A stretch of DNA of 64,000 nucleotides from Escherichia coli (GTDB taxonomy: Bacteria > Pseudomonadota > Gammaproteobacteria > Enterobacterales > Enterobacteriaceae). The notes under the pieces were generated by a model that had not been told where the DNA came from, ran no database searches, and saw only the letters and a list, made by a program, of their open reading frames with translations. Positions 1 through 64,000 of the stretch are shown here, piece by piece (positions within the stretch are counted from its first letter, which is position 1; each line of letters opens with the position of its first letter). The stretch lies in the NCBI RefSeq assembly GCF_044324785.1, contig NZ_CP172127.1. The stretch is one strand, 5' to 3'. The translations under genes were made by a program, and so were the position numbers.

Positions 1-399
1 GGAGCCAGCCTGTGGGTGATGCAGGGTAAAGATAAAGAAACGTATACCGGTGTGGCGAAGTTCCTCGACTTCCTCGCGAAGCCAGAAAACGCTGCCGAGT
101 GGCATCAGAAAACTGGTTATCTGCCAATCACCAAAGCGGCGTATGACCTGACCCGTGAGCAGGGTTTTTATGAGAAAAACCCAGGGGCGGATACCGCGAC
201 GCGTCAGATGCTGAATAAGCCGCCGTTACCGTTCACCAAAGGGCTGCGTCTGGGCAACATGCCGCAGATCCGCGTGATTGTGGATGAAGAGCTGGAGAGC
301 GTGTGGACCGGTAAGAAGACACCACAGCAGGCACTGGATACCGCCGTTGAGCGTGGGAACCAGTTACTGCGCCGCTTTGAGAAATCGACGAAGTCTTAA
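1..399 (+). CDS. ugpB: sn-glycerol-3-phosphate ABC transporter periplasmic binding protein, 3' part (5' end lies upstream of window)
   Basis: ORF 16..399 reads through from the window edge; C-terminal sequence and position upstream of ugpAECQ. Confidence 0.85.
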
Positions 400-560
400 T
401 TCTCTTACCCTCACCCTAACCCTCTCCCAAAGGGAGAGGGGACCGATCGGCGTGGTATCCAGGTGCCGTGTCGGTTTGCAACTTCGCTCGGTGGGAAAGT
501 ATGCACCGCCTTTCTCCCTCGCCCCTCTGGGGAGAGGGCCGGGGTGAGGGGAACACAACA
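400..560. repeat. GC-rich composite palindromic intergenic repeat (two inverted copies of a ~35 bp hairpin unit)
   Basis: ccctcaccc-taa-ccctctccc-aaa-gggagaggg at 408-440 and its near-identical inverse complement ...ggagagggccggggtgaggg at 531-550. Confidence 0.6.
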
Positions 561-574
561 CGAAGAGTTTAACT

Positions 575-1462
575 ATGTCATCATCCCGTCCGGTGTTCCG
601 CTCGCGCTGGCTGCCTTACCTGCTGGTCGCGCCGCAGCTCATCATCACCGTTATCTTTTTTATCTGGCCTGCGGGCGAAGCGTTGTGGTACTCGCTACAA
701 AGCGTCGATCCATTTGGTTTCTCCAGCCAGTTTGTCGGTCTGGATAACTTCGTCGCGCTGTTTCATGACAGCTACTATCTCGACTCCTTCTGGACGACGA
801 TAAAATTCAGCACCTTTGTCACCGTCAGCGGTTTGCTGGTATCGCTGTTCTTTGCGGCTCTGGTGGAGTACATCGTGCGCGGCAGCCGTTTCTATCAAAC
901 CTTGATGCTGCTGCCGTATGCCGTGGCTCCCGCCGTTGCCGCCGTATTATGGATCTTCCTGTTTAACCCCGGTCGCGGGTTGATCACCCATTTTCTCGCT
1001 GAGTTCGGCTACGACTGGAACCATGCGCAAAACAGCGGTCAGGCGATGTTCCTGGTGGTGTTTGCCTCGGTGTGGAAGCAAATTAGCTACAACTTCCTGT
1101 TCTTCTATGCCGCGCTGCAATCCATTCCCCGCTCGTTGATCGAAGCCGCAGCCATCGACGGTGCAGGCCCGATTCGCCGCTTCTTTAAGATTGCGCTGCC
1201 GCTTATCGCTCCGGTGAGTTTCTTCCTGCTGGTGGTGAACCTGGTATACGCCTTCTTCGACACCTTCCCGGTGATCGACGCCGCCACGTCCGGCGGGCCG
1301 GTTCAGGCCACCACGACGCTGATTTATAAGATTTACCGCGAAGGCTTTACCGGACTGGATCTGGCTTCGTCTGCCGCGCAGTCGGTGGTGTTGATGTTCC
1401 TCGTCATCGTGCTGACGGTGGTGCAGTTCCGCTATGTTGAAAGCAAGGTGCGTTACCAATGA
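575..1462 (+). CDS. ugpA: sn-glycerol-3-phosphate ABC transporter permease
   Basis: 295 aa polytopic membrane ORF; operon position; 4-nt overlap with next gene. Confidence 0.9.
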
Positions 1463-2304
1463 TTGAGAACCGTCCGTGGCTGACGATATTCAGCCATACC
1501 ATGCTGATCCTCGGGATCGCGGTGATCCTCTTCCCGCTGTACGTGGCGTTTGTCGCGGCGACGCTGGATAAACAAGCCGTCTACGCCGCGCCGATGACGC
1601 TAATCCCCGGCCCACATCTGCTGGAAAACATCCACAACATCTGGGTGAACGGGGTAGGCACGAATAGCGCGCCGTTCTGGCGGATGTTGCTTAACAGCTT
1701 CGTGATGGCGTTCAGCATTACGCTCGGCAAAATTACCGTCTCGATGCTTTCGGCATTTGCCATTGTCTGGTTTCGTTTTCCGCTGCGTAACCTCTTCTTC
1801 TGGATGATTTTTATCACCCTGATGCTGCCAGTTGAAGTACGTATCTTCCCGACGGTGGAAGTCATCGCCAACCTGAAAATGCTCGACAGCTACGCAGGCC
1901 TGACGCTGCCGCTGATGGCCTCGGCGACCGCTACCTTCCTGTTCCGCCAGTTCTTTATGACGCTGCCGGATGAACTGGTGGAAGCCGCGCGGATCGACGG
2001 CGCGTCACCAATGCGTTTCTTTTGCGACATCGTTTTTCCGCTCTCCAAAACTAATCTGGCGGCGCTGTTTGTGATCACCTTTATTTACGGCTGGAACCAG
2101 TATTTGTGGCCGTTGTTGATTATTACCGACGTTGATCTCGGCACCACCGTGGCAGGGATTAAAGGGATGATCGCCACTGGCGAAGGCACCACGGAATGGA
2201 ACTCAGTGATGGCGGCGATGTTGTTAACCCTGATCCCACCAGTAGTGATTGTTTTAGTGATGCAGCGTGCCTTTGTGCGCGGCCTGGTCGATAGTGAGAA
2301 ATAA
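1459..2304 (+). CDS. ugpE: sn-glycerol-3-phosphate ABC transporter permease
   Basis: 281 aa membrane ORF, ATGA overlap with ugpA. Confidence 0.9.
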
Positions 2305-2305
2305 G

Positions 2306-3376
2306 ATGGCAGGACTGAAATTACAGGCAGTAACCAAAAGCTGGGATGGCAAAACCCAGGTCATTAAACCGCTGACACTTGATGTGGCGGATGGCGAATT
2401 TATCGTGATGGTCGGGCCGTCTGGCTGCGGGAAATCGACGCTGCTGCGCATGGTTGCCGGGCTGGAGCGGGTGACGGAAGGCGATATCTGGATCAACGAC
2501 CAGCGGGTGACCGAAATGGAGCCGAAAGATCGCGGGATTGCGATGGTGTTCCAGAACTACGCTCTCTACCCACATATGAGCGTCGAAGAAAACATGGCGT
2601 GGGGGCTGAAAATTCGCGGCATGGGCAAGCAGCAAATTGCCGAACGTGTTAAAGAAGCGGCGCGCATTCTGGAGCTGGACGGCCTGCTTAAACGTCGCCC
2701 GCGCGAGCTATCTGGCGGTCAGCGTCAGCGTGTGGCGATGGGGCGTGCGATTGTGCGTGAGCCGGCAGTGTTCCTGTTTGATGAGCCGCTCTCTAACCTC
2801 GATGCCAAGCTGCGTGTGCAGATGCGCCTTGAACTGCAACAGCTGCACCGTCGCCTGAAAACGACTTCACTGTACGTTACTCACGATCAGGTTGAGGCGA
2901 TGACCCTCGCCCAGCGAGTGATGGTGATGAACGGCGGCGTTGCCGAACAGATTGGCACGCCAGTTGAAGTCTACGAAAAGCCCGCCAGCCTGTTTGTGGC
3001 GAGTTTTATTGGCAGTCCGGCGATGAACCTGCTGACAGGCCGCGTGAATAACGAAGGCACGCATTTCGAACTGGACGGCGGCATCGCGCTGCCGCTAAAC
3101 GGTGGCTACCGTCAGTATGCCGGGCGTAAAATGACCCTCGGCATTCGCCCGGAACATATAGCGCTAAGCTCGCAGGCAGAAGGTGGTGTGCCGCTGGTGA
3201 TGGACACGCTGGAGATCCTCGGTGCAGATAACCTGGCGCACGGACGCTGGGACGAACAGAAGCTGGTGGTGCGACTGGCGCATCAGGAGCGCCCGACGGC
3301 AGGCAGCACACTGTGGCTGCATCTGCCGGAAAATCAGCTGCATCTTTTTGATGGTGAAACAGGACAACGAGTATGA
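2306..3376 (+). CDS. ugpC: sn-glycerol-3-phosphate ABC transporter ATP-binding protein
   Basis: Walker [13 protein letters not shown] signature LSGGQRQR; start taken at MAGLK (ATG 2306) right after the ugpE stop, not the upstream in-frame ATG 2267. Confidence 0.9.
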
Positions 3377-4116
3377 GTAACTGGCCTTATCCCCGCATCG
3401 TCGCCCATCGTGGCGGCGGTAAACTGGCCCCGGAAAACACCCTGGCGGCAATCGACGTGGGGGCAAAATACGGTCATAAGATGATCGAATTTGACGCGAA
3501 GTTATCGAAAGATGGCGAGATCTTCCTGCTCCATGACGACAATCTCGAACGTACCAGCAACGGCTGGGGCGTCGCGGGTGAACTGAACTGGCAGGATTTA
3601 CTACGCGTGGATGCGGGCAGTTGGTACAGCAAAGCGTTTAAAGGTGAGCCGCTGCCGTTGCTTTCGCAGGTGGCGGAACGCTGTCGCGAACACGGGATGA
3701 TGGCGAATATCGAAATCAAACCCACCACTGGCACCGGGCCATTAACGGGCAAAACGGTGGCGCTGGCGGCACGCGAACTGTGGGCCGATATGACGCCGCC
3801 GCTGCTGTCATCGTTTGAGATTGATGCTTTAGAAGCTGCACAACAGGCGGCACCGGAACTGCCGCGCGGTTTATTGCTTGATGAGTGGCGCGACGACTGG
3901 CGAGAACTGACCGCGCGGCTGGGCTGCGTCTCTATTCATCTCAATCATAAGTTGCTCGATAAAGCGCGAGTGATGCAGTTGAAAGACGCCGGATTACGGA
4001 TTCTGGTTTATACCGTCAATAAACCCCAGCGCGCGGCAGAGTTGCTGCGCTGGGGCGTGGATTGCATCTGTACCGATGCGATTGACGTGATTGGTCCGAA
4101 CTTTACGGCCCAATAG
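3373..4116 (+). CDS. ugpQ: cytoplasmic glycerophosphodiester phosphodiesterase
   Basis: 247 aa, GP-PDE motif HRGG, overlaps ugpC stop. Confidence 0.9.
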
Positions 4117-4543
4117 TTTTCAACGGAATATCAGGCTGCGGCGTGCTGGGCTGATTCAGCATGTCGCCGTTTCTCCTCTCCGGCAGCATATGCTGCTGAT
4201 TCAACGAACTATCCGGATTACGGTTGCTGTTTAACATCCCGCCGTTGGTGTTGGGCAGCATTTGCTGCCGGGCGGGATTTCGCTCCCCCGGCTGTGACTG
4301 CAACACCCGCTGAGAATTATTGTTTATCTGGTTTTCTAAATGCTGTTGTTGCAACTGAGTTTGCGTTTTCAGTTGCTGATTCAGCATCCCTTTTTGCTGG
4401 ATTTGCTGCGTTTGCATTTGAGTCTGCATCCGCTGCTGGCTGGGGATCTGATATCCCGGCTGGTTGGGGTTGTTCAGAGTATTAATGGGCTGTGCAAAGC
4501 CGACAAACGGCAGGAGTGCCGTAAGAATCAGAAGTCGTTTCAT
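4103..4543 (-). CDS. yhhA: secreted Gln-rich protein of unknown function
   Basis: 146 aa, N-terminal signal peptide [19 protein letters not shown]-rich low-complexity body; convergent 14-nt overlap with ugpQ 3' end. Confidence 0.8.
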
Positions 4544-4662
4544 CGCGTATCCTCCTCTGAAGATATTCTTTAAGTTTACTCCTTTCCTGCAATCATCAGG
4601 ATTAATTCAGAGTTATATACCAGGCTTAGCTGGGGTTGCCCCTTAATCTCTGGAGAATAACG

Positions 4663-6408
4663 ATGATAAAACCGACGTTTTTACGCCGGGTGGCCATTGC
4701 TGCTCTGTTCACAGGAAGTTGTTTTAGTACGGTAGCCGCGCCACCTGCGCCGTCTCCTGTTTCTTACGGCGTGGAGGAAGATGTCTTTCATCCGGTACGC
4801 GCGAAACAGGGGATGGTGGCGTCTGTAGATGCTACTGCCACTCAGGTGGGGGTGGATATCCTCAAGGAGGGCGGGAATGCCGTTGATGCCGCCGTGGCGG
4901 TGGGCTACGCGCTGGCGGTAACGCATCCGCAGGCGGGGAATCTGGGCGGCGGTGGTTTTATGTTAATCCGCTCGAAAAATGGCAACACCACGGCGATTGA
5001 TTTCCGCGAAATGGCACCCGCCAAAGCGACCCGGGATATGTTCCTTGATGATCAGGGCAACCCGGACAGCAAAAAATCACTCACTTCGCATCTGGCCTCC
5101 GGCACGCCCGGTACGGTCGCTGGTTTCTCGCTGGCGTTGGATAAATACGGCACTATGCCGTTGAACAAAGTGGTGCAGCCAGCGTTTAAACTGGCACGCG
5201 ATGGTTTTATCGTTAACGACGCGCTGGCTGACGATCTCAAAACCTACGGGAGCGAAGTGCTGCCGAATCACGAAAATAGCAAAGCTATCTTCTGGAAAGA
5301 GGGCGAGCCGCTGAAAAAGGGCGACAAGCTGGTGCAGGCGAACCTGGCAAAGAGCCTGGAGATGATTGCCGAAAACGGCCCGGACGAATTCTACAAAGGC
5401 ACGATAGCGGAACAGATTGCCCAGGAGATGCAGAAAAACGGTGGCTTGATCACGAAAGAAGATTTAGCGGCGTATAAAGCGGTCGAACGTACACCGATTA
5501 GCGGCGATTATCGCGGGTATCAGGTTTACTCGATGCCACCGCCATCTTCCGGCGGGATCCATATCGTACAAATCCTCAATATTCTGGAAAACTTCGATAT
5601 GAAGAAATACGGCTTTGGCAGCGCCGACGCGATGCAAATCATGGCAGAAGCTGAGAAATACGCCTACGCCGACCGCTCGGAATATCTTGGCGACCCGGAT
5701 TTTGTCAAAGTCCCGTGGCAGGCGCTGACCAATAAAGCCTATGCCAAATCTATTGCCGATCAAATCGATATCAATAAAGCGAAGCCGTCCAGTGAGATTC
5801 GCCCTGGCAAGCTTGCGCCTTATGAGAGTAATCAAACTACCCATTACTCTGTAGTGGATAAAGACGGTAACGCGGTGGCGGTGACCTATACGCTGAATAC
5901 CACCTTCGGTACGGGCATTGTCGCGGGCGAGAGCGGTATTTTGCTCAATAACCAGATGGATGATTTCTCCGCCAAACCGGGCGTGCCGAACGTTTACGGG
6001 CTGGTGGGCGGTGATGCCAACGCCGTCGGGCCGAACAAACGTCCGCTGTCATCGATGTCACCAACCATTGTTGTGAAAGACGGTAAAACCTGGCTGGTGA
6101 CTGGTAGCCCTGGCGGTAGCCGGATTATCACCACCGTGCTGCAAATGGTAGTGAACAGCATCGATTATGGCATGAATGTCGCCGAAGCGACCAATGCACC
6201 GCGTTTCCACCATCAGTGGTTGCCGGACGAGCTGCGCGTCGAGAAAGGATTTAGCCCGGATACGCTCAAACTGCTGGAAGCAAAAGGTCAGAAAGTGGCG
6301 CTGAAAGAGGCGATGGGCAGCACACAAAGCATTATGGTTGGGCCGGACGGCGAGTTGTACGGCGCATCCGATCCGCGCTCGGTGGATGATTTAACGGCGG
6401 GGTATTAA
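4663..6408 (+). CDS. ggt: gamma-glutamyltranspeptidase
   Basis: 580 aa starting MIKPTFLRR, signal peptide, catalytic Thr region QTTHYSVVD; upstream in-frame ATG 4636 judged an ORF-track extension. Confidence 0.92.
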   Translation: MIKPTFLRRVAIAALFTGSCFSTVAAPPAPSPVSYGVEEDVFHPVRAKQGMVASVDATATQVGVDILKEGGNAVDAAVAVGYALAVTHPQAGNLGGGGFMLIRSKNGNTTAIDFREMAPAKATRDMFLDDQGNPDSKKSLTSHLASGTPGTVAGFSLALDKYGTMPLNKVVQPAFKLARDGFIVNDALADDLKTYGSEVLPNHENSKAIFWKEGEPLKKGDKLVQANLAKSLEMIAENGPDEFYKGTIAEQIAQEMQKNGGLITKEDLAAYKAVERTPISGDYRGYQVYSMPPPSSGGIHIVQILNILENFDMKKYGFGSADAMQIMAEAEKYAYADRSEYLGDPDFVKVPWQALTNKAYAKSIADQIDINKAKPSSEIRPGKLAPYESNQTTHYSVVDKDGNAVAVTYTLNTTFGTGIVAGESGILLNNQMDDFSAKPGVPNVYGLVGGDANAVGPNKRPLSSMSPTIVVKDGKTWLVTGSPGGSRIITTVLQMVVNSIDYGMNVAEATNAPRFHHQWLPDELRVEKGFSPDTLKLLEAKGQKVALKEAMGSTQSIMVGPDGELYGASDPRSVDDLTAGY

Positions 6409-6445
6409 GGTTAGCGGCTCTCTTCGTGGGAAGAGGGCCGTATTG

Positions 6446-6730
6446 TCAGGGCAAGCCGAAGGTAGCCTTTTTTATTTCATAATCCTGTAGATATTCTTCC
6501 AGCGGCTTTGCCGTTCCAAGGGAATGAATTTCACCACTGTCTTTATCAATAATAAAAGGTGCGTTACCGGCTAAACGCGCGGCCTCATCTCCAGATTCAA
6601 GAAATTCTTGTGATTCGAAACAGAAATACCAGCCCTGGCTAAAACGTCCATGCAGAGTGATGACGACAGGGAGATCTGCATCATCAAGGTAATGGTTCGC
6701 TTTCGCGAATGCGTCGTGATAAGTAATCAT
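6446..6730 (-). CDS. yrhB: small conserved protein (YrhB-like)
   Basis: 94 aa ORF at the position and size of K-12 yrhB. Confidence 0.7.
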   Translation of the reverse strand: MITYHDAFAKANHYLDDADLPVVITLHGRFSQGWYFCFESQEFLESGDEAARLAGNAPFIIDKDSGEIHSLGTAKPLEEYLQDYEIKKATFGLP

Positions 6731-7188
6731 AATTATAATAAATATTATTGTTGATCGTTATATTATTATTCTTGCGTTATACTTTGAGAAAAGACGCGTT
6801 CATCTTCGTCAAAGATATTATAAAATGCTGGTTTTGAAAAAAGTTCATCGGATAATATACAGTCACGAAATAAGTATCTGCTAATATTTTGTGATTTCTT
6901 TTTCAGAACGTCGAACGGGATTTTCTTATTTAAGATATCAGAATCTTATGATTCGGGTGAAATTCTAACTAAATCAACATGTCACTAAAATCATCATAGC
7001 CATTAGCTATTTCGGCTAAAATGGCTAAAATAGAGATTACATGTCTTCGGTCCATCTCACTTAAGGAGTGTAGTTCCGTTGTAAGTTTTTCCATAGCTTG
7101 CATTGCTAAGTTTCGAACAAGGAATTTTCTGCTGGTAATCTCTAAAAAGATGGCATGGTTTACAATGATTTTTGTTACCTTTTGATTA

Positions 7189-7683
7189 TTATGAACAACT
7201 GTCCATGATTTCGTTTAAGAATGAAGAGAAATCACTAAACGAACTGAATATATTTTCGGTGCCAATATTATCTCTAATTTCAAAAAAGTTACTTTTAATG
7301 TCATAAGTAAATATTGAAATGCTATCATCACCGATCACTAACCGTTCTTGTAGATCAGGGTTTATGAAATCATCATTATTTCTATAAAATTCATTTACGG
7401 CAAAAAGGTTTTTAACTGAAGGTTCTGGAATCGAGAGGCTAAATAATCGTAATCCATTAGCTTCGAATCCATCCATTGCTCTTAAAAAAGTAAGATAATC
7501 AGGTTGATTCTTAAAAAGAATACTAACTTCATTACATAACTTCTCCAGGCAATTAGTTGAATTAGAATTAAATTCTATTTGGATTATACTTTCAATAAAT
7601 GATTCCTTGAGCGGTGCTTCAAATGGATGGTCTAAATCATTCATCATTTTTTTTAATTTATTTATTTGGGTTTTAGTCATCAT
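7189..7683 (-). CDS. candidate immunity protein for the upstream Hcp-HNH effector (positional equivalent of yrhA)
   Basis: 164 aa acidic ORF, start ATGATGA-overlapped with yhhZ stop (translational coupling), AT-rich codon usage. Confidence 0.6.
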   Translation of the reverse strand: MMTKTQINKLKKMMNDLDHPFEAPLKESFIESIIQIEFNSNSTNCLEKLCNEVSILFKNQPDYLTFLRAMDGFEANGLRLFSLSIPEPSVKNLFAVNEFYRNNDDFINPDLQERLVIGDDSISIFTYDIKSNFFEIRDNIGTENIFSSFSDFSSFLNEIMDSCS

Positions 7684-8858
7684 TTTGTGGGTTCCATAAT
7701 ATTTTTCATGAGAGGATAAATTGAGCCAGATGGAATGGCCCAGGGAGTGATTTTGCTTTCACCTACTAATATTCCCTTAGCTATTCGTGATTGCATGTTA
7801 GTAAAAACTTTATGATATGGTTCGTTTTCGATTAATACTAAATTTTCGAAATCATTAGTACCACCATCATCTAGAGATAGTTTATGGTGAACATTATAAT
7901 TTAGAGGAACATTGCCCTTTCTCATTCTTAAAAGGTCTTCGGCGTTGAATCTTCCAGATGCTTCGGAGGTTTTTGCAAGTTTGATAAGAAAATTTTTTCT
8001 TACAGTTTTATTAAACTCCTTTCGTAAGTTAGCTAAGTCTTTTGAAGGTCTCTTAATGTATATTATTTCTATTATGTCTATACCATCAAGAAGTTTTTGT
8101 TGACCTCTAAGTTTGCCTAAGTAACTATTTATTTCTGTATATGTATCAACATTAGAACGCTTTGTTAAAAGAATAGATGCTGTTGCTATCGCTATGCCCG
8201 CTGTTTTTTCATTTAGTATTTGATCATAGCCTTTGATTGCATCTCCACCCAGTTTTTCCGCAGTATCTCTGAATCCTTCAATGTTCCCATTGTATACGCC
8301 ACCAGCAGCAAGTAGCCTGCCAACAGCTTCGCTGTTTAACGTTTTTAAACCATTATTTGTTTTGTTTTTTGAATTTGGTAAAAACAAGCGGTTATAATTT
8401 TCAGGGAGTGCCAAATAGCTGAACTCGGTGTTAGTGATAAGATGTTGGCAGAGGATAAATTCATAACTAACAGTTATTGTTTCTGTATCCAGCTGGTTTT
8501 CAATGATCTGGTGATGAATAGCCGATAAAAAAGCGCCTCTTAGTTGTATATAATAATACTTTTCCCATCTACCAAATCTATTTATTCGATAGAAGTCAAA
8601 TCCCATAAATAATTGTTCATTATTGTTAATGGAATTAATAAATAATGGAGTGCTTTTATCAATTAATTTACAAAATGTTATACCATGGAACTGTGAACCA
8701 AGCCCCGTATTAGAAATACTATTTAAGAGTGAGAATGTAAATATTTCATTCTCATGCCCGCTCTGCCAGCGATTACCTATAGATTCAGTAGTCCCACAAC
8801 CTGCGGAGATGCTTCCTTGTTGTTCTCCCGTTACTGTCAGATAAATAATATTACTCAT
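7680..8858 (-). CDS. yhhZ: Hcp-domain protein with C-terminal HNH nuclease extension (orphan T6SS Hcp-effector)
   Basis: 392 aa; N-terminal Hcp-like region; C-terminal NYNVHHKLSLDDGGTNDFENLVLIENEPYHKV HNH-type motif; very AT-rich. Confidence 0.8.
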   Translation of the reverse strand: MSNIIYLTVTGEQQGSISAGCGTTESIGNRWQSGHENEIFTFSLLNSISNTGLGSQFHGITFCKLIDKSTPLFINSINNNEQLFMGFDFYRINRFGRWEKYYYIQLRGAFLSAIHHQIIENQLDTETITVSYEFILCQHLITNTEFSYLALPENYNRLFLPNSKNKTNNGLKTLNSEAVGRLLAAGGVYNGNIEGFRDTAEKLGGDAIKGYDQILNEKTAGIAIATASILLTKRSNVDTYTEINSYLGKLRGQQKLLDGIDIIEIIYIKRPSKDLANLRKEFNKTVRKNFLIKLAKTSEASGRFNAEDLLRMRKGNVPLNYNVHHKLSLDDGGTNDFENLVLIENEPYHKVFTNMQSRIAKGILVGESKITPWAIPSGSIYPLMKNIMEPTK

Positions 8859-9061
8859 CCCTGAAAAGTCCTTTTATAGCATGCTATTTTATCAATGGCA
8901 CTATTATGCTTGTTAATTGTTATTTATTTACTCCAGGAAATTGTAGGCGTATATATTAAAAAATAAAATATTACACTTTAGGAAGTAATTATGAGGTAAA
9001 TCTCATATATTTATTGGGAAAATAAATACATTAAAGGAAGGTATGCCGATTTTGAATGACA

Positions 9062-9088
9062 CCCTTTTTCCATCTCAGAAAAAGGGCA
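9062..9088. terminator. bidirectional hairpin terminator between yhhZ promoter region and yhhY 3' end
   Basis: ccctttttc-loop-gaaaaaggg stem with flanking T/A runs. Confidence 0.5.
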
Positions 9089-9093
9089 CTATC

Positions 9094-9582
9094 TTACTTC
9101 ACCCGCGCCATATAATACGCATCGACATATTCACCATTACGTAATGCGTACTTTTTGCCAGTCCCTTCAATCTCAAAGCCGAATTTTTTATAGACCTTAA
9201 TTGCTGGCGCGTTATCGACGAACACCGTTAGTTCAATACGATCTACCCGCAACCAGTTATCGCACATTTCAATCATCTCTCGCATCAGGGCACTGGCGAC
9301 ACCGCGATTCTTCCAGCGGGCGTCGACACAGATACCAAAATCGGCAACATGACTGCGGCGCGGGCGTTGTTGCACGTCAATGGTGAGATGGCCTACGACG
9401 ATTCCATCAATACAGGCGACTAACTGCTTGATGCCGGGACGATCGGCGAGTCGCTCCTGCCACATATGATCGGAAGGATGAGGCACCTGTAGTGTGTTGC
9501 AATACACCTCCGGCTGGGCGTGAATCTGCCTGATGGCCTCGTAATCCCGTGTTTCTGCGTGGCGTATTACTATCTCACTCAT
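9094..9582 (-). CDS. yhhY: GNAT family N-acetyltransferase
   Basis: 162 aa from MSEIVIRHAETRDYEAIRQIH; acetyl-CoA binding RGVASALM motif; the longer ORF to 9660 would overlap the ryhB promoter. Confidence 0.85.
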   Translation of the reverse strand: MSEIVIRHAETRDYEAIRQIHAQPEVYCNTLQVPHPSDHMWQERLADRPGIKQLVACIDGIVVGHLTIDVQQRPRRSHVADFGICVDARWKNRGVASALMREMIEMCDNWLRVDRIELTVFVDNAPAIKVYKKFGFEIEGTGKKYALRNGEYVDAYYMARVK

Positions 9583-9680
9583 TCCTTTGTCCTCTTTGGG
9601 GTAAATGTCCCTTTCAACATCATTGACTTTCACATACGAGTCAAATGCATTTTTTTGCAAAAAGTGTTGGACAAGTGCGA

Positions 9681-9701
9681 ATGAGAATGATTATTATTGT
9701 C
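9681..9701 (+). promoter_or_regulatory. Fur box at ryhB promoter
   Basis: atgagaatgattattattgtc resembles GATAATGATAATCATTATC consensus immediately upstream of ryhB. Confidence 0.7.
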
Positions 9702-9703
9702 TC

Positions 9704-9797
9704 GCGATCAGGAAGACCCTCGCGGAGAACCTGAAAGCACGACATTGCTCACATTGCTTCCAGTATTACTTAGCCAGCCGGGTGCTGGCTTTTTTTT
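9704..9797 (+). ncRNA. ryhB: RyhB iron-responsive small RNA
   Basis: gcgatcaggaagaccctcgcggagaacctgaaagcacgacattgctcacattgcttccagtattacttagccagccgggtgctggcttttttttt matches RyhB as I recall it, with terminator hairpin plus T-run. Confidence 0.92.
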
Positions 9798-9914
9798 TGA
9801 TCTTTCGTTCTCAATTTATCCACGGGAGTGCTTGTGTTCGTTATGCGCACTCCAGTAGGAACCACGTCCGCTTTGCGCTAAGGTGTAAATAACCACCTTA
9901 AAAAGGACGAAATC

Positions 9915-10952
9915 ATGGTCATCAACTGCGCCTTTATTGGCTTCGGCAAAAGCACCACCCGTTACCATCTGCCGTATGTACTTAACCGCAAGGATAGCTG
10001 GCATGTCGCGCATATTTTTCGCCGCCATGCGAAGCCGGAAGAACAGGCCCCCATTTACTCTCATATCCATTTCACCAGCGATCTCGACGAAGTACTAAAC
10101 GATCCCGATGTTAAGCTGGTTGTGGTCTGCACCCATGCGGACAGCCATTTCGAGTACGCGAAACGCGCGCTGGAAGCCGGGAAAAATGTGCTGGTCGAAA
10201 AACCGTTCACTCCGACGCTTGCGCAGGCGAAAGAGCTGTTTGCTCTGGCGAAAAGTAAAGGGCTGACCGTCACGCCATATCAGAATCGTCGCTTTGATTC
10301 CTGCTTCCTGACAGCGAAAAAAGCGATTGAAAGCGGCAAGCTGGGAGAGATTGTCGAAGTGGAAAGCCATTTTGACTATTACCGCCCGGTGGCAGAAACC
10401 AAACCTGGACTGCCGCAGGATGGCGCGTTTTATGGCCTTGGTGTGCATACGATGGACCAGATTATTTCTCTGTTCGGTCGCCCGGATCACGTCGCTTATG
10501 ACATCCGCAGCCTGCGTAATAAAGCCAATCCTGACGACACCTTTGAAGCGCAGCTGTTTTATGGCGACCTGAAAGCCATCGTCAAAACCAGCCATCTGGT
10601 GAAAATCGATTATCCGAAATTTATCGTTCACGGTAAGAAAGGTTCGTTTATTAAATACGGTATCGACCAGCAGGAAACCAGCCTCAAGGCTAATATTATG
10701 CCGGGCGAACCGGGATTCGCGGCGGATGATTCGGTCGGTGTGCTGGAGTATGTCAATGACGAGGGCGTGACGGTCAGAGAAGAGATAAAGCCGGAGATGG
10801 GCGATTACGGGCGCGTTTATGATGCGTTGTATCAAACCATCACTAACGGTGCGCCAAATTACGTCAAGGAATCTGAAGTTCTTACCAATCTGGAAATCCT
10901 TGAACGAGGATTTGAGCAAGCCTCTCCCTCCACAGTGACTCTCGCGAAGTAA
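9915..10952 (+). CDS. yhhX: Gfo/Idh/MocA family NAD(P)-dependent oxidoreductase
   Basis: 345 aa, N-terminal Rossmann GFGKS, recognisable family. Confidence 0.85.
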   Translation: MVINCAFIGFGKSTTRYHLPYVLNRKDSWHVAHIFRRHAKPEEQAPIYSHIHFTSDLDEVLNDPDVKLVVVCTHADSHFEYAKRALEAGKNVLVEKPFTPTLAQAKELFALAKSKGLTVTPYQNRRFDSCFLTAKKAIESGKLGEIVEVESHFDYYRPVAETKPGLPQDGAFYGLGVHTMDQIISLFGRPDHVAYDIRSLRNKANPDDTFEAQLFYGDLKAIVKTSHLVKIDYPKFIVHGKKGSFIKYGIDQQETSLKANIMPGEPGFAADDSVGVLEYVNDEGVTVREEIKPEMGDYGRVYDALYQTITNGAPNYVKESEVLTNLEILERGFEQASPSTVTLAK

Positions 10953-11074
10953 GTTTGATGGCCCCTCGAATAGTTCAATTTTTTTGAACAGAGGGGTCAA
11001 TTTTCACCCTCTATCATCCCAGGCAGATCGGGTCCACACTAAGCCCATCGAAATCATTCAGGGGGCGAATACAA

Positions 11075-11770
11075 ATGATCTACTTACGCAAAGCAAATGA
11101 ACGTGGTCATGCAAATCATGGCTGGCTGGACTCCTGGCATACTTTCTCTTTTGCCAACTATTACGATCCGAACTTTATGGGCTTCTCCGCGCTGCGCGTG
11201 ATTAACGACGACGTGATTGAAGCAGGGCAGGGCTTCGGCACTCACCCGCATAAAGATATGGAAATTTTGACCTACGTGCTGGAAGGTACTGTTGAGCATC
11301 AGGACAGCATGGGCAATAAAGAGCAGGTTCCGGCGGGTGAGTTCCAGATTATGAGTGCGGGTACGGGTATTCGTCACTCAGAGTACAACCCAAGCAGCAC
11401 CGAGCGTCTGCATCTGTATCAAATCTGGATCATGCCGGAAGAAAACGGTATTACGCCGCGTTATGAACAGCGTCGCTTCGATGCCGTACAGGGCAAACAG
11501 CTGGTGCTCTCGCCGGATGCGCGAGATGGTTCGCTGAAAGTGCACCAGGATATGGAACTGTATCGTTGGGCATTGCTGAAAGATGAGCAGTCGGTGCATC
11601 AGATTGCCGCTGAACGCCGCGTCTGGATCCAGGTGGTGAAAGGCAATGTCACCATTAACGGCGTGAAAGCCTCGACCAGCGATGGTCTGGCAATCTGGGA
11701 TGAGCAGGCAATCTCCATTCATGCGGATAGCGACAGCGAAGTGTTACTGTTCGATCTGCCGCCGGTTTAA
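11075..11770 (+). CDS. yhhW: pirin-like cupin (quercetin 2,3-dioxygenase)
   Basis: 231 aa, cupin metal ligands HPHKDME, HSEYN. Confidence 0.85.
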   Translation: MIYLRKANERGHANHGWLDSWHTFSFANYYDPNFMGFSALRVINDDVIEAGQGFGTHPHKDMEILTYVLEGTVEHQDSMGNKEQVPAGEFQIMSAGTGIRHSEYNPSSTERLHLYQIWIMPEENGITPRYEQRRFDAVQGKQLVLSPDARDGSLKVHQDMELYRWALLKDEQSVHQIAAERRVWIQVVKGNVTINGVKASTSDGLAIWDEQAISIHADSDSEVLLFDLPPV

Positions 11771-11787
11771 AACTCAACGGCATCTTT

Positions 11788-11811
11788 GAAGCCTGCCTTT
11801 TTGCAGGCTTC
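11788..11811 (+). terminator. hairpin downstream of yhhW (putative terminator)
   Basis: gaagcctgc-cttttt-gcaggcttc perfect 9-bp stem; no clear T-run after. Confidence 0.4.
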
Positions 11812-11993
11812 CTCGCTCGCTCCGGTCGCGTGCTGATGTACGCTTCCGGGGTTTTGCCGCGTCGTTAGCACAATGCGATGCAATTGATTTAGTGTATATC
11901 TAATAATTGTAAACAAGCACTGTTTTCCCCGGGAAGGTTCTGAGGCGTCCGTGTTAAACTAAGAGAATCTATCTCTTTTGTACCTTCAGGACG

Positions 11994-12989
11994 ATGAAAA
12001 AGAAAAGACCCGTACTTCAGGATGTGGCTGACCGTGTAGGCGTGACCAAAATGACGGTCAGCCGCTTTTTGCGTAACCCGGAGCAGGTTTCCGTCGCTCT
12101 ACGCGGCAAGATTGCCGCCGCTCTTGATGAACTGGGTTATATTCCCAATCGCGCGCCCGATATCCTCTCTAACGCCACCAGCCGGGCGATTGGCGTCCTG
12201 TTACCTTCTCTCACCAACCAGGTTTTCGCGGAAGTATTACGCGGAATCGAAAGCGTCACCGACGCGCACGGTTATCAGACCATGCTGGCCCACTACGGTT
12301 ATAAACCGGAAATGGAGCAAGAACGCCTCGAATCAATGCTCTCATGGAATATCGACGGACTGATCCTCACCGAACGTACCCACACGCCGCGCACCTTAAA
12401 GATGATTGAAGTGGCGGGGATTCCGGTGGTGGAACTGATGGACAGCAAGTCGCCGTGCCTCGATATTGCCGTCGGTTTTGATAACTTTGAAGCGGCACGC
12501 CAGATGACCACCGCCATTATTGCTCGCGGGCATCGCCACATTGCCTATCTCGGCGCACGTCTCGACGAACGTACTATCATCAAACAGAAGGGATACGAAC
12601 AGGCGATGCTGGATGCAGGCCTGGTGCCATATAGCGTGATGGTTGAGCAATCTTCTTCTTACTCTTCCGGTATTGAACTGATTCGCCAGGCGCGGCGGGA
12701 ATATCCGCAGCTGGATGGCGTGTTCTGTACTAATGATGACCTGGCGGTCGGCGCGGCGTTTGAATGCCAGCGTCTGGGGTTGAAAGTTCCTGACGATATG
12801 GCGATTGCCGGTTTCCATGGTCATGACATTGGTCAGGTGATGGAACCACGGTTGGCGAGCGTACTGACGCCGCGTGAGCGGATGGGCAGTATTGGCGCTG
12901 AACGCCTGCTGGCGCGTATTCGTGGCGAATCTGTGACACCGAAAATGTTAGATTTAGGTTTCACCTTGTCACCGGGCGGATCTATTTAA
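11994..12989 (+). CDS. gntR: LacI-family gluconate repressor
   Basis: 331 aa, N-terminal HTH VTKMTVSRFL, periplasmic-binding-fold body. Confidence 0.9.
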   Translation: MKKKRPVLQDVADRVGVTKMTVSRFLRNPEQVSVALRGKIAAALDELGYIPNRAPDILSNATSRAIGVLLPSLTNQVFAEVLRGIESVTDAHGYQTMLAHYGYKPEMEQERLESMLSWNIDGLILTERTHTPRTLKMIEVAGIPVVELMDSKSPCLDIAVGFDNFEAARQMTTAIIARGHRHIAYLGARLDERTIIKQKGYEQAMLDAGLVPYSVMVEQSSSYSSGIELIRQARREYPQLDGVFCTNDDLAVGAAFECQRLGLKVPDDMAIAGFHGHDIGQVMEPRLASVLTPRERMGSIGAERLLARIRGESVTPKMLDLGFTLSPGGSI

Positions 12990-13052
12990 GCCCACAAATT
13001 TGAAGTAGCTCACACTTATACACTTAAGGCACGGATGGATATTGCTTCTGAT

Positions 13053-13070
13053 ATTGTCCGGCCGGACAAT
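13053..13070. promoter_or_regulatory. perfect 18-bp palindrome ATTGTCCGGCCGGACAAT upstream of gntK
   Basis: read directly; abuts the GntR operator. Confidence 0.5.
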
Positions 13071-13098
13071 GTTACCGATAACAGTTACCCGTAACATT
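13069..13098 (+). promoter_or_regulatory. GntR operator(s) in gntKU promoter
   Basis: atgttaccgataacagttacccgtaacat; ATGTTACCCGTAACAT-type palindromic half-sites. Confidence 0.65.
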
Positions 13099-13128
13099 TT
13101 TTATTTCTTGTATTGTGGGGGCACCACT

Positions 13129-13656
13129 TTGAGCACGACTAACCATGATCACCACATTTACGTCTTGATGGGCGTATCGGGCAGCGGCAAATCTGCGGTC
13201 GCCAGTGAAGTGGCGCACCAACTTCATGCCGCGTTTCTTGATGGCGATTTCCTCCATCCACGGCGCAATATCGAAAAAATGGCCTCTGGTGAACCGCTGA
13301 ATGACGACGATCGTAAACCGTGGTTGCAGGCGCTGAACGACGCCGCGTTTGCCATGCAGCGTACCAATAAAGTGTCGCTGATCGTCTGTTCTGCACTGAA
13401 AAAACACTATCGCGACCTGCTGCGTGAAGGTAATCCGAATCTTTCTTTCATCTACCTGAAAGGCGATTTTGATGTGATTGAAAGCCGCCTGAAAGCGCGC
13501 AAAGGCCATTTCTTTAAAACCCAAATGTTGGTGACGCAGTTTGAAACGCTGCAGGAGCCGGGTGCGGACGAAACCGATGTACTGGTGGTGGATATCGATC
13601 AACCGCTGGAAGGTGTTGTGGCAAGCACCATTGAGGTTATTAAAAAAGGCAAATAA
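13129..13656 (+). CDS. gntK: thermoresistant gluconokinase
   Basis: 175 aa from (M)STTNHDHHIYVLMGVSGSGKS; P-loop; the codon at the expected start is TTG; the ORF-track ATG 13042 would run through the operator. Confidence 0.8.
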   Translation: MSTTNHDHHIYVLMGVSGSGKSAVASEVAHQLHAAFLDGDFLHPRRNIEKMASGEPLNDDDRKPWLQALNDAAFAMQRTNKVSLIVCSALKKHYRDLLREGNPNLSFIYLKGDFDVIESRLKARKGHFFKTQMLVTQFETLQEPGADETDVLVVDIDQPLEGVVASTIEVIKKGK

Positions 13657-13659
13657 GTA

Positions 13660-15000
13660 GTGACTACATTAACGCTTGTTTTAACAGCAGTAGGGTCTGT
13701 TTTACTGCTGCTGTTTTTAGTCATGAAGGCGCGTATGCACGCTTTCCTGGCTTTGATGGTGGTGTCCATGGGGGCTGGCCTTTTTTCCGGTATGCCGCTC
13801 GATAAAATCGCAGCGACGATGGAAAAAGGGATGGGAGGCACCCTCGGCTTTCTGGCGGTGGTTGTCGCCCTGGGAGCCATGTTTGGCAAGATCTTACATG
13901 AAACCGGCGCAGTCGATCAGATTGCCGTCAAAATGCTCAAATCCTTCGGTCACAGCCGCGCGCATTATGCCATCGGCCTTGCGGGGCTGGTCTGTGCGCT
14001 GCCGTTGTTCTTTGAAGTGGCGATTGTTCTGCTGATTAGCGTTGCTTTCTCAATGGCGCGCCACACCGGTACGAACCTGGTGAAGCTGGTAATCCCATTA
14101 TTCGCAGGCGTGGCGGCAGCGGCTGCGTTCCTGGTGCCGGGGCCTGCGCCAATGCTGCTGGCATCGCAGATGAACGCCGACTTTGGCTGGATGATCCTGA
14201 TTGGCCTGTGTGCGGCAATTCCGGGAATGATTATTGCCGGGCCGCTGTGGGGTAATTTCATCAGCCGCTACGTGGAGTTGCATATTCCTGACGACATCAG
14301 CGAACCACATCTCGGTGAAGGCAAAATGCCGTCCTTCGGATTCAGCCTGTCGCTGATCCTGTTGCCACTGGTGCTGGTGGGGCTGAAAACCATTGCCGCG
14401 CGCTTTGTGCCGGAAGGCTCTACCGCTTACGAATGGTTCGAGTTTATTGGTCATCCGTTTACCGCGATTCTGGTTGCTTGTCTGGTAGCAATTTATGGCC
14501 TGGCAATGCGTCAGGGTATGCCAAAAGACAAAGTGATGGAAATTTGTGGTCACGCGCTGCAACCGGCGGGGATCATTCTGCTGGTGATTGGTGCAGGCGG
14601 CGTGTTCAAACAGGTGCTGGTTGACTCTGGCGTAGGTCCGGCACTGGGCGAAGCGTTAACCGGCATGGGCCTGCCGATTGCCATCACCTGCTTCGTGCTG
14701 GCAGCTGCAGTGCGCATCATTCAGGGTTCTGCCACCGTTGCCTGTTTAACGGCGGTGGGACTGGTGATGCCGGTTATTGAACAACTGAACTATTCCGGAG
14801 CGCAAATGGCGGCGCTGTCGATTTGTATCGCCGGTGGTTCGATTGTTGTCAGCCACGTTAACGACGCCGGTTTCTGGTTGTTCGGTAAATTTACCGGCGC
14901 GACTGAAGCCGAAACACTGAAAACCTGGACCATGATGGAAACCATCCTCGGCACTGTCGGTGCTATCGTTGGGATGATTGCGTTCCAACTGTTGAGTTAA
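13660..15000 (+). CDS. gntU: low-affinity gluconate:H+ symporter
   Basis: 446 aa GntP-family permease; GTG start 3 bp after gntK stop. Confidence 0.88.
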   Translation: MTTLTLVLTAVGSVLLLLFLVMKARMHAFLALMVVSMGAGLFSGMPLDKIAATMEKGMGGTLGFLAVVVALGAMFGKILHETGAVDQIAVKMLKSFGHSRAHYAIGLAGLVCALPLFFEVAIVLLISVAFSMARHTGTNLVKLVIPLFAGVAAAAAFLVPGPAPMLLASQMNADFGWMILIGLCAAIPGMIIAGPLWGNFISRYVELHIPDDISEPHLGEGKMPSFGFSLSLILLPLVLVGLKTIAARFVPEGSTAYEWFEFIGHPFTAILVACLVAIYGLAMRQGMPKDKVMEICGHALQPAGIILLVIGAGGVFKQVLVDSGVGPALGEALTGMGLPIAITCFVLAAAVRIIQGSATVACLTAVGLVMPVIEQLNYSGAQMAALSICIAGGSIVVSHVNDAGFWLFGKFTGATEAETLKTWTMMETILGTVGAIVGMIAFQLLS

Positions 15001-15012
15001 TTACTGCGACAA

Positions 15013-15038
15013 ATTACTGCGAGCTTGCTCGCAGTAAT
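15013..15038 (+). terminator. gntU terminator hairpin
   Basis: attactgcgagc-tt-gctcgcagtaat palindrome followed by T-rich tract; preceded by a direct copy ttactgcga. Confidence 0.6.
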
Positions 15039-15139
15039 TCATTTCTCTTTTCTCCTGTCTTCATCTTTTTGATCTCTCTCGCAAATTTACCTGCTAATAA
15101 TCCGTTCTAATCACTGCCTAAAGATCGCAGGAGATAAAG

Positions 15140-17236
15140 ATGGAAAAGCACGGAGCTGAATTGCTTTTACAGCGGATGTTAGGAAATACCACCGCTACTT
15201 TCAGGGAAGGGCAATGGGAAGCCATAGATGCAGTGGTTAATCAGCGGCGAAAACTGCTGGTTGTACAGCGCACCGGCTGGGGGAAAAGTGCCGTGTACTT
15301 CATCGCCAGTAAAATCTTCCGAGATCGCGGCGCTGGCCCGACAATTATCATCTCTCCTTTGCTTGCCCTGATGCGTAACCAGGTTGCCGCCGCTGAACGG
15401 TTAGGTATTACGGCTGAAACGTTGAATTCTACAAACAGGGAAGAATGGCAGCGCATTAGCGATAAGTTGCTGCAAGGTGAGGTCGATTGCTTGCTGGTTT
15501 CCCCGGAACGATTGGCAAACCAGGACTTTATCGAAACGGTTTTATATCCTATAGCCGATCGTATTGGCTTGCTTGTGGTCGACGAGGCGCACTGCATCTC
15601 TGATTGGGGCCACGATTTTCGCCCGGATTACCGACGTATATTAGATATTTTGCGCCAACTGCCTGCGAATACCCCTGTTCTGGGTACAACCGCGACAGCG
15701 AATAACCGTGTTGTTGAGGATATCCGTCAGCAATTGGGTGACATTGTGATTCAGCGTGGAACGCTGGCTCGCGAAAGTTTGGCGCTTGATGCCTTAGTCT
15801 TAGGAGAACAGTCATCCCGTCTGGCATGGTTAGCAACGGTTATCCCTCAGTTTTCCAAATCGGGAATTGTTTATACCCTGACGACTCGCGATGCTGAACT
15901 TGTCGCCGAGTGGTTAAGGAAAAATGGTATCAGTGCATTTGCTTACTACAGCGGCGTGACTTGTGAAGGCGCGGAAGATTCTAATACTGCCAGGGAATAT
16001 CTGGAGCAGGCACTGCTGGCAAATAAAATCAAAGTGCTGGTCGCGACGACGGCATTAGGTATGGGGTTTGATAAACCTGATTTAGGTTTCGTCATTCATT
16101 ATCAGATGCCGGGGTCTATTGTCGGTTACTACCAACAGGTGGGGCGTGCCGGTCGTGCTATAGATTCCGCAGTTGGCATATTGCTTTGTGGTGGTGAAGA
16201 CCGCGCTATTCATCAATTCTTCCGTGAAAGCGCCTTTCCTGCGGAGGCGCAAATTCATGAAATACTCAACGTACTTAGCGAGAATGACGGTCTTACCCTA
16301 CGAGGCATTGAACAACGGACGAATCTTCGTTATGGGCAAATAGAAAAAGCACTGAAATTATTGGTAGCGGAAAATCCATCGCCTGTGGTGTATACCGAGA
16401 AATTATGGCGCAGAACTATCGTCAGTTTTTCTCCTGATCATGAACGAATTAACCATTTGATGAATCAGAGAAAAAGTGAGCTGGCAGACGTTGAAAGCTA
16501 TATCACGACCAAGGAGTGCAAAATGCAATTTCTGCGCCGTGCACTCGATGAGCCAAGTGCCGAACGTTGTGGTAAATGTAGCAGTTGTCTTCAGCATCCG
16601 TTATTGTCGCCCGACATTGATAGCGGCTTACTCCATGCGGCAAATTTATTTATTAAACACGCTGACCTGCCGTTAAATCTCAATAAACAGGTGGCAGCTG
16701 GGGCTTTTACGCAATACGGATTTAAAGGGAACTTGCCTGCGGGTTTACAAGGATCTACGGGGCGAATCCTTTCTCGTTGGGGAGATTCCGGGTGGGGAAA
16801 GCAGGTAGCACAGGAGAAAAAAACGGGGCGCTTCAGTGATGAGCTGGTAGAAGCATGTGCGGAAATGGTTCGCCAACGCTGGAATCCGCATCCTGAACCA
16901 ACCTGGGTATGCTGCGTTCCTTCATTAAGGCACCTCGACCTGGTTCCTGATTTTGCCCGGCGACTGGCGGCGAAACTTGGCTTACCTTTTATTGATGCCA
17001 TTGAAAAAGTCGTGGACAATCCACCGCAGAAAATGCAGCAAAACCGTTTTCACCAGTGTCAAAATCTCGACGGGGCGTTTGTGATTACCCCTCCTTTGAT
17101 GCCAGGTCCGGCGTTGCTGGTTGACGATATCGTGGATTCTGCATGGACGCTGACAGTTCTGACAGCACTGTTACGCCAGGCAGGTTGCCCGACGGTTTAT
17201 CCTCTTGCCCTTGCTTCTACCTCGGTAAAAAATTGA
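15140..17236 (+). CDS. RecQ-family DNA helicase fused to a C-terminal ComF-like phosphoribosyltransferase (PRTase) domain
   Basis: 698 aa; FREGQ motif 0, Walker A TGWGKS, DEAHCISDWGHDFRPDY, ATTALGMGFDKPD, QQVGRAGR, Cys cluster CK..CGKCSSC; C-terminal ...NLDGAFVIT...ALLVDDIVDSAWT aligns with ComF/GntX PRTase fold; good SD aggag upstream. Confidence 0.85.
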   Translation: MEKHGAELLLQRMLGNTTATFREGQWEAIDAVVNQRRKLLVVQRTGWGKSAVYFIASKIFRDRGAGPTIIISPLLALMRNQVAAAERLGITAETLNSTNREEWQRISDKLLQGEVDCLLVSPERLANQDFIETVLYPIADRIGLLVVDEAHCISDWGHDFRPDYRRILDILRQLPANTPVLGTTATANNRVVEDIRQQLGDIVIQRGTLARESLALDALVLGEQSSRLAWLATVIPQFSKSGIVYTLTTRDAELVAEWLRKNGISAFAYYSGVTCEGAEDSNTAREYLEQALLANKIKVLVATTALGMGFDKPDLGFVIHYQMPGSIVGYYQQVGRAGRAIDSAVGILLCGGEDRAIHQFFRESAFPAEAQIHEILNVLSENDGLTLRGIEQRTNLRYGQIEKALKLLVAENPSPVVYTEKLWRRTIVSFSPDHERINHLMNQRKSELADVESYITTKECKMQFLRRALDEPSAERCGKCSSCLQHPLLSPDIDSGLLHAANLFIKHADLPLNLNKQVAAGAFTQYGFKGNLPAGLQGSTGRILSRWGDSGWGKQVAQEKKTGRFSDELVEACAEMVRQRWNPHPEPTWVCCVPSLRHLDLVPDFARRLAAKLGLPFIDAIEKVVDNPPQKMQQNRFHQCQNLDGAFVITPPLMPGPALLVDDIVDSAWTLTVLTALLRQAGCPTVYPLALASTSVKN

Positions 17237-18438
17237 TGAATCTTTCAGCCAATGCACAAGCGACTCTCCTGCTAACCAGCGATTTTTCTCGCGCGGCGGC
17301 GAGTGAGTATAAACCTCTTAGTAATAGTGAATGGGGGAAGTTTGCATTATGGCTGAAGCACCAACGTATCAGTCCCGCCGATCTTCTGGTACCGCAACCG
17401 CAAGAGAAACTTACAGGCTGGAGCGATCCGCGTATTTCTCAGGAGCGTATTCTTGGCTTGCTGGCGCGTGGTCATAGTCTGGCGTTGGCGGTAGATAAGT
17501 GGCAACGCGCCGGATTATGGATCTTAACCCGCGGAGATGCCGATTATCCCGTTCGCTTGAAAAACCGATTGCGAACGGATGCTCCTCCCGTTTTATTTGG
17601 CTGCGGGAATAAAGCATTATTGCAAGCGGAAGGTATGGCGATTGTTGGCTCGCGAGATGCTCCGACTGACGATTTGCGCTATACCCAACAACTGGCAGCG
17701 AAACTGGCCCAACAGGGGATTTGCGTTATCTCTGGTGGTGCGCGAGGTATTGATGAATGTGCAATGGCGTCGGCACTGGAGGCCGGGGGAACTGCCGTTG
17801 GCGTATTAGCTGATAGCTTGTTAAAAACGAGCACGTTAGTGAAATGGCGTGAAGGGCTTATAGCAGGCAACCTGGTGTTGATTTCACCGTTTTACCCAGA
17901 GGTACGTTTCACTGTCGGCAATGCGATGGCGCGGAATAAATATATTTATTGCCTTGCTGAAAGCGCAATGGTTGTACGTGCGGGAATGACCGGTGGAACG
18001 ATAACCGGAGCGATGGAGGCGTTAAAACATCAGTGGCTGCCTGTTCTGGTTAAACCAAATCAGGATGTGCAATCAGCCAATTCACGATTAGTAGAAAATG
18101 GGGCGTCATGGAGTGCTGAACAGGCTGAGAATGTGACGATCAGACTGCCAGATGTTCCTGGGCTGATGTATGACAGAGCACTCCGTAACGCTCAACCAGA
18201 ATTGTTTTCGCTGCTCGAAGATGACGCAAATTACGCAGTAATGCCCGCGCATACCCCTGTCGATTTTTATCAACTCTTTGTGGCGGAACTGGCGATCCTT
18301 GCAAAGGAATCGATAAGTATTGAAAGGCTGGCGTCTTGTACTGGTTTAACCATCGAACAAATTAGTGTGTGGCTGAACCGCGCAGAAGAAGAGGGAAGGG
18401 TTATCCGATTGGGCGAAGGTCATTATCAGTTCAGGTAA
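17236..18438 (+). CDS. DprA/Smf-like DNA-processing protein paralogue
   Basis: 400 aa from MNLSANAQ; YPVRLKNRLRTDAPPVLFGCGN, IVGSRDAPTDDLRYTQQLAAKLAQQGICVISGGARGIDECAMASALEAGG Rossmann DprA core, C-terminal winged-helix-like tail; start shares 1 nt with the helicase stop (TGATG). Confidence 0.8.
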   Translation: MNLSANAQATLLLTSDFSRAAASEYKPLSNSEWGKFALWLKHQRISPADLLVPQPQEKLTGWSDPRISQERILGLLARGHSLALAVDKWQRAGLWILTRGDADYPVRLKNRLRTDAPPVLFGCGNKALLQAEGMAIVGSRDAPTDDLRYTQQLAAKLAQQGICVISGGARGIDECAMASALEAGGTAVGVLADSLLKTSTLVKWREGLIAGNLVLISPFYPEVRFTVGNAMARNKYIYCLAESAMVVRAGMTGGTITGAMEALKHQWLPVLVKPNQDVQSANSRLVENGASWSAEQAENVTIRLPDVPGLMYDRALRNAQPELFSLLEDDANYAVMPAHTPVDFYQLFVAELAILAKESISIERLASCTGLTIEQISVWLNRAEEEGRVIRLGEGHYQFR

Positions 18439-18440
18439 TA

Positions 18441-18478
18441 AAACAGGTGCCGCGTCTGGTTGTGTGCAGCACCTGTTT
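18441..18478 (-). terminator. yhgN terminator hairpin
   Basis: aaacaggtgc ... gcacctgttt 10-bp inverted repeat, T-run on minus strand. Confidence 0.55.
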
Positions 18479-18483
18479 GAACC

Positions 18484-19077
18484 TTACCCCTTCATCCACA
18501 TTCGAATCCCGTCGAGGAACATCTGGGTTGCCATCATCACCAGAATCAATCCCATCAGGCGTTCAAGTGCATTCACCCCTTTCTCGCCGAGCAGACGTAA
18601 AAATAGCGAAGACTGTAGCAGGATGACAAAGGTGCCACCCCAGGCCAGCAGCAGAGCAATTACCAGATGTCCCATCTGATTCGGGTACTGATGAGACAAC
18701 AACATCAGCGTGGCGAGAATAGTCGGCCCGGCGACTAACGGAATTGCCAACGGCACGATAAACGGCTCTTCACCTGCCGGAAGCCCGCTGCTATTTCCTG
18801 AAGCACTGGGGAAAATCATCTTAATGGCGATCAGAAACAGAATGATGCCGCCAGAAATGGAGACGGTTTCTGCCCGCAGGCTAAGAAATGCCAGAATTTT
18901 CTCACCCGCAAACAGGAACACCAGCATCACCAGGAGAGCAATAAGCAACTCTCGCACCATGATTGCCCGCCGTCTTTTCGGTTCAGTATGTTTCAGTACG
19001 GACATGAAAATAGGTAGGTTTCCGAGCGGATCCATAATCAGGATCAATAAAACTGCTGCAGAAATGATTTCATTCAT
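18484..19077 (-). CDS. yhgN: MarC-family inner membrane protein
   Basis: 197 aa polytopic ORF, conserved position beside asd. Confidence 0.85.
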   Translation of the reverse strand: MNEIISAAVLLILIMDPLGNLPIFMSVLKHTEPKRRRAIMVRELLIALLVMLVFLFAGEKILAFLSLRAETVSISGGIILFLIAIKMIFPSASGNSSGLPAGEEPFIVPLAIPLVAGPTILATLMLLSHQYPNQMGHLVIALLLAWGGTFVILLQSSLFLRLLGEKGVNALERLMGLILVMMATQMFLDGIRMWMKG

Positions 19078-19268
19078 AACTCAAATTCCCTGATAATTGC
19101 CGCGGACTTTCTGCGTGCTAACAAAGCAGGATAAGTCGCATTACTGATGGCTTCGCTATCATTGATTAATTTCACTTGCGACTTTGGCTGCTTTTTGTAT
19201 GGTGAAAGATGTGCCAAGAGGAGACCGGCACATTTATACAGCACACATCTTTGCAGGAAAAAACGCTT

Positions 19269-20372
19269 ATGAAAAATGTTGGTTTTATCGGCTGGCGCGG
19301 TATGGTCGGCTCCGTTCTCATGCAACGCATGGTTGAAGAGCGCGACTTCGACGCCATTCGCCCTGTCTTCTTTTCTACTTCACAGCTTGGTCAGGCTGCG
19401 CCGTCTTTTGGCGGAACCACTGGCACACTTCAGGATGCCTTTGATCTGGAGGCGCTAAAGGCCCTCGATATCATTGTGACCTGTCAGGGCGGCGATTATA
19501 CCAACGAAATCTATCCAAAGCTTCGTGAAAGCGGATGGCAAGGTTACTGGATTGACGCAGCATCGTCTCTGCGCATGAAAGATGACGCCATCATCATTCT
19601 TGACCCCGTCAATCAGGACGTCATTACCGACGGATTAAATAATGGCATCAGGACTTTTGTTGGCGGTAACTGTACCGTAAGCCTGATGTTGATGTCGTTG
19701 GGTGGTTTATTCGCCAACGATCTTGTTGATTGGGTGTCCGTTGCAACCTACCAGGCCGCTTCCGGCGGTGGTGCGCGACATATGCGTGAGTTATTAACCC
19801 AGATGGGCCATCTGTATGGCCATGTGGCAGATGAACTCGCGACCCCGTCCTCTGCTATTCTCGATATCGAACGCAAAGTCACAACCTTAACCCGTAGCGG
19901 TGAGCTGCCGGTGGATAACTTTGGCGTGCCGCTGGCGGGTAGCCTGATTCCGTGGATCGACAAACAGCTCGATAACGGTCAGAGCCGCGAAGAGTGGAAA
20001 GGGCAGGCGGAAACCAACAAGATCCTCAACACATCTTCCGTAATTCCGGTAGATGGTTTATGTGTGCGTGTCGGGGCATTGCGCTGCCATAGCCAGGCAT
20101 TCACTATTAAATTGAAAAAAGATGTGTCTATTCCGACCGTGGAAGAACTGCTGGCTGCGCACAATCCGTGGGCGAAAGTCGTTCCGAACGATCGGGAAAT
20201 CACTATGCGTGAGCTAACCCCAGCTGCCGTTACCGGCACGCTGACCACGCCGGTAGGCCGTCTGCGTAAGCTGAATATGGGACCGGAGTTCCTGTCAGCC
20301 TTTACCGTGGGCGACCAGCTGCTGTGGGGGGCCGCGGAGCCGCTACGTCGGATGCTTCGTCAACTGGCGTAA
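19269..20372 (+). CDS. asd: aspartate-semialdehyde dehydrogenase
   Basis: 367 aa from [17 protein letters not shown]; upstream ATG 19209 is an extension. Confidence 0.92.
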
Positions 20373-20644
20373 TCTTTATTCATTAAATCTGGGGCGCGAT
20401 GCCGCCCCTGTTAGTGCGTAATACAGGAGTAAGCGCAGATGTTTCATGATTTACCGGGAGTTAAATAGAGCATTGGCTATTCTTTAAGGGTGGCTGAATA
20501 CATGAGTATTCACAGCCTTACCTGAAGTGAGGACGACGCAGAGAGGATGCACAGAGTGCTGCGCCGTTCAGGTCAAAAAAATGTCACAACCAGAAGTCAA
20601 AAATCCAGTTGGATGGGGTGACACAATAAAACAGGAAGACAAGC

Positions 20645-22831
20645 ATGTCCGATCGTATCGATAGAGACGTGATTAACGCGCTAATTGCAGGCCATTTTGC
20701 GGATCCTTTTTCCGTACTGGGGATGCATAAAACCACCGCGGGACTGGAAGTCCGTGCCCTTTTACCCGACGCTACCGATGTGTGGGTGATTGAACCGAAA
20801 ACCGGGCGCAAACTCGCAAAACTGGAGTGTCTCGACTCCCGTGGATTCTTTAGCGGTGTCATTCCGCGACGTAAGAATTTTTTCCGCTATCAGTTGGCTG
20901 TTGTCTGGCATGGTCAGCAAAACCTGATAGATGATCCTTACCGTTTTGGTCCGCTAATCCAGGAAATGGATGCCTGGCTATTATCTGAAGGTACTCACCT
21001 GCGCCCGTATGAAACCTTAGGCGCGCATGCAGATACTATGGATGGCGTCACAGGTACGCGTTTTTCTGTCTGGGCTCCAAACGCCCGTCGGGTCTCGGTG
21101 GTTGGGCAATTCAACTACTGGGACGGTCGCCGTCATCCGATGCGCCTGCGTAAAGAGAGCGGCATCTGGGAACTGTTTATCCCTGGGGCGCATAACGGTC
21201 AGCTCTATAAATATGAGATGATTGATGCCAATGGCAACTTGCGTCTGAAGTCCGACCCTTATGCCTTCGAAGCGCAAATGCGCCCGGAAACCGCGTCTCT
21301 TATTTGCGGGCTGCCGGAAAAGGTTGTGCAGACTGAAGAGCGCAAAAAAGCGAATCAGTTTGATGCGCCAATCTCTATTTATGAAGTTCACCTGGGCTCC
21401 TGGCGTCGCCACACCGACAACAATTTCTGGTTAAGCTACCGCGAGCTGGCCGATCAACTGGTGCCTTATGCTAAATGGATGGGCTTTACCCACCTCGAAC
21501 TGCTGCCCATTAACGAGCATCCGTTCGATGGCAGTTGGGGTTATCAGCCAACCGGCCTGTATGCACCGACCCGCCGTTTTGGTACCCGCGACGACTTCCG
21601 TTATTTCATTGATGCCGCACACGCAGCTGGTCTGAACGTGATTCTCGACTGGGTGCCAGGCCACTTCCCGACCGATGACTTTGCGCTTGCCAAATTTGAT
21701 GGCACGAACTTGTATGAACACAGCGATCCGCGCGAAGGCTATCATCAGGACTGGAATACGCTGATCTACAACTATGGTCGCCGTGAAGTCAGTAACTTCC
21801 TTGTCGGTAACGCGCTTTACTGGATCGAACGTTTTGGTATTGATGCGCTGCGCGTCGATGCGGTGGCGTCAATGATTTATCGTGACTACAGCCGTAAAGA
21901 GGGGGAGTGGATCCCGAACGAATTTGGCGGGCGCGAGAATCTTGAAGCGATTGAATTCTTGCGTAATACCAACCGTATTCTTGGTGAGCAGGTTTCCGGT
22001 GCGGTGACAATGGCGGAGGAGTCTACCGATTTCCCTGGCGTTTCTCGTCCGCAGGACATGGGCGGTCTGGGCTTCTGGTACAAGTGGAACCTAGGCTGGA
22101 TGCATGACACCCTGGACTACATGAAGCTCGACCCGGTTTATCGTCAGTATCATCACGATAAACTGACCTTCGGGATGCTCTACAACTACACTGAAAACTT
22201 CGTCCTGCCGTTGTCGCATGATGAAGTGGTCCACGGTAAAAAATCGATTCTCGACCGGATGCCGGGCGACGCATGGCAGAAATTCGCTAACCTGCGCGCC
22301 TACTACGGCTGGATGTGGGCATTCCCGGGCAAGAAACTGCTGTTCATGGGGAACGAATTTGCCCAGGGCCGCGAGTGGAACCATGACGCCAGCCTCGACT
22401 GGCATCTGTTGGAAGGCGGCGATAACTGGCACCACGGTGTCCAGCGTCTGGTGCGCGATCTGAACCTCACCTACCGCCACCATAAAGCGATGCATGAACT
22501 GGATTTTGACCCGTACGGTTTTGAATGGCTGGTGGTGGATGACAAAGAACGCTCGGTGCTGATCTTTGTGCGTCGCGATAAAGAGGGTAACGAAATCATC
22601 GTTGCCAGTAACTTTACTCCGGTGCCGCGTCATGATTATCGCTTCGGCATTAACCAGCCGGGCAAATGGCGTGAAATCCTCAATACCGATTCCATGCACT
22701 ATCACGGCAGTAATGTCGGCAATGGCGGCACGGTACACAGCGATGAGATTGCCAGCCACGGTCGTCAGCATTCATTAAGCCTGACACTACCACCGCTGGC
22801 CACTATCTGGCTGGTTCGGGAGGCAGAATGA
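20645..22831 (+). CDS. glgB: 1,4-alpha-glucan branching enzyme
   Basis: 728 aa, GH13 motifs. Confidence 0.93.
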
Positions 22832-24801
22832 CACAACTCGCCATTGGCAAACCCGCACCCCTCGGCGCGCATTACGACGGTCAGGGCGTCAACTTCACAC
22901 TTTTCTCCGCTCATGCCGAGCGGGTAGAACTGTGTGTCTTTGACGCCAATGGCCAGGAACATCGCTATGACTTGCCAGGGCACAGTGGCGACATTTGGCA
23001 CGGTTATCTGCCGGATGCGCGCCCGGGTTTGCGTTATGGTTATCGCGTTCATGGCCCCTGGCAACCCGCCGAGGGGCATCGCTTTAACCCGGCGAAGTTG
23101 TTGATTGATCCTTGCGCGCGGCAAATTGACGGGGAATTTAAAGATAACCCGCTGCTGCACGCCGGTCATAATGAACCTGACTATCGCGACAACGCCGCCA
23201 TTGCGCCGAAATGCGTAGTGGTGGTTGATCACTATGACTGGGAGGATGATGCTCCGCCGCGCACGCCGTGGGGCAGTACCATCATTTATGAAGCCCATGT
23301 CAAAGGATTAACGTACCTGCACCCGGAGATCCCGGTCGAGATCCGTGGCACTTATAAAGCCCTGGGGCATCCGGTGATGATCAACTATTTGAAACAGTTG
23401 GGCATTACCGCGCTGGAACTGCTGCCGGTGGCGCAGTTTGCCAGCGAACCACGCCTGCAACGTATGGGTCTAAGTAACTACTGGGGTTATAACCCGGTGG
23501 CGATGTTTGCGCTGCATCCGGCGTATGCCTGCTCCCCAGAAACGGCGCTTGATGAGTTTCGCGATGCAATCAAAGCACTGCATAAAGCGGGTATCGAAGT
23601 CATTCTTGATATCGTGCTCAACCATAGTGCGGAACTGGACCTCGACGGCCCGTTATTCTCTCTGCGTGGGATCGACAACCGTAGCTATTATTGGATAAGA
23701 GAAGACGGCGATTATCACAACTGGACCGGTTGTGGCAACACGCTCAATTTGAGTCATCCGGCGGTGGTGGATTATGCCAGCGCCTGCCTGCGTTATTGGG
23801 TAGAAACCTGCCACGTCGATGGTTTCCGCTTTGATCTGGCGGCAGTCATGGGCCGTACGCCAGAGTTTCGTCAGGATGCGCCGTTGTTTACCGCTATCCA
23901 GAACTGCCCGGTGCTCTCGCAGGTGAAGTTAATTGCTGAACCGTGGGATATTGCTCCTGGTGGTTATCAGGTGGGAAATTTCCCACCGCTGTTTGCCGAG
24001 TGGAACGATCATTTCCGCGATGCTGCCCGTCGTTTCTGGCTTCATTATGATTTGCCTCTGGGGGCGTTTGCCGGGCGTTTTGCTGCCTCCAGCGATGTTT
24101 TTAAACGTAATGGTCGTCTGCCGAGTGCCGCGATTAATCTCGTCACCGCGCATGACGGTTTTACGCTTCGCGACTGCGTTTGCTTCAACCATAAACATAA
24201 TGAAGCAAACGGAGAAGAAAATCGCGACGGGACCAACAACAATTACAGTAACAATCATGGTAAAGAAGGGTTAGGCGGTACTCTTGACCTGGTTGAACGG
24301 CGTCGCGACAGCATTCACGCCCTGTTAACAACGTTGTTGCTCTCCCAGGGTACGCCGATGTTACTGGCCGGTGACGAACATGGTCACAGCCAGCATGGCA
24401 ATAACAATGCCTACTGTCAGGATAACCAATTAACCTGGTTGGACTGGTCGCAGGCAAGCAGTGGTTTAACCGCATTTACCGCCGCGTTAATCCATCTGCG
24501 CAAGCGCATTCCCGCTTTGGTGGAGAATCGCTGGTGGGAAGAAGGCGACGGCAATGTCCGTTGGCTAAATCGATATGCTCAACCTTTAAGCACGGATGAG
24601 TGGCAAAACGGGCCGAAACAGCTGCAAATTCTGCTCTCGGATCGCTTTTTGATCGCAATTAACGCCACGCTTGAGGTAACAGAGATTGTTTTACCTGCTG
24701 GGGAGTGGCACGCCATTCCCCCATTCGCTGGAGAGGATAACCCAGTGATTACGGCTGTCTGGCAGGGACCTGCACACGGATTGTGTGTGTTCCAGAGATG
24801 A
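22828..24801 (+). CDS. glgX: glycogen debranching enzyme
   Basis: 657 aa, ATGA overlap with glgB. Confidence 0.93.
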
Positions 24802-24818
24802 TAAAAAAGGAGTTAGTC

Positions 24819-26114
24819 ATGGTTAGTTTAGAGAAGAACGATCACTTAATGTTGGCGCGCCAGCTGCCATTGAAATCTGTTGCCCTGATACTGGCGGGAG
24901 GACGTGGTACCCGCCTGAAGGATTTAACCAATAAGCGAGCAAAACCGGCCGTACACTTCGGCGGTAAGTTCCGCATTATCGACTTTGCGCTGTCTAACTG
25001 CATCAACTCCGGGATCCGTCGTATGGGCGTGATCACCCAGTACCAGTCCCACACTCTGGTGCAGCACATTCAGCGCGGCTGGTCATTCTTCAATGAAGAA
25101 ATGAACGAGTTTGTCGATCTGCTGCCAGCACAGCAGAGAATGAAAGGGGAAAACTGGTATCGCGGCACCGCAGATGCAGTTACCCAAAACCTCGACATTA
25201 TCCGCCGTTATAAAGCGGAATACGTGGTGATCCTGGCGGGCGACCATATCTACAAGCAAGACTACTCGCGTATGCTTATCGACCACGTCGAAAAAGGCGC
25301 ACGTTGCACCGTTGCTTGTATGCCAGTACCGATTGAAGAAGCCTCCGCATTTGGCGTTATGGCGGTTGATGAGAACGATAAAATTATCGAATTCGTTGAA
25401 AAACCAGCTAACCCGCCGTCAATGCCGAACGATCCGAGCAAATCTCTGGCGAGTATGGGTATCTACGTCTTTGACGCCGACTATCTGTATGAACTGCTGG
25501 AAGAAGACGATCGCGATGAGAACTCCAGCCACGACTTTGGCAAAGATTTGATTCCCAAGATCACCGAAGCCGGTCTGGCCTATGCGCACCCGTTCCCGCT
25601 CTCTTGCGTACAATCCGACCCGGATGCCGAGCCGTACTGGCGCGATGTGGGTACGCTGGAAGCTTACTGGAAAGCGAACCTCGATCTGGCCTCTGTGGTG
25701 CCGGAACTGGATATGTACGATCGCAATTGGCCAATTCGCACCTACAATGAATCATTACCGCCAGCGAAATTCGTGCAGGATCGCTCCGGTAGCCACGGGA
25801 TGACCCTTAACTCACTGGTATCCGGCGGTTGTGTGATCTCCGGTTCGGTGGTGGTGCAGTCCGTTCTGTTCTCGCGCGTTCGCGTGAATTCATTCTGCAA
25901 CATTGATTCCGCCGTATTGTTACCGGAAGTATGGGTAGGTCGCTCGTGCCGTCTGCGCCGCTGCGTCATCGATCGTGCTTGTGTTATTCCGGAAGGCATG
26001 GTGATTGGTGAAAACGCAGAGGAAGATGCACGTCGTTTCTATCGTTCAGAAGAAGGCATCGTGCTGGTAACGCGCGAAATGCTACGGAAGTTAGGGCATA
26101 AACAGGAGCGATAA
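24819..26114 (+). CDS. glgC: glucose-1-phosphate adenylyltransferase
   Basis: 431 aa from [17 protein letters not shown]; GGRGTRL motif. Confidence 0.93.
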
Positions 26115-27547
26115 TGCAGGTTTTACATGTATGTTCAGAGATGTTCCCGCTGCTTAAAACCGGCGGTCTGGCTGATGTTATTGGGGCATTACCCGCAGCA
26201 CAAATCGCAGATGGCGTTGACGCTCGCGTACTGTTGCCTGCATTTCCCGATATTCGCCGTGGCGTGACCGATGCGCAGGTAGTATCCCGTCGTGATACCT
26301 TCGCCGGACATATCACGCTGTTGTTCGGTCATTACAACGGGGTTGGCATTTACCTGATTGACGCGCCGCATCTCTATGATCGTCCGGGAAGCCCGTATCA
26401 CGATACCAACTTATTTGCCTATACCGACAACGTATTGCGTTTTGCGCTGCTGGGGTGGGTTGGGGCAGAAATGGCCAGCGGGCTTGACCCATTCTGGCGT
26501 CCTGATGTGGTGCATGCGCACGACTGGCATGCAGGCCTTGCGCCTGCGTATCTGGCGGCGCGCGGGCGTCCGGCGAAGTCGGTGTTTACTGTGCACAACC
26601 TGGCCTATCAAGGCATGTTTTATGCACATCACATGAATGACATCCAATTGCCATGGTCATTCTTTAATATTCATGGGCTGGAATTCAACGGACAAATCTC
26701 TTTTCTGAAGGCCGGTCTGTACTATGCCGATCACATTACGGCAGTCAGTCCAACCTACGCTCGCGAGATCACCGAACCGCAGTTTGCCTACGGTATGGAA
26801 GGTCTGTTGCAACAGCGTCACCGTGAAGGGCGTCTTTCCGGCGTACTGAACGGCGTGGACGAGAAAATCTGGAGTCCAGAGACGGACTTACTGTTGGCCT
26901 CGCGTTACACCCGCGATACGTTGGAAGATAAAGCGGAAAATAAGCGCCAGTTACAAATCGCAATGGGGCTTAAGGTTGACGATAAAGTGCCGCTTTTTGC
27001 AGTGGTGAGCCGTCTGAGCAGCCAGAAAGGTCTCGACCTGGTGCTGGAGGCCTTACCGGGTCTTCTGGAGCAGGGCGGGCAACTGGCGCTACTCGGCGCG
27101 GGCGATCCTGTGCTGCAGGAAGGTTTCCTTGCGGCGGCAGCGGAATACCCCGGCCAGGTGGGCGTTCAGATTGGCTATCACGAAGCATTTTCGCATCGCA
27201 TTATGGGCGGCGCGGACGTCATTCTGGTGCCCAGCCGTTTTGAACCGTGCGGCTTAACGCAACTTTATGGATTGAAGTACGGTACGCTGCCGTTAGTGCG
27301 GCGCACCGGTGGGCTTGCTGATACGGTTTCTGACTGTTCTCTTGAGAACCTTGCAGATGGCGTCGCCAGTGGGTTTGTCTTTGAAGATAGTAATGCCTGG
27401 TCGCTGTTACGGGCTATTCGACGTGCTTTTGTACTGTGGTCCCGTCCTTCACTGTGGCGGTTTGTGCAACGTCAGGCTATGGCAATGGATTTTAGCTGGC
27501 AGGTCGCGGCGAAGTCGTACCGTGAGCTTTACTATCGCTTGAAATAG
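26114..27547 (+). CDS. glgA: glycogen synthase
   Basis: 477 aa, [22 protein letters not shown]; TAATG overlap with glgC. Confidence 0.93.
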
Positions 27548-30013
<2,466 letters not shown>

Positions 30014-30030
30014 TTTCACTAATAAATAGA

Positions 30031-30056
30031 ACGGGGCCAAAGGGTCCCGTTTTTTT
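30031..30056 (+). terminator. rho-independent terminator after glgP
   Basis: acgggg..cccgt stem followed by tttttt. Confidence 0.7.
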
Positions 30057-30128
30057 CGCCATCATTTCGGAAAAGTGTCCAGAAGGGGCAAGGGGACTCG
30101 GGGAGTATAATTTTGCCATTCAGAAAGA

Positions 30129-31646
30129 ATGGAAAGAATAATGCAAAACAGAAAATGGATTTTGACCTCGCTGGTAATGACTTTTTTCGGCATCCCCATT
30201 CTGGCGCAGTTTTTGGCGGCGGTTATTGCCATGCTGGGGGCCGGGCTTGCCGCTATTCTTGAGTTTTGCAATTTACTCTTTACGCCAACAATTTATCTTC
30301 TACTCAACGTCTTTATGCTGACGCTGGGCGCATTACTGCTATTTTTCTCTGGGCGAGTGTGGGCGGGCGATAACGCACCAGAAAACAGAGAAATAGCCGC
30401 CTGGCGACAATGTCTTTTTTTAGTTCCCGCTTTATTAACCCTGGTTGGCTGGATAATCACGCTACATCTGGCAGATTATCAATTTCGCCAGATGGTTTCA
30501 GGTTGGTTGGCAGATCTTATGCTTCCCTGGCTGGGTGTTTTGTTAGTCTCATTAGTCGGTGGTGAGTACTGGTGGATAGTCATTATTCCCGTTGGAACGC
30601 ATATCATTTTTTCGCTGGGATACGGCTGGCCGACAAGGCATCCTTTAACCGGCACGTCCGGGCTACGTTGCCGTAACTTACTCCTGTTTCTACTTCTCTT
30701 ACTTGGTATTGTCGCTGGGTATCAGGCCCATTTATATAAGCAGCATAACCCTGGTGTTGGTGTACGCGAAAATATTGATATCTGGGCCTGGCGACCCGAT
30801 AAACTCAATAATCGACTGACGCCGCTGCGTGGCAAACCGCAAATTCAGTTTACGCAAAACTGGCCGCGAATCGATGGTGCCACGGCGGCGTACCCAATTT
30901 ATGCTTCTGCCTTTTATGCGTTAAGCATAATACCAGAGGATTTTCACGTTTGGGATTATCTGGATAACTCTCGTACGCCAGAAGCATATAACAAAATCGT
31001 TAAGGGCGATGCTGATATTATTTTCGTGGCGCAACCTTCCGGTGGGCAGAAAAAACGTGCAAAGGAATCTGGTGTCACTTTGCTGTACACCCCCTTTGCT
31101 CGTGAAGCATTTGTTTTTATCGTCAATGCTGATAATCCAGTCAATTCCCTGACTGAACAACAAGTGCGAGACATTTTTAGTGGCGCAATTACCAACTGGC
31201 GTACTGTGGGCGGTAACGATCAGGAGATCCAGACCTGGCAACGCCCGGAAGACTCTGGCAGTCAGACGGTGATGCAATTACAGGTCATGAAAAATGTCCG
31301 TATGATCTCGCCGCAGGAAACCGAAGTGGCAAGTGTGATGGAGGGAATGATTAAAGTCGTTGCCGAATACCGTAATACAAACAACGCAATAGGTTATACC
31401 TTCCGCTATTACGCAACACAAATGAATGCCGATAAGAATATCAAATTGTTAGCGATTAACGGTATTGCACCGACTGCGGAAAACATTCGCAATGGCAAAT
31501 ATCCCTATATCGTCGATGCCTTTATGGTAACGCGGGAAAATATGACGTCAGAAACACAAAAACTGGTTGAATGGTTTTTAACGCCGCAGGGGCAGAGTTT
31601 GGTAGAAGACGTGGGTTATGTGCCGATGTATAAAACGTTGCATTAA
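30129..31646 (+). CDS. membrane-anchored PstS-like (phosphate-binding-protein fold) substrate-binding domain protein
   Basis: 505 aa; about 200 aa N-terminal multi-TM region then PBP domain (AAYPIYASAFYAL, DIIFVAQPSGG, NPVNSLTEQQVRDIFSGAITNW, SGSQ); I recall only a short remnant (yzgL) at this position in K-12. Confidence 0.7.
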   Translation: MERIMQNRKWILTSLVMTFFGIPILAQFLAAVIAMLGAGLAAILEFCNLLFTPTIYLLLNVFMLTLGALLLFFSGRVWAGDNAPENREIAAWRQCLFLVPALLTLVGWIITLHLADYQFRQMVSGWLADLMLPWLGVLLVSLVGGEYWWIVIIPVGTHIIFSLGYGWPTRHPLTGTSGLRCRNLLLFLLLLLGIVAGYQAHLYKQHNPGVGVRENIDIWAWRPDKLNNRLTPLRGKPQIQFTQNWPRIDGATAAYPIYASAFYALSIIPEDFHVWDYLDNSRTPEAYNKIVKGDADIIFVAQPSGGQKKRAKESGVTLLYTPFAREAFVFIVNADNPVNSLTEQQVRDIFSGAITNWRTVGGNDQEIQTWQRPEDSGSQTVMQLQVMKNVRMISPQETEVASVMEGMIKVVAEYRNTNNAIGYTFRYYATQMNADKNIKLLAINGIAPTAENIRNGKYPYIVDAFMVTRENMTSETQKLVEWFLTPQGQSLVEDVGYVPMYKTLH

Positions 31647-31748
31647 GCAGGATTACAATATGGATATCATTAATATTTTCCTGAACGCGGCGAATGCCCT
31701 TTTTATCTATCAGCCGTTTATGCACGATCAGCGGGCGAGGGGGTAATT

Positions 31749-32516
31749 ATGCAACCCAGCCCCGCCATGCAGGCATTAATTGAGCAGGTTTATCATATTT
31801 TTCGTCGTTATCCGGTGCCGCAGCAATTTGTTGTTTGTTGTGAATATTGCCTGAGTCAACAGGAACAAAAAGCATTACGGAATACATCGTTGCGAGCGAT
31901 TCCTTATTCCTTAATCAATGCCTGGAATAGTAGTCCAGGACCTGATCCGCAAAACAGCGATGAGGTTCGTTATTTTCTGCCGCGTTTACTGGAATTTGTT
32001 GCACAGGGGCAGTTTGACAATATTCACGAAGTATTTTCTCTACGGCGTATAAACCTTGCCAGTAAAGAAAACTGGCGTGAGGATGAACGGGAAATTTTGC
32101 AACGATTTGCTTGCCAGTATATGACTGATTGGGTATCCGGCGATGAAATTGTCGAATTACAGTACATGCTGGAAATGTTTTTCCGTGCCGATATCGCTCT
32201 TTCGCCATTGCTTGATGCCATTATTTCAGTTCCCGGCTTTTGGTCGGCAGCGTCTCTTGCCTGTTTATTGAATACGTATCGTGACGGTTATATCAGAGAT
32301 AACCAGGACGATATCGATAAAGCCATTACCACTCAAACTAATACTTGGGCTAGTAATAATCAATCCATCCTGAAAGAACGCGCGCGGCAGGCGATTGAGA
32401 ACCCACTTAAGCAGCCCGAACAGGGCACACAGTATCAGATCTGGGAAGACGACTGGATGATTGATGAGTGTTTATGCGCGATGTATGACGCATCATCCGA
32501 ATCACCAGGAAAATAA
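31749..32516 (+). CDS. hypothetical cytoplasmic protein
   Basis: 255 aa ORF, no domain recognised by eye; tightly linked to the next gene. Confidence 0.55.
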   Translation: MQPSPAMQALIEQVYHIFRRYPVPQQFVVCCEYCLSQQEQKALRNTSLRAIPYSLINAWNSSPGPDPQNSDEVRYFLPRLLEFVAQGQFDNIHEVFSLRRINLASKENWREDEREILQRFACQYMTDWVSGDEIVELQYMLEMFFRADIALSPLLDAIISVPGFWSAASLACLLNTYRDGYIRDNQDDIDKAITTQTNTWASNNQSILKERARQAIENPLKQPEQGTQYQIWEDDWMIDECLCAMYDASSESPGK

Positions 32517-32518
32517 AA

Positions 32519-33124
32519 ATGATTAAATTCCGGCTTTATATTCCCCCTGTAATTCTCGGTTTTGTTATCGTGCCAGTATTGGTATGGCCGACGGTTATTG
32601 TCTTAGCCGTACTTATATTCATGTTAACTTTTCTGGCAGAAATAACATTCTCCTTTCCGCTCCTGGTTGTGCGTATTTCTCTTCAGGAATTACAACTTGA
32701 GTTAATGGTTGAATATGCATTTTTTTTCAGTGTAATGTGGGGCATCGGTTGGCAATTCTCCCGCAGAACGCCTCCTGAATTAAAAAACAGACTGCATTGC
32801 TGGCTGGTCTTTTCTCCGGCCTATTTCTGGTTAATTCTCTCGAATTTCATTCTTTATATTACTCCAGAGAAATCAGCGTTGCTGGAAAATATCCGAAACT
32901 TCTTTCTGACGTTTGTCTGGCTTCCCCTGAATTTTTCCCCTTTTTGGCCGCAGCCGTGGACTGATTTTGTCGGCCCGATTAGTGCACAGCTTGGTTTTGC
33001 ATTGGGATATTATTGCCAGTGGTGTAGCAAAAATAGAAGCCAGGGGCAGAAGTGGGTTGAGTGGGGAACGTGCTTAAGTTTGGCGATTTTAGCTCAGGGG
33101 CCGTTATTCAATTATTTACAATGA
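32519..33124 (+). CDS. hypothetical small membrane protein
   Basis: 201 aa, several hydrophobic helices, low GC, starts 2 bp after previous stop. Confidence 0.55.
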   Translation: MIKFRLYIPPVILGFVIVPVLVWPTVIVLAVLIFMLTFLAEITFSFPLLVVRISLQELQLELMVEYAFFFSVMWGIGWQFSRRTPPELKNRLHCWLVFSPAYFWLILSNFILYITPEKSALLENIRNFFLTFVWLPLNFSPFWPQPWTDFVGPISAQLGFALGYYCQWCSKNRSQGQKWVEWGTCLSLAILAQGPLFNYLQ

Positions 33125-33177
33125 ATAGTCTAAGGAATCCAAATAGCCCGGTTGCACTTCACAACCGGGCATCATCC

Positions 33178-34683
33178 TTACGACGCCAGCGACAACTTCT
33201 GCTGCGTATACTCCACCAGCCACTGACTCACTCGAGACTGTTGTTCCGCATTCAGCCACATGCCTTGTTTTGTGCGACGCCATAGGGCATCGTCGGCGCG
33301 GCGGACCCATTCGTGATCCACAAGGTATTTCAGTTCCGCTTCGTAGAACTCATGACCGAAATCCTCCCCGAGGTCGCTTATCGCCCCTGCATTGCCGAGC
33401 AACAGCTCGCTGTTGCTGCCGTAAGTGCGTGCGTAGTGACGTGCCAGCGATTCGGTCAGGAATGGGTAACGGCGGCGCAGACGCGCGGCGTAATCGTCAC
33501 GGTCGCCTTCAATGGCACCACCCGGCAGCACGCTCTCTTTCGTCCACGCCGGACCAATGCCCTGATAATATGGCGTCAGTTTTTCCAGCGCGTGTTCCGC
33601 CAATTTGCGGTAGGTGGTCAGCTTACCGCCGAATACCGACAGCAGCGGCGCTTTGCCGTTTTCATCATGGATATCAAGGGTGTAATCACGAGTGATAGCC
33701 TGCGGCGAATCGGACTCATCATCACACAGCGGACGCACGCCGGAGTAAGTCCAGACGATATCGTCCCGGCTTAACTGCTTTTTAAAGTGCGTGTTATACA
33801 CTTTCAGCAGGTAATTGATTTCACTCTCTTCAATCTTCACTGCTTTTGGATCACCTTTGTATTCCACATCGGTGGTGCCGATGATGGAAAACTCGTCCAT
33901 CCACGGGATCACGAAGACAATACGTTTATCTTCGTTTTGCAGAATGTAGGCCTGCTTTTGTGTATGCACGCGCGGCACGACAATATGGCTGCCTTTGATC
34001 AGGCGAATGCCATAAGGCGAAGGCAGATGCATCCCGTCGTCGAAGAACTGCTTTACCCACGGGCCGGTGGCGTTCACGAGGCCGCGCGCTTGCCAGCTAT
34101 ATTTTTTGCCGGTATCGATATCTTCCGCTTCCACAATCCACAGGCCGTTTTCGCGGCGAGCAGAAGTAGCACGAGTACGAGTAAGCACTTCTCCGCCTTT
34201 ACGCACCACCATCTGGGCGTTGGCGAGTACCAGACGGGCGTCGTCTACCCAACAGTCGGAATATTCGAATCCGCGCTTAATTTCCTGTTTTAACACTGAA
34301 TTTGCGCCAAAACGCAAACCGGTTGACCCCGGCAGGCTGGTGCGTTTACCCAGATGATCGTACATAAACAGACCAATGCGAATCATCCACGCCGGGCGCA
34401 GATGCGGACGATGCGGCAGGCGAAAACGCATCGGGAAGGCGATATGCGGGGCCATTTTCAGTAGCACTTCACGTTCAGCCAGCGCCTCGCTGACCAGGCG
34501 GAATTCATAGTGCTCAAGGTAGCGCAGGCCACCGTGAATGAGTTTTGAACTGGCGGAAGAGGTCGCGCAAGCGAGATCCTGCGCCTCCAGCATCAGCACG
34601 GATAAACCGCGTCCAGCGGCGTCTGCCGCGATACCAGCACCATTGATGCCGCCACCTATCACAATCAGATCTTTGGTTTCCAT
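33178..34683 (-). CDS. glpD: aerobic glycerol-3-phosphate dehydrogenase
   Basis: 501 aa from METKDLIVIGGGINGAG FAD-binding motif. Confidence 0.93.
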   Translation of the reverse strand: METKDLIVIGGGINGAGIAADAAGRGLSVLMLEAQDLACATSSASSKLIHGGLRYLEHYEFRLVSEALAEREVLLKMAPHIAFPMRFRLPHRPHLRPAWMIRIGLFMYDHLGKRTSLPGSTGLRFGANSVLKQEIKRGFEYSDCWVDDARLVLANAQMVVRKGGEVLTRTRATSARRENGLWIVEAEDIDTGKKYSWQARGLVNATGPWVKQFFDDGMHLPSPYGIRLIKGSHIVVPRVHTQKQAYILQNEDKRIVFVIPWMDEFSIIGTTDVEYKGDPKAVKIEESEINYLLKVYNTHFKKQLSRDDIVWTYSGVRPLCDDESDSPQAITRDYTLDIHDENGKAPLLSVFGGKLTTYRKLAEHALEKLTPYYQGIGPAWTKESVLPGGAIEGDRDDYAARLRRRYPFLTESLARHYARTYGSNSELLLGNAGAISDLGEDFGHEFYEAELKYLVDHEWVRRADDALWRRTKQGMWLNAEQQSRVSQWLVEYTQQKLSLAS

Positions 34684-34717
34684 GCTGCCCTCATTCACTT
34701 TCGTTAAAGCTCACAAA

Positions 34718-34735
34718 TGTTCGTTATCGAACATA
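34718..34735. promoter_or_regulatory. GlpR operator in glpD/glpE divergent control region
   Basis: atgttcgttatcgaacat near-perfect palindrome of the GlpR operator type. Confidence 0.65.
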
Positions 34736-34794
34736 TTAGCAAAGAATCGCGCTTTAGGTAACATTGAAAAAACATTTTAGAGTGATATGTATAA

Positions 34795-35199
<405 letters not shown>

Positions 35200-35231
35200 C
35201 GCTTTATACTGTCCCCTTTTGTGTGGAATAA

Positions 35232-36074
<843 letters not shown>

Positions 36075-36090
36075 TTCCAGGGATTTATAA

Positions 36091-36849
36091 ATGAAACAAA
36101 CACAACGTCACAACGGTATTATCGAACTGGTTAAACAGCAGGGTTATGTCAGTACTGAAGAGCTGGTAGAGCATTTCTCCGTCAGCCCGCAGACTATTCG
36201 CCGCGACCTCAATGAGCTGGCGGAGCAAAACCTGATCCTGCGTCACCATGGCGGTGCGGCGCTGCCTTCCAGTTCGGTTAACACGCCGTGGCACGATCGT
36301 AAAGCCACCCAGACCGAAGAAAAAGAGAGGATTGCCCGCAAAGTGGCGGAGCAAATCCCCAACGGCTCGACACTGTTTATCGATATCGGCACCACGCCGG
36401 AAGCGGTGGCGCACGCGCTGCTTAATCACAGCAATTTGCGTATTGTCACCAACAATCTCAATGTTGCTAACACGTTGATGGTAAAAGAAGATTTCCGCAT
36501 TATTCTCGCCGGTGGCGAACTGCGCAGCCGCGATGGCGGGATCATTGGCGAAGCGACGCTCGATTTTATCTCCCAGTTCCGCCTTGATTTCGGCATTCTG
36601 GGGATCAGTGGCATCGATAGCGACGGCTCGCTGCTGGAGTTCGATTACCACGAAGTTCGCACCAAACGCGCCATTATTGAGAACTCGCGCCACGTTATGC
36701 TGGTTGTCGATCACTCGAAATTTGGCCGTAACGCGATGGTCAATATGGGCAGCATCAGCATGGTAGATGCCGTCTACACCGACGCCCCGCCGCCAGTAAG
36801 CGTGATGCAGGTGCTGACGGACCACCATATTCAACTGGAGCTGTGCTGA
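36091..36849 (+). CDS. glpR: DeoR-family glycerol-3-phosphate regulon repressor
   Basis: 252 aa, N-terminal HTH. Confidence 0.92.
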   Translation: MKQTQRHNGIIELVKQQGYVSTEELVEHFSVSPQTIRRDLNELAEQNLILRHHGGAALPSSSVNTPWHDRKATQTEEKERIARKVAEQIPNGSTLFIDIGTTPEAVAHALLNHSNLRIVTNNLNVANTLMVKEDFRIILAGGELRSRDGGIIGEATLDFISQFRLDFGILGISGIDSDGSLLEFDYHEVRTKRAIIENSRHVMLVVDHSKFGRNAMVNMGSISMVDAVYTDAPPPVSVMQVLTDHHIQLELC

Positions 36850-38429
36850 TCCTGCACGGCTTCCCACGTCAGACCAAAACGCGCCAGGTATTTGCGTAGC
36901 CGATCCGCGTCATTGACGCTGGCTTTGCCCTGGCGCGAAACGTCAAAAAGCTGGCGTCCCGCAGCAGAAAGCGATTTTGCCTGGCGGCAGATAGCGATAA
37001 CGTGTTCCAGTTGCAGCCGATCAAAGAGGTCGATGTTTTCTGCCTCAGCGCCCAGCAGTTGCGTAAGCGCGGAGGGACGGCTCTCCTGCCAGTTATAGCG
37101 CAGACGGTTTATCTCATCTTCTACGGTTTCCAGAGTAATGCGCCCGCTATCGGCAAAGGTTGCCATCCGCGTGACGCTGGCAGAAAGTTCTCGAAAGTTA
37201 CCGCGCCATGTTGCCTGGGGAGATGTCGCAAAAGCCAGCCAGGCGCGCCGTGCTTCGGTGTTAAAACGCACGCTGTCGCCGGTGAGTGAGGCGTGGCGCT
37301 CCACTTCATAATCCAGGTTAGGTTCAATATCTTCCTGGCGCTGGCGCAGTCCCGGCAGGGTGAAGGTCCAGAGATTGATCCGCGCGTACAGATCTTCGCG
37401 AAATTTGCCTTCGGCAACCAGTTGGCGCAAATCGCGCACCGTTCCGGCGATCAGCTGAAAATCACTGCTCACCTGGCTATCGCTGCCAAATGGGTAAAAG
37501 GTTTTCTCTTCAATGGCTTTCAGCAACATCGCCTGTTCGTCTGCGCCCAGTTCGCCAATCTCATCAAGAAACAACATGCCACCGTTGGCGCTGCGTAATA
37601 ATCCTTCACGAGATTCCCGCGCCCCGGTAAACGCGCCTTTCACATGACCAAACAGCGTCGACATGGCGGTATCGCCGCGCAGGGTGGCGCAGTTCACTTC
37701 TACAAATGCGCCGCTAAACTGATGCCGCGCCTGTTTTAATTCGAAGATGCGTCGTGCCAGAAACGACTTGCCCGCACCGGTTGGGCCGTTAAGCAGGATC
37801 GGTGCGCGGGATTTGATCGCCACTTTTTCGATCTGCTCAATCATGCGGTTGAAGTGGGGGTTGCGTGTGGCAATGCCGGATTTGAGGAAGTCGAGGGTTT
37901 GCTGGCGTTCCTCGGCAAAGCGGCTGGCGATGGCGTTATAACGGCTTAAATCGAGATCGATAATCGTCACTTCACCTGCGCCGCGTGGTTGTTCTTTTTT
38001 GCGCGGTGGTGAAGATTGTATCAGCCGGGCGGGCAGGTAACGCGCTTCCGCCAGCAGAAACCAGCAAATCTGCGCGACGTGGGTGCCGGTGGTAATGTGA
38101 ATTAAGTATTCTTCTTTATCAGGGTGAAACGCGTACCCACGGGCGAAATCATGCAGGCAGGCGTAGACCTCTTCGAAATCCCACGGGTTATGCAGTTCTA
38201 TCTCAACGCCCACCACTTCTGTTTCTGGCGAAACGCTGGCGATATCGCGTTTAAGCGTTTCGAATAGCGAGCGCGAGCGGGCATCGTGCAATAATTCCAG
38301 TCGATCGATGACTAACGATTCTTGCTGGCATAAACAAAGCGTCGGACGCCATTTCGACCAGCGCTGACTGCCGCGCCCGGCATAATCCAGCACCGTTCCG
38401 ACAAAACCAAAAGCCACTGTTTTACGCAT
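36831..38429 (-). CDS. rtcR: sigma-54-dependent transcriptional activator of rtcBA
   Basis: 532 aa, AAA+ sigma-54 activator motifs GPTGAGKS, GAFTGA; 19-nt convergent overlap with glpR. Confidence 0.9.
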   Translation of the reverse strand: MRKTVAFGFVGTVLDYAGRGSQRWSKWRPTLCLCQQESLVIDRLELLHDARSRSLFETLKRDIASVSPETEVVGVEIELHNPWDFEEVYACLHDFARGYAFHPDKEEYLIHITTGTHVAQICWFLLAEARYLPARLIQSSPPRKKEQPRGAGEVTIIDLDLSRYNAIASRFAEERQQTLDFLKSGIATRNPHFNRMIEQIEKVAIKSRAPILLNGPTGAGKSFLARRIFELKQARHQFSGAFVEVNCATLRGDTAMSTLFGHVKGAFTGARESREGLLRSANGGMLFLDEIGELGADEQAMLLKAIEEKTFYPFGSDSQVSSDFQLIAGTVRDLRQLVAEGKFREDLYARINLWTFTLPGLRQRQEDIEPNLDYEVERHASLTGDSVRFNTEARRAWLAFATSPQATWRGNFRELSASVTRMATFADSGRITLETVEDEINRLRYNWQESRPSALTQLLGAEAENIDLFDRLQLEHVIAICRQAKSLSAAGRQLFDVSRQGKASVNDADRLRKYLARFGLTWEAVQDQHSSS

Positions 38430-38562
38430 CTTAGATATCCTTATAAAAGACGATATTTCATTATCGGCAAATTGGCTTTGCGGGAAATCTCCGTTTACGG
38501 ACGTAAAGATTTAATCTATTAAAAACAATGAATTAAAAAATTAAGCTGCTTATTTAATTTTC

Positions 38563-38578
38563 TGGCACGACGGTTGCA
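38563..38578 (+). promoter_or_regulatory. sigma-54 (-24/-12) promoter of rtcBA
   Basis: TGGCACgacggTTGCA about 37 bp upstream of rtcB ATG. Confidence 0.8.
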
Positions 38579-38614
38579 ATTATCAGGACATACCAACGAA
38601 AAGAGAAAAACAAA

Positions 38615-39841
38615 ATGAATTACGAATTACTGACCACTGAAAATGCCCCGGTAAAAATGTGGACCAAAGGCGTGCCGGTAGAAGCCGATGCGCGTCAGCA
38701 ACTTATTAATACGGCGAAGATGCCGTTTATTTTCAAACATATTGCGGTAATGCCTGATGTACACCTGGGTAAAGGTTCCACCATTGGTAGCGTGATCCCG
38801 ACCAAAGGGGCGATTATTCCGGCGGCGGTGGGCGTGGATATCGGTTGTGGAATGAACGCACTGCGTACCGCGTTAACGGCGGCAGACCTGCCGGAAAACC
38901 TGGCGGAGCTGCGTCAGGCAATTGAATCTGCCGTGCCGCACGGGCGTACTACCGGGCGTTGTAAACGTGATAAAGGCGCATGGGAAAATCCGCCTGTTAA
39001 CGTCGATGCGAAATGGGCTGAGCTGGAAGCCGGTTATCAGTGGTTAACGCAAAAATATCCCCGTTTCCTTAACACTAACAACTATAAACACCTGGGAACG
39101 CTGGGAACGGGTAACCACTTTATTGAAATCTGCCTTGATGAGTCGGACCAGGTGTGGATTATGCTGCACTCCGGTTCACGCGGAATCGGTAATGCCATCG
39201 GAACTTACTTTATCGATCTGGCGCAAAAAGAGATGCAGGAAACGCTTGAAACGTTGCCGTCGCGTGATCTGGCGTACTTTATGGAAGGTACGGAATACTT
39301 TGATGATTACCTGAAAGCCGTGGCCTGGGCGCAGCTTTTTGCCAGCCTTAACCGCGATGCGATGATGGAAAACGTGGTAACGGCGTTGCAGAGCGTTACG
39401 CAGAAAACGGTAAGACAGCCACAAACGCTGGCGATGGAAGAGATCAACTGTCACCACAACTATGTGCAAAAAGAACAGCACTTTGGTGAAGAGATCTACG
39501 TGACGCGTAAAGGCGCGGTGTCTGCGCGTGCTGGTCAATATGGAATTATTCCCGGTTCGATGGGGGCGAAGAGCTTTATCGTCCGTGGGCTGGGAAATGA
39601 AGAGTCGTTCTGTTCGTGCAGCCACGGTGCCGGGCGGGTAATGAGCCGTACCAAAGCGAAAAAACTGTTCAGCGTGGAAGATCAAATTCGTGCCACCGCG
39701 CATGTGGAATGCCGTAAAGATGCCGAAGTGATCGACGAAATCCCGATGGCGTATAAAGATATTGATGCGGTGATGGCGGCACAAAGCGATCTGGTGGAAG
39801 TTATCTATACCCTGCGTCAGGTGGTGTGCGTAAAAGGATAA
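38615..39841 (+). CDS. rtcB: RNA-splicing ligase RtcB
   Basis: 408 aa, conserved metal-binding His/Cys motifs. Confidence 0.92.
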   Translation: MNYELLTTENAPVKMWTKGVPVEADARQQLINTAKMPFIFKHIAVMPDVHLGKGSTIGSVIPTKGAIIPAAVGVDIGCGMNALRTALTAADLPENLAELRQAIESAVPHGRTTGRCKRDKGAWENPPVNVDAKWAELEAGYQWLTQKYPRFLNTNNYKHLGTLGTGNHFIEICLDESDQVWIMLHSGSRGIGNAIGTYFIDLAQKEMQETLETLPSRDLAYFMEGTEYFDDYLKAVAWAQLFASLNRDAMMENVVTALQSVTQKTVRQPQTLAMEEINCHHNYVQKEQHFGEEIYVTRKGAVSARAGQYGIIPGSMGAKSFIVRGLGNEESFCSCSHGAGRVMSRTKAKKLFSVEDQIRATAHVECRKDAEVIDEIPMAYKDIDAVMAAQSDLVEVIYTLRQVVCVKG

Positions 39842-40861
<1,020 letters not shown>

Positions 40862-40903
40862 TATAAAGATGTAAGCCGGATCCGACGTATTATCCGGCTA
40901 AAC

Positions 40904-43615
<2,712 letters not shown>

Positions 43616-44109
43616 TCACTTCACTGTGGAAAATGAGGAAATATTATTTTTTTTGCGCTTCGTAATTAATGGTTATAAGGTCGGCCAGAAACCTTTCTAA
43701 TGCAAGCGATGACGTTTTTTTATGTGTCTGAATTTGCACTCTGTCACAATTCCAAATCTTTATTAATGACTCACCTAAAACGACGCTGATCCAGCGTGAA
43801 TACTGGTTTCCCTTATGTTCATCAGATTCATTTAAGCAAGGGTTTCTTCTTCATTCCTGATGAAAGTGCTATCTAAAAAGATGATCTTAATAAATCTATT
43901 AAGAATGAGATGGAGCACACTTGATATTTTACTTATGTAACTGTTTCACTCCTTTACTTAATTTATAGAGTTACCTTCCGCTTTTTGAAAATACGCAACG
44001 GCCATTTTTTGCACTTAGATACAGATTTTCTGCGCTGTATGGCATTGATTTGCTGCTAATCCTGTGGTTTGCACTAGCTTTAAGTGGTCGAGATCACATT
44101 TCCTTGCTC

Positions 44110-44160
44110 ATCCCCGCAACTCCTCCCTGCCTAATCCCCCGCAGGATGAGGAAGGTCAAC
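44110..44160 (+). promoter_or_regulatory. malP promoter region with MalT-box-like hexamers
   Basis: gcaGGATGAgg and tcctcc (GGAGGA reverse) about 70-100 bp upstream of malP. Confidence 0.4.
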
Positions 44161-44196
44161 ATCGAGCCTGGCAAACTAGCGATAACGTTGTGTTGA

Positions 44197-46614
<2,418 letters not shown>

Positions 46615-46623
46615 GGAAGCTCG

Positions 46624-48705
46624 ATGGAAAGCAAACGTCTGGATAATGCCGCGCTGGCGGCGGGGATTAGCCCCAATTACATCAATGCCCACGGTAAACC
46701 GCAGTCGATTAGCGCCGAAACCAAACGGCGTTTGCTTGACGCGATGCATCAACGTACCGCCACGAAAGTGGCGGTAACGCCAGTCCCGAATGTCATGGTT
46801 TATACCAGCGGCAAAAAAATGCCGATGGTGGTGGAGGGCAGCGGCGAATATAGCTGGCTGCTGACCACCGAAGAAGGAACGCAGTACAAAGGCCATGTAA
46901 CGGGGGGCAAAGCGTTCAATCTACCGACGAAGCTGCCGGAAGGTTATCACACGCTGACAGTCACCCAGGACGACCAGCGCGTGCATTGCCGGGTGATTGT
47001 CGCCCCGAAACGCTGTTACGAACCGCAGGCGTTGCTGAACAAACAAAAGCTGTGGGGTGCCTGCGTTCAGCTTTATACGCTGCGATCGGAAAAAAACTGG
47101 GGTATTGGGGATTTTGGCGATCTCAAAGCGATGCTGGTGGATGTGGCAAAACGTGGCGGGTCGTTCATCGGTCTGAACCCGATTCATGCCCTCTATCCGG
47201 CAAATCCGGAAAGTGCCAGCCCTTACAGCCCGTCTTCTCGCCGTTGGCTGAATGTGATTTATATCGACGTTAACGCCGTCGAAGATTTCCATCTTAGCGA
47301 AGAGGCTCAGGCCTGGTGGCAGTTGCCGACCACGCAACAGACGCTGCAACAGGCGCGGGATGCCGACTGGGTCGATTACTCCACGGTTACCGCCCTAAAA
47401 ATGACAGCATTGCGCATGGCGTGGAAAGGTTTCGCGCAACGTGATGATGAACAGGTGGCCGCGTTTCGCCAGTTTGTTGCAGAGCAAGGCGACAGCCTGT
47501 TCTGGCAGGCGGCGTTTGACGCGCTACATGCCCAGCAAGTGAAAGAGGACGAAATGCGCTGGGGCTGGCCTGCATGGCCAGAGATGTATCAGAGCGTGGA
47601 TTCACCAGAAGTGCGCCAGTTCTGCGAAGAACATCGTGATGACGTCGATTTTTATCTCTGGTTGCAGTGGCTGGCTTACAGCCAGTTTGCCGCCTGCTGG
47701 GAGATAAGCCAGGGCTATGAAATGCCGATTGGCTTGTATCGTGACCTGGCCGTTGGTGTAGCAGAGGGTGGAGCAGAAACCTGGTGCGACCGGGAGTTGT
47801 ATTGCCTGAAAGCGTCGGTTGGAGCACCGCCGGATATCCTCGGCCCGTTGGGGCAGAACTGGGGATTGCCGCCAATGGACCCGCATATTATCACCGCGCG
47901 TGCCTATGAACCGTTTATCGAGCTGTTGCGTGCCAATATGCAAAACTGCGGCGCATTACGAATTGACCATGTGATGTCGATGCTGCGTTTGTGGTGGATA
48001 CCGTATGGCGAGACGGCAGATCAGGGGGCATATGTTCACTATCCGGTGGATGATCTGCTCTCGATTCTGGCACTCGAAAGTAAACGTCATTGCTGCATGG
48101 TGATTGGTGAAGATCTCGGTACCGTACCGGTAGAGATTGTCGGTAAGCTGCGCAGCAGCGGTGTGTACTCCTACAAAGTGCTCTATTTCGAAAACGACCA
48201 AGAGAAGACATTCCGCTCACCGAAAGCGTACCCAGAGCAGTCGATGGCGGTTGCGGCGACACACGACCTGCCTACGCTGCGTGGTTACTGGGAGAGCGGG
48301 GATCTAACGCTGGGCAAAACGCTCGGACTGTACCCGGATGAAGTGGTACTGCGCGGTCTGTATCAGGATCGCGAATTGGCGAAGCAAGGACTACTGGATG
48401 CTCTGCATAAATATGGTTGTCTGCCAAAACGTGCCGGGCATAAGGCATCGTTGATGTCGATGACGCCGACGCTGAATCGTGGCTTACAGCGCTACATCGC
48501 CGATAGCAACAGCGCCCTGTTAGGACTACAGCCAGAAGACTGGCTGGATATGGCGGACCCGGTAAATATTCCCGGCACCAGTTACCAGTATAAAAACTGG
48601 CGGCGCAAGCTCTCCGCAACGCTTGAGGCGATGTTTGCCGATGATGGCGTGAACAAGTTGCTGAAGGATTTGGACAGACGGCGCAGAGCGGCAGCGAAGA
48701 AGTAG
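46624..48705 (+). CDS. malQ: 4-alpha-glucanotransferase (amylomaltase)
   Basis: 693 aa. Confidence 0.92.
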   Translation: MESKRLDNAALAAGISPNYINAHGKPQSISAETKRRLLDAMHQRTATKVAVTPVPNVMVYTSGKKMPMVVEGSGEYSWLLTTEEGTQYKGHVTGGKAFNLPTKLPEGYHTLTVTQDDQRVHCRVIVAPKRCYEPQALLNKQKLWGACVQLYTLRSEKNWGIGDFGDLKAMLVDVAKRGGSFIGLNPIHALYPANPESASPYSPSSRRWLNVIYIDVNAVEDFHLSEEAQAWWQLPTTQQTLQQARDADWVDYSTVTALKMTALRMAWKGFAQRDDEQVAAFRQFVAEQGDSLFWQAAFDALHAQQVKEDEMRWGWPAWPEMYQSVDSPEVRQFCEEHRDDVDFYLWLQWLAYSQFAACWEISQGYEMPIGLYRDLAVGVAEGGAETWCDRELYCLKASVGAPPDILGPLGQNWGLPPMDPHIITARAYEPFIELLRANMQNCGALRIDHVMSMLRLWWIPYGETADQGAYVHYPVDDLLSILALESKRHCCMVIGEDLGTVPVEIVGKLRSSGVYSYKVLYFENDQEKTFRSPKAYPEQSMAVAATHDLPTLRGYWESGDLTLGKTLGLYPDEVVLRGLYQDRELAKQGLLDALHKYGCLPKRAGHKASLMSMTPTLNRGLQRYIADSNSALLGLQPEDWLDMADPVNIPGTSYQYKNWRRKLSATLEAMFADDGVNKLLKDLDRRRRAAAKK

Positions 48706-48717
48706 TAGGGTGCGGTT

Positions 48718-48745
48718 GATGCCGGATGCGATGCATCCGGCAGTC
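48718..48745. repeat. REP element
   Basis: gatgccggatgcgatgcatccggcagtc between convergent malQ and gntT. Confidence 0.7.
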
Positions 48746-48752
48746 AGTGTTA

Positions 48753-50069
48753 TCAAATCACCATATTCAGCAGCAGACAGCCTACCAGACCGCACACCGA
48801 GATAATGGTTTCTAGCATCGACCAGGATTTGATGGTCTCGCCGATAGTCAGGTTAAAGTACTCTTTGAACAGCCAGAAGCCCGGATCGTTCACGTGAGAG
48901 AAAATCACACTACCGGAACCAACCGCAATAACCATCAGCTCCGGGCTAACACCCGTCGTTGCAATCAGCGGTGCCGCGATACCACCCGCAGTGATTGCCG
49001 CAACGGTTGCGGAACCCAGCGCGATACGCAGTACGGCAGCAATCGACCAGGCCATCAGCAGCGGAGAAATGTTGGTTTCGTGCATCATGGAAGCAATGTA
49101 TTTGTCCACGCCGCTGTCTACCAGCACCTGCTTGAACGCACCGCCACCACCGATAATCAACAGCATCATCGCAATGATTTTGATGGAAGAAACCAGCGTG
49201 TCGTTAATCTGATCCATTGAACGACCACGGTTCAGACCAAAAGTGAACATCGCAATCAGCACGGCAATCAGCGTTGCCATTACCGGGTCACCGAGGAACT
49301 CCGCTACCGGCAGGAAAGCGTGACCTTTCGGCAGGATCATTTCGGCAATCGCACGCATCGCCATCAGTACAACCGGCACCAGAGAGGTCCAGACGCTGAC
49401 GCCAAAACTCGGCATCTCTTCTTCGCTGAAGGTTTTCGCGCTGTACAGACCTTCCGGGATCGGCTTATCGATACCTTTCAGCACGCGAGCGTAAACCGGA
49501 CCGGCGAGAATCACGGTCGGGATTGCCAGAATAGTACCGTACAGCAGGGTTTTACCCATGTCGGCATTGAAAATGGTGGCAATCGCAGTCGGACCCGGAT
49601 GCGGTGGCAGGAAGCCGTGGGTCACAGACAGTGCAGCCGCCATTGGTACACCAACATACAGCAGTGGAATATTCGCGGAAGCCGCGATGGTAAACACCAG
49701 CGGCAGCATCAGCACGAAACCCACTTCATAGAACAGGGCAAAACCAACGGTAAAACCGGTCAGTACCACCGCCCACTGGATGTGTTTTTTACCAAATTTA
49801 GCAATCAGCGTGGTGGCGATACGTTGTGCGCCACCGCAGTCTGCCAGCATTTTGCCCAGCATTGCGCCAAAACCCATGATCAGGGCAAGGCTACCGAGCG
49901 TCCCGCCGACACCGGCTTTGATGGAGCCAATAACTTTATCCAGCGGCATTCCTTGCATTAATCCAACAGCAAGCGCCACGAGGACGAGAGCGATGAAGCC
50001 GTTCATTTTGAAACGGATCATCAGGAGCAACAACAAGATTACACCGATAGCAACAATGACTAATGGCAT
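48753..50069 (-). CDS. gntT: high-affinity gluconate transporter
   Basis: 438 aa GntP family, MPLVIVAIGVILLLLL. Confidence 0.92.
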   Translation of the reverse strand: MPLVIVAIGVILLLLLMIRFKMNGFIALVLVALAVGLMQGMPLDKVIGSIKAGVGGTLGSLALIMGFGAMLGKMLADCGGAQRIATTLIAKFGKKHIQWAVVLTGFTVGFALFYEVGFVLMLPLVFTIAASANIPLLYVGVPMAAALSVTHGFLPPHPGPTAIATIFNADMGKTLLYGTILAIPTVILAGPVYARVLKGIDKPIPEGLYSAKTFSEEEMPSFGVSVWTSLVPVVLMAMRAIAEMILPKGHAFLPVAEFLGDPVMATLIAVLIAMFTFGLNRGRSMDQINDTLVSSIKIIAMMLLIIGGGGAFKQVLVDSGVDKYIASMMHETNISPLLMAWSIAAVLRIALGSATVAAITAGGIAAPLIATTGVSPELMVIAVGSGSVIFSHVNDPGFWLFKEYFNLTIGETIKSWSMLETIISVCGLVGCLLLNMVI

Positions 50070-50235
50070 GATTTACCTGGCCTTTCATTTGTTATGGGTA
50101 ACGTCAATTTTCTGACGACAAACTCTAATTATCCCAATCGGGAACAGAGATATTGCGGCACCACGACTGATACCCACTAAAACTAATTATTGTAGTCAGA
50201 TGTCAGGAGTATGTTTGGTACCCATGTGAATGATA

Positions 50236-50251
50236 CGGGTAACATCCGGCG
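50236..50251. promoter_or_regulatory. GntR operator in gntT promoter
   Basis: atgatacgggtaacat (ATGTTACCCGTATCAT on the gntT strand). Confidence 0.6.
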
Positions 50252-50371
50252 TTTGAGAATCACCAGAGCGGGGTAAATTTAAATTATGAGAGGTTGGTCA
50301 TATTATCGCGGGGAAACGAAAGGAGGGATTTGCCAAAGCAATGCTGCGCCAACGTCTGGCACATGTTCAAC

Positions 50372-50429
<58 letters not shown>

Positions 50430-51005
50430 TTAGTAGTAGGAGTGCTCGCCGCGCTGGTGTTCGGTGAGATCGCGCACACCTTTCAGCTCCGGGAATTCGT
50501 TCAGCAGCTGCTTCTCGATCCCTTCTTTCAGCGTCACATCTACCATAGAACAACCGTTACAGCCGCCGCCAAATTGCAGAATGGCGTAACCGTCTTCGGT
50601 GATTTCCATCAGCGAAACGCGACCACCGTGACCAGCAAGCTGTGGGTTGATCTGCGACTGCAGCATATACTCCACGCGCTCCATCAGCGGTGCATCGTCT
50701 GCGACTTTACGCATTTTGGCGTTAGGCGCTTTCAGCGTTAACTGGGAACCCAACTGGTCTGTAACAAAGTCGATCTCTGCATCTTCCAGGTAAGGAGCGC
50801 TTAACTCATCAACATACGCGGTCAGCAGGTCAAATTTCAGGGCAGTGTCGGTGGCTTCCACAGCATCCGGCGGACAATAAGAAACGCCACATTCAGCGTT
50901 AGGCGTGCCAGGGTTAATCACAAATACGCGGATTTGTGTCCCTTCTTCCTGATTTGCCAGCAGTTTGGCAAAGTGCGCTTGTGCAGCATCGGAAATACGG
51001 ATCAT
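50430..51005 (-). CDS. nfuA: Fe-S cluster carrier protein NfuA
   Basis: 191 aa, C-terminal CNGC motif. Confidence 0.92.
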
Positions 51006-51063
51006 AGTAATGGCCTAATAGTTGACTATTTTAGTTGGTTATAATACGCCCATCATCGAGGCT

Positions 51064-52555
<1,492 letters not shown>

Positions 52556-52583
52556 GTGGCTTTTGAAATGGCGAGACAGAATT

Positions 52584-53462
52584 TTACTGACTCGCCGCAG
52601 CCAACTCTTCTTCTGACACCCCGGTAAAACGCATGATGTCCGCAAGAGGGACTCCGGATTCAAGCATTATTTTTGCTATATACAAGGCTTTGGATTGTTC
52701 CCCCTCTTGCCGCAATCTTTCCGCAATAGTCATTAAGCTCTCCTTGTGTTTCGGTGAATGTTCGGCAACGCCGTCGATAAAATCGTTAAAACGTACCGCA
52801 TCGCCGGTTTGCAAGATGTAATTAAACAGCCCTTTGATTTGTCTGTCATTAGCGTATCCACTACTTAATAAGCAGGCCATTTGCTCTACCAGCCCCATCA
52901 GATCGCGTTGACGGATATGTTTTTGAATTAACTCCAGCAGAGCCATACGTCGGTGCTGCATGATTTCATCATCAGGCATGACGGTGACATCAATCAGCGG
53001 AAATGCGGAGGCATAAAGCTGCCTTGCCAGTTTGGGATCGGCGAAACAATCCAGCCAACACAGAGAATAGGGATAGGGGCTTTCAATACCGTGGTAAAAC
53101 AACAATGGCACCACCATCGGCAACGTTTTGTATCCGGCATCCAGGTGATTTTGCATTGCGGCAATGGCGTAACGCATCATGCGAAATGCGATCAGTTTGT
53201 TTGAGGTGCTTTGATGTTCAATCAGACAATAGATGTATCCTGGTCCTTGTTCCGTTTTCACCGACCACAGCACGTCGGAATAGCTTTCACGCAGATCGTC
53301 ATCAATAAAGCTGCTCGACTCCAGCTTGAGGGTTTTCATATCACAGAGCGCGTGAATAGGTGCCGGTAAATGAAACGCAAGAAAATCGCGCGCCGTCTCC
53401 GGTTGGCGTAAAAAGAGTTTGAACAGCGCATCGTGTGGGGTGGAACTCTGCTTTTTGCTCAT
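52584..53462 (-). CDS. rpnA: Rpn-family recombination-promoting nuclease (transposase_31 / PD-(D/E)xK-like)
   Basis: 292 aa, known in K-12 as yhgA. Confidence 0.8.
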
Positions 53463-53611
53463 GGCGTTCCTTCACCTGTTATTTGAATGCCGCGACTCTA
53501 CGCGCCACTCCACACCTGTGCATTAGCCAGTTTTCATCCCTGCGAGACGCTTTCAGAGGAACTTACGTCGCGCTGCAAGAATTGCATTTTTATGGAAAGC
53601 CGCACGCAAAA

Positions 53612-53640
53612 AAGCCCGGATGCAAACGCATACCGGGCTT
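53612..53640. terminator. hairpin terminator downstream of feoC
   Basis: aagcccggatgc ... gcataccgggctt flanked by A/T runs. Confidence 0.55.
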
Positions 53641-53664
53641 TTCAAAACAGGCGATGGAGTAAGG

Positions 53665-53901
53665 TTAACGCAGCGCCCACCACTCGCGCAGGCAGGCTTT
53701 GCCTTCCGGGCAGCTTTTACAACTGCCAGAGAGGCAGCCGTCAGGTTCTTCCTGAATCCGCACGGCTTTGCCCATGCTTTCCAGCTGTTGCAGCATGGCG
53801 TTAATCATTGGCTGCGGCGTATTCAATGCCTGGCTTATCTGGGCCGCTTCCATACGGCCCCGTAACGCCAGCAAATCACGTACCTGAATAAGTGAAGCCA
53901 T
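53665..53901 (-). CDS. feoC: ferrous iron transport protein FeoC
   Basis: 78 aa from [15 protein letters not shown], CxxGxC cluster; start shares 1 nt with feoB stop. Confidence 0.88.
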
Positions 53902-56222
53902 TAATGGCAATCACCGGTGGTGCTGGCTGCGCAGCAACTGCTTACCGATTTGCGCGTTGCCAGCAGTTCGATATTCACCCGGCTACGCGCGCGGCGCAGC
54001 AGACCGATAACCACGATGTTAAACAGGATAACCGCCAGAATGCACACCAGGCTGTAAGTTGGATGCTGGCTGTAGCTGGCGACTTGATAGAACAATGTTG
54101 CCAGCGAGTAAGCGATATTCAGCCCCCACAAGATGGAGAAGCCCATCCAGCCACGGCTTGATTCACGGGCGATAGCACCCATCACCGAGATGCACGGTAC
54201 GTACAGCAGGACGAAAATCAGGTAGCTGTATGCGGCAGCTGCGCTACCGAATTTCTGATCCATCACACCCATCGCCCCGGTACCCATTTCGCCGTCGCCT
54301 TTGCTCGCTTCAATCGGGTTCATCAGTACGCTAAGGCTGAAGGTGTCTTTCAGGCTCTGCCAGGTTTCATCTACCGCACTGAACAGCTCTTCACCGAGGT
54401 TAAATTCCGCCGGATTGAACTCTTCGTCCTGAATATTTTCTGCGGTGTAGAGGGTGTTGAGCGTACCCACCACCACTTCTTTCGCCATTGCGCCTGTAAA
54501 CAGACCAACCGTTGCCTGCCAGTTATCTTCATGCACGCCAATCGGCTTGAAGACTGGGGTGATCACCCGGCTGACGGAAGCCAGCGCCGAGTCGTTGATG
54601 TTATCGACGATTTTCCCGCTCAGAGAGAAGCTGTTGAAAGCACTCAGGAAAATGCTGACGATGATAATCACTTTACCAGCACGCAGAACGAAGCCTTTCA
54701 GACGCTGCCAGGTCTGGATAATCAGGCTTTTAACGTGTGGTACATGGTAGACCGGCAGCTCCATGACAAACGGCGTCGCTTCACCGCGCATGATGGTGTA
54801 CTTGAGCATCAGGCCAGTCAGCACCGCCATCACAATACCGAGCAGATACAGCGAGAAGACCGCCAGCGCTCCGTTCTGCCCGAAGAAAGCAGCCGCAAAT
54901 ACTGCGAAGATAGCCAGACGCGCGCCGCAGGACATAAACGGTGCCATCATGATGGTCATCAGACGTTCACGCGGTGCATCAAGCGTACGTGCGCCCATTA
55001 CCGACGGTACGTTACAACCGAAACCAACGATCAGCGGTACAAAGGATTTCCCCGGCAAGCCCAGCGCCTGCATCAGACGGTCCATCACAAACGCCGCACG
55101 CGCCATATATCCGGAGTCCTCAAGGAAGGAGAGGAACAGGTACATCATGCCGATCTGCGGCACCAGTGGCAGCACGGTGTTAATACCGCCGCCCAGGCCC
55201 TGGGCGAGGAAGATAGTCAGCCAGTCCGGGAAGTGGAGCGTGTAGCCAATCCACTGAATACCATGCACAAATAGCGCCACGGAGCCGACGTCAAACAGCG
55301 GCTGTAACGCCCCGCCGATGTTGATAGCCAGCAGGAACATCAGGTACATCACAAAGAGGAAAATCGGCAGACCGAGGAAACGGTTGAGCACGATTTTATC
55401 TACCGCAGTGGTGAAACGGCTGGGTTCTGCCGTCAGGGTGTTGCTTACCACATCACAGATGGCAGCAATGCACTGGTAACGCGCATCGGCAATGTGCAGC
55501 GCCGGATCGTCCATCTCATTACGCAGACGGGCGAGGGCGGCATCAAGATGCTGCGACGCTTCACCGGCGTAGGCGCGGCTGTAGATATCTCCTTCCAGCA
55601 TTTGCAAGCCCAGCCAGCGACGTTGTTTCAGCGGGATGTCGGAAGGCATCACTTTTGCCAGTGAATCTGCTTCGTTGAGTAGCGGCTGTGCGTAATGCAC
55701 CAGTTCCACATTCTCGTTAGCTTTATAGCGATCAATCGCCAGCTTGAGCGCTTCAATACCGCGACCACGGGTTGAAACCAGCGGGATCACCGGGCAGCCA
55801 AGACGCGCCGACAGAGCATCAATTTCAATACGAATATTTTGCTTCTCGGCAATGTCGAGCATGTTCAGTGCCACGATGCAGGGAATGCCGAGTTCCAGCA
55901 GTTGTAGCGTCAGGTACAGGTTACGCTCAAGGTTAGACGCATCCACCACGTTAATCAGCAGGTCGGCGTCGCCACTCAAAATGTAGTGACAGGCGATTTG
56001 CTCATCGAGCGAGGTCTGCGATGAGATGGTGGTCAGAGAGTAGGTGCCGGGCAGGTCCACCAGCGTGACCTGATGATCGGTGGTGGAGAATTGCCCTTCT
56101 TTACGTTCGACGGTAACGCCAGCCCAGTTACCTACTCGCTGACGTGCGCCAGTGAGCTGGTTAAATAAGGTTGTCTTGCCAGAATTTGGATTACCAATTA
56201 AGCCAATGGTTAATTTTTTCAT
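53901..56222 (-). CDS. feoB: ferrous iron transporter FeoB (GTPase-permease)
   Basis: 773 aa from [21 protein letters not shown]. Confidence 0.93.
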
Positions 56223-56238
56223 TGTTGTTATCACCGTA

Positions 56239-56466
56239 TTAACAGGAAACCGCTTCCACTTCTAATAAGGCCAGATCTTTTTTGCGTAATACCAGGCTCA
56301 CACGACGGGTTTCGATATGAATGGGGTCGCCGAGTGGAGCGACGCGCACCACATTAAAAGAGGAGCCAGGTAACATGCCAAGAGAAAGCAGTTTTTGGCG
56401 ATATGCCGGGCTGATTTCACGGGAAAAGCCAGTGATTTTCCACGCAGTATCTGGAGTGTATTGCAT
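56239..56466 (-). CDS. feoA: ferrous iron transport protein FeoA
   Basis: 75 aa SH3-like. Confidence 0.9.
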
Positions 56467-56576
56467 AGGTGCCTACTTGTTTCTCATTAACTGGATAACT
56501 ACCTCATGGGGCGTTTGACAGCGACATGAGACCAGATGATTTGCCAACGAAGGAGAGATTAAATAATCAACAACAC

Positions 56577-56602
56577 AATGATAATGAGAATGGTTTCTAT
56601 CA
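56577..56602. promoter_or_regulatory. putative Fur box in feoABC promoter
   Basis: caatgataatgagaatggtttctatc. Confidence 0.5.
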
Positions 56603-56655
56603 GCAATACTTAAAATGTGTGCGAATGTTGGTTTGAATAATAATCTGACTCAATG

Positions 56656-56669
56656 TTGATGTGGCTCAA
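56656..56669. promoter_or_regulatory. putative FNR site in feoABC promoter
   Basis: TTGATgtggCTCAA vs TTGAT-N4-ATCAA. Confidence 0.4.
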
Positions 56670-56802
56670 GGTTATATCGCAGCGAAAATATAATTCGAAT
56701 AGCGAATTACCAGGACTGGTTAATGTTTAATTAAAGTTTCAGTTGTTAATGAAGTGATAAATATTAACGGGATATATTGTGAGTTTGGTTGTGGAATAAA
56801 AA

Positions 56803-56822
56803 GGCCGGAGATATTCTCCGGC
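56803..56822. terminator. hairpin terminator downstream of tex
   Basis: gccggaga-ta-ttctccggc with T-run on minus strand. Confidence 0.55.
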
Positions 56823-56839
56823 ACTTTTATGTCAGGCAA

Positions 56840-56885
56840 GGCGTTCGTTGCCAGATGCGGCGTGAACGCCTTATCGCGCAGGTTT
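56840..56885. repeat. REP element
   Basis: tgccagatgcggcgtgaacgccttatcgcgcagg. Confidence 0.65.
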
Positions 56886-56903
56886 AGGGGCCAGTCCGGG
56901 CGT

Positions 56904-59225
56904 TTAACGTTTTTTGCCCATTGCTGCCGCCAACGCATCCATCATCGCGCTGTTACCGGCAGGCTGCGCTTCACGCCCACGCGGTTTGGCTGCCGGGCGG
57001 TTGTTTTGCGGGCGTTCATTACCGCCGCCGCGACGGGCGTTGGTTTCGCCAGGCTGCTCGTCCAGACGCATAGTCAGGGCGATACGTTTACGCTGAAGAT
57101 CGACTTCGAGCACTTTCACCTTCACAATGTCGCCCGCTTTCACCACGGTATGCGGATCTTCCACAAACTTGTTCGACAATGAAGAGATGTGAACCAGGCC
57201 GTCCTGATGCACGCCAATATCGACAAACGCGCCAAAGTTGGTGACGTTGGTCACCGCACCTTCGAGGATCATACCCGGTTGCAGGTCGTTCATTGTCTCG
57301 ACGCCATCGGCAAACTGAGCGGTTTTAAATTCCGGACGCGGATCGCGACCCGGTTTTTCCAGCTCTTTGATGATGTCAGTTACCGTCGGTACACCGAATT
57401 TTTCATCAGTAAAGTCAGACGCTTTCAGGTTACGCAGCTCGCTGCTGTTACCCATCAGATCTTTCAGTGCCTGCTGTGTTGCTGCCAGAATGCGTTCCAC
57501 CACCGGATAGGCTTCCGGGTGAACGGTAGAGGCGTCCAGCGGGTTATCACCGTGGTTAATGCGCAGGAAGCCCGCGCACTGCTCGAAGGCTTTCGGCCCC
57601 AGACGGCTCACTTTTAACAGTTGCTGACGGTTCTGGAACTGACCGTTCTCATCGCGCCAGGCCACGATGTTTTGCGCCATCATGCGCGTCAGGCCCGCCA
57701 CGCGGGTTAACAGCGGAACAGAAGCGGTGTTGAGATCAACACCGACGGCGTTTACGCAGTCTTCTACTACTGCGTCCAGTTTGCGGGCCAGTTGCGTCTG
57801 GCTGACGTCATGCTGATACTGACCTACGCCGATAGATTTCGGATCGATTTTCACCAGCTCCGCCAGCGGATCCTGCAAACGGCGGGCGATAGACACCGCG
57901 CCACGCAGCGAAACGTCGAGATCCGGGAACTCCTGCGCTGCCAGCTCGGAAGCCGAGTAAACCGACGCGCCAGCTTCACTGACGATCACTTTCTGCGCGG
58001 TCACTTTCGGGAACTGCTTCTGCACGTCGAGATAGAAACGCTCAGTTTCGCGGGAAGCTGTACCGTTGCCGATCGCCACCAGTTCAACGTTATGCTTTTC
58101 ACACAGGGCAGCAACGGTCATCGCTGCTTTTGCGGCTTGTCCGGTGTGCGGGTAAATGGTATCGGTCGCCACCAGTTTGCCAGTTGCATCGACCACCGCT
58201 ACTTTTACCCCGGTACGCAGACCCGGATCGAGGCCCATCGTTGCACGCAGTCCGGCTGGGGCCGCCATCAGCAGATCGTGCAGGTTACGGGCAAAGACGT
58301 TGATTGCTTCATCTTCCGCGCGTTCGCGCACGGTGCCCATCAGTTCGGTTTCCAGATGCATCAGCACCTTGATGCGCCACGTCCAGCTCACCACGCCTTT
58401 GCGCCAGCTATCCGCCGGGGCATTGTTCAGGCGCAGGCCGAGATGATCCATAATGATTTGCTCGCAATAGCTCTCTTTTGGCGGCTCATCGAACTGCGGA
58501 TCGGCATTCAGCGAAAGCTGAAGTACGCCTTCGTTACGACCACGGAACATCGCCAGCGCGCGGTGAGAAGGCACCGTTGACAGCGGTTCGTGATGATCGA
58601 AATAGTCGCGGAATTTCGCCCCTTCCTCTTCTTTACCACTCACCACCGTAGAAACTAAATGCGCGTTCTTCCACAGATAATCACGTACTTTTGCCAGCAG
58701 CGCGGCATCTTCGGCAAACCGTTCCATCAGGATATAGCGCGCGCCGTCCAGCGCGGCTTTGGTATCTGCCACGCCTTTATCGGCATCAATATATTGTGCA
58801 GCGGCGACTTCTGGCGTGTGTGACGGATCGCTCCACAGCAGGTCAGCCAACGGCTCAAGCCCTGCTTCAATGGCGATTTGCCCGCGGGTGCGGCGTTTAG
58901 GTTTGTAGGGCAGGTAGAGGTCTTCGAGTTCGGTTTTGCTTAGTGTGGCGTTGATGGCATTCGCCAGCTCGTCAGTGAGTTTGCCTTGCTCGGAAATGGA
59001 CTTGAGGATCGCCTGACGTCTCTCTTCCAGCTCGCGCAGATAGCTCAGACGCGTTTCCAGATTACGCAGCTGCGTGTCATCCAGACCGCCGGTGATTTCC
59101 TTACGATAACGTGCGATAAACGGCACGGTATTCCCTTCGTCAAGCAGGCGAACGGCAGCGTCAACCTGTTCCGGGCGCGCCTGAATTTCACCCGCAATAA
59201 TGCGGCAGAACGAATCATTCATCAT
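56904..59225 (-). CDS. tex: transcription accessory protein Tex (S1 domain)
   Basis: 773 aa, YqgF/HhH/S1 architecture; known as yhgF in K-12. Confidence 0.9.
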
Positions 59226-59321
59226 GGTTTGAGTTCATCTTTTCGGATCAAAAATCAGGGGATAGTTATACGGACTGGCTGGCAAAAATGCCAGCCATCG
59301 GCAGGAGGTTAAGACTCTTCC

Positions 59322-59798
59322 TTACGGTTTCACGTACTCGATAGCATTAACATACCAGCTCGCTTCCCCGGCAGGGGTATTGACCACCGCCAAATCGCCC
59401 ACCTCTTTTTTCAGCAATGCGCGAGCCATCGGGGAATCGATAGAGATGTAATCTTTACGGCCAAAAATTTCATCGTAGCCGACAATACGGAAACGGTGAG
59501 TCACGCCATCGTCGTTTTCAATCTCCACCCACGCGCCAAAAAAGACTTTGCCTTCCTGCTGCGGGGAGTAATCGACGATTTTGAGATTTTCCATGCATTT
59601 AGTGAGATAGCGCACGCGACGGTCGATTTCACGCAGGCGCTTTTTATTATACTGATAGTCAGCATTTTCGCTGCGGTCGCCCAGACTTGCGGCCCAGGTC
59701 ACCTTTTTTGTGACCTCCGGGCGTTCTTCACGCCAGAGATAATTTAGCTCTTGTTTGAGTTTTTCATACCCTTCCCGGGTAACCAGGGGCGTTTTCAT
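59322..59798 (-). CDS. greB: transcript cleavage factor GreB
   Basis: 158 aa from MKTPLVTREGYEKLKQEL. Confidence 0.92.
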   Translation of the reverse strand: MKTPLVTREGYEKLKQELNYLWREERPEVTKKVTWAASLGDRSENADYQYNKKRLREIDRRVRYLTKCMENLKIVDYSPQQEGKVFFGAWVEIENDDGVTHRFRIVGYDEIFGRKDYISIDSPMARALLKKEVGDLAVVNTPAGEASWYVNAIEYVKP

Positions 59799-60025
59799 CT
59801 CGTTGATTCCCTTTGTCTGTTTGATAATGCGCACATTGGGTATAACGTGATCATATCAACAGAATCAATAATGTTTCGCCGAATAAATTGTATACTTAAG
59901 CTGCTGTTTAATATGCTTTGTAACAATTTAGGCTGAAATTCATACCAGATTTAGCTGGTGACGAACGTGAGCTTTTTTAAGAATACACGCTTACAAATTG
60001 TTGCGAACCTTTGGGAGTACAAACA

Positions 60026-62094
<2,069 letters not shown>

Positions 62095-62097
62095 ATA

Positions 62098-62127
62098 AAA
62101 CGGGAGGCGAAGGTGCCTCCCGTTTTA
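62098..62127. terminator. bidirectional terminator after envZ, overlapping antitoxin stop
   Basis: cgggaggc-gaaggt-gcctcccg followed by tttt. Confidence 0.7.
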
Positions 62128-62421
62128 GATTGTTTTCAATTGATTGATAATGAAAGGATTCGCTTGCAAAAGCAGGAGCAATTTTCGGGGTGCTCCGGTA
62201 GGTTGACGGCGTTTGGTTTCCCAGCTTTTGACCAGGTCATAACTTACCCCTACGGCGACAGCAAAATCTTGCTGACGTAAACCCGTTGCTTCACGGATCG
62301 CTTTTACATCGATCTCGCTATAAGTATGGACGTGCTCTGGTTCAGGCGTTTCTTCACCCTTTTCGATGCGTACCATTTCTTCTGCGCTGGCAAGAAGATC
62401 AGCAAATAATTCGTCTTTCAT
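62125..62421 (-). CDS. HTH (XRE-type) antitoxin, HigA-like
   Basis: 98 aa, helix-turn-helix LRQQDFAVAVGVSYDLVKSWE, downstream of toxin. Confidence 0.7.
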   Translation of the reverse strand: MKDELFADLLASAEEMVRIEKGEETPEPEHVHTYSEIDVKAIREATGLRQQDFAVAVGVSYDLVKSWETKRRQPTGAPRKLLLLLQANPFIINQLKTI

Positions 62422-62479
62422 CTGTTTTCAATGCCTCCGTTGGCATTTCGGCCATGGTGGAATTTGTGGAGCTTCAACA

Positions 62480-62797
62480 TTAAAGCAGCTTCTCGGACAA
62501 TAGTTTCAATGCCTTTCTTTGTTCTTCTGTTAAATCATCCTGTTCATTTTTAGGATAAATCAACGCCAGATAAATTCGGCCATTGCGTGTTACGTTGTAA
62601 TAAATTATCCGAATGCCACCCCGTTTCCCCATTCCAGAACGGTTCCAGCGAATTTTTCTAAAACTGCCTGTGCCTGCGATAATGTCACCGGCAGTGGGAT
62701 CTTGAATGAGTAGTTCCTGAAAAGCCCGGAACTCATCATCAGGTAACAATAACTGGCGGCGTTTGCTAAATCCTTGTAGTTCAATAAACGTGAACAT
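62480..62797 (-). CDS. RelE/ParE-superfamily toxin, HigB-like
   Basis: 105 aa basic protein ...GIRIIYYNVTRNGRIYLALIYPKNEQ; toxin-first arrangement. Confidence 0.65.
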   Translation of the reverse strand: MFTFIELQGFSKRRQLLLPDDEFRAFQELLIQDPTAGDIIAGTGSFRKIRWNRSGMGKRGGIRIIYYNVTRNGRIYLALIYPKNEQDDLTEEQRKALKLLSEKLL

Positions 62798-62829
62798 AAT
62801 GCATCCTGCGGTCTATTGATAATTATAAG

Positions 62830-62842
62830 TGTACCGTGTACA
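62830..62842. promoter_or_regulatory. inverted repeat TGTAC-N3-GTACA in TA promoter (candidate autoregulatory operator)
   Basis: read directly, 33-45 bp upstream of toxin start. Confidence 0.4.
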
Positions 62843-62863
62843 TATTGGTAGCTAATTAGATAT

Positions 62864-62894
62864 AAAAAAACCCCTTATCCGTTTGGATAAGGGG
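62864..62894 (-). terminator. pckA rho-independent terminator
   Basis: ccccttatcc-gttt-ggataagggg with 7-T run on minus strand. Confidence 0.75.
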
Positions 62895-62913
62895 GCAATG
62901 AGATTTCAGCTGA

Positions 62914-64000
62914 TTACAGCTTCGGACCAGCCGCTACCAGCGCGGCACCCGCTGGGGTGTCGGTGTATTTATCGAAGTTGTCGATAAACAGTTTTGCCAG
63001 CGTTTCAGCTTTTTCCTGCCACTGTTCCGGAGAAGCGTAGGTGTTACGCGGATCGAGGATCCTGGTGTCTACGCCCGGCAGTTCGGTTGGGATCGCCAGG
63101 TTAAACATCGGCAGAGTGAAGGTTTCTGCGTTATCCAGCGAACCGTTGAGGATGGCGTCGATAATGGCGCGGGTATCTTTAATGGAGATACGTTTGCCAG
63201 TGCCGTTCCAGCCGGTGTTAACCAGATACGCCTGCGCGCCTGCCGCCTGCATACGTTTCACCAGCACTTCTGCGTACTGCGTCGGGTGCAGCGACAGGAA
63301 TGCCGCGCCGAAGCAGGCGGAGAAGGTTGGCGTCGGTTCGGTGATGCCGCGCTCTGTACCAGCCAGTTTGGCGGTGAAGCCAGAGAGGAAGTGGTACTGG
63401 GTTTGATCGGCAGTCAGACGAGAAACCGGCGGCAGCACACCAAAGGCGTCTGCGGTCAGGAAGATAACTTTAGTTGCGTGGCCCGCTTTGGAAACCGGCT
63501 TAACAATGTTATCGATGTGATAGATCGGATAAGAAACGCGGGTGTTCTCGGTTTTTGAACCATCATCAAAGTCGATAGTGCCATCTTCACGCACGGTGAC
63601 GTTTTCCAGCAGCGCATCGCGACGGATAGCGTTGTAGATTTCAGGTTCCGCTTCTTTCGACAGCTTGATAGTTTTTGCGTAGCAGCCGCCTTCGAAGTTA
63701 AACACGCCGTCATCGTCCCAGCCGTGCTCGTCATCGCCAATCAGGCGACGTTTCGGGTCGGTGGAAAGGGTGGTTTTACCGGTGCCGGAAAGGCCGAAGA
63801 ACACCGCAACATCGCCTTTCTCACCAACGTTGGCGGAGCAGTGCATAGAAGCGATACCTTTCAGCGGCAGCAGGTAGTTCATCATTGAGAACATCCCTTT
63901 CTTCATTTCGCCGCCGTACCAGGTGCCGCCAATCAGCTGCATGCGCTCGGTCAGGTTAAACGCCACGAAGTTTTCGGAATTCAGACCCTGTTCTTTCCAC
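62914..64000 (-). CDS. pckA: phosphoenolpyruvate carboxykinase (ATP), 3' part (5' end beyond window)
   Basis: C-terminal region with [10 protein letters not shown]-loop; ORF runs to window edge. Confidence 0.92.

Follow-up and report, generated by a model that had tools for sequence, protein, structure and literature searches.

The stretch of DNA analysed here (64,000 nucleotides of Escherichia coli sequence, hereafter the window) opens with the 3' end of ugpB, which is followed, after a spacer of 175 bp, by the permease gene ugpA (Table 1). These gene names had been proposed in a sequence-only reading that preceded the present analysis, and the RefSeq annotation under identical matches bears them out. 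The genes ugpBAECQ constitute one operon, and the spacer therefore lies inside its polycistronic transcript. The same reading had described two near-identical, hairpin-forming units in inverted orientation, and the pair is real: a 20-nt core, CCCTCACCCNNNCCCTCTCC, occurs at exactly two places in the 64 kb, at 408-427 on the plus strand and at 531-550 on the minus strand, with 0.00 occurrences expected from dinucleotide shuffles. An inverted-repeat search delimits 42-nt arms at 400-441 and 517-558, which are 71% complementary and have 75 nt between them, in good agreement with the separation of about 70 bp given earlier. The left unit lies where it had been placed (408-440; in plus-strand reading, CCCTCACCC-TAA-CCCTCTCCC-AAA-GGGAGAGGG), but the right one starts at 516 and not at 510. 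The ribosome-binding site of ugpA also belongs to the variable part of the spacer, being AAGAG in the window allele versus AGGA, in another context, in the allele of strain K-12, which carries repetitive extragenic palindromes (REPs) at this position.

Table 1. Features of the ugpB-ugpA region in window coordinates
Feature	Position	Strand	Sequence or remark	Basis
ugpB 3' end (periplasmic glycerol-3-phosphate binding protein)	1..399	+	stop codon TAA at 397-399	ORF list; RefSeq annotation under 100% matches
Whole composite, units back to back (5' ends facing)	400..558	none		inverted repeat, RNA fold and helix kept in 7 homologous copies
BoxC/PIT/TMECO unit, type A	408..440	-	minus strand reads CCCTCTCCC-TTT-GGGAGAGGG-TTA-GGGTGAGGG	exact match to the published TMECO consensus pattern (PMC4666352)
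5' flank specific to type A	441..453	-	minus strand ACGCCGATCGGTC; family consensus GCNCCGAWCNGTC	conserved beside type A units of K-12 and other genera (units in register) and in the lldD-trmL paralog
Locus-specific spacer, single-copy in E. coli	454..502	none		query 441-515 finds one place per genome, only in the 317 carriers of the BoxC allele
5' flank specific to type B	503..515	+	GCACCGCCTTTCT; family consensus GCNCCG(N)YTTTTCT	conserved beside type B units of K-12 and other genera
BoxC/PIT/TMECO unit, type B with one mismatched triplet ('B mm')	516..551	+	CCCTCGCCC-CTCTG-GGGAGAGGG-CCG-GGGTGAGGG-G	exact match to the TMECO consensus
AAGAG, Shine-Dalgarno-like, for ugpA	563..567	+		direct reading; within the allele-specific part of the spacer
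ugpA (permease), next gene of the operon	575..1462	+	ATG at 575	ORF list; annotation

Both units match the pattern 5'-CCCTCNCCC-N3-6-GGGNGAGGG-N3-GGGNGAGGG-3' without mismatch, the left one at 408-440 on the minus strand and the right one at 516-550 on the plus strand (0.00 matches expected in shuffles). This pattern is the TMECO consensus of Holder et al. 2015 (PMC4666352); the same repeat was named BoxC by Bachellier and colleagues in the 1990s and PIT element (potential intrastrand triplex) by Hoyne and Maher in 2000. K-12 MG1655 contains 23 TMECO units, every one of them intergenic, which are divided by their second loop into type A (TTA) and type B (CCG); at five places two units lie close together in inverted orientation, each time one A and one B (PMC4666352). 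BoxC is also listed among the known stem-loop families of E. coli, with a length of 56 bp and 32 copies in the earlier literature versus 50 bp and 22 copies in the authors' own search (Petrillo et al. 2008, PMC2267715). The family is GC-rich and strictly intergenic, and it is dispersed in other proteobacteria besides E. coli. The window pair, located between the ugpB stop codon and the ugpA start codon, follows the same pairing rule: the left unit, whose loop on the minus strand is TTA, is a perfect type A, while the right unit has the loop CCG and is a type B with one mismatched triplet. The latter differs in a single loop base from K-12 TMECO no. 3, a type B mm unit that was probed by in vivo DMS footprinting.

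Judged by its sequence, the feature is almost certainly an inverted BoxC pair, with type A on the minus strand and type B on the plus strand, their 5' ends facing each other across 75 bp. As inverted A+B pairing has already been published for five K-12 loci, the pair represents neither a new element nor REP; the ugp locus is missing from the 23 K-12 units because K-12 carries REP there. With the family known since the 1990s and the arrangement published in 2000 and 2015, the BoxC pair at ugp is real but ordinary, and the sequence-only reading had missed both that the family is named and that the inverted A+B arrangement is published. The part of the Holder 2015 supplement (a catalogue of 63 loci) that was accessible as text contains no match to ugpB/ugpA or to the exact type A unit. 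Of the literature searched for later BoxC/TMECO work and for REP or ugpB transcript data, only Holder 2015 and Petrillo 2008 proved useful.

When the 171-bp composite was used as a BLAST query, 15,241 places were located in 4,508 of the 5,426 complete E. coli genomes, nearly all of them chromosomal, with a median of three and a maximum of eight places per genome at that BLAST threshold. Together with the 23 units published for K-12, these numbers confirm the earlier suggestion of a dispersed repeat: the genome-wide copy search that had been proposed as a check finds a multi-copy unit and not a unique one. K-12 has one full-length paralog of equal geometry, between lldD and trmL, which corresponds to the published pair 17+18. 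In the alignment of the two loci, both units and about 13 nt on the inner side of each are conserved, and the centres are unrelated; the central 75 bp (query 441-515) occur once per genome, at ugp, in exactly 317 genomes. The name RSA, which the K-12 genome paper reportedly gives to a 152-bp repeat, was considered for the composite and dropped, since K-12 has only one pair of such geometry. A single type A unit was also seen in the K-12 pstA-pstB spacer (NC_000913.3 3908495-3908529), inside pstSCAB, another ABC-transporter operon of the Pho regulon.

The extent of the repeat unit is indicated by a register alignment of 24 units (11 from K-12, 2 from the window, and 11 from other genera). Upstream of type A units stands GCNCCGAWCNGTC, and upstream of type B units GCNCCG(N)YTTTTCT; with these type-specific 5' flanks of about 13 nt, the repeat unit comprises about 50-56 nt and is thus longer than the triplex core of 34-37 nt. 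This length agrees with the old BoxC size of 56 bp (figures of 56 and 50 bp in PMC2267715), and the flanks, together with the rules for linkers, delimit the unit more sharply than the 36-nt triplex core does. In four K-12 pairs the 3' ends face each other, and three of these share the linker TTCGCRCCAGTGCYGGCCTGTTCC; at ugp and lldD-trmL the 5' ends face each other. Kluyvera, Pluralibacter, and Superficieibacter harbor a collapsed inner unit pair between the outer units, that is, arrays of alternating orientation. In Superficieibacter electus (locus L016, 893-1200), the 308-bp spacer contains two tandem segments of about 105 bp between the outer A and B units, each with BoxC flank motifs and with a collapsed inner unit between them.

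The syntax of BoxC appears to resemble that of BIMEs built from REPs. It is conceivable, albeit unlikely, that BoxC is less a loose triplex motif than a second system akin to REP/BIME, given its two types with their own 5' flanks, its alternating joints (3'-3' with the linker TTCGCRCCAGTGCYGGCCTGTTCC, or 5'-5'), its longer arrays in some genera, and the presence of pairs whose arms are nearly identical in Gammaproteobacteria as well as in Azospirillum. Such a system would imply a dedicated mobilizing or recombining enzyme, analogous to RAYT for REP; the ugpB-ugpA spacer would then be a 'hairpin slot' under selection, which REP and BoxC pairs could fill interchangeably as functional occupants. 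REPs are moved by RAYT transposases, and we know of no mobilizing enzyme for BoxC.

The sequence-only reading had also held that the feature is not a canonical REP and that REPs occur elsewhere in the window, and both parts proved correct. The REP core (an imperfect palindrome of the GCCGGATG type) has no match within 400-574, whereas elsewhere in the window 14 REP-like cores are found at two mismatches or fewer, compared with 3.2 expected. Such cores are located at 23510-23522, 48721-48741 (a back-to-back pair), 50395-50407, 50859-50871, and 56850-56862. At the Rfam gathering threshold the sole match in the whole window is the small RNA RyhB (9733-9797 on the plus strand; full length, 83.1 bits versus a gathering score of 55), and the region 400-574 has none; at a relaxed threshold, this region yields only sub-threshold matches at chance level. 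The best of these, whalefall-1 (RF01762; 407-442 on the minus strand), was rejected, as its score of 17.7 bits falls below the gathering score of 37 and its linker has 24 nt versus 3 nt here. The residual similarity arises because both show a CUCUCC/GGAGAG hairpin followed by AGGGUGAGG, and whalefall-1, a metagenomic motif, may be a related repeat.

Within E. coli, the spacer exists in two alleles. Queries anchored in the flanks assigned 317 genomes to the BoxC allele and 5,105 to the REP allele, which together account for 5,422 of the 5,423 genomes having the locus (5,426 complete genomes searched); the BoxC pair is thus the minor allele, carried by about 6% of E. coli. The K-12 spacer has 97 bp and contains two REPs and nothing alignable to the window spacer: homology between K-12 and the window ends right after the ugpB stop codon and returns only a few bases upstream of the ugpA ATG. 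The flanking 300 nt are 97.7-98.0% identical, versus 38% for the spacer. Strain EC20 has the three SNPs of the window in the final 45 nt of ugpB but a K-12-identical spacer; the exchange was thus limited to the spacer. A decayed BoxC allele was observed in strain N3 (locus L088, 256-427), where most of block 1 in the type B unit is lost to a 7-nt deletion, 4 bp are inserted behind the ugpB stop codon, and several spacer positions are substituted; change of this kind at BoxC loci has been described by Holder et al. (PMC4666352). A natural pair of REP and BoxC alleles in one intra-operon spacer, in near-identical backgrounds, offers a ready-made test of whether BoxC pairs affect mRNA at all. Modest descriptive additions are the spacer-confined dimorphism, the recurrence of the pair in other genera, the flanks specific to each type, and the rules for linkers.

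The recurrence became apparent from 80 ugp loci of species-representative genomes, which were fetched with a UgpA probe and from which the ugpB-ugpA spacers were extracted. A back-to-back A/B pair of BoxC units occupies this spacer in six other enterobacterial species out of 22 sampled, namely a Pseudocitrobacter MAG, Pluralibacter UBA7423, Kluyvera genomosp. 1, Superficieibacter electus, Enterobacteriaceae RIT691, and Enterobacter cloacae DSM 26481. Enterobacter BIGb0383 and Pluralibacter gergoviae carry collapsed hairpin remnants, and in Leclercia a BoxC-like unit is flanked by two REPs. Spacers of the REP type occur in E. albertii, Pseudocitrobacter faecalis, Citrobacter, Pseudescherichia, and others. 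With 89.7% identity, the REP spacers of K-12 and P. faecalis are as similar to each other as the genes that flank them, and hence the REP allele appears to be old and passed on vertically. The context of the ugpA ribosome-binding site changes with the class of the spacer (AGAGTTTAACT-ATG with BoxC, TTCAGGAATTAAC...ATG with REP). The occurrence of both classes in Escherichia as well as in Pseudocitrobacter points to either an old polymorphism or recombination through the conserved coding flanks. A record titled E. coli SCPM-O-B-8794 (locus L004, 1101-1200) has a Citrobacter-type REP spacer, a third class; the 3' end of its ugpB is only 93% identical to that of K-12, and it may represent another Escherichia species.

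Partial matches were also obtained on 353 plasmid records, and several of these 'plasmids' are chromosome-like replicons. Plasmid p2 of Azospirillum argentinense Az39 (locus L089), an alphaproteobacterial replicon, carries five strict TMECO units within 40 kb (10346-10380, 14140-14246, and 20004-20112), among them two A/B pairs; one B/A pair in this species, with arms about 90% identical, lies between the binding-protein gene and the permease gene of an ABC transporter. 'Plasmid unnamed1' of Enterobacter hormaechei (locus L090, NZ_CP077309.1) is linear, non-mobilizable, and 606 kb long, contains the core genes cpxAR, sodA, rha, and fdo, and looks like a misfiled chromosome fragment. Its BoxC content comprises an outward pair, two overlapping type A units, and a single unit directly after the rhamnose binding-protein gene. 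The binding-protein contexts in Azospirillum and E. hormaechei echo that of ugpB-ugpA, as anecdotes. An association with phages was discarded: the only two phage matches equal the K-12 lldD-trmL copy in span, identity, and score, and look like contamination. Both are 'Campylobacter phage' records (MG065686.1, 13636-13765; MG065691.1, 160358-160487) with a 130-bp match of 71.2% identity and three places per record, and E. coli DNA is probably present in their assemblies.

At the level of RNA, the folding check that the sequence-only reading had called for, with Watson-Crick pairs only, predicts a long GC-rich hairpin for 395-580, with a minimum free energy (MFE) of -84.3 kcal/mol versus -65.4 ± 4.2 kcal/mol for shuffles (z = -4.49). 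In the predicted MFE structure, the outer blocks of the two units pair into one long interrupted GC-rich helix, an arrangement likewise expected of the region as single-stranded DNA. Each unit can also form a local hairpin of its own, and type A as single-stranded DNA is predicted to form a perfect 9-bp hairpin. Seven homologous copies from six genera have the long-range helix as their consensus structure, which comprises 29 pairs and includes one clean compensatory change (A-U to U-A, in two sequences). Because the helix arms are themselves family repeats, conservation of the helix does not separate RNA constraint from homogenization of the arms, and the few compensatory changes could equally reflect such homogenization or a constraint at the DNA level. 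The K-12 REP spacer is at least equally structured (z = -7.3). More generally, 38 of 48 ugpB-ugpA spacers from Enterobacterales, Vibrio, and Aeromonas have z < -2 (median -3.9), and nearly all of the 18 short spacers inspected contain a GC-rich stem-loop of 8-19 bp soon after the ugpB stop codon. That the pair recurs in this spacer in several genera, and that nearly all taxa examined have a hairpin there, suggests that selection retains structure at this position. However, structure is also common in the other intergenic regions of the window (median z = -2.1, with 9 of 17 below -2), and the cross-genus signal is therefore suggestive only.

Taken as a whole, the locus is best explained, with a probability of roughly 0.8, as a BoxC pair that replaces REP and that may act as an exonuclease barrier in the ugpB mRNA. 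For the role as such our preference is tentative: protection of the ugpB message by a barrier to exonucleases is the most likely local function, and it appears roughly as likely as a passive repeat, each being rated below even odds. Inside the ugpBAECQ mRNA, the pair would fold into stable GC-rich stem-loops from 8 nt past the ugpB stop codon, and these would block 3'-to-5' exonucleases. After cleavage further downstream, the ugpB segment might outlive the permease segment, and binding protein would be produced in excess over permease. REP reportedly acts as such an mRNA stabilizer at malE-malF, in work attributed to Newbury et al. from 1987. The idea of a stabilizer, already raised in the sequence-only reading, is plausible in light of the REP pair at the same spot in K-12 and the stem-loop in nearly all ugpB-ugpA spacers. 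In published tests, PIT elements had neither promoter nor terminator activity and no effect on RNA polymerase, and BoxC loci have been found to have no consistent position relative to genes, no functional class of neighbors, and no general regulatory role (PMC4666352). None of the K-12 BoxC loci whose neighbors were looked up lies directly after a binding-protein gene; any stabilizing role would thus be specific to this site and not a function of the family.

Under the passive alternative, ugp expression would be the same with or without the BoxC pair, the spacer being a permissive place where repeats come and go and the dimorphism merely reflecting turnover. This is in line with three unrelated occupants across genera (the K-12-type REP pair, the Citrobacter-type REP pair, and the BoxC pairs), in addition to the remnants and the mixture of REP and BoxC in Leclercia, as well as with the 7-nt deletion in strain N3 and with the frequent 'intergenic change' without regulatory signal that Holder et al. 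report at BoxC loci (PMC4666352). Nevertheless, distant genera without these repeats still keep a strong hairpin at the position, and so do the collapsed remnants (L014 and L020), which argues that the structure itself is retained in the spacer. An effect on the DNA is unlikely to be the main consequence of the pair, although the G-rich strands might form intrastrand purine triplexes, or the pair a cruciform, which would stall replication or repair and lead to instability. TMECO oligonucleotides form very stable triplexes in vitro and stop the polymerase in primer extension, those of type B mm melt in vitro at 70 C, and TMECO loci vary more between strains than controls (PMC4666352); the ugp locus is polymorphic as well. 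Yet in vivo DMS footprinting gave no protection, double-stranded TMECO produced the signals of an ordinary duplex (PMC4666352), and the ugp locus, with its flanking genes intact, exhibits only two clean alleles in 5,422 of 5,423 genomes rather than a spectrum of rearrangements.

Somewhat less probable still is an action on translation, by which a hairpin near the ugpB stop codon might stall terminating ribosomes and lower UgpB, or the outermost pairing might mask the ribosome-binding site of ugpA until translation of ugpB. Ribosomes are said to stall where a REP lies within 15 nt of a stop codon, an observation attributed to Liang, Rudd and Deutscher (2015) and made for REP. The main helix begins at 408, 8 nt past the stop codon, and the REP allele likewise starts about 9-10 nt past it, but the distance rule concerns REP only. 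Similarly, the MFE structure pairs 402-406 (CUCUU) with 564-568 (AGAGU), overlapping the Shine-Dalgarno sequence of ugpA; this outer pairing is weak and does not form part of the consensus structure for the homologous copies, and a sequestering outer helix was accordingly rejected. It is improbable that the 145-bp composite is a MITE, moved in trans by a transposase, even though it has long imperfect terminal inverted repeats (42-nt arms, 71% complementary), shares its back-to-back geometry with copies at K-12 lldD-trmL and E. hormaechei fucO, and has counterparts in the A/B pairs of Azospirillum replicons, in the opposite geometry with 3' ends facing. A target-site duplication is absent: TTCTCTTA and AACACAAC, which flank the composite, are unrelated, and direct reading gave the same result for the lldD-trmL copy and in six further genera. 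Single units exist as well, as do units in 3'-to-3' geometry, no association with IS elements has been reported (PMC4666352), and the centre is wholly different between loci. On account of the missing target-site duplication and the single-copy centre, the MITE reading was rejected. The 'small non-autonomous repeat element' of the sequence-only reading is thus weakly supported: membership in a dispersed repeat family stands, but the absence of a target-site duplication and the single-copy central 75 bp speak against it. The least probable of the proposals is an attenuator or terminator that cuts read-through from ugpB into ugpA, which the sequence-only reading had likewise suggested. Its position would fit, and in several other genera (Pantoea stewartii, Brenneria, Pectobacterium, and Pluralibacter gergoviae) the spacer hairpin is followed by a T-run. 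The suggestion is not supported in the window, where neither unit precedes a U-run (3' sequences GACCGAUC and AACACAAC), and scans of 250-750 found no terminator-like site and no sigma-70-like promoter; the lack of terminator activity in the tested PIT elements points the same way.

Among known systems, the closest to the window pair is the BoxC/PIT/TMECO family itself, with which it shares the consensus, loop types A and B, the intergenic site, and the inverted A+B arrangement. Pair 17+18 of K-12 (lldD-trmL) agrees with it in geometry and inner flanks, whereas the 75-bp inter-unit spacer at ugp is longer than those in the K-12 pairs. The Correia/NEMIS elements of Neisseria and the ERIC/IRU elements of Yersinia, transcribed MITE-like repeats with an influence on the fate of mRNA, are similar in being about 100-150 bp long, having terminal inverted repeats, and being co-transcribed into long RNA hairpins; unlike them, the ugp pair lacks a target-site duplication and a conserved core, its centre being locus-specific. 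REP/BIME and BoxC are both intergenic palindromes with two unit types, alternating orientation, and conserved linkers. They share no sequence similarity, BoxC consisting of three homopurine/homopyrimidine blocks and REP of one simple palindrome. REP/BIME, a known stabilizer of upstream mRNA in binding-protein operons (malE-malF), occupies the same ugpB-ugpA spacer in 94% of E. coli.

What the first reader, a model, noticed from the sequence alone, without database searches (positions are those of the whole stretch)
6731..7188. 458-bp AT-rich non-coding gap between the immunity candidate and yrhB
No ORF of 60 aa or more exists here despite very low GC. Elsewhere such gaps downstream of effector-immunity pairs hold orphan immunity genes or degraded effector fragments. 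It may contain a short unannotated ORF or a remnant.
Basis: inference. Interest (0 to 1): 0.25.

Follow-up and report, generated by a model that had tools for sequence, protein, structure and literature searches.

The report
Decayed orphan immunity gene (yrhD relic)
The AT-rich "gap" is not empty: most of it is the worn-out remnant of a small anti-toxin (immunity) gene, known in E. coli K-12 as yrhD, left behind when the neighbouring secreted toxin swapped its toxic tip for a different one.

Summary
The coordinates and the lack of an ORF of 60 aa or more are correct. That lack is expected by chance in 31% GC DNA. The gap is also no more AT-rich than the rest of the yhhZ-yrhA-yrhB island.

The gap holds yrhD, a named K-12 gene of unknown function. 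An in-frame stretch on the minus strand (6930-7190), including 87 nt upstream of the annotated ATG, matches a family of ~83-aa four-helix proteins (HMM built without E. coli: 41.6 bits, E 3.6e-14, the only hit in the window). No Pfam or NCBIfam model covers this family.

In Serratia, Citrobacter, Lelliottia, Ralstonia and Paracoccus these genes overlap the end of one conserved toxin C-terminal domain. In Salmonella, at the same ggt-yhhX slot, an intact YhhZ-like Hcp carries that domain and is followed by an intact yrhD-like gene.

The E. coli copy has no start codon for helix 1, has changed near-invariant residues and shows pN/pS of about 1. In this window it also carries a TAG stop and a 9-bp duplication.

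So it is a decayed orphan immunity gene, displaced by the HNH-yrhA module. The remaining 199 bp before yrhB has no detectable homolog. This explains a y-gene, but it is an ordinary kind of relic.

The parts
6930..7190 (-). yrhD relic. This is the full stretch homologous to the ~83-aa YrhD-like immunity family, from just inside the yrhA stop codon to the K-12-type stop (TAA 6932-6930). No ATG, GTG or TTG start exists before 7103.
   Evidence: A family HMM built without E. coli sequences aligns to window 6990-7190 (HMM positions 4-68 of 83; 41.6 bits, E 3.6e-14; the only hit in the six-frame translation of the 64-kb window). BLASTP against P0016 gives 40% identity over 65 aa, including the residues upstream of the annotated Met. 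Identity to the syntenic Salmonella gene is 44%. The C-terminal tail aligns to the family end in K-12.
6969..7103 (-). Residual yrhD ORF in this window: 44 aa from the first ATG (7103). RefSeq in strain N3 annotates 41 aa from the second ATG (7094). It ends at a premature TAG (6971-6969), where K-12 has TAT.
   Evidence: K-12 has a 51-aa yrhD. The TAG is shared with JCH767-type alleles. ST95-32 has an independent TAA and has lost both ATGs.
7014..7031 (.). 9-bp tandem duplication (GGCTAAAAT x2) that inserts three codons (ILA) in the relic's third helix.
   Evidence: Only 1 of 3,804 matching complete genomes (strain N3) shares it.
6731..6929 (.). 199-bp spacer between the relic and yrhB with no recognisable homolog. 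It includes a 59-codon stop-free stretch without a start codon (6769-6945, minus) and weak sigma-70-like sites just upstream of yrhB.
   Evidence: No hit in a full HMMER search of 1.84 billion proteins other than one 34-aa fragment at 88% identity, apparently a gene call from the same E. coli region. No hit by tblastn against plasmids, by tblastn with the glutamine-deamidase and DRK toxins, or by tblastx/blastn against 17 related loci. Pfam found nothing and Rfam found nothing. Promoter-like sites are at 6790-6762 and 6754-6726, no more than expected by chance.
6446..6730 (-). yrhB, an Imm35-family orphan immunity gene (flank).
   Evidence: Pfam Imm35, E 1.2e-22. Homologs in P. aeruginosa and Salmonella directly follow a glutamine-deamidase (PF15644) toxin fragment. 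pN/pS is 0.19.
7189..7683 (-). yrhA, the candidate immunity gene for YhhZ-HNH (flank). Its last codons overlap the open frame of the relic.
   Evidence: NCBIfam YrhA family, E 1e-36. pN/pS is 0.20. Rare E. coli variants fuse yrhA to the yrhD frame by a 1-nt change.
7680..8858 (-). yhhZ (tssD), an Hcp fused to an HNH nuclease domain. It is the effector whose C-terminal module was exchanged.
   Evidence: Pfam T6SS_HCP plus a weak HNH match, and NCBIfam Hcp1. It is collinear and ~75% identical to the Salmonella Hcp-toxin over aa 1-234, then unrelated.
7247..7276 (-). Sigma-70-like promoter TAGAGA-18-TATATT inside the yrhA 3' end, reading towards yrhD and yrhB.
   Evidence: Consensus scan. The identical hexamers are reported as a genomic-SELEX RpoD site with H-NS upstream of yrhD in K-12 (PMC3946193).

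Best explanation
The gap is mostly a pseudogenised orphan immunity gene. The ggt-yhhX slot holds a polymorphic Hcp-toxin locus. In one state, still intact in Salmonella, a YhhZ-like Hcp carries a ~115-aa C-terminal toxin domain with the motif FDGVDGxVMxDRK. This domain is called the 'DRK' domain below. It is followed, with overlapping stop and start codons, by an ~84-aa four-helix acidic protein that is inferred to bind and neutralise that domain.

In the E. coli lineage, the toxin tip and its immunity gene were replaced or overlaid by an HNH-nuclease tip plus yrhA. The old immunity gene (yrhD) was left stranded downstream, next to a second orphan immunity gene, yrhB (Imm35).

No cognate toxin was detectable in E. 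coli at the DNA level. The stranded gene has lost its start codon and first helix, has changed near-invariant residues and now drifts neutrally. Alleles carry independent nonsense mutations. This window's allele has a TAG stop and a 9-bp duplication.

What is shown: the homology, the synteny, the toxin-immunity adjacency in other genomes, and the signs of decay. What is inferred: the direction of the module swap, the toxin-neutralising function of intact family members, and the present lack of function. The last 199 bp before yrhB is unassigned. It probably serves only as spacer or promoter DNA for yrhB.
For: (1) Homology. phmmer of the conceptual translation against 1.84 billion proteins found P0016 (E 1.7e-4), and the alignment covers residues upstream of the annotated ATG. 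A profile search then found 172 proteins of ~80-86 aa. An HMM built without E. coli sequences hits the window once, at 6990-7190 minus, with E 3.6e-14.

(2) Immunity position. The family gene overlaps the 3' end of the same toxin C-terminal domain in Serratia (a 442-aa PT-VENN CdiA-CT), Citrobacter, Lelliottia, Ralstonia and Paracoccus. It also sits in CdiA immunity arrays beside Imm63, SUKH and DUF2247 genes.

(3) Synteny. Salmonella L032 has an intact 373-aa Hcp-toxin. Its aa 1-234 are 75% identical to YhhZ, and its C-terminal domain is 84% identical to the Citrobacter CdiA-CT. It overlaps an intact 84-aa yrhD-like gene between yhhX and ggt. L033 has yrhD-like, then a Gln_amidase fragment, then Imm35, in the same order as E. 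coli yrhD and yrhB.

(4) Decay. No start codon precedes helix 1. The near-invariant residues F22, D31, F59 and G82 are changed. pN/pS is 1.02, against 0.19 for yrhB and 0.20 for yrhA. Independent stops, loss of start codons and an indel occur among alleles. RefSeq flags pseudogenes in roughly a quarter of the sampled genomes.

(5) No DRK toxin or intact immunity gene was detectable in 5,426 complete E. coli genomes at the DNA level.

(6) The AF2 model of an intact member is a confident four-helix bundle (pLDDT 88.9). The K-12 51-aa ORF would lack helix 1 and part of helix 2. The window ORF also lacks helix 4.
Against: The immunity function of the family is inferred from gene position only. No curated family, solved structure or experiment supports it. 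Only one database record calls a member 'MafI family immunity protein', and no NCBIfam model matches it.

The toxin domain's activity is unknown. Its AF2 model is poor (pLDDT 59) and the fold search was uninformative.

Three of twelve family contexts show no nearby toxin.

The pN/pS estimate rests on four alleles, and wrong frames gave values from 0.4 to 2.5.

The K-12-type 51-codon ORF is intact in about three quarters of genomes carrying the locus and has a SELEX RpoD site upstream, so a residual role is not excluded.

The direction of the module exchange (yrhD older than HNH-yrhA in E. coli) is not demonstrated.
Confidence: 0.85

Rival explanations
1. yrhD is a genuine, functional small-protein gene of E. 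coli (51 aa in K-12). Its function would be new and unrelated to, or a miniaturised version of, the ancestral immunity role. The window allele would be just a strain-specific knock-out.
For: The ORF is intact and near-identical in most genomes with the locus (68 identical copies are reported in PMC3575317). A sigma-70 SELEX site lies upstream. RefSeq and UniProt keep it as a gene.
Against: pN/pS is about 1. At least two independent nonsense alleles, a start-codon-loss allele and an in-frame duplication exist. No Shine-Dalgarno-like sequence precedes either ATG (sequence). Homology continues 87 nt upstream of the ATG in frame, which is what a truncated relic looks like. The ORF lacks helix 1 of a four-helix bundle. 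The high identity among copies reflects recent common ancestry of a few haplotypes, not constraint.
Confidence: 0.08
2. The gap is simply intergenic regulatory DNA: the promoter or leader of yrhB in an H-NS-silenced, horizontally acquired island, with no gene remnant of significance.
For: The 199-bp spacer next to yrhB has no homolog. Weak promoter-like hexamers lie just upstream of yrhB. H-NS is noted at this site in K-12. In strain PK5086, yrhB persists with only ~13 bp of the gap.
Against: 261 of the 458 bp are demonstrably homologous to a protein family in one frame (E 3.6e-14). Promoter-like sites are no more frequent than in shuffled sequence (11 found against 11.7 expected).
Confidence: 0.05
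3. The gap holds a degraded effector fragment, namely the glutamine-deamidase toxin that is cognate to YrhB/Imm35.
For: In Salmonella L033 and P. aeruginosa L022, a Gln_amidase fragment sits exactly between the preceding gene and Imm35, overlapping its start. E. coli has a 59-codon stop-free stretch at the corresponding position, ending 35 nt before yrhB.
Against: tblastn with both deamidase sequences finds nothing in the gap at E up to 10-100. Pfam shows no match for that frame. An open stretch of that length is not unusual across six frames of AT-rich DNA (own estimate). Its pN/pS of 0.5 is within the noise of wrong frames.
Confidence: 0.04

Closest known systems
yrhD of E. coli K-12 (b4612, UniProt P58037), an uncharacterised 51-aa protein
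   Same: It is the same locus and sequence: 94% nucleotide identity over the gap, between yrhA and yrhB.
   Different: The window allele is shorter (41-44 aa) because of a TAT-to-TAG change, and it carries a 9-bp duplication. None of the 17 papers that mention 'yrhD' was seen to assign the E. coli gene a function (four were checked directly). The immunity-relic reading is new here.
Orphan immunity genes in T6SS effector clusters (Kirchberger et al. 2017 in Vibrio cholerae; noted for E. coli Hcp-ET loci by Ma et al. 2017, as summarised in PMC6730261)
   Same: It is homologous to an immunity gene that elsewhere follows its effector. Here it lies downstream of a different effector-immunity pair in the same cluster. 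The model of successive module replacement that retains the old immunity gene fits.
   Different: This copy is not retained intact. It has no start codon, has diverged at conserved sites and shows neutral substitution. It is a relic rather than a working orphan.
cdiA-CT/cdiI orphan modules of contact-dependent inhibition loci (from general knowledge of CDI systems)
   Same: Intact family members occupy the cdiI position, overlapping the end of PT-VENN CdiA-CT toxins in Serratia, Citrobacter and Lelliottia.
   Different: In E. coli and Salmonella the module rides on an Hcp (T6SS) carrier, not on CdiA. No Pfam CdiI family matches.
MafI immunity proteins of Neisseria MafB toxins
   Same: One family member (Lelliottia WP_420171538.1) is named 'MafI family immunity protein' by NCBI. 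Both are small proteins encoded next to a polymorphic toxin.
   Different: No NCBIfam or Pfam model matches any of 32 members. The label is unsupported by any test run here.
YrhB / Imm35 (PF15567)
   Same: It is the neighbouring orphan immunity gene in the same array. It likewise lacks its cognate toxin in E. coli.
   Different: YrhB is intact and under purifying selection (pN/pS 0.19), whereas yrhD is not. The two sequence families are unrelated.

Membership tests
E. coli yrhD locus | Orthologous sequence between yrhA and yrhB | tested here: met
   90-100% nucleotide identity to the yrhD region of 3,804 E. coli genomes; annotated as yrhD in K-12.
E. coli yrhD locus | Intact 51-codon ORF as in K-12 | tested here: not met
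   Premature TAG at 6971-6969 and a 9-bp duplication at 7014-7031. The ORF is 41-44 aa.
YrhD-like ~83-aa four-helix family (uncurated; defined here, alignment A4) | Significant profile match over most of the domain | tested here: met
   HMM built without E. coli sequences: 41.6 bits, E 3.6e-14, HMM positions 4-68 of 83, window 6990-7190 minus.
YrhD-like ~83-aa four-helix family (uncurated; defined here, alignment A4) | Complete ORF of 79-86 aa with a start codon before helix 1 | tested here: not met
   No ATG, GTG or TTG lies between the upstream stop (7217-7215) and 7103. The frame overlaps the yrhA stop.
YrhD-like ~83-aa four-helix family (uncurated; defined here, alignment A4) | Near-invariant residues (F22, D31, A33, F59, L77, G82 in P0017 numbering) | tested here: not met
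   E. coli has I, N, L and a non-matching tail at F22, D31, F59 and G82. L20, E21, E38, L44 and Y66 are kept.
Immunity protein of a polymorphic toxin system | Gene immediately downstream of, or overlapping, a toxin C-terminal domain, with the pairing conserved across lineages | tested here: met
   This holds for the family: five lineages plus Salmonella Hcp-toxin pair it with the same C-terminal domain, with overlaps of 8-17 nt where the two ORFs overlap. It does not hold for the E. coli copy itself, which follows yrhA.
Immunity protein of a polymorphic toxin system | Binds and neutralises the cognate toxin | not testable with these tools
   Needs co-expression rescue and binding assays. Only single-chain structure prediction was available.
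Orphan immunity gene | Homolog of an immunity gene, located in an effector cluster but not after its cognate effector | tested here: met
   It lies after yhhZ(HNH)-yrhA. The cognate DRK toxin is absent from the window (one search found only the immunity hit) and from 5,426 E. coli genomes at the DNA level.
MafI family (NCBI label on one member) | Match to a curated MafI model | tested here: not met
   No NCBIfam or Pfam hit for 32 members at E up to 1.
Degraded effector fragment (Gln_amidase PF15644, cognate of Imm35) | Detectable similarity of any frame of the gap to the toxin | tested here: not met
   tblastn with the P. aeruginosa and Salmonella fragments, and Pfam on the open frame, found nothing.
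Known RNA family (Rfam 15) | Covariance-model match in the gap | tested here: not met
   There is no match within 6731-7188. The only hit at E up to 1 is a chance snoRNA match inside yrhA.

The most novel reading that the evidence does not exclude
The intact relatives of yrhD and the ~115-aa 'FDGVDGxVMxDRK' C-terminal domain they follow form an undescribed toxin-immunity family. The family is shuttled between two delivery platforms: CdiA (type V) in Serratia, Citrobacter, Lelliottia and Ralstonia, and Hcp (type VI) in Salmonella. E. coli K-12's y-gene yrhD is then the fossil of a past exchange at the yhhZ locus. A weaker add-on is that the 51-aa K-12 form retains some residual activity.
Probability: 0.6. 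Interest if true: 0.45.

Novelty: new member of a known kind. Interest (0 to 1): 0.3.

Why it matters
It gives an evolutionary identity to yrhD, one of the uncharacterised "y-genes" of E. coli K-12. The gene is best treated as a pseudogene of an immunity protein, not as a small protein of unknown function. It shows that the yhhZ-yrhA-yrhD-yrhB island is one Hcp effector followed by a stack of one current and two orphan immunity cassettes. It also points to an uncurated toxin/immunity pair, with no Pfam or NCBIfam model, that is shared between CDI and T6SS carriers and could be tested directly. For the genome scan itself, the finding is ordinary: a decayed cassette of a well-known kind.

Tried and rejected
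- **Pfam and NCBIfam** on the ORFs and frame fragments of the gap gave only noise.
- **Word-indexed protein search** with the stitched translation and with P0016 returned only E. coli variants or the query itself.
- **Genome-contig scan** with a 3-sequence alignment was largely wasted. Its patterns were too narrow, and the single hit was an E. coli-like contig in a MAG.
- **Stitched frameshifted gene.** I tested whether the yrhD frame and the downstream 59-codon open frame were one gene. The family ends where K-12 yrhD ends, and the downstream frame has no homolog, so I rejected this.
- **Relic toxins in the gap.** I searched for the glutamine-deamidase toxin and the DRK toxin and found nothing.
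- **Rfam** found nothing in the gap.
- **Promoter and terminator scan** gave counts at chance level.
- **Structure-based annotation.** The immunity-family model is confident, but Foldseek against PDB returned only generic helical bundles. The toxin model was poor and its fold search meaningless. PDB sequence searches found nothing.
- **Ancestral start codon.** The idea that the ATG at 7206-7204 is the ancestral start, displaced by a 1-nt shift, remains speculation. Salmonella's start aligns one codon downstream of it.
- **dN/dS in Salmonella** was not possible because there was too little divergence.

Full report
**Observation**

The window around the finding is the E. coli ugpC-ugpQ-yhhA-ggt / yrhB / gap / yrhA / yhhZ / yhhY / yhhX region. 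The gap is exactly 6731-7188 (458 bp), bounded by the yrhB start codon and the yrhA stop codon. It has no complete ORF of 60 aa or more; the longest are 54 aa on the plus strand and 44 aa on the minus strand. GC is 0.31.

In shuffles of the gap, 89.5% also lack an ORF of 60 aa or more, so the absence is expected. The low GC is a property of the whole island (yrhA 0.29, yhhZ 0.34), not of the gap.

The gap sequence is present in 3,804 of 5,426 complete E. coli genomes at 90-100% identity. The window is closest to strain N3. It is identical to N3 from 6271 to 7628, but differs at 87 positions plus one indel over the 8.5 kb compared, so it is not that exact record.

**What is annotated there**

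In K-12 the gap contains yrhD, a 51-aa protein of unknown function. In N3 the same place is annotated as a 41-aa hypothetical protein, equivalent to window 6969-7094 minus.

An alignment of four haplotypes shows the differences:
- The window/N3 allele has a 9-bp tandem duplication (7014-7031) and a TAT-to-TAG change (6971-6969). JCH767-type alleles share the TAG.
- ST95-32 has an independent TAA and has lost both ATG codons.
- K-12 is 'intact'.

RefSeq flags the gene as a pseudogene or leaves it unnamed in about 7 of 29 evenly sampled genomes.

**Homology**

Reading the minus strand in the yrhD frame, the frame stays open upstream of the annotated ATG, right up to and over the yrhA stop codon, but it has no start codon.

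A full HMMER search of the conceptual translation against 1.84 billion proteins gave one distant hit, P0016 (79 aa, E 1.7e-4). Its alignment (40% identity over 65 aa) includes about 25 residues encoded upstream of the annotated Met.

tblastn of P0016 against plasmids found intact 80-84-aa homologs in Rahnella, Ralstonia and Pantoea. A profile search then found 172 proteins of ~80-86 aa in Enterobacterales, Ralstonia and Xanthomonas.

An HMM built from 31 members, without any E. coli sequence, hits the six-frame translation of the whole 64-kb window exactly once: window 6990-7190 minus, 41.6 bits, E 3.6e-14, HMM positions 4-68 of 83. In K-12 the C-terminal tail also aligns to the family's natural end. 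The homologous unit is therefore window 6930-7190.

No Pfam, NCBIfam or PDB sequence relative exists for this family. AlphaFold2 gives a confident four-helix bundle (pLDDT 88.9) with no informative structural neighbour.

**What the family does (inferred from context)**

In five lineages the family gene overlaps, or sits just after, the end of one conserved ~115-aa C-terminal domain with the motif FDGVDGxVMxDRK (the 'DRK' domain):

| Lineage | Locus | Toxin-domain carrier |
|---|---|---|
| Serratia | L024 | 442-aa orphan CdiA-CT with PT-VENN |
| Citrobacter | L026/L027 | 207-aa CT protein |
| Lelliottia | L017 | 103-aa CT fragment |
| Ralstonia | L014 | 116-aa CT protein |
| Paracoccus | L020 | 104-aa protein |

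Elsewhere the gene lies in CdiA-locus immunity arrays next to Imm63, SUKH/SMI1_KNR4, DUF6911 or DUF2247 genes. Nine of twelve contexts examined are two-partner-secretion (TPS)/CdiA loci.

This is the classic position of an immunity gene. The toxin's activity is unknown. It has no Pfam or PDB match, its model is poor (pLDDT 59), and the D...DRK motif is only a hint of a PD-(D/E)xK nuclease.

**The syntenic Salmonella locus**

Salmonella enterica carries an intact 84-aa family member in the same chromosomal slot, between yhhX and ggt.

In CP034702.1 (L032), an intact 373-aa ORF (6896-8017) starts as a YhhZ-like Hcp (75% identical over aa 1-234). It then switches to the DRK domain (84% identical to the Citrobacter CdiA-CT) and overlaps the yrhD-like gene (8001-8255) by 17 nt. 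The alignment with E. coli YhhZ is collinear up to '...AASIL' and unrelated afterwards, where E. coli has the HNH domain.

In another Salmonella (L033), the order is: yrhD-like, then a glutamine-deamidase fragment (PF15644), then an Imm35 gene 71% identical to YrhB, then further Hcp fragments, then ggt.

E. coli keeps the same order, yrhD then yrhB, at the same place. The yrhD region is 44% identical at protein level and 66% identical over 113 nt at DNA level to the Salmonella gene.

**Decay in E. coli**

- The E. coli frame has no start codon for helix 1.
- It has substitutions at near-invariant positions F22, D31, F59 and G82.
- pN/pS is 1.02 among four haplotypes, against 0.19 for yrhB, 0.20 for yrhA and 0.50 for yhhZ. 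Wrong frames scatter between 0.4 and 2.5, so this is indicative rather than decisive.
- The annotated 51-aa K-12 ORF would encode only part of helix 2 plus helices 3-4. The window ORF lacks helix 4 as well and has three extra residues in helix 3.
- Neither the DRK toxin nor an intact immunity gene is detectable at the DNA level in 5,426 complete E. coli genomes.

**The rest of the gap**

The 199 bp between the relic's K-12-type stop (6930) and yrhB (6730) contains a 59-codon stop-free stretch without a start codon (6769-6945 minus). It has no homolog in any search, apart from one 34-aa E. coli-like fragment (P0015, 88% identity) in the HMMER search.

In Salmonella and P. aeruginosa the position just upstream of Imm35 holds a glutamine-deamidase toxin fragment. 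No trace of it is detectable in E. coli. I leave this stretch unassigned. It is most simply spacer or promoter DNA for yrhB.

A sigma-70-like site, TAGAGA-18-TATATT, at 7276-7247 within the yrhA 3' end matches a genomic-SELEX RpoD site reported upstream of yrhD in K-12 with H-NS. No Rfam family matches the gap.

**Interpretation**

The island is one Hcp effector (YhhZ-HNH) followed by its likely immunity gene (yrhA) and two orphan immunity cassettes. One is decayed (yrhD). The other is intact (yrhB/Imm35).

The simplest history is a C-terminal toxin/immunity module exchange at a polymorphic Hcp-toxin locus, which stranded the earlier immunity gene. This matches the model for orphan immunity genes summarised in PMC6730261. 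The direction of the exchange and the neutralising function of intact family members are inferences.

The slot itself is highly variable in E. coli:
- empty (strain E2)
- yrhB only (PK5086)
- a DUF4225 gene (O157:H7)
- IS1 or IS3 insertions (K-12, M11)
- an IS1-associated deletion (AR_0369)

**Verdict**

However, the ORF is already annotated as yrhD, and it is a relic of an ordinary kind.

The modest new content has two parts. One is the identification of yrhD as a decayed member of an uncurated immunity family. The other is the recognition of its cognate toxin domain, which is shared between CdiA and Hcp carriers.

Noticed in passing
window 2700-11250 compared with L001 (strain N3): The window is not strain N3 itself. 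There are 87 mismatches and one indel over 8.5 kb. They cluster in the ggt 3' half (5553-6270, about 5% divergence) and in yhhY/yhhX, while 6271-7628 is identical. This looks like a recombination mosaic around the island.
   Followed up: partly
window 4103-4543 (yhhA): yhhA is an intact 146-aa ORF in the window. RefSeq marks it as frameshifted in N3, where there is a 1-nt deletion at the position equivalent to window 4285.
   Followed up: partly
L032 6896-8017 (Salmonella enterica CP034702.1): An intact 373-aa Hcp fused to an uncharacterised C-terminal toxin domain (motif FDGVDGxVMxDRK) was not listed among the called genes for this locus. The same domain ends CdiA-CT proteins in Serratia and Citrobacter, so one toxin tip is used by both T6SS and CDI carriers. 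It has no Pfam family.
   Followed up: partly
L033 8256-10816 (Salmonella): This is a stack of orphan modules next to ggt: a Gln_amidase fragment plus Imm35, an Hcp fragment (YhhZ aa 68-229), then two 89-aa ORFs (a possible further toxin-tip/immunity pair).
   Followed up: no
ggt-yhhY slot in other E. coli (L005-L008): The insertion slot is polymorphic. It is empty in strain E2, holds yrhB only in PK5086, and holds a DUF4225 gene in O157:H7. AR_0369 has an IS1-mediated deletion that removes yhhZ, yrhA and most of the gap.
   Followed up: partly
P0004 (JGI metagenome, 227 aa); P0007 and P0011 (E. coli variants): In some sequences the yrhD frame is fused to something else. P0007 and P0011 are yrhA-yrhD read-through fusions caused by small changes at the yrhA stop. 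P0004 joins an unrelated N-terminus (MEYKGYSGTIHQDNDGHYHGR..., not further analysed) to the yrhD frame, which may be a different context or a chimeric assembly.
   Followed up: no
L011 1662-1961 (Rahnella plasmid CP042359.1): PLSDB's resistance-gene prediction labels a small ORF at the end of a CdiA gene as 'OXA-678 beta-lactamase, 100% identity'. This is implausible for a 300-bp stretch in a CDI locus and is probably an annotation artefact.
   Followed up: no
L010 (MAG labelled Flavihumibacter, contig CABHOW010000200.1): A 4-kb contig in a Flavihumibacter MAG encodes a 100% identical K-12-type yrhD frame. This is almost certainly E. coli contamination of the bin.
   Followed up: no

Follow-up and report, generated by a model that had tools for sequence, protein, structure and literature searches.

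RyhB is a central and thoroughly characterised regulator of iron homeostasis. In Escherichia coli K-12, ryhB is repressed by Fe2+-Fur and the RNA accumulates on iron starvation; together with Hfq, RyhB pairs with about 20 mRNAs for iron proteins, including sodB and sdhC, blocking their translation and recruiting the RNase E degradosome (PMC8544716). The K-12 gene is annotated as the non-coding RNA ryhB (b4451; NC_000913.3 3580922..3581016, minus strand), with yhhX on one side and yhhY on the other, and was likewise placed between these genes by Chen et al. (PMC2189734). At K-12 ryhB, the same authors described a Fur cluster of 25.2 bits, made up of four overlapping sites within 31 bp and centred at -15, to which binding of Fur was verified by gel shift (PMC2189734). 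Binding of Fur at ryhB has also been found by EMSA in Klebsiella (PMC3423075). The terminator hairpin and U tail of the RNA form the module to which Hfq binds, and this binding is lost in read-through products (PMC4509938).

The locus analysed here lies in a window, the whole stretch of 64,000 nt of E. coli DNA under study, to which all coordinates refer. It is already known, being textbook biology without novelty, and the intact presence of ryhB is expected; the preliminary description of this DNA had also presented it as known biology, and nothing new was found in that respect.

Identification and boundaries of ryhB

When the whole window was searched on both strands with the covariance models of Rfam 15, the sole match above its gathering score was to RyhB (RF00057), at 9733-9797 (+), scoring 83.1 bits (E 3.6e-14) where the gathering score is 55. 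The match spans model positions 1-67 of 67 and is thus full-length, for a model that represents the 3′ two thirds of the RNA only. The ends of the gene were set by projecting the annotation of K-12 MG1655 through an alignment of 100 % identity. Alignment to the Rfam model was the check proposed when 9681-9797 was first assigned to the RyhB RNA and its terminator. With a score well over the gathering score and with identity to K-12, that assignment is borne out, its coordinates being within a few bases of those below.

9704-9798 (+), ryhB gene, encoding the RyhB RNA of about 90-95 nt (projection of K-12 b4451 and RF00057)
9704-9736 (+), variable 5′ part of the RNA, not covered by the Rfam model (variability between genera in the alignment)
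9737-9764 (+), conserved 28-nt core, the target-pairing region, GCACGACAUUGCUCACAUUGCUUCCAGU (GCACGACATTGCTCACATTGCTTCCAGT) (exact copies in at least 120 stretches)
9741-9749 (+), sodB-pairing segment GACAUUGCU, RyhB nt 38-46 (perfect complement of sodB mRNA -4 to +5)
9765-9771 (+), AU-rich linker before the terminator, with which it makes up the Hfq-binding module (PMC4509938)
9772-9798 (+), Rho-independent terminator, with a 7-bp GC-rich stem and 5-nt loop (9772-9790) and a U8 tail (9791-9798)

The 332 bp intergenic region between yhhY and yhhX (window 9583-9914) aligns to that of K-12 MG1655 with two SNPs only, C for A at 9634 and A for G at 9637. Both are on the yhhY-proximal side and upstream of the promoter, therefore the -35 hexamer, Fur box, -10 hexamer, RNA, and terminator are base-for-base those of K-12. 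This intergenic region was found in 5424 of 5426 complete E. coli genomes. The flanking genes are those of K-12 as well:

9094-9582 (-), yhhY, GNAT N-acetyltransferase, divergent neighbour (159/162 identical to K-12 YhhY; Pfam Acetyltransf_1)
9915-10952 (+), yhhX, GFO/IDH/MocA oxidoreductase, downstream neighbour, co-oriented with ryhB (343/345 identical to K-12 YhhX; Pfam)

The identities of YhhY and YhhX, together with the K-12 locus, uphold the earlier placement of the RNA between these two genes. Many of the Enterobacterales, including Yersinia, Photorhabdus, Serratia, and Pantoea, carry two RyhB loci per genome, and a locus of this kind might be a paralogous or decayed copy, comparable to Salmonella RyhB2/IsrE or the second copies of Yersinia, rather than the canonical gene. 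That is extremely improbable here, where the sequence is that of K-12 ryhB and the position is the canonical one between yhhY and yhhX, identity and synteny both refuting it; furthermore, there is a single Rfam RyhB match in the window and a median of one place per E. coli genome. Every defining feature of RyhB that can be tested in sequence, namely the covariance score, core, Fur operator, terminator, sodB complementarity, and synteny, was found. Judged from the sequence, 9704-9798 (+) is the canonical E. coli ryhB, the gene of a Fur-repressed, iron-sparing small RNA, with a probability of about 0.98.

Among the 15 E. coli records listed, PGAP has no feature under the ryhB match, which is put down to incomplete annotation and not to biology. 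As a result, the interval could be mistaken for a hypothetical protein by an ORF caller or a naive reader.

The closest complete RefSeq genomes are not identical to the window; identity reaches 99.4 % for the intergenic region and, with strain N3, 98.8 % for the first 9 kb. On the yhhY side there is a low-GC island at approximately 6500-9000, where the GC content is 0.32-0.36 against 0.52-0.58 in the flanks. It contains yhhZ (7680-8858, minus strand, 392 aa), which is labelled an Hcp1/TssD-family T6SS effector in other genomes and annotated as a putative endonuclease in K-12, an intact yrhA (7189-7683, minus strand, 164 aa), the K-12 copy of which is split by IS1E, and a 44-codon ORF (6969-7103, minus strand). 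Strain PE164 is without the whole island, and ggt adjoins yhhY there. The island has the appearance of a variable toxin/immunity islet of the orphan Hcp-nuclease type.

Promoter and Fur operator

A consensus scan of the upstream region and a search with the 19-bp Fur-box consensus GATAATGATAATCATTATC gave the following elements:

9668-9673 (+), -35 hexamer of ryhB, TGGACA (consensus scan; same in K-12)
9692-9697 (+), -10 hexamer of ryhB, TATTAT (consensus scan; 6 nt upstream of the annotated 5′ end at 9704)
9683-9701, Fur box (operator), GACAATAATAATCATTCTC as read on the minus strand (16/19 to consensus; overlaps the -10 hexamer and ends 3 nt before the start site)

The two hexamers match the consensus at 10 of 12 positions and are separated by an 18-nt spacer. 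They make up the only sigma-70-like promoter detected on the plus strand in 9400-10100, by a simple consensus scan of a kind that can miss real promoters.

The Fur-box match at 9683-9701 has three mismatches and no counterpart elsewhere in the window; 100 dinucleotide shuffles yield none at all. The arrangement extends to other genera, where 113 of 119 RyhB copies have a Fur-like site (five or fewer mismatches) within 90 nt upstream of the core. By comparison, no such site was present in any of the 119 shuffled upstream sequences, nor in any of 110 windows taken 610-700 nt further upstream. The element preceding RyhB had initially been described as Fur-box-like only; it is unique in the window, conserved in relatives, and corresponds to a K-12 site that is bound by Fur (PMC2189734), in full support of that description.

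RNA core, fold, and terminator

Exact copies of the 28-nt core occur in at least 120 stretches from species-representative genomes of Enterobacterales, Aeromonas, and Vibrionaceae, frequently two to a genome; the relatives were chosen by exact core match, making the invariance of the core in the alignment a matter of selection. Covariation was assessed on 99 distinct, aligned short-form RyhBs; across genera, their 5′ 33 nt can barely be aligned.

Within the core, the longest perfect complement of K-12 sodB is the 9-nt segment at 9741-9749, and the complementary stretch of the mRNA, -4 to +5, spans the AUG. A complement of this length is reached by 1.75 % of shuffled sodB targets and by itself is modestly above chance. 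When the full RyhB was hybridized with a 90-nt region of sodB using RNAduplex, the duplex obtained was long and loop-ridden, at -34.8 kcal/mol, and 7.8 % of shuffled RyhBs equal or beat it; this duplex was considered uninformative.

The single-sequence minimum free energy of RyhB gives a z-score of -0.59, no more stable than shuffles, so that stability alone does not flag the RNA. Unexceptional fold stability is usual for a short small RNA with a long single-stranded seed. Structural support comes from the terminator helix, in which 98.4 % of cells are paired and four of the seven pairs show compensatory changes (A-U to C-G or G-C, for example); none of 500 shuffles reaches the observed covariation and it collapses in slid registers. 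At the 5′ end, the RNAalifold consensus fold of 31 Enterobacteriaceae-type RyhBs predicted no helix and no compensatory pairs, the latter because these sequences are too similar. A 5′ stem-loop drawn by hand, which combines UCAGG/CCUGA with an inner helix, reaches 80.6 % pairing but cannot be told apart from shuffles, and the UCAGG/CCUGA helix alone is 92 % paired in Enterobacteriaceae, with no covariation beyond shuffles.

Some of the relatives are organized differently. In Salinivibrio (L061, L081), two RyhB cores stand in tandem at a distance of approximately 300 nt, and a Fur-like box accompanies each of them. In a number of Vibrionaceae loci (L018, L029, L031, L051, and others), there is no terminator near the core.

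Since the RNA and its control region are those of K-12, the published mechanism applies by identity. Transcription of ryhB would start from the sigma-70 promoter (-35 at 9668-9673, -10 at 9692-9697). With ample iron, Fe2+-Fur on the operator at approximately 9683-9701 would occlude this promoter, and when iron is scarce the departure of Fur would allow RyhB to be produced. The transcript is predicted to stop at the intrinsic terminator (9772-9798), the hairpin and U tail of which would also bind Hfq. The targets of the single-stranded core (9737-9764) would then be mRNAs that encode non-essential iron-using proteins, sodB and sdhCDAB among them; pairing at their translation-initiation regions would block translation and recruit the RNase E degradosome, sparing iron. 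Induction through iron and Fur, dependence on Hfq, and target decay by RNase E are established for the K-12 sequence, to which the sequence here is identical, and we infer that the source strain would express and use RyhB as K-12 does.

Overlapping open reading frames

Mechanical ORF calling places two reading frames over the ryhB interval:

9605-9892 (+), 95-codon ORF that runs over promoter, RNA, and terminator and is regarded as spurious
9697-9858 (+), 53-codon ORF overlapping the first

Were either of these a genuine protein-coding gene, the RyhB-like sequence would merely be embedded in it. Neither frame is interrupted in the window or in K-12, and there is a sub-threshold Pfam match, to DZR_2 (E 0.049; 13.9 bits, with the cutoff at 27), which is the best obtained; neither ORF has a Pfam family at cutoff. 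No CDS is annotated at this position in the curated K-12 genome, in PE164, or under the match in the 15 PGAP records listed. Both starts precede the 5′ end of the RNA at 9704, that at 9605 by 99 nt, and the longer frame would require translation across the Fur operator, the promoter, and a strong intrinsic terminator. Moreover, measured from stop to stop, the corresponding frame extends for between 14 and 485 codons (median 56) across the invariant core in 107 further RyhB copies, of which 106 are from other species and one is from K-12. With such a range the frame is not conserved, and on comparison of these sequences the spread is the pattern of non-coding sequence. A coding function is therefore very unlikely for either ORF, and ORF 9605-9892 is very probably spurious. 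The preliminary description had dismissed it as such, and the lack of a Pfam family, the lack of annotation, the upstream start, and the unconserved frame support this, short of formal proof. For annotation hygiene, the appropriate label for the interval is non-coding RNA ryhB, together with its Fur operator, and calling the 95-codon ORF as a protein should be avoided.

In three of the relatives (L113, L106, L102), the equivalent frame is open through the core for 216-485 codons. These long frames are suspected to mirror a neighbouring gene encoded on the other strand.

Relationship of ryhB to its neighbouring genes

The start of yhhX is 117 nt past the ryhB terminator on the same strand, and the promoter and RNA of ryhB might also form the 5′ leader of an extended transcript reaching from ryhB into yhhX, a function that would add to the role of the small RNA rather than replace it. 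Several observations are consistent with this. No second sigma-70-like promoter was detected on the plus strand in 9400-10100, and none at all in 9798-9914, although the simple consensus scan used may overlook real promoters. All 22 of the loci that hold yhhX have it downstream on the same strand. The ryhB terminator is often read through, and ryhB "seems to be co-transcribed" with yhhX, which is unproven (PMC4509938). In addition, iron limitation raises yhhX in the wild-type and not in a deletion of the ryhB promoter (PMC8896160). Conversely, co-transcription is suspected rather than demonstrated in the literature, and termination is enhanced under stress, contrary to induction by read-through (PMC4509938). 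The spacing between ryhB and yhhX ranges from 74 to 1464 nt in relatives, and in Klebsiella the downstream gene is another one (PMC3423075). On balance, a ryhB-yhhX transcript is a tentative proposal that falls somewhat short of being probable; if it exists, read-through of the terminator would make yhhX inducible by iron starvation. A second, weak terminator-like hairpin is present at 9821-9836, between the RyhB terminator and yhhX.

On the other side, yhhY is divergent from RyhB in 47 of the 48 loci with a YhhY homologue (47-97 % amino acid identity), which range from Escherichia to Yersinia, Serratia, Pantoea, and Erwinia. Its start is 143-213 nt upstream of the RyhB core in 47 of the 48, and 155 nt upstream in the window, a tighter spacing than that from ryhB to yhhX (74-1464 nt, same strand in 22/22). 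It could be speculated that the Fur-controlled region of approximately 120 bp is a bidirectional module, and that conservation of yhhY reflects co-regulation of the GNAT acetyltransferase by iron and Fur. This is considered unlikely, and a search of the literature for a link between yhhY and Fur returned statements of location only. Should both bidirectional control and read-through into yhhX be true, yhhY-ryhB-yhhX would be a small iron-starvation unit.

Comparison with known systems

The closest system is K-12 itself. The RNA, promoter, Fur box, and terminator, the neighbours yhhY and yhhX, and their relative orientation are all the same in K-12 and the window. The loci differ in the two spacer SNPs (9634 and 9637) and in yrhA, which is split by IS1E in K-12 and intact in the window.

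The RyhBs of other Enterobacterales, Aeromonas, and Vibrionaceae, such as Klebsiella RyhB and Yersinia RyhB1 and RyhB2, share the identical 28-nt core and the upstream Fur box with the RNA described here, whereas in other genera the 5′ 33 nt have fully diverged from it. In Enterobacterales and Aeromonas, the core is closely followed by a terminator with compensatory stem changes, as it is in the window. The RyhBs of Vibrionaceae, in contrast, have no terminator near the core, in keeping with their longer RNAs. Klebsiella ryhB differs in the gene downstream, which is not yhhX (PMC3423075).

Beyond the family, PrrF of Pseudomonas, IsrR of Staphylococcus, and HrrF of Haemophilus are also Fur-repressed, base-pairing repressors of mRNAs for iron proteins. 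These RNAs are unrelated to RyhB in sequence; the RNA in the window is a true member of the RyhB family and not a mere analogue.

Follow-up and report, generated by a model that had tools for sequence, protein, structure and literature searches.

The window, a stretch of 64,000 nt of Escherichia coli DNA, carries the gntR-gntK-gntU locus, with the three genes in this order as ORFs at 11994-12989, 13129-13656 and 13660-15000; the same names are given to them by RefSeq in two strains. According to the ORF list and RefSeq, gntR (11994-12989) encodes a LacI-type repressor and gntU (13660..15000, + strand), the downstream gene of the operon, encodes a transporter and begins with GTG. Between them, the gntK CDS (13129..13656, + strand) encodes a gluconokinase of 175 aa plus the stop codon, assigned by its identity to PDB 1KNQ and by its match to NCBIfam NF008583. 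The GTG of gntU at 13660 is located only 3 nt past the gntK stop (TAAGTAGTG, window 13654-13662). The translation of gntU may be coupled to that of gntK. Together with the TTG of gntK described below, this means that both gntKU genes have non-ATG starts.

Residues 1-175 of GntK are identical to chain A of PDB 1KNQ, the crystallised gluconate kinase, whose deposited sequence is that of the crystallised construct and not the native N-terminus. The protein scores 373.6 bits against the NF008583 gluconokinase equivalog (cutoff 265), with residues 1-174 placed on profile positions 1-174 of 177, and 241.7 bits against the GntK/IdnK subfamily TIGR01313 (cutoff 113.75). The P-loop (GxxGxGKS) is present as GVSGSGKS at residues 15-22, directly after the first beta-strand. 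Since it is 100% identical to the E. coli enzyme that was crystallised, and since PMC12523793 uses it as a gluconate kinase, GntK would carry out the ATP-dependent phosphorylation of D-gluconate.

The TIGR01313 fold and the P-loop are shared with IdnK (gntV; NCBIfam NF007336), the second E. coli gluconokinase of the GntK/IdnK type. Residues 10-165 of GntK align to the TIGR01313 profile. Against the IdnK equivalog the score of 184 bits is below the cutoff of 304 and thus the protein is not IdnK. GntK also differs in carrying approximately 9-10 extra N-terminal residues (STTNHDHH...) before the core that is common to the two enzymes.

The beginning of this N-terminus is determined by the start codon. 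At 13129-13131 the sequence reads TTG, in frame and directly 5′ of AGC ACG ACT AAC CAT GAT CAC CAC, which is translated to STTNHDHH, and the frame then remains open to the TAA ending at 13656. This triplet (13129..13131, + strand) was assigned as the initiation codon of gntK from the sequence, the RefSeq CDS start, an alignment of 80 species and the published UUG start. Direct reading of the three bases bears out the first-pass annotation, which had placed a TTG immediately before STTNHDHH. The same annotation had reported in-frame ATGs at 13042 and 13069. The latter was found as described (13069-13071), whereas 13042-13044 is a TTG, and the ORF list accordingly gives TTG as the start codon of its 13042..13656 entry. 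Two more in-frame TTGs, at 13054 and 13108, had been overlooked. The in-frame candidates 5′ of 13129 are therefore TTG 13108, ATG 13069, TTG 13054 and TTG 13042, and the first in-frame stop is located at −123.

A TTG triplet alone carries no weight against chance; the signals that rise above chance are the Shine-Dalgarno (SD) pairing upstream of it and its cross-species signature. Comparison with the reference annotation of gntK, which had been proposed as a check, places the RefSeq start at the base of 13129. This applies to the PGAP annotation of the nearest strain, N3 (99.9% identical), as well as to a K-12-type O16:H48 strain, and in both the product is the 175-aa protein WP_000108330.1.

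The SD core GGGGG (13117..13121, + strand) is located 7 nt before the TTG and was determined by its duplex with the 3′ end of the 16S rRNA and by its conservation. The energy of this duplex is −8.4 kcal/mol, a value equal to the median across 82 loci, and an energy of −8 kcal/mol is reached at 1.8% of the positions sampled across the window. The G at −10 is invariant in the 82 loci and lies in a conserved G-rich block from −13 to −8. Among all in-frame candidates of gntK, the best SD at functional spacing belongs to the TTG at 13129.

Besides the G-rich block, every one of the 82 loci has a C at −2 (13127). Its neighbors vary, with entropies of 1.50, 1.13 and 0.85 bits at −3, −4 and −1, respectively. 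Folds of single sequences often pair the G-run of the SD with the C-rich spacer, at energies between −4 and −9 kcal/mol. The register of this pairing is not the same from genus to genus, however, and in 34 diverse sequences of the start region RNAalifold found no consensus pair. A hairpin of this kind was thus rejected as the reason for the invariant C, for want of a consensus. We also considered a small ORF upstream whose TGA stop overlaps the start codon (T-TGA); it was rejected by inspection, as its sole start in frame is a GTG within the SD.

The species-representative genome scan, performed in one run, provided 80 orthologous loci of Enterobacteriaceae, each with an alignment that begins at residue 1. 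They belong to Escherichia, Salmonella, Citrobacter, Klebsiella, Raoultella, Enterobacter, Kosakonia, Kluyvera, Leclercia, Lelliottia, Buttiauxella and other genera. The codon aligned to the gntK start is TTG in 77 of the 80 species and ATG in three (Yokenella, Trabulsiella and Buttiauxella), while other leucine codons (CTN, TTA) occur at this place in none of the 80. An in-frame stop is found within 48 nt 5′ of the aligned codon in 56/80 species. In 36/80 there is no ATG, GTG or TTG between the nearest upstream in-frame stop and the aligned codon, which makes this codon the sole possible start in these species.

The mode of conservation also changes at this point. In detail, the mean column entropy of codons 2-40 is 0.10, 0.05 and 0.83 bits at codon positions 1, 2 and 3, respectively, and the mean from −45 to −14 is 1.79 bits; the three-base periodicity of conservation starts exactly at the codon at 13129. 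The only conserved features near the start on its upstream side are the G-rich block and the C at −2, and indels whose length is not a multiple of three occur there between genera. Of the 5,424 complete E. coli genomes, 5,387 carry an identical sequence over the 61 nt from −22 to +39.

An Enterobacteriaceae-type gntK, 92% identical and with the same operator and TTG start, was also met in a record titled "Chryseobacterium sp. 18061" (CACSKA010000004.1), which is probably a mislabelled or contaminated assembly.

The intergenic region between gntR and gntK contains several conserved blocks, defined on an alignment of 17 genera. The block most distant from gntK is TTTGAAGTAGCTCACA (12999..13014, + strand), a putative CRP-like site which is conserved across genera and fits the pattern TGTGA-N6-TCACA. 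It is followed by TTGCTT (13042..13047, + strand), a possible −35 hexamer on the grounds of conservation, which contains the TTG at 13042 and in which the T, T, G, C and the T of the fifth position are invariant across genera. GACAAT (13065..13070, + strand), located 17 nt downstream of TTGCTT, is a possible −10 hexamer according to its conservation and spacing, and its last two bases are the A and T of the ATG at 13069. The bases 13065-13096 are invariant across the 17 genera, and this stretch holds GACAAT overlapping ATGTTACCGATAACAGTTACCCGTAACA. The conserved ATGTTACCGATAACAGTTACCCGTAACAT (13069..13097, + strand), with the in-frame ATG at 13069, is a putative tandem GntR operator; against the background of the gnt regulon, we take ATGTTACCGATAACAGTTACCCGTAACAT / ATGTTACCGATAACAGTTACCCGTAACA to be this operator.

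A sigma-70 consensus scan of 12900-13250 called no promoter on the + strand, so that the −35/−10 assignment was made by conservation and spacing alone. If these hexamers are the promoter, we infer that transcription starts near 13077, which would leave the ATG at 13069 off the transcript of the gntK promoter, and that the CRP-like TTTGAAGTAGCTCACA is centered approximately 71 nt upstream of this start. Literature text searches returned no transcription-start or N-terminal sequencing data for gntK.

The ATG of the operator has no fixed relation to the gene. Relative to gntK it lies in frame 0, 1 and 2 in 24, 17 and 40 loci, respectively (n=81). Only 14 of the 81 have it in an open frame with gntK, and between 45 and 114 nt separate it from the start of the gene. 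This variation in frame and distance indicates that it is conserved as DNA and not as a codon, independently of where the promoter is placed. The intergenic alignment and the frame counts thus agree with the earlier view that the upstream ATG lies within the operator and that the extension it would add is not conserved.

A difference between the window and K-12 explains why a longer N-terminus came into question. Pairwise alignment with the K-12-type strain shows T6-A-T3 at 13097..13106 (+ strand) instead of the T5-AA-T2 of K-12, that is, a 1-bp T insertion and an A>T substitution approximately 25-30 nt upstream of the start. As a result, the in-frame TAA which K-12 has at −27 is lost, the operator ATG is moved into the frame of gntK, and the nearest upstream in-frame stop recedes from −27 in the K-12-type strain to −123 in the window. 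In K-12, the sole upstream in-frame candidate is an SD-less TTG at −21. The doubt over the N-terminus therefore arises from a strain-specific opening of the upstream frame. The gntK of K-12 (WP_000108330.1; 1KNQ) shares with the window the protein, the TTG start, the SD, the 61-nt initiation region and the gntR-gntK-gntU order.

The 721 nt around the gntK start (12980-13700) match 5,424 of the 5,426 complete E. coli genomes. The gnt allele of the window is an unusual one, with at least 99% identity over these 721 nt in only 2 of the 5,424. K-12-type and other typical strains are approximately 97.6% identical to the window over the same length, with the GntK protein still identical to that of K-12.

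The window also differs from K-12 downstream of gntU, where a PsyrTA pair replaces the direct gntU-yhgN junction. The two genes, absent from K-12 and placed between gntU and yhgN at 15140-18438 (+ strand), encode a RecQ-like helicase of 698 aa and a DprA/SLOG-like protein. They match the PADLOC profiles PsyrT (E=0, 1068 bits) and PsyrA (8e-201), respectively, which together form the PsyrTA defence/toxin-antitoxin pair. At least 80% of window 15001-24000 is covered at one place in 1,649 of the 5,426 complete E. coli genomes. The PsyrA-like ORF, as called, begins at 17143 and has its first 94 nt (17143-17236, + strand) in common with the helicase gene. Its profile match begins only at residue 32, and for this reason the true start of the gene is probably located about 90 nt further downstream, near the stop of the helicase.

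Translation from the ATG at 13069 in this strain would produce a GntK of 195 aa with a 20-residue extension (MLPITVTRNIFYFLYCGGTT-L-STTN...), in which the TTG is read as an internal leucine. As a start codon, ATG is by nature stronger than TTG, and the frame from 13069 to 13129 is open both in the window and in strain N3, but it owes this only to the strain-specific insertion and A>T substitution, and PGAP keeps the TTG start in N3. Moreover, the SD pairing available to the ATG (−3.2 kcal/mol, 1-nt spacer) is not usable, and the codon lies within the invariant −10-like/operator block, probably upstream of the inferred transcription start. In 67 of the 81 loci the same ATG either lies in another frame or is blocked, and the sequence from the operator to the SD shows indels between genera and no conservation of the coding type. 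Initiation at this codon is thus considered highly improbable, although a minor extended isoform of GntK could be made from gntR read-through transcripts in this strain and in the 14 of 80 species in which the upstream ATG is open. The longer N-terminus, which the first-pass annotation had left as its second alternative, is consequently disfavored, since all evidence points to the TTG.

Even lower is the probability, practically negligible, of a start at one of the other upstream TTGs, that is, 13108 (at −21, adding MYCGGTT-L), 13054 or 13042. In the window each of the three shares an open frame with gntK, and the one at −21 does so in K-12-type strains too, but their SD energies are +0.6, −3.1 and −5.7 kcal/mol, respectively, at unsuitable spacing (a spacer of 2 nt in the case of 13042). 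The TTG at −21 is missing in most genera, entropy is high from −21 to −14 with no sign of codon periodicity, and the TTG at 13042 belongs to the −35-like TTGCTT, which is conserved; besides, the 36 species mentioned above lack any upstream alternative. A start within the gene, at the in-frame ATG of codon 14 (Met14, VLMGVSGSGKS), would turn the first 13 codons into 5′ UTR. Codons 2-13 show strict conservation of amino acids with third-position variation in the 82 loci and are thus translated, and the NF008583 profile spans the protein from residue 1 to 174. A start at Met14 would also cut the residues of the first beta-strand just before the P-loop, and the conserved SD is positioned for 13129 and not for codon 14. 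We regard this internal start as next to impossible.

Translation of E. coli gntK, the gluconokinase gene of the GntI system in the gntR-gntK-gntU locus, almost certainly has its native start at the TTG of 13129-13131. The first alternative of the first-pass annotation, that TTG is the native start, is thereby supported by RefSeq, the orthologs, the coding-type conservation, the SD and a published UUG>AUG swap.

This start is already known from the reference annotation and the literature, and TTG is a rare but well-known alternative start in bacteria. The natural gntK of MG1655 has a UUG start, as stated in a metabolic-engineering paper of 2025 (PMC12523793), in which its replacement by AUG decreased the residual gluconate from 0.42 g/L to below 0.05 g/L and increased consumption. 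This result fits a UUG that is functional and limiting, and shows that the codon does limit flux. The E. coli reference record that PMC4909307 discusses had only 81 annotated UUG starts; the paper names ftsH and shows several UUG starts to work in lacZ fusions. Similarly to these other UUG-initiated genes (PMC4909307), gntK combines a minor non-AUG start, the initiator tRNA and an SD at normal spacing. It differs from them in nothing mechanistic and stands out only by the conservation of its TTG in 77/80 species. A literature search for an N-terminal protein sequence of GntK or an initiation-site ribosome-profiling signal found none. The gene is absent from the supplements of the TetRP study (tetracycline-inhibited ribosome profiling) and of TRAINSPOTTER (an N-terminomics study of 2026), probably because it is repressed without gluconate.

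In the mechanism proposed here, the GGGGG 7 nt upstream would position the 30S subunit at the TTG, and the initiator tRNA would read UUG as formyl-methionine, giving the 175-residue M-STTNHDHH... protein. The upstream in-frame "starts" would be DNA regulatory elements, with the TTG at 13042 belonging to the −35-like hexamer and the ATG at 13069 to the −10-like/operator block. The weak UUG start probably throttles the translation of gntK, either by design or by tolerance.

The first base of the start codon has an entropy of 0.23 bits, compared with 0.83 bits at synonymous positions. This conservation of TTG suggests, short of proof, selection for a weak start. Whether the UUG is actively kept by selection as a translational throttle, and not merely tolerated, is a further step: the presence of TTG in nearly all species with synonymous sites near saturation, along with the invariant C at −2, led us to this reading, which we put forward tentatively and with more doubt than confidence.

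As far as annotation is concerned, gene callers and readers should take the TTG for gntK and not extend the gene to an upstream ATG that was brought into frame by a 1-bp insertion. The locus is a clean teaching example of an operator and promoter hexamers being taken for start codons. Beyond correct annotation, the significance of the TTG start is small. In engineering, it is of use that the native UUG limits the expression of GntK and that the swap to AUG raises it, as published. If the throttle is true, it could limit the build-up of 6-phosphogluconate or set the GntK:GntU ratio in the operon.

Follow-up and report, generated by a model that had tools for sequence, protein, structure and literature searches.

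A psyrTA (rqlHI) operon, probably with its own non-coding ends, as one of two alleles of the gntU–yhgN slot in Escherichia coli

The segment at positions 15001–18483 of the window, i.e., the whole 64,000-nucleotide stretch of E. coli DNA analyzed here, is in all likelihood a psyrTA operon with its own non-coding ends, and it represents one of two alleles of the slot between gntU and yhgN. On the same reading, the hairpin at the 5′ end is part of the module, the short repeat beside gntU is a product of slippage, and the two alleles are exchanged via the flanking core genes. The module would open with the 5′ hairpin, some 16 nt past the gntU stop codon, continue with a leader of roughly 140 nt that includes a Shine-Dalgarno sequence and then with psyrT and an overlapping psyrA, and close with a 3′ hairpin that faces yhgN. 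Within E. coli, the two states, with and without the module, would have been swapped by homologous recombination through the flanking core genes, and several enterobacterial genera would long have had the same module in this place. The system is already known, and the junction is ordinary and well explained. The original prediction of a precise cassette gain or loss at a terminator-bounded hotspot was borne out in part: we found a sharp presence/absence polymorphism between core flanks in a variable slot, but the cassette does not sit between terminators that were there before it.

The cassette between gntU and yhgN can be identified from its sequence as the published two-gene toxin–antitoxin and anti-phage operon psyrTA (= rqlHI). 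The first gene, psyrT or rqlH (15140–17236, plus strand), encodes a 698-aa RecQ-like helicase with a C-terminal phosphoribosyltransferase (PRTase) domain, the toxin. The PADLOC model for PsyrT aligned with residues 3–697 of 698, i.e., over the full length, at 1068 bits, and the Pfam domains DEAD and Helicase_C were matched. The Pfam Pribosyltran match was weak and under the Pfam cut-off (E = 4.5e-4, 20 bits); PF00156 is on record for many PsyrT homologues of 65–72% identity. The protein has the make-up of the PsyrTA/RqlHI toxin, a RecQ-like superfamily-2 helicase with a C-terminal PRTase domain. The second gene, psyrA or rqlI (17236–18438, plus strand), encodes a DprA-like (SLOG) antitoxin of 400 aa when counted from the likely ATG at 17236. 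Like the partner gene of PsyrTA/RqlHI, it is the next gene downstream on this strand and shares bases with the toxin gene, here in a TGATG stop/start overlap at 17234–17238. The PADLOC model for PsyrA scored 665 bits with an alignment from residue 32 of the long open reading frame, Pfam DNA_processg_A (DprA/SLOG) scored 171 bits, and PADLOC ShosA was a secondary match at 95 bits. The longest psyrA reading frame, the one annotated by RefSeq, begins at 17143. Because RqlI has been reported as 400 aa and the PADLOC alignment opens at residue 32, the gene probably starts at the ATG at 17236, and the RefSeq start is probably too far upstream. No other open reading frames than psyrT and psyrA were found in the segment 15001–18483, and the GC3 of the cassette is 0.46, compared to 0.58–0.62 in the flanking genes.

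The system has been characterized before. ExPEC RqlH and RqlI are 698 and 400 aa long, their genes are co-transcribed, and both are missing from MG1655 (Russell & Mulvey 2015, PMC4670107). For RqlH and RqlI of E. coli F11, which have the same sizes as the proteins here, toxicity, neutralization, and physical interaction were demonstrated, and the toxicity of RqlH was due to the PRTase domain (PMC4670107). The name PsyrTA comes from Sberro et al. 2013. PsyrTA, alias RqlHI, is among the toxin–antitoxin pairs that defend against phage, as found with cloned systems (Millman et al. 2022, bioRxiv 10.1101/2022.05.11.491447). Protection by native E. coli PsyrTA was undetectable in one study, and one RNA-seq study reported well-correlated PsyrTA expression patterns across E. 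coli strains with this genomic context. In O157:H7 and M25631H, psyrT is a pseudogene and psyrA is intact. Genes annotated as "hypothetical" RecQ family helicase and DprA between gntU and yhgN can thus be read as rqlHI/psyrTA, which is mainly an annotation tidy-up.

The flanks of the cassette are conserved core genes, with gntU (gluconate transporter; 13660–15000, plus strand; Pfam GntP_permease at 561 bits and RefSeq annotation of matching genomes) on the left and yhgN (MarC/NAAT family; 18484–19077, minus strand; Pfam MarC at 222 bits) on the right. Alignment with insert-free genomes placed both breakpoints at stop codons. On the left, homology to the empty allele stops at base 15000, the last base of the gntU TAA stop (14998–15000); on the right, it restarts at 18484, with the yhgN stop (TTA on the plus strand, 18484–18486). 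Detailed alignment of five occupied alleles, O157:H7 and a B2 strain among them, showed the same junctions in each. The empty allele has the 56-bp spacer gtttgttcGCCCGGTAGttgtgacgCTACCGGGttcttttcgaaaaactctcctcg between the stop codons of gntU and yhgN, and the 3483-bp segment 15001–18483 is allelic to it. This spacer, a REP-like palindrome by comparison with the REP consensus, forms a single hairpin, GCCCGGTAG...CTACCGGG, with a T-tract (TTCTTTT) on the gntU strand in K-12, E. albertii, and others. A 101-nt probe over the left junction found the occupied allele in 1650 of the 5426 complete E. coli genomes (~30%), and a probe over the K-12 empty site found the empty allele in 3773 of the same genomes. 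The locus is essentially biallelic in E. coli.

The two alleles share nothing: no sequence from 15001–18483 occurs in the empty allele, and no sequence of the 56-bp spacer occurs in the occupied one. Local alignments of the spacer with either cassette end scored the same as shuffled sequence, and neither of the cassette-edge hairpins is present in the spacer. Thus, neither hairpin is "native," and the original identification of the two hairpins as the native gntU and yhgN terminators has to be given up, as both are absent from the empty allele and its spacer has one different hairpin. The cassette replaces the whole 56-bp spacer together with its REP-like terminator, from stop codon to stop codon. 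With the entire spacer replaced by the module, both breakpoints come to lie exactly at the flanking stop codons. A tight fit between flanking terminators is therefore no proof of insertion between pre-existing ones; this cassette seems to have come with hairpins of its own, which took the place of the native one.

A short direct repeat marks the gntU side of the cassette. The copy of the left hairpin arm described in the original prediction is real, but it is longer than claimed, and its coordinates were off by one base. The 11-nt sequence AATTACTGCGA occurs on the plus strand at 14999–15009, where its first two bases are the AA of the gntU TAA stop, and again at 15012–15022, where it is the left arm of the hairpin, so that the tandem unit is 13 bp. 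It is the sole close direct repeat of at least 11 nt (period 11–20) in the 64-kb window, compared to an average of 0.23 in shuffled sequence. The junction probe matched full-length and ungapped at ≥97% identity in 1649 of the 1650 occupied E. coli genomes, all of which keep two copies. The exception is strain HB6, with a single copy, gagTTAATTACTGCGAGCTTGCTCGCAGTAATTC, and a leader of 126 nt. In its frameshifted psyrT annotation and its PsyrA protein accession, HB6 agrees with an O157:H7 strain that has two copies, which indicates that its single copy is a secondary contraction; such a collapse to one copy fits replication slippage. The 13-bp duplication is missing from the homologous junctions of other genera among the gntU-linked psyrTA loci examined, and the AATTACTGCGA repeat is missing from empty sites. 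The repeat is best read as a slippage-prone 13-bp tandem duplication within cassette-specific sequence. The duplication would have been born in the E. coli lineage of the cassette, beginning with the final AA of the stop codon and reaching into the left hairpin arm, and would be able to contract again. At one of the junctions outside E. coli, that of locus L092, TTACTG directly follows the stop codon, and the junction has a 7-nt repeat of its own, CTGTTGC-at-CTGTTGC.

We considered whether the cassette is a mobile element that was placed by a transposase or integrase, the repeat on the gntU side being a target-site duplication or an attachment remnant. The sharp boundaries and the uniqueness of the repeat in the window would suit such an origin, as would the different cargo in the slot of other species, which in one case includes an integrase fragment. 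However, both copies of the repeat lie on one side of the cassette, 13 nt apart, and the repeated sequence is missing from the empty site. In the occupied allele, the native 56-bp spacer has been deleted rather than split or duplicated. There is therefore no target-site duplication. The ends are not linked by repeats either, as no direct or inverted repeat pairs were found between 15001–15060 and 18430–18483, and open reading frames, Pfam, and PADLOC revealed no transposase, integrase, or recombinase gene in the segment. A signature of transposition or site-specific integration is absent at the cassette. The repeat is confined to allele-specific sequence, is missing from empty sites and from the orthologous junctions of other genera, and is contracted in HB6; it therefore marks neither a target-site duplication nor a breakpoint, contrary to the insertion signature implied by the original prediction. 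Placement as a mobile element is effectively refuted.

The 5′ hairpin directly follows gntU. The palindrome originally described at 15013–15038, ATTACTGCGAGC-tt-GCTCGCAGTAAT, is present, and its arms extend further, to a perfect 13 bp (AATTACTGCGAGC at 15012–15024 and GCTCGCAGTAATT at 15027–15039; hairpin 15012–15039, plus strand). Its RNA fold has an energy of −18.1 kcal/mol (z = −4.6), and the core of the hairpin is CTGCGAG-N4-CTCGCAG at 15017–15034. A consensus scan classed the hairpin as terminator-like, with 12 pairs and the tail CATTTCTCTT, beginning 12 nt past the gntU stop; in sequence terms, this is a stable stem-loop followed by a T-rich tract downstream of a gene, as in intrinsic terminators. 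In E. coli, the stem has an A/T-rich base next to the T-tract, which itself is broken by a C; Silvania has a poor T-tract after the hairpin.

The hairpin is conserved in position and in pairing. It lies 16–18 nt past the gntU stop in every gntU-linked psyrTA locus examined, namely those of Citrobacter freundii, Silvania, Klebsiella grimontii, and four metagenomic or other contigs. Across a set of only 8 sequences from about 5 lineages, 94% of cells were paired over the 13 pairs, and 6 of the 13 pairs had changes on both sides, a result matched by none of 500 shuffles. When the partners were slid by 1–3 columns as a control, pairing fell to 19–55%. These compensatory changes point to pairing that is maintained by selection. 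The changes are concentrated in the outer stem: the seven inner pairs, i.e., the core, were invariant in 6 of the 8 distinct sequences, and the outer five pairs all covary. Among these outer pairs, the innermost changes from A-T to G-C, the next two swap between T-A, A-T, C-G, or G-C, and the outer two between A-T and T-A. A core with at most one mismatch was confined to psyrTA-occupied loci; the occupied locus L097 has a core with two mismatches at the same position after gntU. On these sequence comparisons, the hairpin appears to belong to the cassette module and to travel with it. As the only candidate gntU terminator in the occupied allele, and one that fronts a toxin gene, it is most simply read as an insulating intrinsic terminator. 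Most likely, gntU transcription now ends at this hairpin, which would protect the toxin gene against read-through.

The leader downstream of the hairpin agrees with the original description of a T/C-rich stretch before a Shine-Dalgarno sequence. Positions 15040–15128 (plus strand) are 71% T+C, compared to 49% for the window, and AGGAG at 15129–15133 (plus strand) lies 6 nt ahead of the psyrT ATG at 15140. The length of the leader, 139–144 nt, is conserved among gntU-linked psyrTA loci, and the cross-genus alignment revealed a conserved TTGAT box (15069–15073) and a conserved TAA (15109–15111) within TCTAAT (15106–15111). A consensus scan of the plus strand in 15040–15139 found no consensus sigma-70 promoter; the best sigma-70-like candidate was the weak TTGATC-18-GCTAAT at 15069–15098. 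A weight-matrix scan of eight orthologous leaders returned only weak candidates that were not consistently conserved, and in these leaders the conserved TTGAT box has no conserved −10 partner. As no promoter was found in the leader, psyrT may be expressed partly by read-through from gntU. A search of 14800–18700 against Rfam gave no RNA family match at E values up to 1.

The invariance of the inner pairs beside the covarying outer pairs hints at an additional, sequence-specific role for the 5′ hairpin. The palindrome CTGCGAG-N4-CTCGCAG (duplex CTGCGAGCTTGCTCGCAG) could be mainly a DNA operator for a dimeric regulator, e.g., for autoregulation by the HTH domain of PsyrA/RqlI, and not, or not only, an RNA terminator. 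Type II antitoxins often bind palindromes, which speaks for an operator, as does the invariance of seven inner pairs in 6 of 8 sequences when the rest of the leader has strongly diverged and only the outer stem covaries. RqlI also carries an HTH domain that is required for its function (PMC4670107), and Pfam HTH_26 matched PsyrA here weakly (E = 0.047). In contrast, the compensatory changes in the outer five pairs reflect selection on pairing rather than on sequence. The palindrome also lies 100–125 nt 5′ of the ATG, upstream of any plausible promoter, and directly after a gene that needs a terminator, with a T-rich tail behind it, and the psyrTA copies inside type I restriction-modification operons have no such palindrome. 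We therefore consider a main role as an operator unlikely. Similarly doubtful, though it would make the hairpin more than an ordinary terminator, is the view that it is a dedicated cis-element of a position-locked enterobacterial psyrTA lineage, either an RqlI operator or an attenuator that meters gluconate-inducible gntRKU read-through into the toxin gene. If the attenuator reading were true, the 13-bp duplication in E. coli would shift the hairpin clear of a ribosome terminating on gntU.

The right edge of the cassette carries a second hairpin. It is an inverted repeat at 18441–18478 between the convergent psyrA and yhgN, and it starts 2 nt past the psyrA stop codon (18436–18438), as originally noted for the DprA-like gene. 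The hairpin folds at −18.9 kcal/mol on the plus strand and −21 kcal/mol on the minus strand. The sequence TTTTATTA comes after it on the minus strand, which makes the hairpin the likely yhgN terminator. Its sequence is identical over the five occupied E. coli alleles except for one base in B2. Four of the five other gntU-linked loci examined have a different GC-rich hairpin between psyrA and yhgN, and in locus L092 the psyrA–yhgN gap is 15 nt with no hairpin. The 3′ hairpin is conserved in function, not in sequence. We also considered a kinship between the left and right hairpins, as CTGCG...CGCAG is common to both in Citrobacter-like loci and in L097; the shared motif is too short and is absent in E. 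coli, and the idea was dropped.

The gntU–yhgN gap is a true variable slot at the family level. In a GntU scan with one genome per species, the distance between gntU and yhgN ranged from 48 to 6171 bp over 80 enterobacterial loci. The cargo found elsewhere includes a RelE/HTH toxin–antitoxin pair, a set of AIM24, metallophosphoesterase, and ASCH proteins, a Wzz-like protein, an outer-membrane beta-barrel protein, a PAAR toxin island with an integrase fragment, and a chaperone-usher fimbrial operon. Klebsiella grimontii and Silvania hatchlandensis have homologues of psyrTA in this slot. Among the contexts retrieved for PsyrT homologues of at least 69% identity (Citrobacter freundii and four metagenomic or other contigs), all lie directly downstream of gntU in the same orientation and with a leader of 139–144 nt. 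Homologues of at most 66% identity lie elsewhere, in type I restriction-modification operons or beside an IS91-family transposase gene, and in these contexts without gntU linkage the leader and the hairpin are absent upstream of psyrT. The Klebsiella cassette also begins at the gntU stop and replaces a native ACCCGGC...GCCGGGT terminator. The 11-nt repeat AACCCTTGCCA flanking the K. grimontii cassette was considered as a duplication and dropped, as its right copy is largely native Klebsiella sequence.

The cassette has co-diverged with its flanks over a long time, as judged from similar synonymous divergence and mirrored identity clusters. Between the window and a B2 strain, i.e., within E. 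coli, dS was 0.13 for gntU, 0.10 for psyrT, and 0.06 for psyrA; between two Citrobacter-like loci, the values were 0.56, 0.57, and 0.62, respectively. Between genera, dS of the cassette was saturated, and dS of gntU was 0.7–1.0. The identity clusters of psyrT mirror those of gntU, and neither the dS values nor the clusters gave a sign of recent transfer between genera. The REP-like empty spacer is alignable among E. coli, E. albertii, and Citrobacter. Together with the long co-divergence of the cassette, this cross-genus spacer makes both alleles look old. A recent import of the cassette from a divergent donor was rejected, as there are no occupancy-linked flank haplotypes; occupied and empty strains share them up to the stop codon. 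The flanks of the occupied B2 clone D i14 and the empty B2 strain DSM 30083 are near-identical, and those of the occupied Ec1119 and the empty E2865 match. Flank SNP haplotypes that are unlinked to occupancy are what allele exchange by homologous recombination predicts.

How the two alleles first arose is a separate matter. We lean toward an original gain, with one ancient insertion that was followed by exchange, over an ancestral presence with repeated loss, because no scars were found and the REP-like spacer is widely distributed. No hairpin core by gntU and no fragments of psyrT or psyrA were detected in about 70 other species whose slot is empty or holds other cargo. The competing history, in which Enterobacteriaceae had psyrTA here from the start and a deletion produced the empty allele of E. 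coli, is improbable, but it is the strongest of the alternatives considered here. The same position, orientation, and hairpin spacing in several genera would follow naturally from it, as would the mirrored psyrT and gntU clusters and the equal within-clade dS of cassette and gntU. Nevertheless, most of the 80 species representatives have no psyrTA, and their empty slots hold no remnant of the cassette or the hairpin. A deletion would also not recreate a REP-like spacer that is alignable among E. coli, E. albertii, and Citrobacter, and the cassette GC3 is well under that of the flanks.

The searchable literature yielded no publication naming both gntU and yhgN. Neither did we find there the stop-to-stop replacement, the cassette-borne covarying hairpin, the position-locked enterobacterial clade, or the 13-bp slippage unit. 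Two leads emerge from the junction. The first is the 5′ hairpin that always occurs with gntU-linked psyrTA, conserved and covarying around a palindromic core that is invariant. The second is the natural variation between one and two copies of the 13-bp unit, which bears on the insulation of the toxin gene from upstream transcription.

The non-coding parts of the locus and its position can be compared with known elements. Like REP elements, the empty spacer is a GC-rich palindrome, and its Citrobacter version, in which the palindrome is present in one or two copies, ends in ...CCGGGCCTAC, a tail typical of REP. In contrast, the hairpins of the occupied allele are unrelated in sequence to the palindrome of the empty allele. 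The arrangement also resembles that in a published study of defense hotspots, in which a minority of strains carry a defense system at one set place between two core genes. Here, however, there are no mobile-element genes, and only a single type of occupant is seen in the E. coli slot. Hotspots of up to three genes were classed as "empty" in that study, which would thus have passed over a two-gene insert such as psyrTA; its main text mentions neither gntU nor yhgN.

At the level of the system, the cassette matches RqlHI/PsyrTA of ExPEC in the gene pair, the gene order, the protein sizes (698 and 400 aa), the overlap, and the absence from K-12 MG1655, and the full length of both PADLOC models, PsyrT and PsyrA, is matched. 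We found no system-level difference, and the cassette can be taken to be that operon. ShosTA is similar in combining a DprA-like antitoxin with a toxin that has a PRTase domain, but ShosT lacks the RecQ-like helicase domain, and PADLOC ranks PsyrTA first here. A different arrangement is hsdM-hsdS-psyrT-psyrA-hsdR, found in Proteus and on an E. coli IncF plasmid, where PsyrT is 61–66% identical and the gene order and overlap are the same. Unlike the gntU-linked operon, psyrT in these type I restriction-modification operons follows hsdS by 14–16 bp, which leaves it without a leader or hairpin and not as a stand-alone unit. The psyrTA operons linked to gntU form a separate clade, with at least 69% identity and their own non-coding ends.

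The psyrA start codon probably lies downstream of its annotated position. RefSeq places the start at 17143, giving a product of 431 aa and an overlap of 94 nt with psyrT, and the PADLOC alignment to the product of this annotated ORF begins at residue 32. Orthologues called in other genera are 394–401 aa long, with 401 aa in three of them, and RqlI as published has 400 aa (PMC4670107). From the PADLOC alignment, the orthologue lengths and the published RqlI length, translation probably begins at the ATG at 17236, which would form a TGATG overlap with psyrT.

psyrT itself has decayed in some strains. In O157:H7 it is a pseudogene (3541–5665 in the numbering of that allele, L004): 1 bp is deleted near window position 15655, and 29 bp of the PRTase region are tandemly duplicated near 16927. 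In strain M25631H, psyrT is instead interrupted by an internal stop. In both cases psyrA is intact. A broken psyrT beside a whole psyrA is the pattern of decay expected of a toxin-antitoxin pair.

Over ~50 nt directly upstream of the psyrT start, the phylogroup B2 allele is strongly diverged from all other alleles (window 15126–15139 versus 3527–3541 in the B2 locus L005). This stretch takes in the Shine-Dalgarno surroundings and the candidate −10; the hairpin and the remaining leader are identical to those of other alleles. The difference suggests a lineage-specific shift in expression signals. The 13-bp unit, which is repeated in tandem from the gntU stop into the left arm of the 5′ hairpin, is single-copy in E. 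coli HB6 alone among the 1650 genomes with psyrTA in the slot (L095 3495–3530, NZ_CP040305.1). With one unit, the hairpin stem of HB6 starts within the gntU stop codon, making this strain a natural variant suited to asking whether hairpin spacing matters. In Citrobacter-like loci and L097, the 3′ and 5′ hairpins of one locus have in common a short motif, (G/A)CTGCG...CGCAG(C/T), found in the 3′ hairpins of L088 (7305–7340), L096 and L097 (6284–6318); this sharing is absent in E. coli, and the motif is too short for any interpretation.

An 11-nt sequence, AACCCTTGCCA, flanks the Klebsiella grimontii psyrTA cassette on either side (L030 8342–8352 and 11833–11843). The right-hand copy matches native Klebsiella sequence, at which empty relatives differ at two positions, and the pair could reflect chance or microhomology. 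Several genomes of Citrobacter, Enterobacter, Leclercia and Kosakonia also share a conserved minus-strand ORF of 146–149 aa between gntU and yhgN (L018 8437–8883; L092 8143–8589; also L032, L035, L046, L055 and L071). This ORF has no Pfam match. At most of these loci it immediately follows gntU; in L055 and L092 it lies downstream of other cargo.

psyrTA pairs also occur between hsdS and hsdR of type I restriction-modification operons, in Proteus (L093 and L094), in L099 and in L105, the E. coli IncF plasmid NZ_OX030731.1 (37352–40869). The PsyrT proteins of these embedded pairs are more distant, at 61–66% identity, and the intergenic space is nearly nil. The type I restriction-modification operon is a separate, recurrent context of the same psyrTA system.

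What the first reader, a model, noticed from the sequence alone, without database searches (positions are those of the whole stretch)
15041..18440. Accessory two-gene cassette: RecQ-like helicase fused to PRTase, plus DprA-like protein, between gntU and yhgN
As I recall, gntU and yhgN are adjacent and convergent in K-12; here about 3.4 kb lies between their terminators and carries two co-oriented, translationally coupled genes (stop/start TGATG at 17234-17238). Gene 1 (698 aa) has the full RecQ motif set (FREGQ, TGWGKS, DEAHCISDWGHDFRPDY, QQVGRAGR, Cys cluster) and ends in a ComF-like phosphoribosyltransferase fold. Gene 2 (400 aa) is a complete DprA/Smf paralogue. This is an accessory duplicate of the helicase + ComFC + DprA logic of transformation machinery, in a genome that already has core comF (gntX at 51064-51747) and dprA. 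A DprA-like + PRTase pair has, to my recollection, been reported as an anti-phage system; the helicase fusion here looks like an uncharacterised variant. There is no integrase, IS or tRNA nearby, consistent with a small defence islet at an indel hotspot.
Basis: partly seen in the sequence, partly recalled or inferred. Interest (0 to 1): 0.85.

Follow-up and report, generated by a model that had tools for sequence, protein, structure and literature searches.

The report
Known RqlHI/PsyrTA toxin-antitoxin cassette
The two genes between gntU and yhgN are the already described E. coli RqlH-RqlI (PsyrTA) pair, a RecQ-like helicase fused to a toxic phosphoribosyltransferase domain plus its DprA-like antidote; about 30% of complete E. 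coli genomes carry it, so this is a correct observation of a known system.

Summary
Two intact, overlapping genes (698 and 400 aa) fill a 3483-bp insert between gntU and yhgN that K-12 lacks.

The cassette is not an uncharacterised variant:
- PADLOC matches both proteins end to end to PsyrT (1067.8 bits) and PsyrA (665.7 bits).
- They are 99% identical to the CFT073 copies of RqlH/RqlI. Russell & Mulvey (2015) studied this 698/400-aa pair in ExPEC F11: the PRTase domain is genotoxic, D663A abolishes toxicity, and RqlI binds and neutralises RqlH.
- The helicase-PRTase fusion is the defining architecture of the family (M. smegmatis RqlH, 2012).

About 1641-1650 of 5426 complete E. coli genomes carry the cassette, all on the chromosome and, where checked, at this site. 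In 292 of them, mostly O157:H7, the toxin gene carries a 29-bp disrupting insertion.

Millman et al. (2022) cloned the orthologous 3485-bp insert from E. coli STEC 1299 and recorded no observed defence. Only the Bacillus homologue defended (54% and 32% identical). A native-host study of E. coli NILS69 was also negative.

Still open: the PRTase substrate, and whether the E. coli allele defends against anything.

Verdict: already known, low interest.

The parts
15012..15039 (+). Perfect 13-bp inverted repeat followed by a T-rich tail, just after the gntU stop (14998-15000). It is terminator-like and replaces the left part of the single shared hairpin in the K-12 spacer.
   Evidence: (I5)
15040..15139 (+). 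Upstream region of rqlH, with the Shine-Dalgarno AGGAG at 15129-15133, 6 nt before the ATG. The consensus scan found no sigma-70 promoter on this strand.
   Evidence: sequence read directly. This region is included in Millman's cloned SG127 insert.
15140..17236 (+). rqlH / psyrT, 698 aa: a RecQ-like helicase with a C-terminal PRTase toxin domain. DEAD covers aa 23-194, Helicase_C aa 239-340, the Cys/Zn cluster aa 443-484 and the PRTase region about aa 509-698.
   Evidence: PsyrT E=0, 1067.8 bits, aa 3-697 on profile 5-687/689; Pfam; recQ_fam 252.8 > 219.8; 689/698 identical to CFT073; literature
17120..17137 (+). PRPP-binding loop V661-D-D-I-V-D666 of the PRTase domain. D663 is the residue whose alanine substitution abolished toxicity in the F11 protein.
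   Evidence: sequence gttgacgatatcgtggat; aligned to the VDD(V/I)V loop of GntX and of an adenine PRTase; D663A
17236..18438 (+). rqlI / psyrA, 400 aa: the DprA-like (Rossmann/SLOG) antitoxin, with a possible C-terminal HTH. Its start overlaps the rqlH stop (TGATG), which suggests translational coupling.
   Evidence: PsyrA 6.3e-201, 1-400 on 1-397/398; DNA_processg_A aa 89-292, SLOG LDcluster4 aa 135-296, weak HTH aa 354-382; 394/400 identical to CFT073; 389/400 identical to the STEC 1299 PsyrA
18441..18478 (.). Inverted repeat (13-nt arms, 12-nt loop) between the rqlI stop (18436-18438) and the convergent yhgN stop (18484). It is probably a bidirectional terminator.
   Evidence: I15

Best explanation
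**Identity.** This is the chromosomal E. coli RqlH-RqlI system, also called PsyrTA, a large two-gene toxin-antitoxin module.

**The toxin.** RqlH/PsyrT is a RecQ-like 3'-5' DNA helicase. Its C-terminal phosphoribosyltransferase domain is genotoxic, causing SOS induction, filamentation and loss of viability. Toxicity depends on the PRPP-binding loop.

**The antitoxin.** RqlI/PsyrA is a DprA-like protein made from the same operon by coupled translation. It binds RqlH through the PRTase domain and keeps it harmless.

**What is shown.** For alleles 99% identical to this one: toxicity, neutralisation, physical interaction, the requirement for D663, and co-transcription (Russell & Mulvey 2015). For a homologue 41% identical: helicase activity (M. 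smegmatis RqlH).

**What is inferred.** By analogy with the Bacillus PsyrTA and with ShosTA, a trigger relieves RqlI inhibition. The trigger could be a phage product or aberrant DNA sensed by the helicase or the DprA-like module. The PRTase then disturbs nucleotide or DNA metabolism and stops replication of host and invader, an abortive-infection-like outcome.

**What is not shown.** Phage defence has not been demonstrated for the E. coli allele, and two tests were negative. The PRTase substrate is unknown.
For: - Full-length PADLOC matches to PsyrT (E=0, 1067.8 bits) and PsyrA (6.3e-201).
- 689/698 and 394/400 residues identical to the CFT073 proteins, and the same 698/400-aa sizes as the F11 RqlH/RqlI.
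- K49, D148 and D663 are conserved.
- Literature: the PRTase domain is genotoxic, D663A abolishes toxicity, RqlI co-immunoprecipitates with RqlH only when the PRTase domain is present, and the genes form an operon with rqlH upstream. PsyrTA = RqlHI is listed as a defence system with a DprA-like antitoxin and a PRTase toxin.
- Purifying selection on both genes: dN/dS 0.062 and 0.112 against CFT073.
- A diverged copy of the pair (61% identity) sits inside a type I restriction-modification operon on an E. coli IncF plasmid, which is a defence context for the family.
Against: - Millman et al. Table S2 lists the orthologous E. coli STEC 1299 insert as 'observed defense: x'. That insert is 3485 bp and starts at window position 15000. 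It is 98% nt identical over the first 400 nt, and its PsyrA is 97% identical. Only the Bacillus sp. FJAT-29814 system, 54% and 32% identical to the window proteins, is marked 'v'.
- In E. coli NILS69, neither PsyrTA deletion nor overexpression in K-12 gave detectable protection. Overexpression caused a growth defect.
- The PRTase assignment from sequence alone is weak here: Pfam 0.0087, best PDB match E 0.25, and an uninformative single-sequence structure model with pLDDT 40.8.
- As of September 2025, the ShosT PRTase was the only defence-associated PRTase with a characterised function.
Confidence: 0.9

Rival explanations
1. RqlH and RqlI act together in a beneficial DNA-maintenance or niche-fitness function, as in Russell & Mulvey's cooperative model. 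Phage defence is not the primary role of the E. coli allele, and the toxicity is a side effect of unbalancing the complex.
For: - Russell & Mulvey propose that the two proteins act cooperatively on bacterial DNA. rqlI mutants are defective in low oxygen and in mouse and zebrafish models, and rqlI is needed for gut colonisation by CFT073 and 536.
- Two phage assays of E. coli alleles were negative.
- Both genes are under purifying selection and dS is similar to that of the core flanks, which points to long vertical residence at one chromosomal site rather than island-like turnover. In the rows sampled, the site is either empty or holds this cassette.
Against: - The fitness defects of the rqlI mutant are rescued by deleting rqlH, so they reflect unleashed toxin rather than loss of a beneficial activity.
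- About 70% of E. coli, including K-12, lack the cassette.
- The O157:H7 lineage has lost rqlH function.
- A family member does defend, and a diverged pair is embedded in a restriction-modification operon.
Confidence: 0.25
2. The cassette is mainly a selfish addiction module. It persists because losing the antitoxin is lethal or costly, and it has no current benefit to the host.
For: - It behaves like a TA system.
- In O157:H7 the toxin gene is frameshifted while the antitoxin stays intact. The 29-bp insertion allele is in 292 genomes. This is the decay order expected of an addiction module.
- An ISEcp1-blaCTX-M-15 insertion in rqlH is tolerated in strain NRZ94505.
Against: - dN/dS of 0.06 on the 698-aa toxin between divergent lineages indicates selection on the whole protein, helicase included, not only on avoiding antitoxin loss.
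- A fixed chromosomal locus has no segregational loss for an addiction module to counter.
Confidence: 0.12
3. One reading: an accessory duplicate of the helicase + ComFC + DprA transformation machinery that acts in DNA uptake.
For: - The domains parallel ComFA/ComFC/DprA, as Russell & Mulvey also discuss.
- There is a local match of the PRTase loop to the window's own GntX.
- There is a strong DNA_processg_A domain.
Against: - RqlI fails the DprA equivalog cut-off (102.2 < 191.15). The C-terminal domain fails the ComF (11.3 < 233.55) and GntX (15.5 < 304) cut-offs.
- The helicase is RecQ-family, not ComFA-like.
- The pair behaves as toxin and antitoxin.
- None of the papers read reported a DNA-uptake phenotype.
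Confidence: 0.03

Closest known systems
RqlH-RqlI of extraintestinal pathogenic E. coli F11/CFT073/536 (Russell & Mulvey 2015, PMC4670107)
   Same: Same genes. Sizes are 698 and 400 aa, identity to the CFT073 copies is 99%, the gene order is the same, the CFT073 copy lies at the same gntU-yhgN locus, and the catalytic residues K49, D148 and D663 are conserved.
   Different: Only allelic differences: 9 and 6 amino-acid substitutions. The window strain belongs to a different lineage, and its best match is strain N3 at 99.9%.
PsyrTA (P. syringae TA pair, Sberro 2013; Bacillus sp. FJAT-29814 system verified as anti-phage, Millman 2022)
   Same: Same family by full-length profile matches. Same architecture: a RecQ-like helicase-PRTase toxin upstream of a DprA-like antitoxin.
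   Different: The verified Bacillus system is only 54% (PsyrT, N-terminal 400 aa) and 32% (PsyrA) identical. The E. coli orthologue tested in the same study showed no observed defence.
Mycobacterium smegmatis RqlH (Ordonez, Unciuleac & Shuman 2012)
   Same: A helicase-PRTase fusion that aligns over its full length at 41% identity to the F11 RqlH. [quoted passage not shown]
   Different: It has no RqlI partner, and its PRTase domain is dispensable for helicase activity.
ShosTA
   Same: A PRTase toxin with a DprA-like antitoxin. The toxin depends on PRPP binding and causes DNA damage and filamentation. The ShosA profile hits RqlI at 1.4e-27 over aa 85-272.
   Different: ShosT has no helicase domain and the gene order is reversed, with the antitoxin first. 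There was no ShosT profile match among the best 25 families listed for RqlH.
Competence proteins ComFA/ComFC(GntX)/DprA
   Same: The same three domain types: a helicase, a PRTase-like domain and a DprA Rossmann domain. The PRPP loop is similar to that of GntX.
   Different: The RqlH/RqlI proteins fall below every curated cut-off for these families, the helicase is a different class, and the pair shows toxin-antitoxin behaviour.

Membership tests
PsyrTA / RqlHI | Toxin matches the PsyrT profile over its full length | tested here: met
   PDLC03928 PsyrT, E=0, 1067.8 bits, aa 3-697 on profile 5-687/689
PsyrTA / RqlHI | Antitoxin matches the PsyrA profile over its full length | tested here: met
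   PDLC03927 PsyrA, 6.3e-201, aa 1-400 on profile 1-397/398
PsyrTA / RqlHI | Two adjacent co-oriented genes with the toxin upstream and the antitoxin start close to or overlapping the toxin stop | tested here: met
   TGATG overlap at 17234-17238; rqlH is always upstream in strains that have both genes.
PsyrTA / RqlHI | RecQ-family helicase core with Walker A Lys and DEAH Asp | tested here: met
   TIGR00614 recQ_fam 252.8 > cut-off 219.8. DEAD and Helicase_C. K49 and D148 are present.
PsyrTA / RqlHI | C-terminal PRTase domain with a PRPP-binding acidic loop (D663) | tested here: met
   The VDDIVD loop is at aa 661-666. Pfam Pribosyltran is weak at 0.0087. There is a local match to GntX at E 2e-5 and to an adenine PRTase at E 0.25. 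PGAP names the isolated 3' fragment 'ComF family protein'. The fold test by single-sequence AlphaFold was uninformative (pLDDT 40.8).
PsyrTA / RqlHI | RqlH is toxic alone and is neutralised by RqlI through direct binding | not testable with these tools
   Shown experimentally for the F11 allele. The window allele is 99% identical to the CFT073 copies.
PsyrTA as an anti-phage defence system | Protects against phage when expressed | not testable with these tools
   In the literature the result is positive for Bacillus sp. FJAT-29814 only. It is negative for E. coli STEC 1299 and E. coli NILS69.
Housekeeping RecQ | Reaches the RecQ equivalog cut-off | tested here: not met
   TIGR01389 296.3 < 640.2 and NF008279 225.4 < 1015. 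Pfam listed no HRDC domain.
DprA/Smf | Reaches the DprA equivalog cut-off | tested here: not met
   TIGR00732 102.2 < 191.15 and NF008007 80 < 495. Only the central Rossmann domain matches.
ComF/GntX | Reaches the ComF or GntX family cut-off | tested here: not met
   TIGR00201 11.3 < 233.55 and NF008616 15.5 < 304
ShosTA | ShosT and ShosA profile matches are the best hits | tested here: not met
   ShosA hits only partially and far below PsyrA (94.8 vs 665.7 bits). No ShosT match appears among the best 25 families listed.
Dpd (7-deazaguanine DNA modification) DpdF | Reaches the DpdF equivalog cut-off, with dpd neighbours | tested here: not met
   NF041063 148.9 < 550. The neighbours are gntU and yhgN. 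The PADLOC DpdF hits are all far below PsyrT.

The most novel reading that the evidence does not exclude
The chromosomal E. coli rqlHI allele may not be a phage-defence system in practice. Its helicase-tethered PRTase could carry out a still unknown PRPP-dependent reaction on DNA or on nucleobases at DNA, serving genome maintenance or niche fitness. Alternatively it could defend only against untested invaders such as particular coliphages, plasmids or incoming ssDNA. The evidence does not exclude either: two phage panels were negative, the PRTase substrate is unknown, and both genes are under purifying selection at a stable chromosomal site.
Probability: 0.3. Interest if true: 0.5.

Novelty: already known. 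Interest (0 to 1): 0.12.

Why it matters
As a discovery it matters little. The system has been named, modelled in PADLOC and DefenseFinder, and studied genetically in E. coli since 2015.

Three points are still useful:
- The anti-phage label attached to E. coli PsyrTA by prediction tools rests on a distant Bacillus homologue. The E. coli allele itself tested negative twice.
- A sizeable share of predicted PsyrTA systems carry a disrupted toxin gene. The O157-type 29-bp insertion is in 292 of about 1650 carriers, and in the one strain examined in detail the antitoxin is intact.
- The biochemical reaction of the helicase-linked PRTase remains unknown.

Each of these is a caveat for defence-system censuses that include E. 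coli PsyrTA.

Tried and rejected
- **Structure test.** A single-sequence AlphaFold2 model of RqlH residues 490-698 gave pLDDT 40.8. It is unusable, so I ran no fold search. I ran no further search on building an alignment, because it would not change the verdict.
- **PDB sequence search.** The C-terminal domain gave only marginal PRTase hits, E 0.25.
- **Promoter scan.** No sigma-70 match was found on the + strand upstream of rqlH, so the promoter remains unmapped.
- **Insertion mechanism.** I looked for target-site duplications and terminal repeats at the insert borders and found none beyond the two hairpins. The mechanism of insertion is unknown.
- **tRNA scan.** No tRNA genes in the whole window.
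- **Mobile carriage.** No phage carries a full-length homologue, only helicase-core hits. A few plasmids do.
- **Rejected identities.** Housekeeping RecQ, DprA, ComF/GntX, DpdF and ShosTA all fall below curated cut-offs or are far weaker than PsyrT/PsyrA.
- **Rejected 'indel hotspot'.** In the flank-spanning search every sampled unoccupied genome had the same 1991-1994-bp empty configuration, and only 12 extra match places exist among 5424 genomes.
Full report
**1. The observation**

The ORF list shows gene 1 at 15140..17236 (+, 698 aa). A second + strand ORF has a coupled start, the ATG inside TGATG at 17234-17238, which gives 17236..18438, 400 aa. A strong Shine-Dalgarno sequence (AGGAG, 15129-15133) precedes gene 1.

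Pfam finds DEAD (4.9e-25), Helicase_C (4.2e-13), a weak RecQ_Zn_bind (0.0014) and a weak Pribosyltran (0.0087, aa 605-683) in gene 1. In gene 2 it finds DNA_processg_A (3.9e-50, aa 89-292) overlapping a SLOG domain.

The flanks are gntR-gntK-gntU on the left and yhgN-asd-glgB on the right. A BLAST of the whole window against the matching K-12 region shows that 15001-18483 has no K-12 counterpart. In K-12 a 56-bp spacer with one hairpin separates gntU and yhgN. In the window that spacer is wholly replaced. The insert brings its own hairpins at 15012-15039 and 18441-18478, and there is no target-site duplication. The window has no tRNA.

**2. What it is**

PADLOC matches gene 1 to PsyrT (E=0, 1067.8 bits) and gene 2 to PsyrA (6.3e-201, 665.7 bits), each from end to end. 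PsyrTA is the same system as RqlHI.

Russell & Mulvey (2015) described RqlH (698 aa) and RqlI (400 aa) in ExPEC strain F11 and also worked with CFT073 and 536. The window proteins are 689/698 and 394/400 identical to the CFT073 copies, which lie between gntU and yhgN just as here. The residues that study mutated are all present: K49, D148, and D663 in the loop VDDIVD.

It was first described for M. smegmatis RqlH, a 3'-5' helicase 41% identical to the F11 protein.

**3. Rejected identities**

By curated cut-offs the proteins are not housekeeping RecQ, DprA, ComF/GntX or DpdF. Gene 1 does pass the RecQ-family subfamily cut-off.

The 'ComF-like' resemblance is a local one around the PRPP loop: 26% over 76 aa to the window's own GntX, E 2e-5. 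A single-sequence structure model was too poor to test the fold. The PRTase call therefore rests on the motif, the weak profile hits, PGAP's 'ComF family' label on an isolated 3' fragment, and the published D663A result.

**4. Distribution**

The cassette is present in 1650 of 5426 complete E. coli genomes, always on the chromosome. A flank-spanning query finds 1641 occupied sites. The other genomes sampled show the same 1991-1994-bp empty configuration, and only 12 extra match places exist overall. The site is therefore effectively either empty or occupied by this cassette, not a hotspot with varied cargo.

Against CFT073, dN/dS is 0.062 for rqlH and 0.112 for rqlI. Their dS values (0.10 and 0.064) are similar to those of gntU, yhgN and asd (0.13, 0.084, 0.046). 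GC3 is lower in the cassette (0.47 and 0.46) than in the flanks (0.58-0.62). This fits an old foreign acquisition that has since evolved with its flanks under purifying selection.

In O157:H7 86-24, rqlH is a pseudogene: a 1-bp deletion at the position equivalent to window 15655, plus a 29-bp insertion. rqlI is intact there. The 29-bp insertion allele is in 292 genomes. In strain NRZ94505 an ISEcp1-blaCTX-M-15 unit truncates rqlH.

Full-length homologues occur on 12 plasmids from bacteria and haloarchaea and on no phage. On an E. coli IncF plasmid a 61%-identical pair sits between hsdS and hsdR of a type I restriction-modification operon.

**5. Mechanism**

Shown in the literature for near-identical alleles:
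- RqlH alone induces SOS, filamentation and loss of viability.
- Deleting the PRTase domain, or the D663A substitution, removes that toxicity.
- RqlI counters the toxicity and co-immunoprecipitates with RqlH only when the PRTase domain is present.
- The two genes form an operon.

Inferred: by analogy with the Bacillus PsyrTA and with ShosTA, whose PRTase toxin needs PRPP binding and disrupts purine metabolism and DNA replication, a trigger releases the PRTase and halts replication of host and invader.

Not shown: the PRTase substrate. As of September 2025 only the ShosT PRTase had been characterised among the defence-associated PRTases.

**6. The phage-defence claim for this allele**

Millman et al. 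Table S2 lists construct SG127, 'PsyrTA', source E. coli STEC 1299, a 3485-bp insert that begins at window position 15000. It is 98% nt identical over the first 400 nt, and its PsyrA is 389/400 identical. Its entry reads 'observed defense: x'. SG128 from Bacillus sp. FJAT-29814 reads 'v'. The Bacillus proteins are 54% and 32% identical to the window's.

An independent study of E. coli NILS69 found no protection from PsyrTA, either by deletion in the native host or by expression in K-12. Expression in K-12 caused a growth defect.

Membership of the PsyrTA family is secure. A defence function for this allele is an inference.

**7. Verdict**

The cassette is accessory and belongs to a TA/defence family, but it is not an uncharacterised variant. 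Novelty: already known. Interest is low.

The points still open or worth noting are the unknown PRTase chemistry, the lack of a demonstrated defence phenotype for the E. coli allele, and the common disruption of the toxin gene in the O157 lineage.

Noticed in passing
window 62127-62912 (ORFs 62480..62797 and 62125..62421, both on the - strand): A 786-bp K-12-absent insert between envZ and pckA carries a small toxin-antitoxin-like pair. One ORF is a 105-aa RelE-family toxin-like protein (Pfam RelE 9.4e-6). The other is a 98-aa NadS-family HTH protein (NCBIfam NadS 76.8 > cut-off 60).
   Followed up: partly
window 30364-33177 (ORFs 30129..31646, 31749..32516, 32519..33124, all on the + strand): A 2.8-kb K-12-absent segment lies between glgP and glpD. 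It holds an intact 505-aa ORF whose 5' end corresponds to the K-12 pseudogene yzgL and whose C-terminal half resembles PstS-family binding proteins, though below the cut-off (121 < 206.6). Two further ORFs of 255 and 201 aa have no NCBIfam match.
   Followed up: partly
L005 (E. coli O157:H7 86-24), equivalent to window 15655 and 16926: In this O157:H7 strain rqlH is a pseudogene, with a 1-bp deletion plus a 29-bp insertion, while rqlI is intact. The 29-bp insertion allele is found in 292 complete genomes. Defence-system censuses that count PsyrTA in this lineage may be counting a dead toxin.
   Followed up: partly
L006 (E. coli NRZ94505), equivalent to about window 16650: An ISEcp1-blaCTX-M-15 transposition unit is inserted in rqlH. 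It leaves a 3' PRTase fragment that PGAP annotates as 'ComF family protein', followed by an intact rqlI.
   Followed up: no
L007 (E. coli IncFIA/IncFIC plasmid NZ_OX030731.1, 37352-40869): A diverged PsyrTA-like pair, whose helicase-PRTase is 60.7% identical to the window's, is inserted between hsdS and hsdR of a type I restriction-modification operon on a conjugative plasmid.
   Followed up: no
window 7294-7302: K-12 carries an IS1A insertion here, next to the tssD/yrhA-like genes, and the window lacks it. The two BLAST segments overlap by 9 bp, consistent with the IS1 target duplication in K-12.
   Followed up: no
window 9733-9797 (+): RyhB sRNA, Rfam RF00057, 83.1 bits. It is the only Rfam family match at gathering threshold in the window.
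   Followed up: no
window 401-574: A 174-bp stretch in the ugpB-ugpA intergenic region has no megablast match to K-12. I did not examine it.
   Followed up: no

Follow-up and report, generated by a model that had tools for sequence, protein, structure and literature searches.

The window analysed here is a stretch of 64,000 nucleotides of an Escherichia coli chromosome, in which the genes gntK, gntU, two extra genes, yhgN, asd, and glgB follow one another. The two extra genes make up an island of 3483 bp (3.5 kb; positions 15001..18483) that, in a BLAST comparison with MG1655, lies exactly in place of the 56 bp that separate gntU and yhgN in K-12 and has hairpins (15014-15037 and 18442-18477) at its two ends. 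The island is carried by 1641 of 5426 complete E. coli genomes (approximately 30%), at 95-99% identity. The first gene, rqlH (also called psyrT; 15140..17236, plus strand), is an open reading frame (ORF) of 2097 nt that encodes a toxin of 698 aa, in which a RecQ-like SF2 helicase is joined to a ComF-like PRTase domain at the C-terminus. The second gene, rqlI (also called psyrA; 17236..18438, plus strand), encodes a DprA-like (SLOG) antitoxin of 400 aa, and its ATG overlaps the TGA of rqlH by 1 nt. In two unrelated metagenomic loci, psyrT is likewise directly followed by a DprA-like gene.

In RefSeq, the product of 15140-17236 is named simply “RecQ family ATP-dependent DNA helicase”. From their sequences, the two genes are the known toxin-antitoxin and defence system PsyrTA/RqlHI, because the 698-aa ORF matches the PADLOC model PsyrT (PDLC03928) with an E-value of 0 and 1067.8 bits (aa 3-697 on profile positions 5-687 of 689), and the 400-aa protein matches PsyrA at 6.3e-201 (aa 1-400 on 1-397 of 398). 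The suggestion in the initial annotation that the protein belongs to an immune system thus agrees with its place in a toxin-antitoxin/defence pair recognised by PADLOC. Weaker matches of RqlI were obtained with ShosA (PADLOC, 1.4e-27) and with NCBIfam dprA (2.3e-29, under the cut-off of the model). The Dpd helicase DpdF was suggested by many PADLOC matches of the 698-aa ORF, but these are weaker than the PsyrT match, and the NCBIfam score of 148.9 bits, confined to the helicase part, is far below the cut-off of 550; this assignment was rejected. Among the 25 of 39 PADLOC matches that were listed, no ShosT model was found for RqlH.

PsyrTA has been equated with RqlHI (Millman et al. preprint), and RqlH-RqlI of the ExPEC E. 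coli strain F11 (PMC4670107) and PsyrTA (Sberro 2013; Millman 2022) agree in gene pair, architecture, and numbering. There is no detectable difference between the pair in our window and RqlHI of F11: both proteins are full-length PADLOC matches, RqlI has the length of 400 aa given for F11, and the residue numbers K49, D148, and D663 are common to the 698-aa ORF and F11 RqlH (PMC4670107).

The helicase core (15206..16159, plus strand) is formed by a DEAD domain (aa 23-194, PF00270, 4.9e-25) and a Helicase_C domain (aa 239-340, PF00271, 4.2e-13), and on the N-terminal half of the protein NCBIfam recQ_fam exceeds its cut-off of 219.8 with 252.8 bits. It is followed by a RecQ-type zinc-binding module (16466..16591, plus strand; aa 443-484, Pfam PF16124, i-E 0.0014) with the motif CGKCSSC at aa 477-483, and the profile of the RqlH family aligns with the RecQ structures 4Q47 and 1OYW as well. 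Behind this module lies the ComF-like type I PRTase domain (16640..17233, plus strand; aa 501-698). This succession of a RecQ-like helicase, a tetracysteine zinc module, and a C-terminal ComF-like PRTase fits the description of RqlH from Mycobacterium smegmatis (PMC3378886). PRTase-only homologues of 267-272 aa were also noticed, and the two examined, both located on long contigs, proved to be damaged copies of psyrT with a DprA-like gene still adjoining. One is split or frameshifted and the other is interrupted by a DDE transposase, so the idea that they are genuine stand-alone versions was dropped.

The fold of the C-terminal domain had to be approached by profiling the family and modelling the structure, because searches with the single sequence are too weak to settle it: phmmer against the PDB gives an E-value of 0.25, and Pfam PF00156 (Pribosyltran) is found on the 698-aa ORF at an i-E of only 0.0087 (15.8 bits, aa 605-683). 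A precomputed PF00156 match is present in most close relatives. A word-indexed protein search yielded close relatives alone, without reaching ComF or ShosT. Using the C-terminal 198 aa as a query, we gathered 1656 proteins at E <= 1e-3, took 150 representatives of clusters at 50% identity, and built an alignment of 79 sequences from cluster representatives. In hhalign, the resulting profile matches GntX, the ComF-family protein encoded in the same window, with a probability of 94% and an E-value of 1.3e-7 over aa 618-691, and among PDB sequences it matches PRPP synthetases at 1.4e-6. In the fold comparison, the structure model scores 15.3 against ComFC (7P0H; 164 residues aligned), 10.8 against PurF, and 9.7 against ShosT-PRPP (8ZVB). 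The ComF-type PRTase fold proposed in the initial annotation is therefore borne out at the level of profile and model: RqlH's C-terminal domain is, as modelled, of the ComF-type type I PRTase fold, with the PRT alpha/beta core present and the ComF family as the closest fold. The size given there does not hold. The domain had been placed in the C-terminal 115 or so residues (16892-17236, in frame aa 585-698 plus the stop codon), whereas the folded domain covers approximately 198 aa (aa 501-698).

The resemblance to ComF extends to the region before the PRPP strand, where RqlH, like ComF and GntX, has the motif Q...N-x2-G/N-A-F. In full, this ComF-type motif of the flexible loop/hood region reads Q630-K-x3-N635-x3-Q639-x2-N642-x2-G-A-F647 (17027..17080, plus strand) and aligns with TQHFLSARLRKRNLKNAF of GntX; the profile alignment pairs Q630, N642, and A646-F647 with ComF hallmarks. 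The stretch NLDGAFVIT singled out in the initial annotation (aa 642-650, nt 17063-17089) overlaps this region. The conserved residues of the motif are Q630, K631, N635, Q639, and N642, of which Q630, N635, and N642 show little or no variation among 128 relatives. The segment P594-S595-L-R597-H598-L-D600 (16919..16939, plus strand), which lies between strand 589-592 and helix 601-613 of the model, is our candidate for the PPi loop. All of these relatives have P594 and S595, and 76 of the 128 have R597. The two regions that, beside the PRPP loop, would contact PRPP (P594-S595-x-R597-H598, and Q630, K631, N635, Q639, and N642) both exist as loops that carry conserved residues. The RG[FY]NQ motif that follows the VPL strand of ComF is absent from this segment of RqlH (VPSLRHLDLVPDF, against VPLWQRRHWRRGFNQ at the equivalent place in GntX).

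The motif that attracted attention, ALLVDDIVDSAWTLT (aa 658-672, nt 17111-17155), contains the PRPP loop D662-D663-I-V-D666-S667-A668-W669-T670 (DDIVDSAWT; 17123..17149, plus strand), and the comparison motif VIVDDVVTTGSTV is that of gntX (51064..51747, minus strand; the start MLTVPG was deduced by translating the ORF), whose canonical loop DDVVTTGST runs from nt 51168 down to 51142. The observation that RqlH keeps the acidic pair in a loop that is otherwise unlike that of GntX is confirmed. As modelled, strand 658-665 finishes with the DD pair, D666-S667-A668 make up a turn, and helix 669-680 opens with W669. By its order of secondary-structure elements, as the pocket coordinates themselves were not inspected, this modelled strand-turn-helix at 658-680 is the classical phosphate-binding geometry. 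The stretch A-L-L-V-D-D-I-V-D-S-A-W-T has the make-up of a PRPP-loop signature, namely four hydrophobic residues, two acidic residues, and a phosphate-binding turn of seven residues. Two residues are non-canonical, the Trp at position 8 and, in place of the Gly, an Ala for which many relatives have Arg.

We counted the conservation of the loop over 128 aligned domains, each from a different 50%-identity cluster. D662 is found in all 128, D663 and S667 in 127, W669 in 126, and T670 in 123, so that each of these five residues is at least 96% conserved, and V665 (103) and D666 (104) are also frequent. Position 668 is occupied by R in 71 domains, by G in 45, and by A in five. The signature of the family is thus DD-h-V-D-S-[R/G/A]-W-T, of which the E. 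coli loop is an ordinary member, and the same signature recurs in hundreds of metagenomic relatives. On a neighbour-joining tree, position 668 has changed at least 33 times while the neighbouring positions stayed fixed, a lability that would fit a backbone-mediated contact like that of the canonical Gly. We also considered whether Arg668 and Arg636 replace each other as a phosphate-contacting charge. They co-occur in only 6 of 245 sequences, but the neighbour-joining tree infers only two direct swaps and many sequences have neither Arg, and the idea was rejected.

Among enzymes of metabolism, the loop of E. coli Hpt (PDB 1G9S) is EDIIDSGNT, and those of the PRPP synthetases are DDIIDTAGT in Bacillus subtilis Prs (PDB 1DKR) and DDMIDTGGT in E. 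coli Prs. With Hpt and B. subtilis Prs, RqlH has in common the Asp at position 5, the Ser/Thr at position 6, the tolerance of Ala at position 7, and the Thr at position 9. Hpt and Prs differ from RqlH in being metabolic enzymes with other hoods and oligomeric states, similarity outside the loop is marginal, and neither of the two solved sequences has a Trp at position 8. Nevertheless, because the D-S pair and the Ala occur in proven binders of 5-phosphoribosyl groups, these residues of the RqlH loop are not exotic. The D-S pair, which the initial annotation took for a replacement of the phosphate-binding loop, also stands in Hpt; judged from these alignments, the distinctive residue is rather the invariant Trp. 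We know of no classical PRTase with a counterpart of the Trp at position 8 or of the Arg that often occupies the Gly position.

Of the non-metabolic PRTase proteins with solved structures, ComFC and ShosT are the two closest relatives. The loop of ComF/GntX is DD[VI][VI]TTG[ST]T (DDVVTTGST in GntX, DDIITTGTT in Helicobacter pylori ComFC), and DDxVDS[RGA]WT of RqlH departs from it; the PPi loop of RqlH is also shorter and lacks RGFNQ. Moreover, ComF is a stand-alone competence protein of approximately 200-250 aa with its own N-terminal four-Cys finger, whereas in RqlH the domain follows a RecQ-type zinc module within one polypeptide. ComFC of H. pylori was crystallised with PRPP (PDB 7P0H), and its T165A variant, at the equivalent of T670 in RqlH, has lost nucleotide binding and transformation but retains ssDNA binding (PMC9005727). 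ShosT of the ShosTA system (PDB 8ZVB and 8ZVD) is, like RqlH, a PRTase-domain toxin with a DprA-like antitoxin and a phenotype of DNA damage and filamentation; its PRTase is fused to an N-terminal pyrophosphatase domain, which RqlH does not have, the N-terminus of the latter being a RecQ-like helicase. PRPP is bound in two independent crystal structures of ShosT, and D331/D332 are needed for its toxicity (PMC12961424, PMC11961720); transfer to common purines was not seen (PMC11961720).

The protein, the domain, and the flagged motif have been in the literature since 2012-2015. In 2012, Ordonez et al. described the C-terminal domain of M. smegmatis RqlH as ComF-like and PRTase-like, and reported that neither the ATPase nor the helicase activity requires it (PMC3378886). 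In 2015, Russell and Mulvey mutated the very motif discussed here: deletion of the PRTase domain of F11 RqlH, the substitution D663A, and the replacement of DIVD663 by EVME each abolish growth inhibition and SOS induction, the expression of all the variants having been confirmed by western blot, whereas the helicase-dead variants K49A and D148A still lower viability. The PRTase domain on its own is non-toxic, and co-precipitation of RqlI was seen with full-length RqlH and was lost with a 1-509 truncation; neutralisation of the toxicity of F11 RqlH by its partner has been published as well (PMC4670107). Protection against phages has been reported for PsyrTA (Millman 2022), and in one study of PsyrTA from E. 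coli NILS69 it was not detectable. In the literature searched, we found no mechanistic study of PsyrTA itself.

We consider it probable, from the loop signature and by analogy with ComFC, ShosT, and the metabolic enzymes, that the pocket of RqlH binds PRPP or a related 5-phosphoribosyl ligand, and that an activity of this site, brought to DNA by the RecQ-like motor, is toxic and is restrained by RqlI. In such a pocket, the ribose hydroxyls and Mg2+ would fall to D662 and D663, and the 5'-phosphate to the backbone of 666-670 together with S667 and T670 at the start of helix 669-680. D666 stands where the 6-oxopurine PRTases have their catalytic Asp, and the ligand would most likely be PRPP itself. 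The fused motor would deliver the PRTase activity on or near DNA, the delivered activity would cause DNA stress (SOS induction and filamentation) and hence toxicity, and the DprA-like RqlI would check RqlH by binding its PRTase domain. For RqlH, that PRPP is bound, that a reaction is catalysed, what the acceptor is, and what W669 does are inferred by this reasoning. Some long relatives carry in addition an N-terminal Mre11-like phosphoesterase and HhH modules, and such fusions fit a DNA-centred role. Against this preferred reading speak the weak PF00156 score, the absence of RGFNQ, the invariant Trp and the frequent Arg in place of the Gly, the lack of toxicity of the domain alone, and the fact that even for ShosT no transfer to common purines was seen.

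A rival view is that the PRPP site is dead, so that the domain would only dock RqlI and/or bind ssDNA and the DD mutants would merely destabilise the fold. The departure of the loop from the ComF consensus, the weak Pfam score, the requirement of the PRTase domain for RqlI binding, and the ssDNA binding kept by ComFC T165A can all be read in this way. We nevertheless hold it quite improbable. Dead sites normally drift, but D662, D663, S667, W669, and T670 are near-invariant across 50%-identity clusters, which argues against decay; D, S, and A occur at the same loop positions in active enzymes; and even the conservative change of DIVD to EVME abolishes toxicity in a protein whose expression is seen by western blot. 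The altered or lost PRPP chemistry suggested in the initial annotation is not upheld, since the canonical loop length, the acidic pair, and the S667 and T670 hydroxyls are all kept, the D-S pair and the Ala are shared with Hpt and Prs, the loop hardly varies over the 128 domains, and D663A and DIVD663-to-EVME are non-toxic. The loop is probably functional, a strongly constrained version of the PRPP loop that is peculiar to this family, rather than degenerate. That it might instead be a sequencing error or a pseudogene lesion of one strain is refuted: the RqlH protein of strain N3 is identical, the island is kept at 95-99% identity in 1641 complete genomes, and hundreds of metagenomic relatives carry the family signature.

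A less drastic alternative keeps the ligand and gives up the chemistry. In the manner of PurR, PyrR, and possibly ComFC, the domain could be a non-catalytic sensor, in which binding of PRPP or a nucleotide switches the helicase or the association of RqlH with RqlI, and toxicity would be that of deregulated helicase or DNA handling. This is conceivable but unlikely, because helicase-dead K49A and D148A still reduce viability and the DD-motif mutants do not, and because an Asp at the catalytic-Asp position of HGPRT in 104 of 128 relatives suggests chemistry and not binding alone. Going in the opposite direction, one may speculate that the acceptor is DNA itself: presented by the fused 3'-5' helicase, a nucleobase in ssDNA would be phosphoribosylated, or would undergo base exchange or pyrophosphorolysis, and the SLOG/DprA-like RqlI would recognise or reverse the lesion. 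What invites this speculation is the signature, with the invariant W669 opening the helix, D666 in the place of the catalytic Asp of purine PRTases, and the labile R/G/A668; we regard it as improbable.

Our addition to what was published is only the family-wide signature with its invariant Trp, and the view of RqlH given in the papers of 2012-2015 stays as it was. Clues to the ligand specificity of the PRTase toxins of PsyrTA and ShosTA are worth something, even if the present clue is a modest one. The analysis of the loop narrows the informative point mutants to W669, S667, T670, and D666. If DNA itself did turn out to be the acceptor, RqlH would represent a new kind of enzymatic DNA damage in immunity.

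In the PRPP loop of the RqlH (PsyrT) toxin (DDIVDSAWT, aa 662-670), position 668 is the canonical Gly position, and the Escherichia coli protein combines Ala at this position (codon 17141-17143) with Arg at position 636 (codon 17045-17047). Arg668 and Arg636 occur together in just six of the 245 relatives in the alignment. Because a tree-aware count recovers only two direct swaps of Arg between the two positions, this near-exclusion may reflect a clade effect instead of compensation. Elsewhere in the protein, the RqlH-specific linker that joins the helicase core to the Zn module (aa 373-410; 16256-16369) gives a weak MarR_2/winged-helix-like match (i-E 0.19), which may be a chance match.

For the antitoxin gene rqlI, the RefSeq model gives a DprA-like product of 431 aa that starts at ATG 17143 and overlaps rqlH by 94 nt (17143-17236). 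The alignment to the PsyrA profile begins at residue 1 of the 400-aa product starting at ATG 17236, where the two genes meet in a TGATG junction with an overlap of 1 nt, and 400 aa is the length of RqlI in the literature. We regard ATG 17236 as more likely than the RefSeq ATG 17143 to be the true start. RqlI (17236-18438) shows weak matches to the LOG/TIGR00725-TIGR00730 Rossmann families, and the DprA-like partners at two metagenomic loci with psyrT relatives (L003, 6816-7466; L004, 6814-7971) match Pfam LDcluster4, a SLOG family. These matches hint that RqlI might act on a nucleotide-like product, by binding or processing it, and not on ssDNA alone.

Where K-12 has its 56-bp gntU-yhgN intergenic region, the rqlHI island (15001-18483) stands instead, in an exact replacement that runs from one stop codon to the other; the island is carried by approximately 30% of complete E. 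coli genomes. A separate hairpin lies at each of its ends (15014-15037 and 18442-18477); neither direct repeats flanking the island nor mobility genes were seen.

Two PADLOC models labelled “DpdF” match RqlH exclusively in its PRTase/C-terminal part: PDLC02869 (74 positions; 7.9e-54) at 17012-17233 (aa 625-698) and PDLC02866 (255 positions) at 16523-17221 (aa 462-694). Both look like PsyrT-type fragments that have been filed under DpdF, a label that could lead to mis-annotation. Some PsyrT relatives outside the window (P0109, P0137, and P0077) reach 900-1700 aa, with extra modules N-terminal to the RecQ-PRTase unit, namely Mre11-like phosphoesterase, pentapeptide-repeat, and helix-hairpin-helix (RadA/NusA-type) modules. 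Decayed psyrTA genes are found at both metagenomic loci (L003, 5346-8117; L004, 3213-7971): in one, the helicase and DprA-like genes are fragmented, and in the other, a DDE transposase insertion separates the helicase and PRTase parts. The psyrT toxin gene appears to undergo recurrent natural inactivation.
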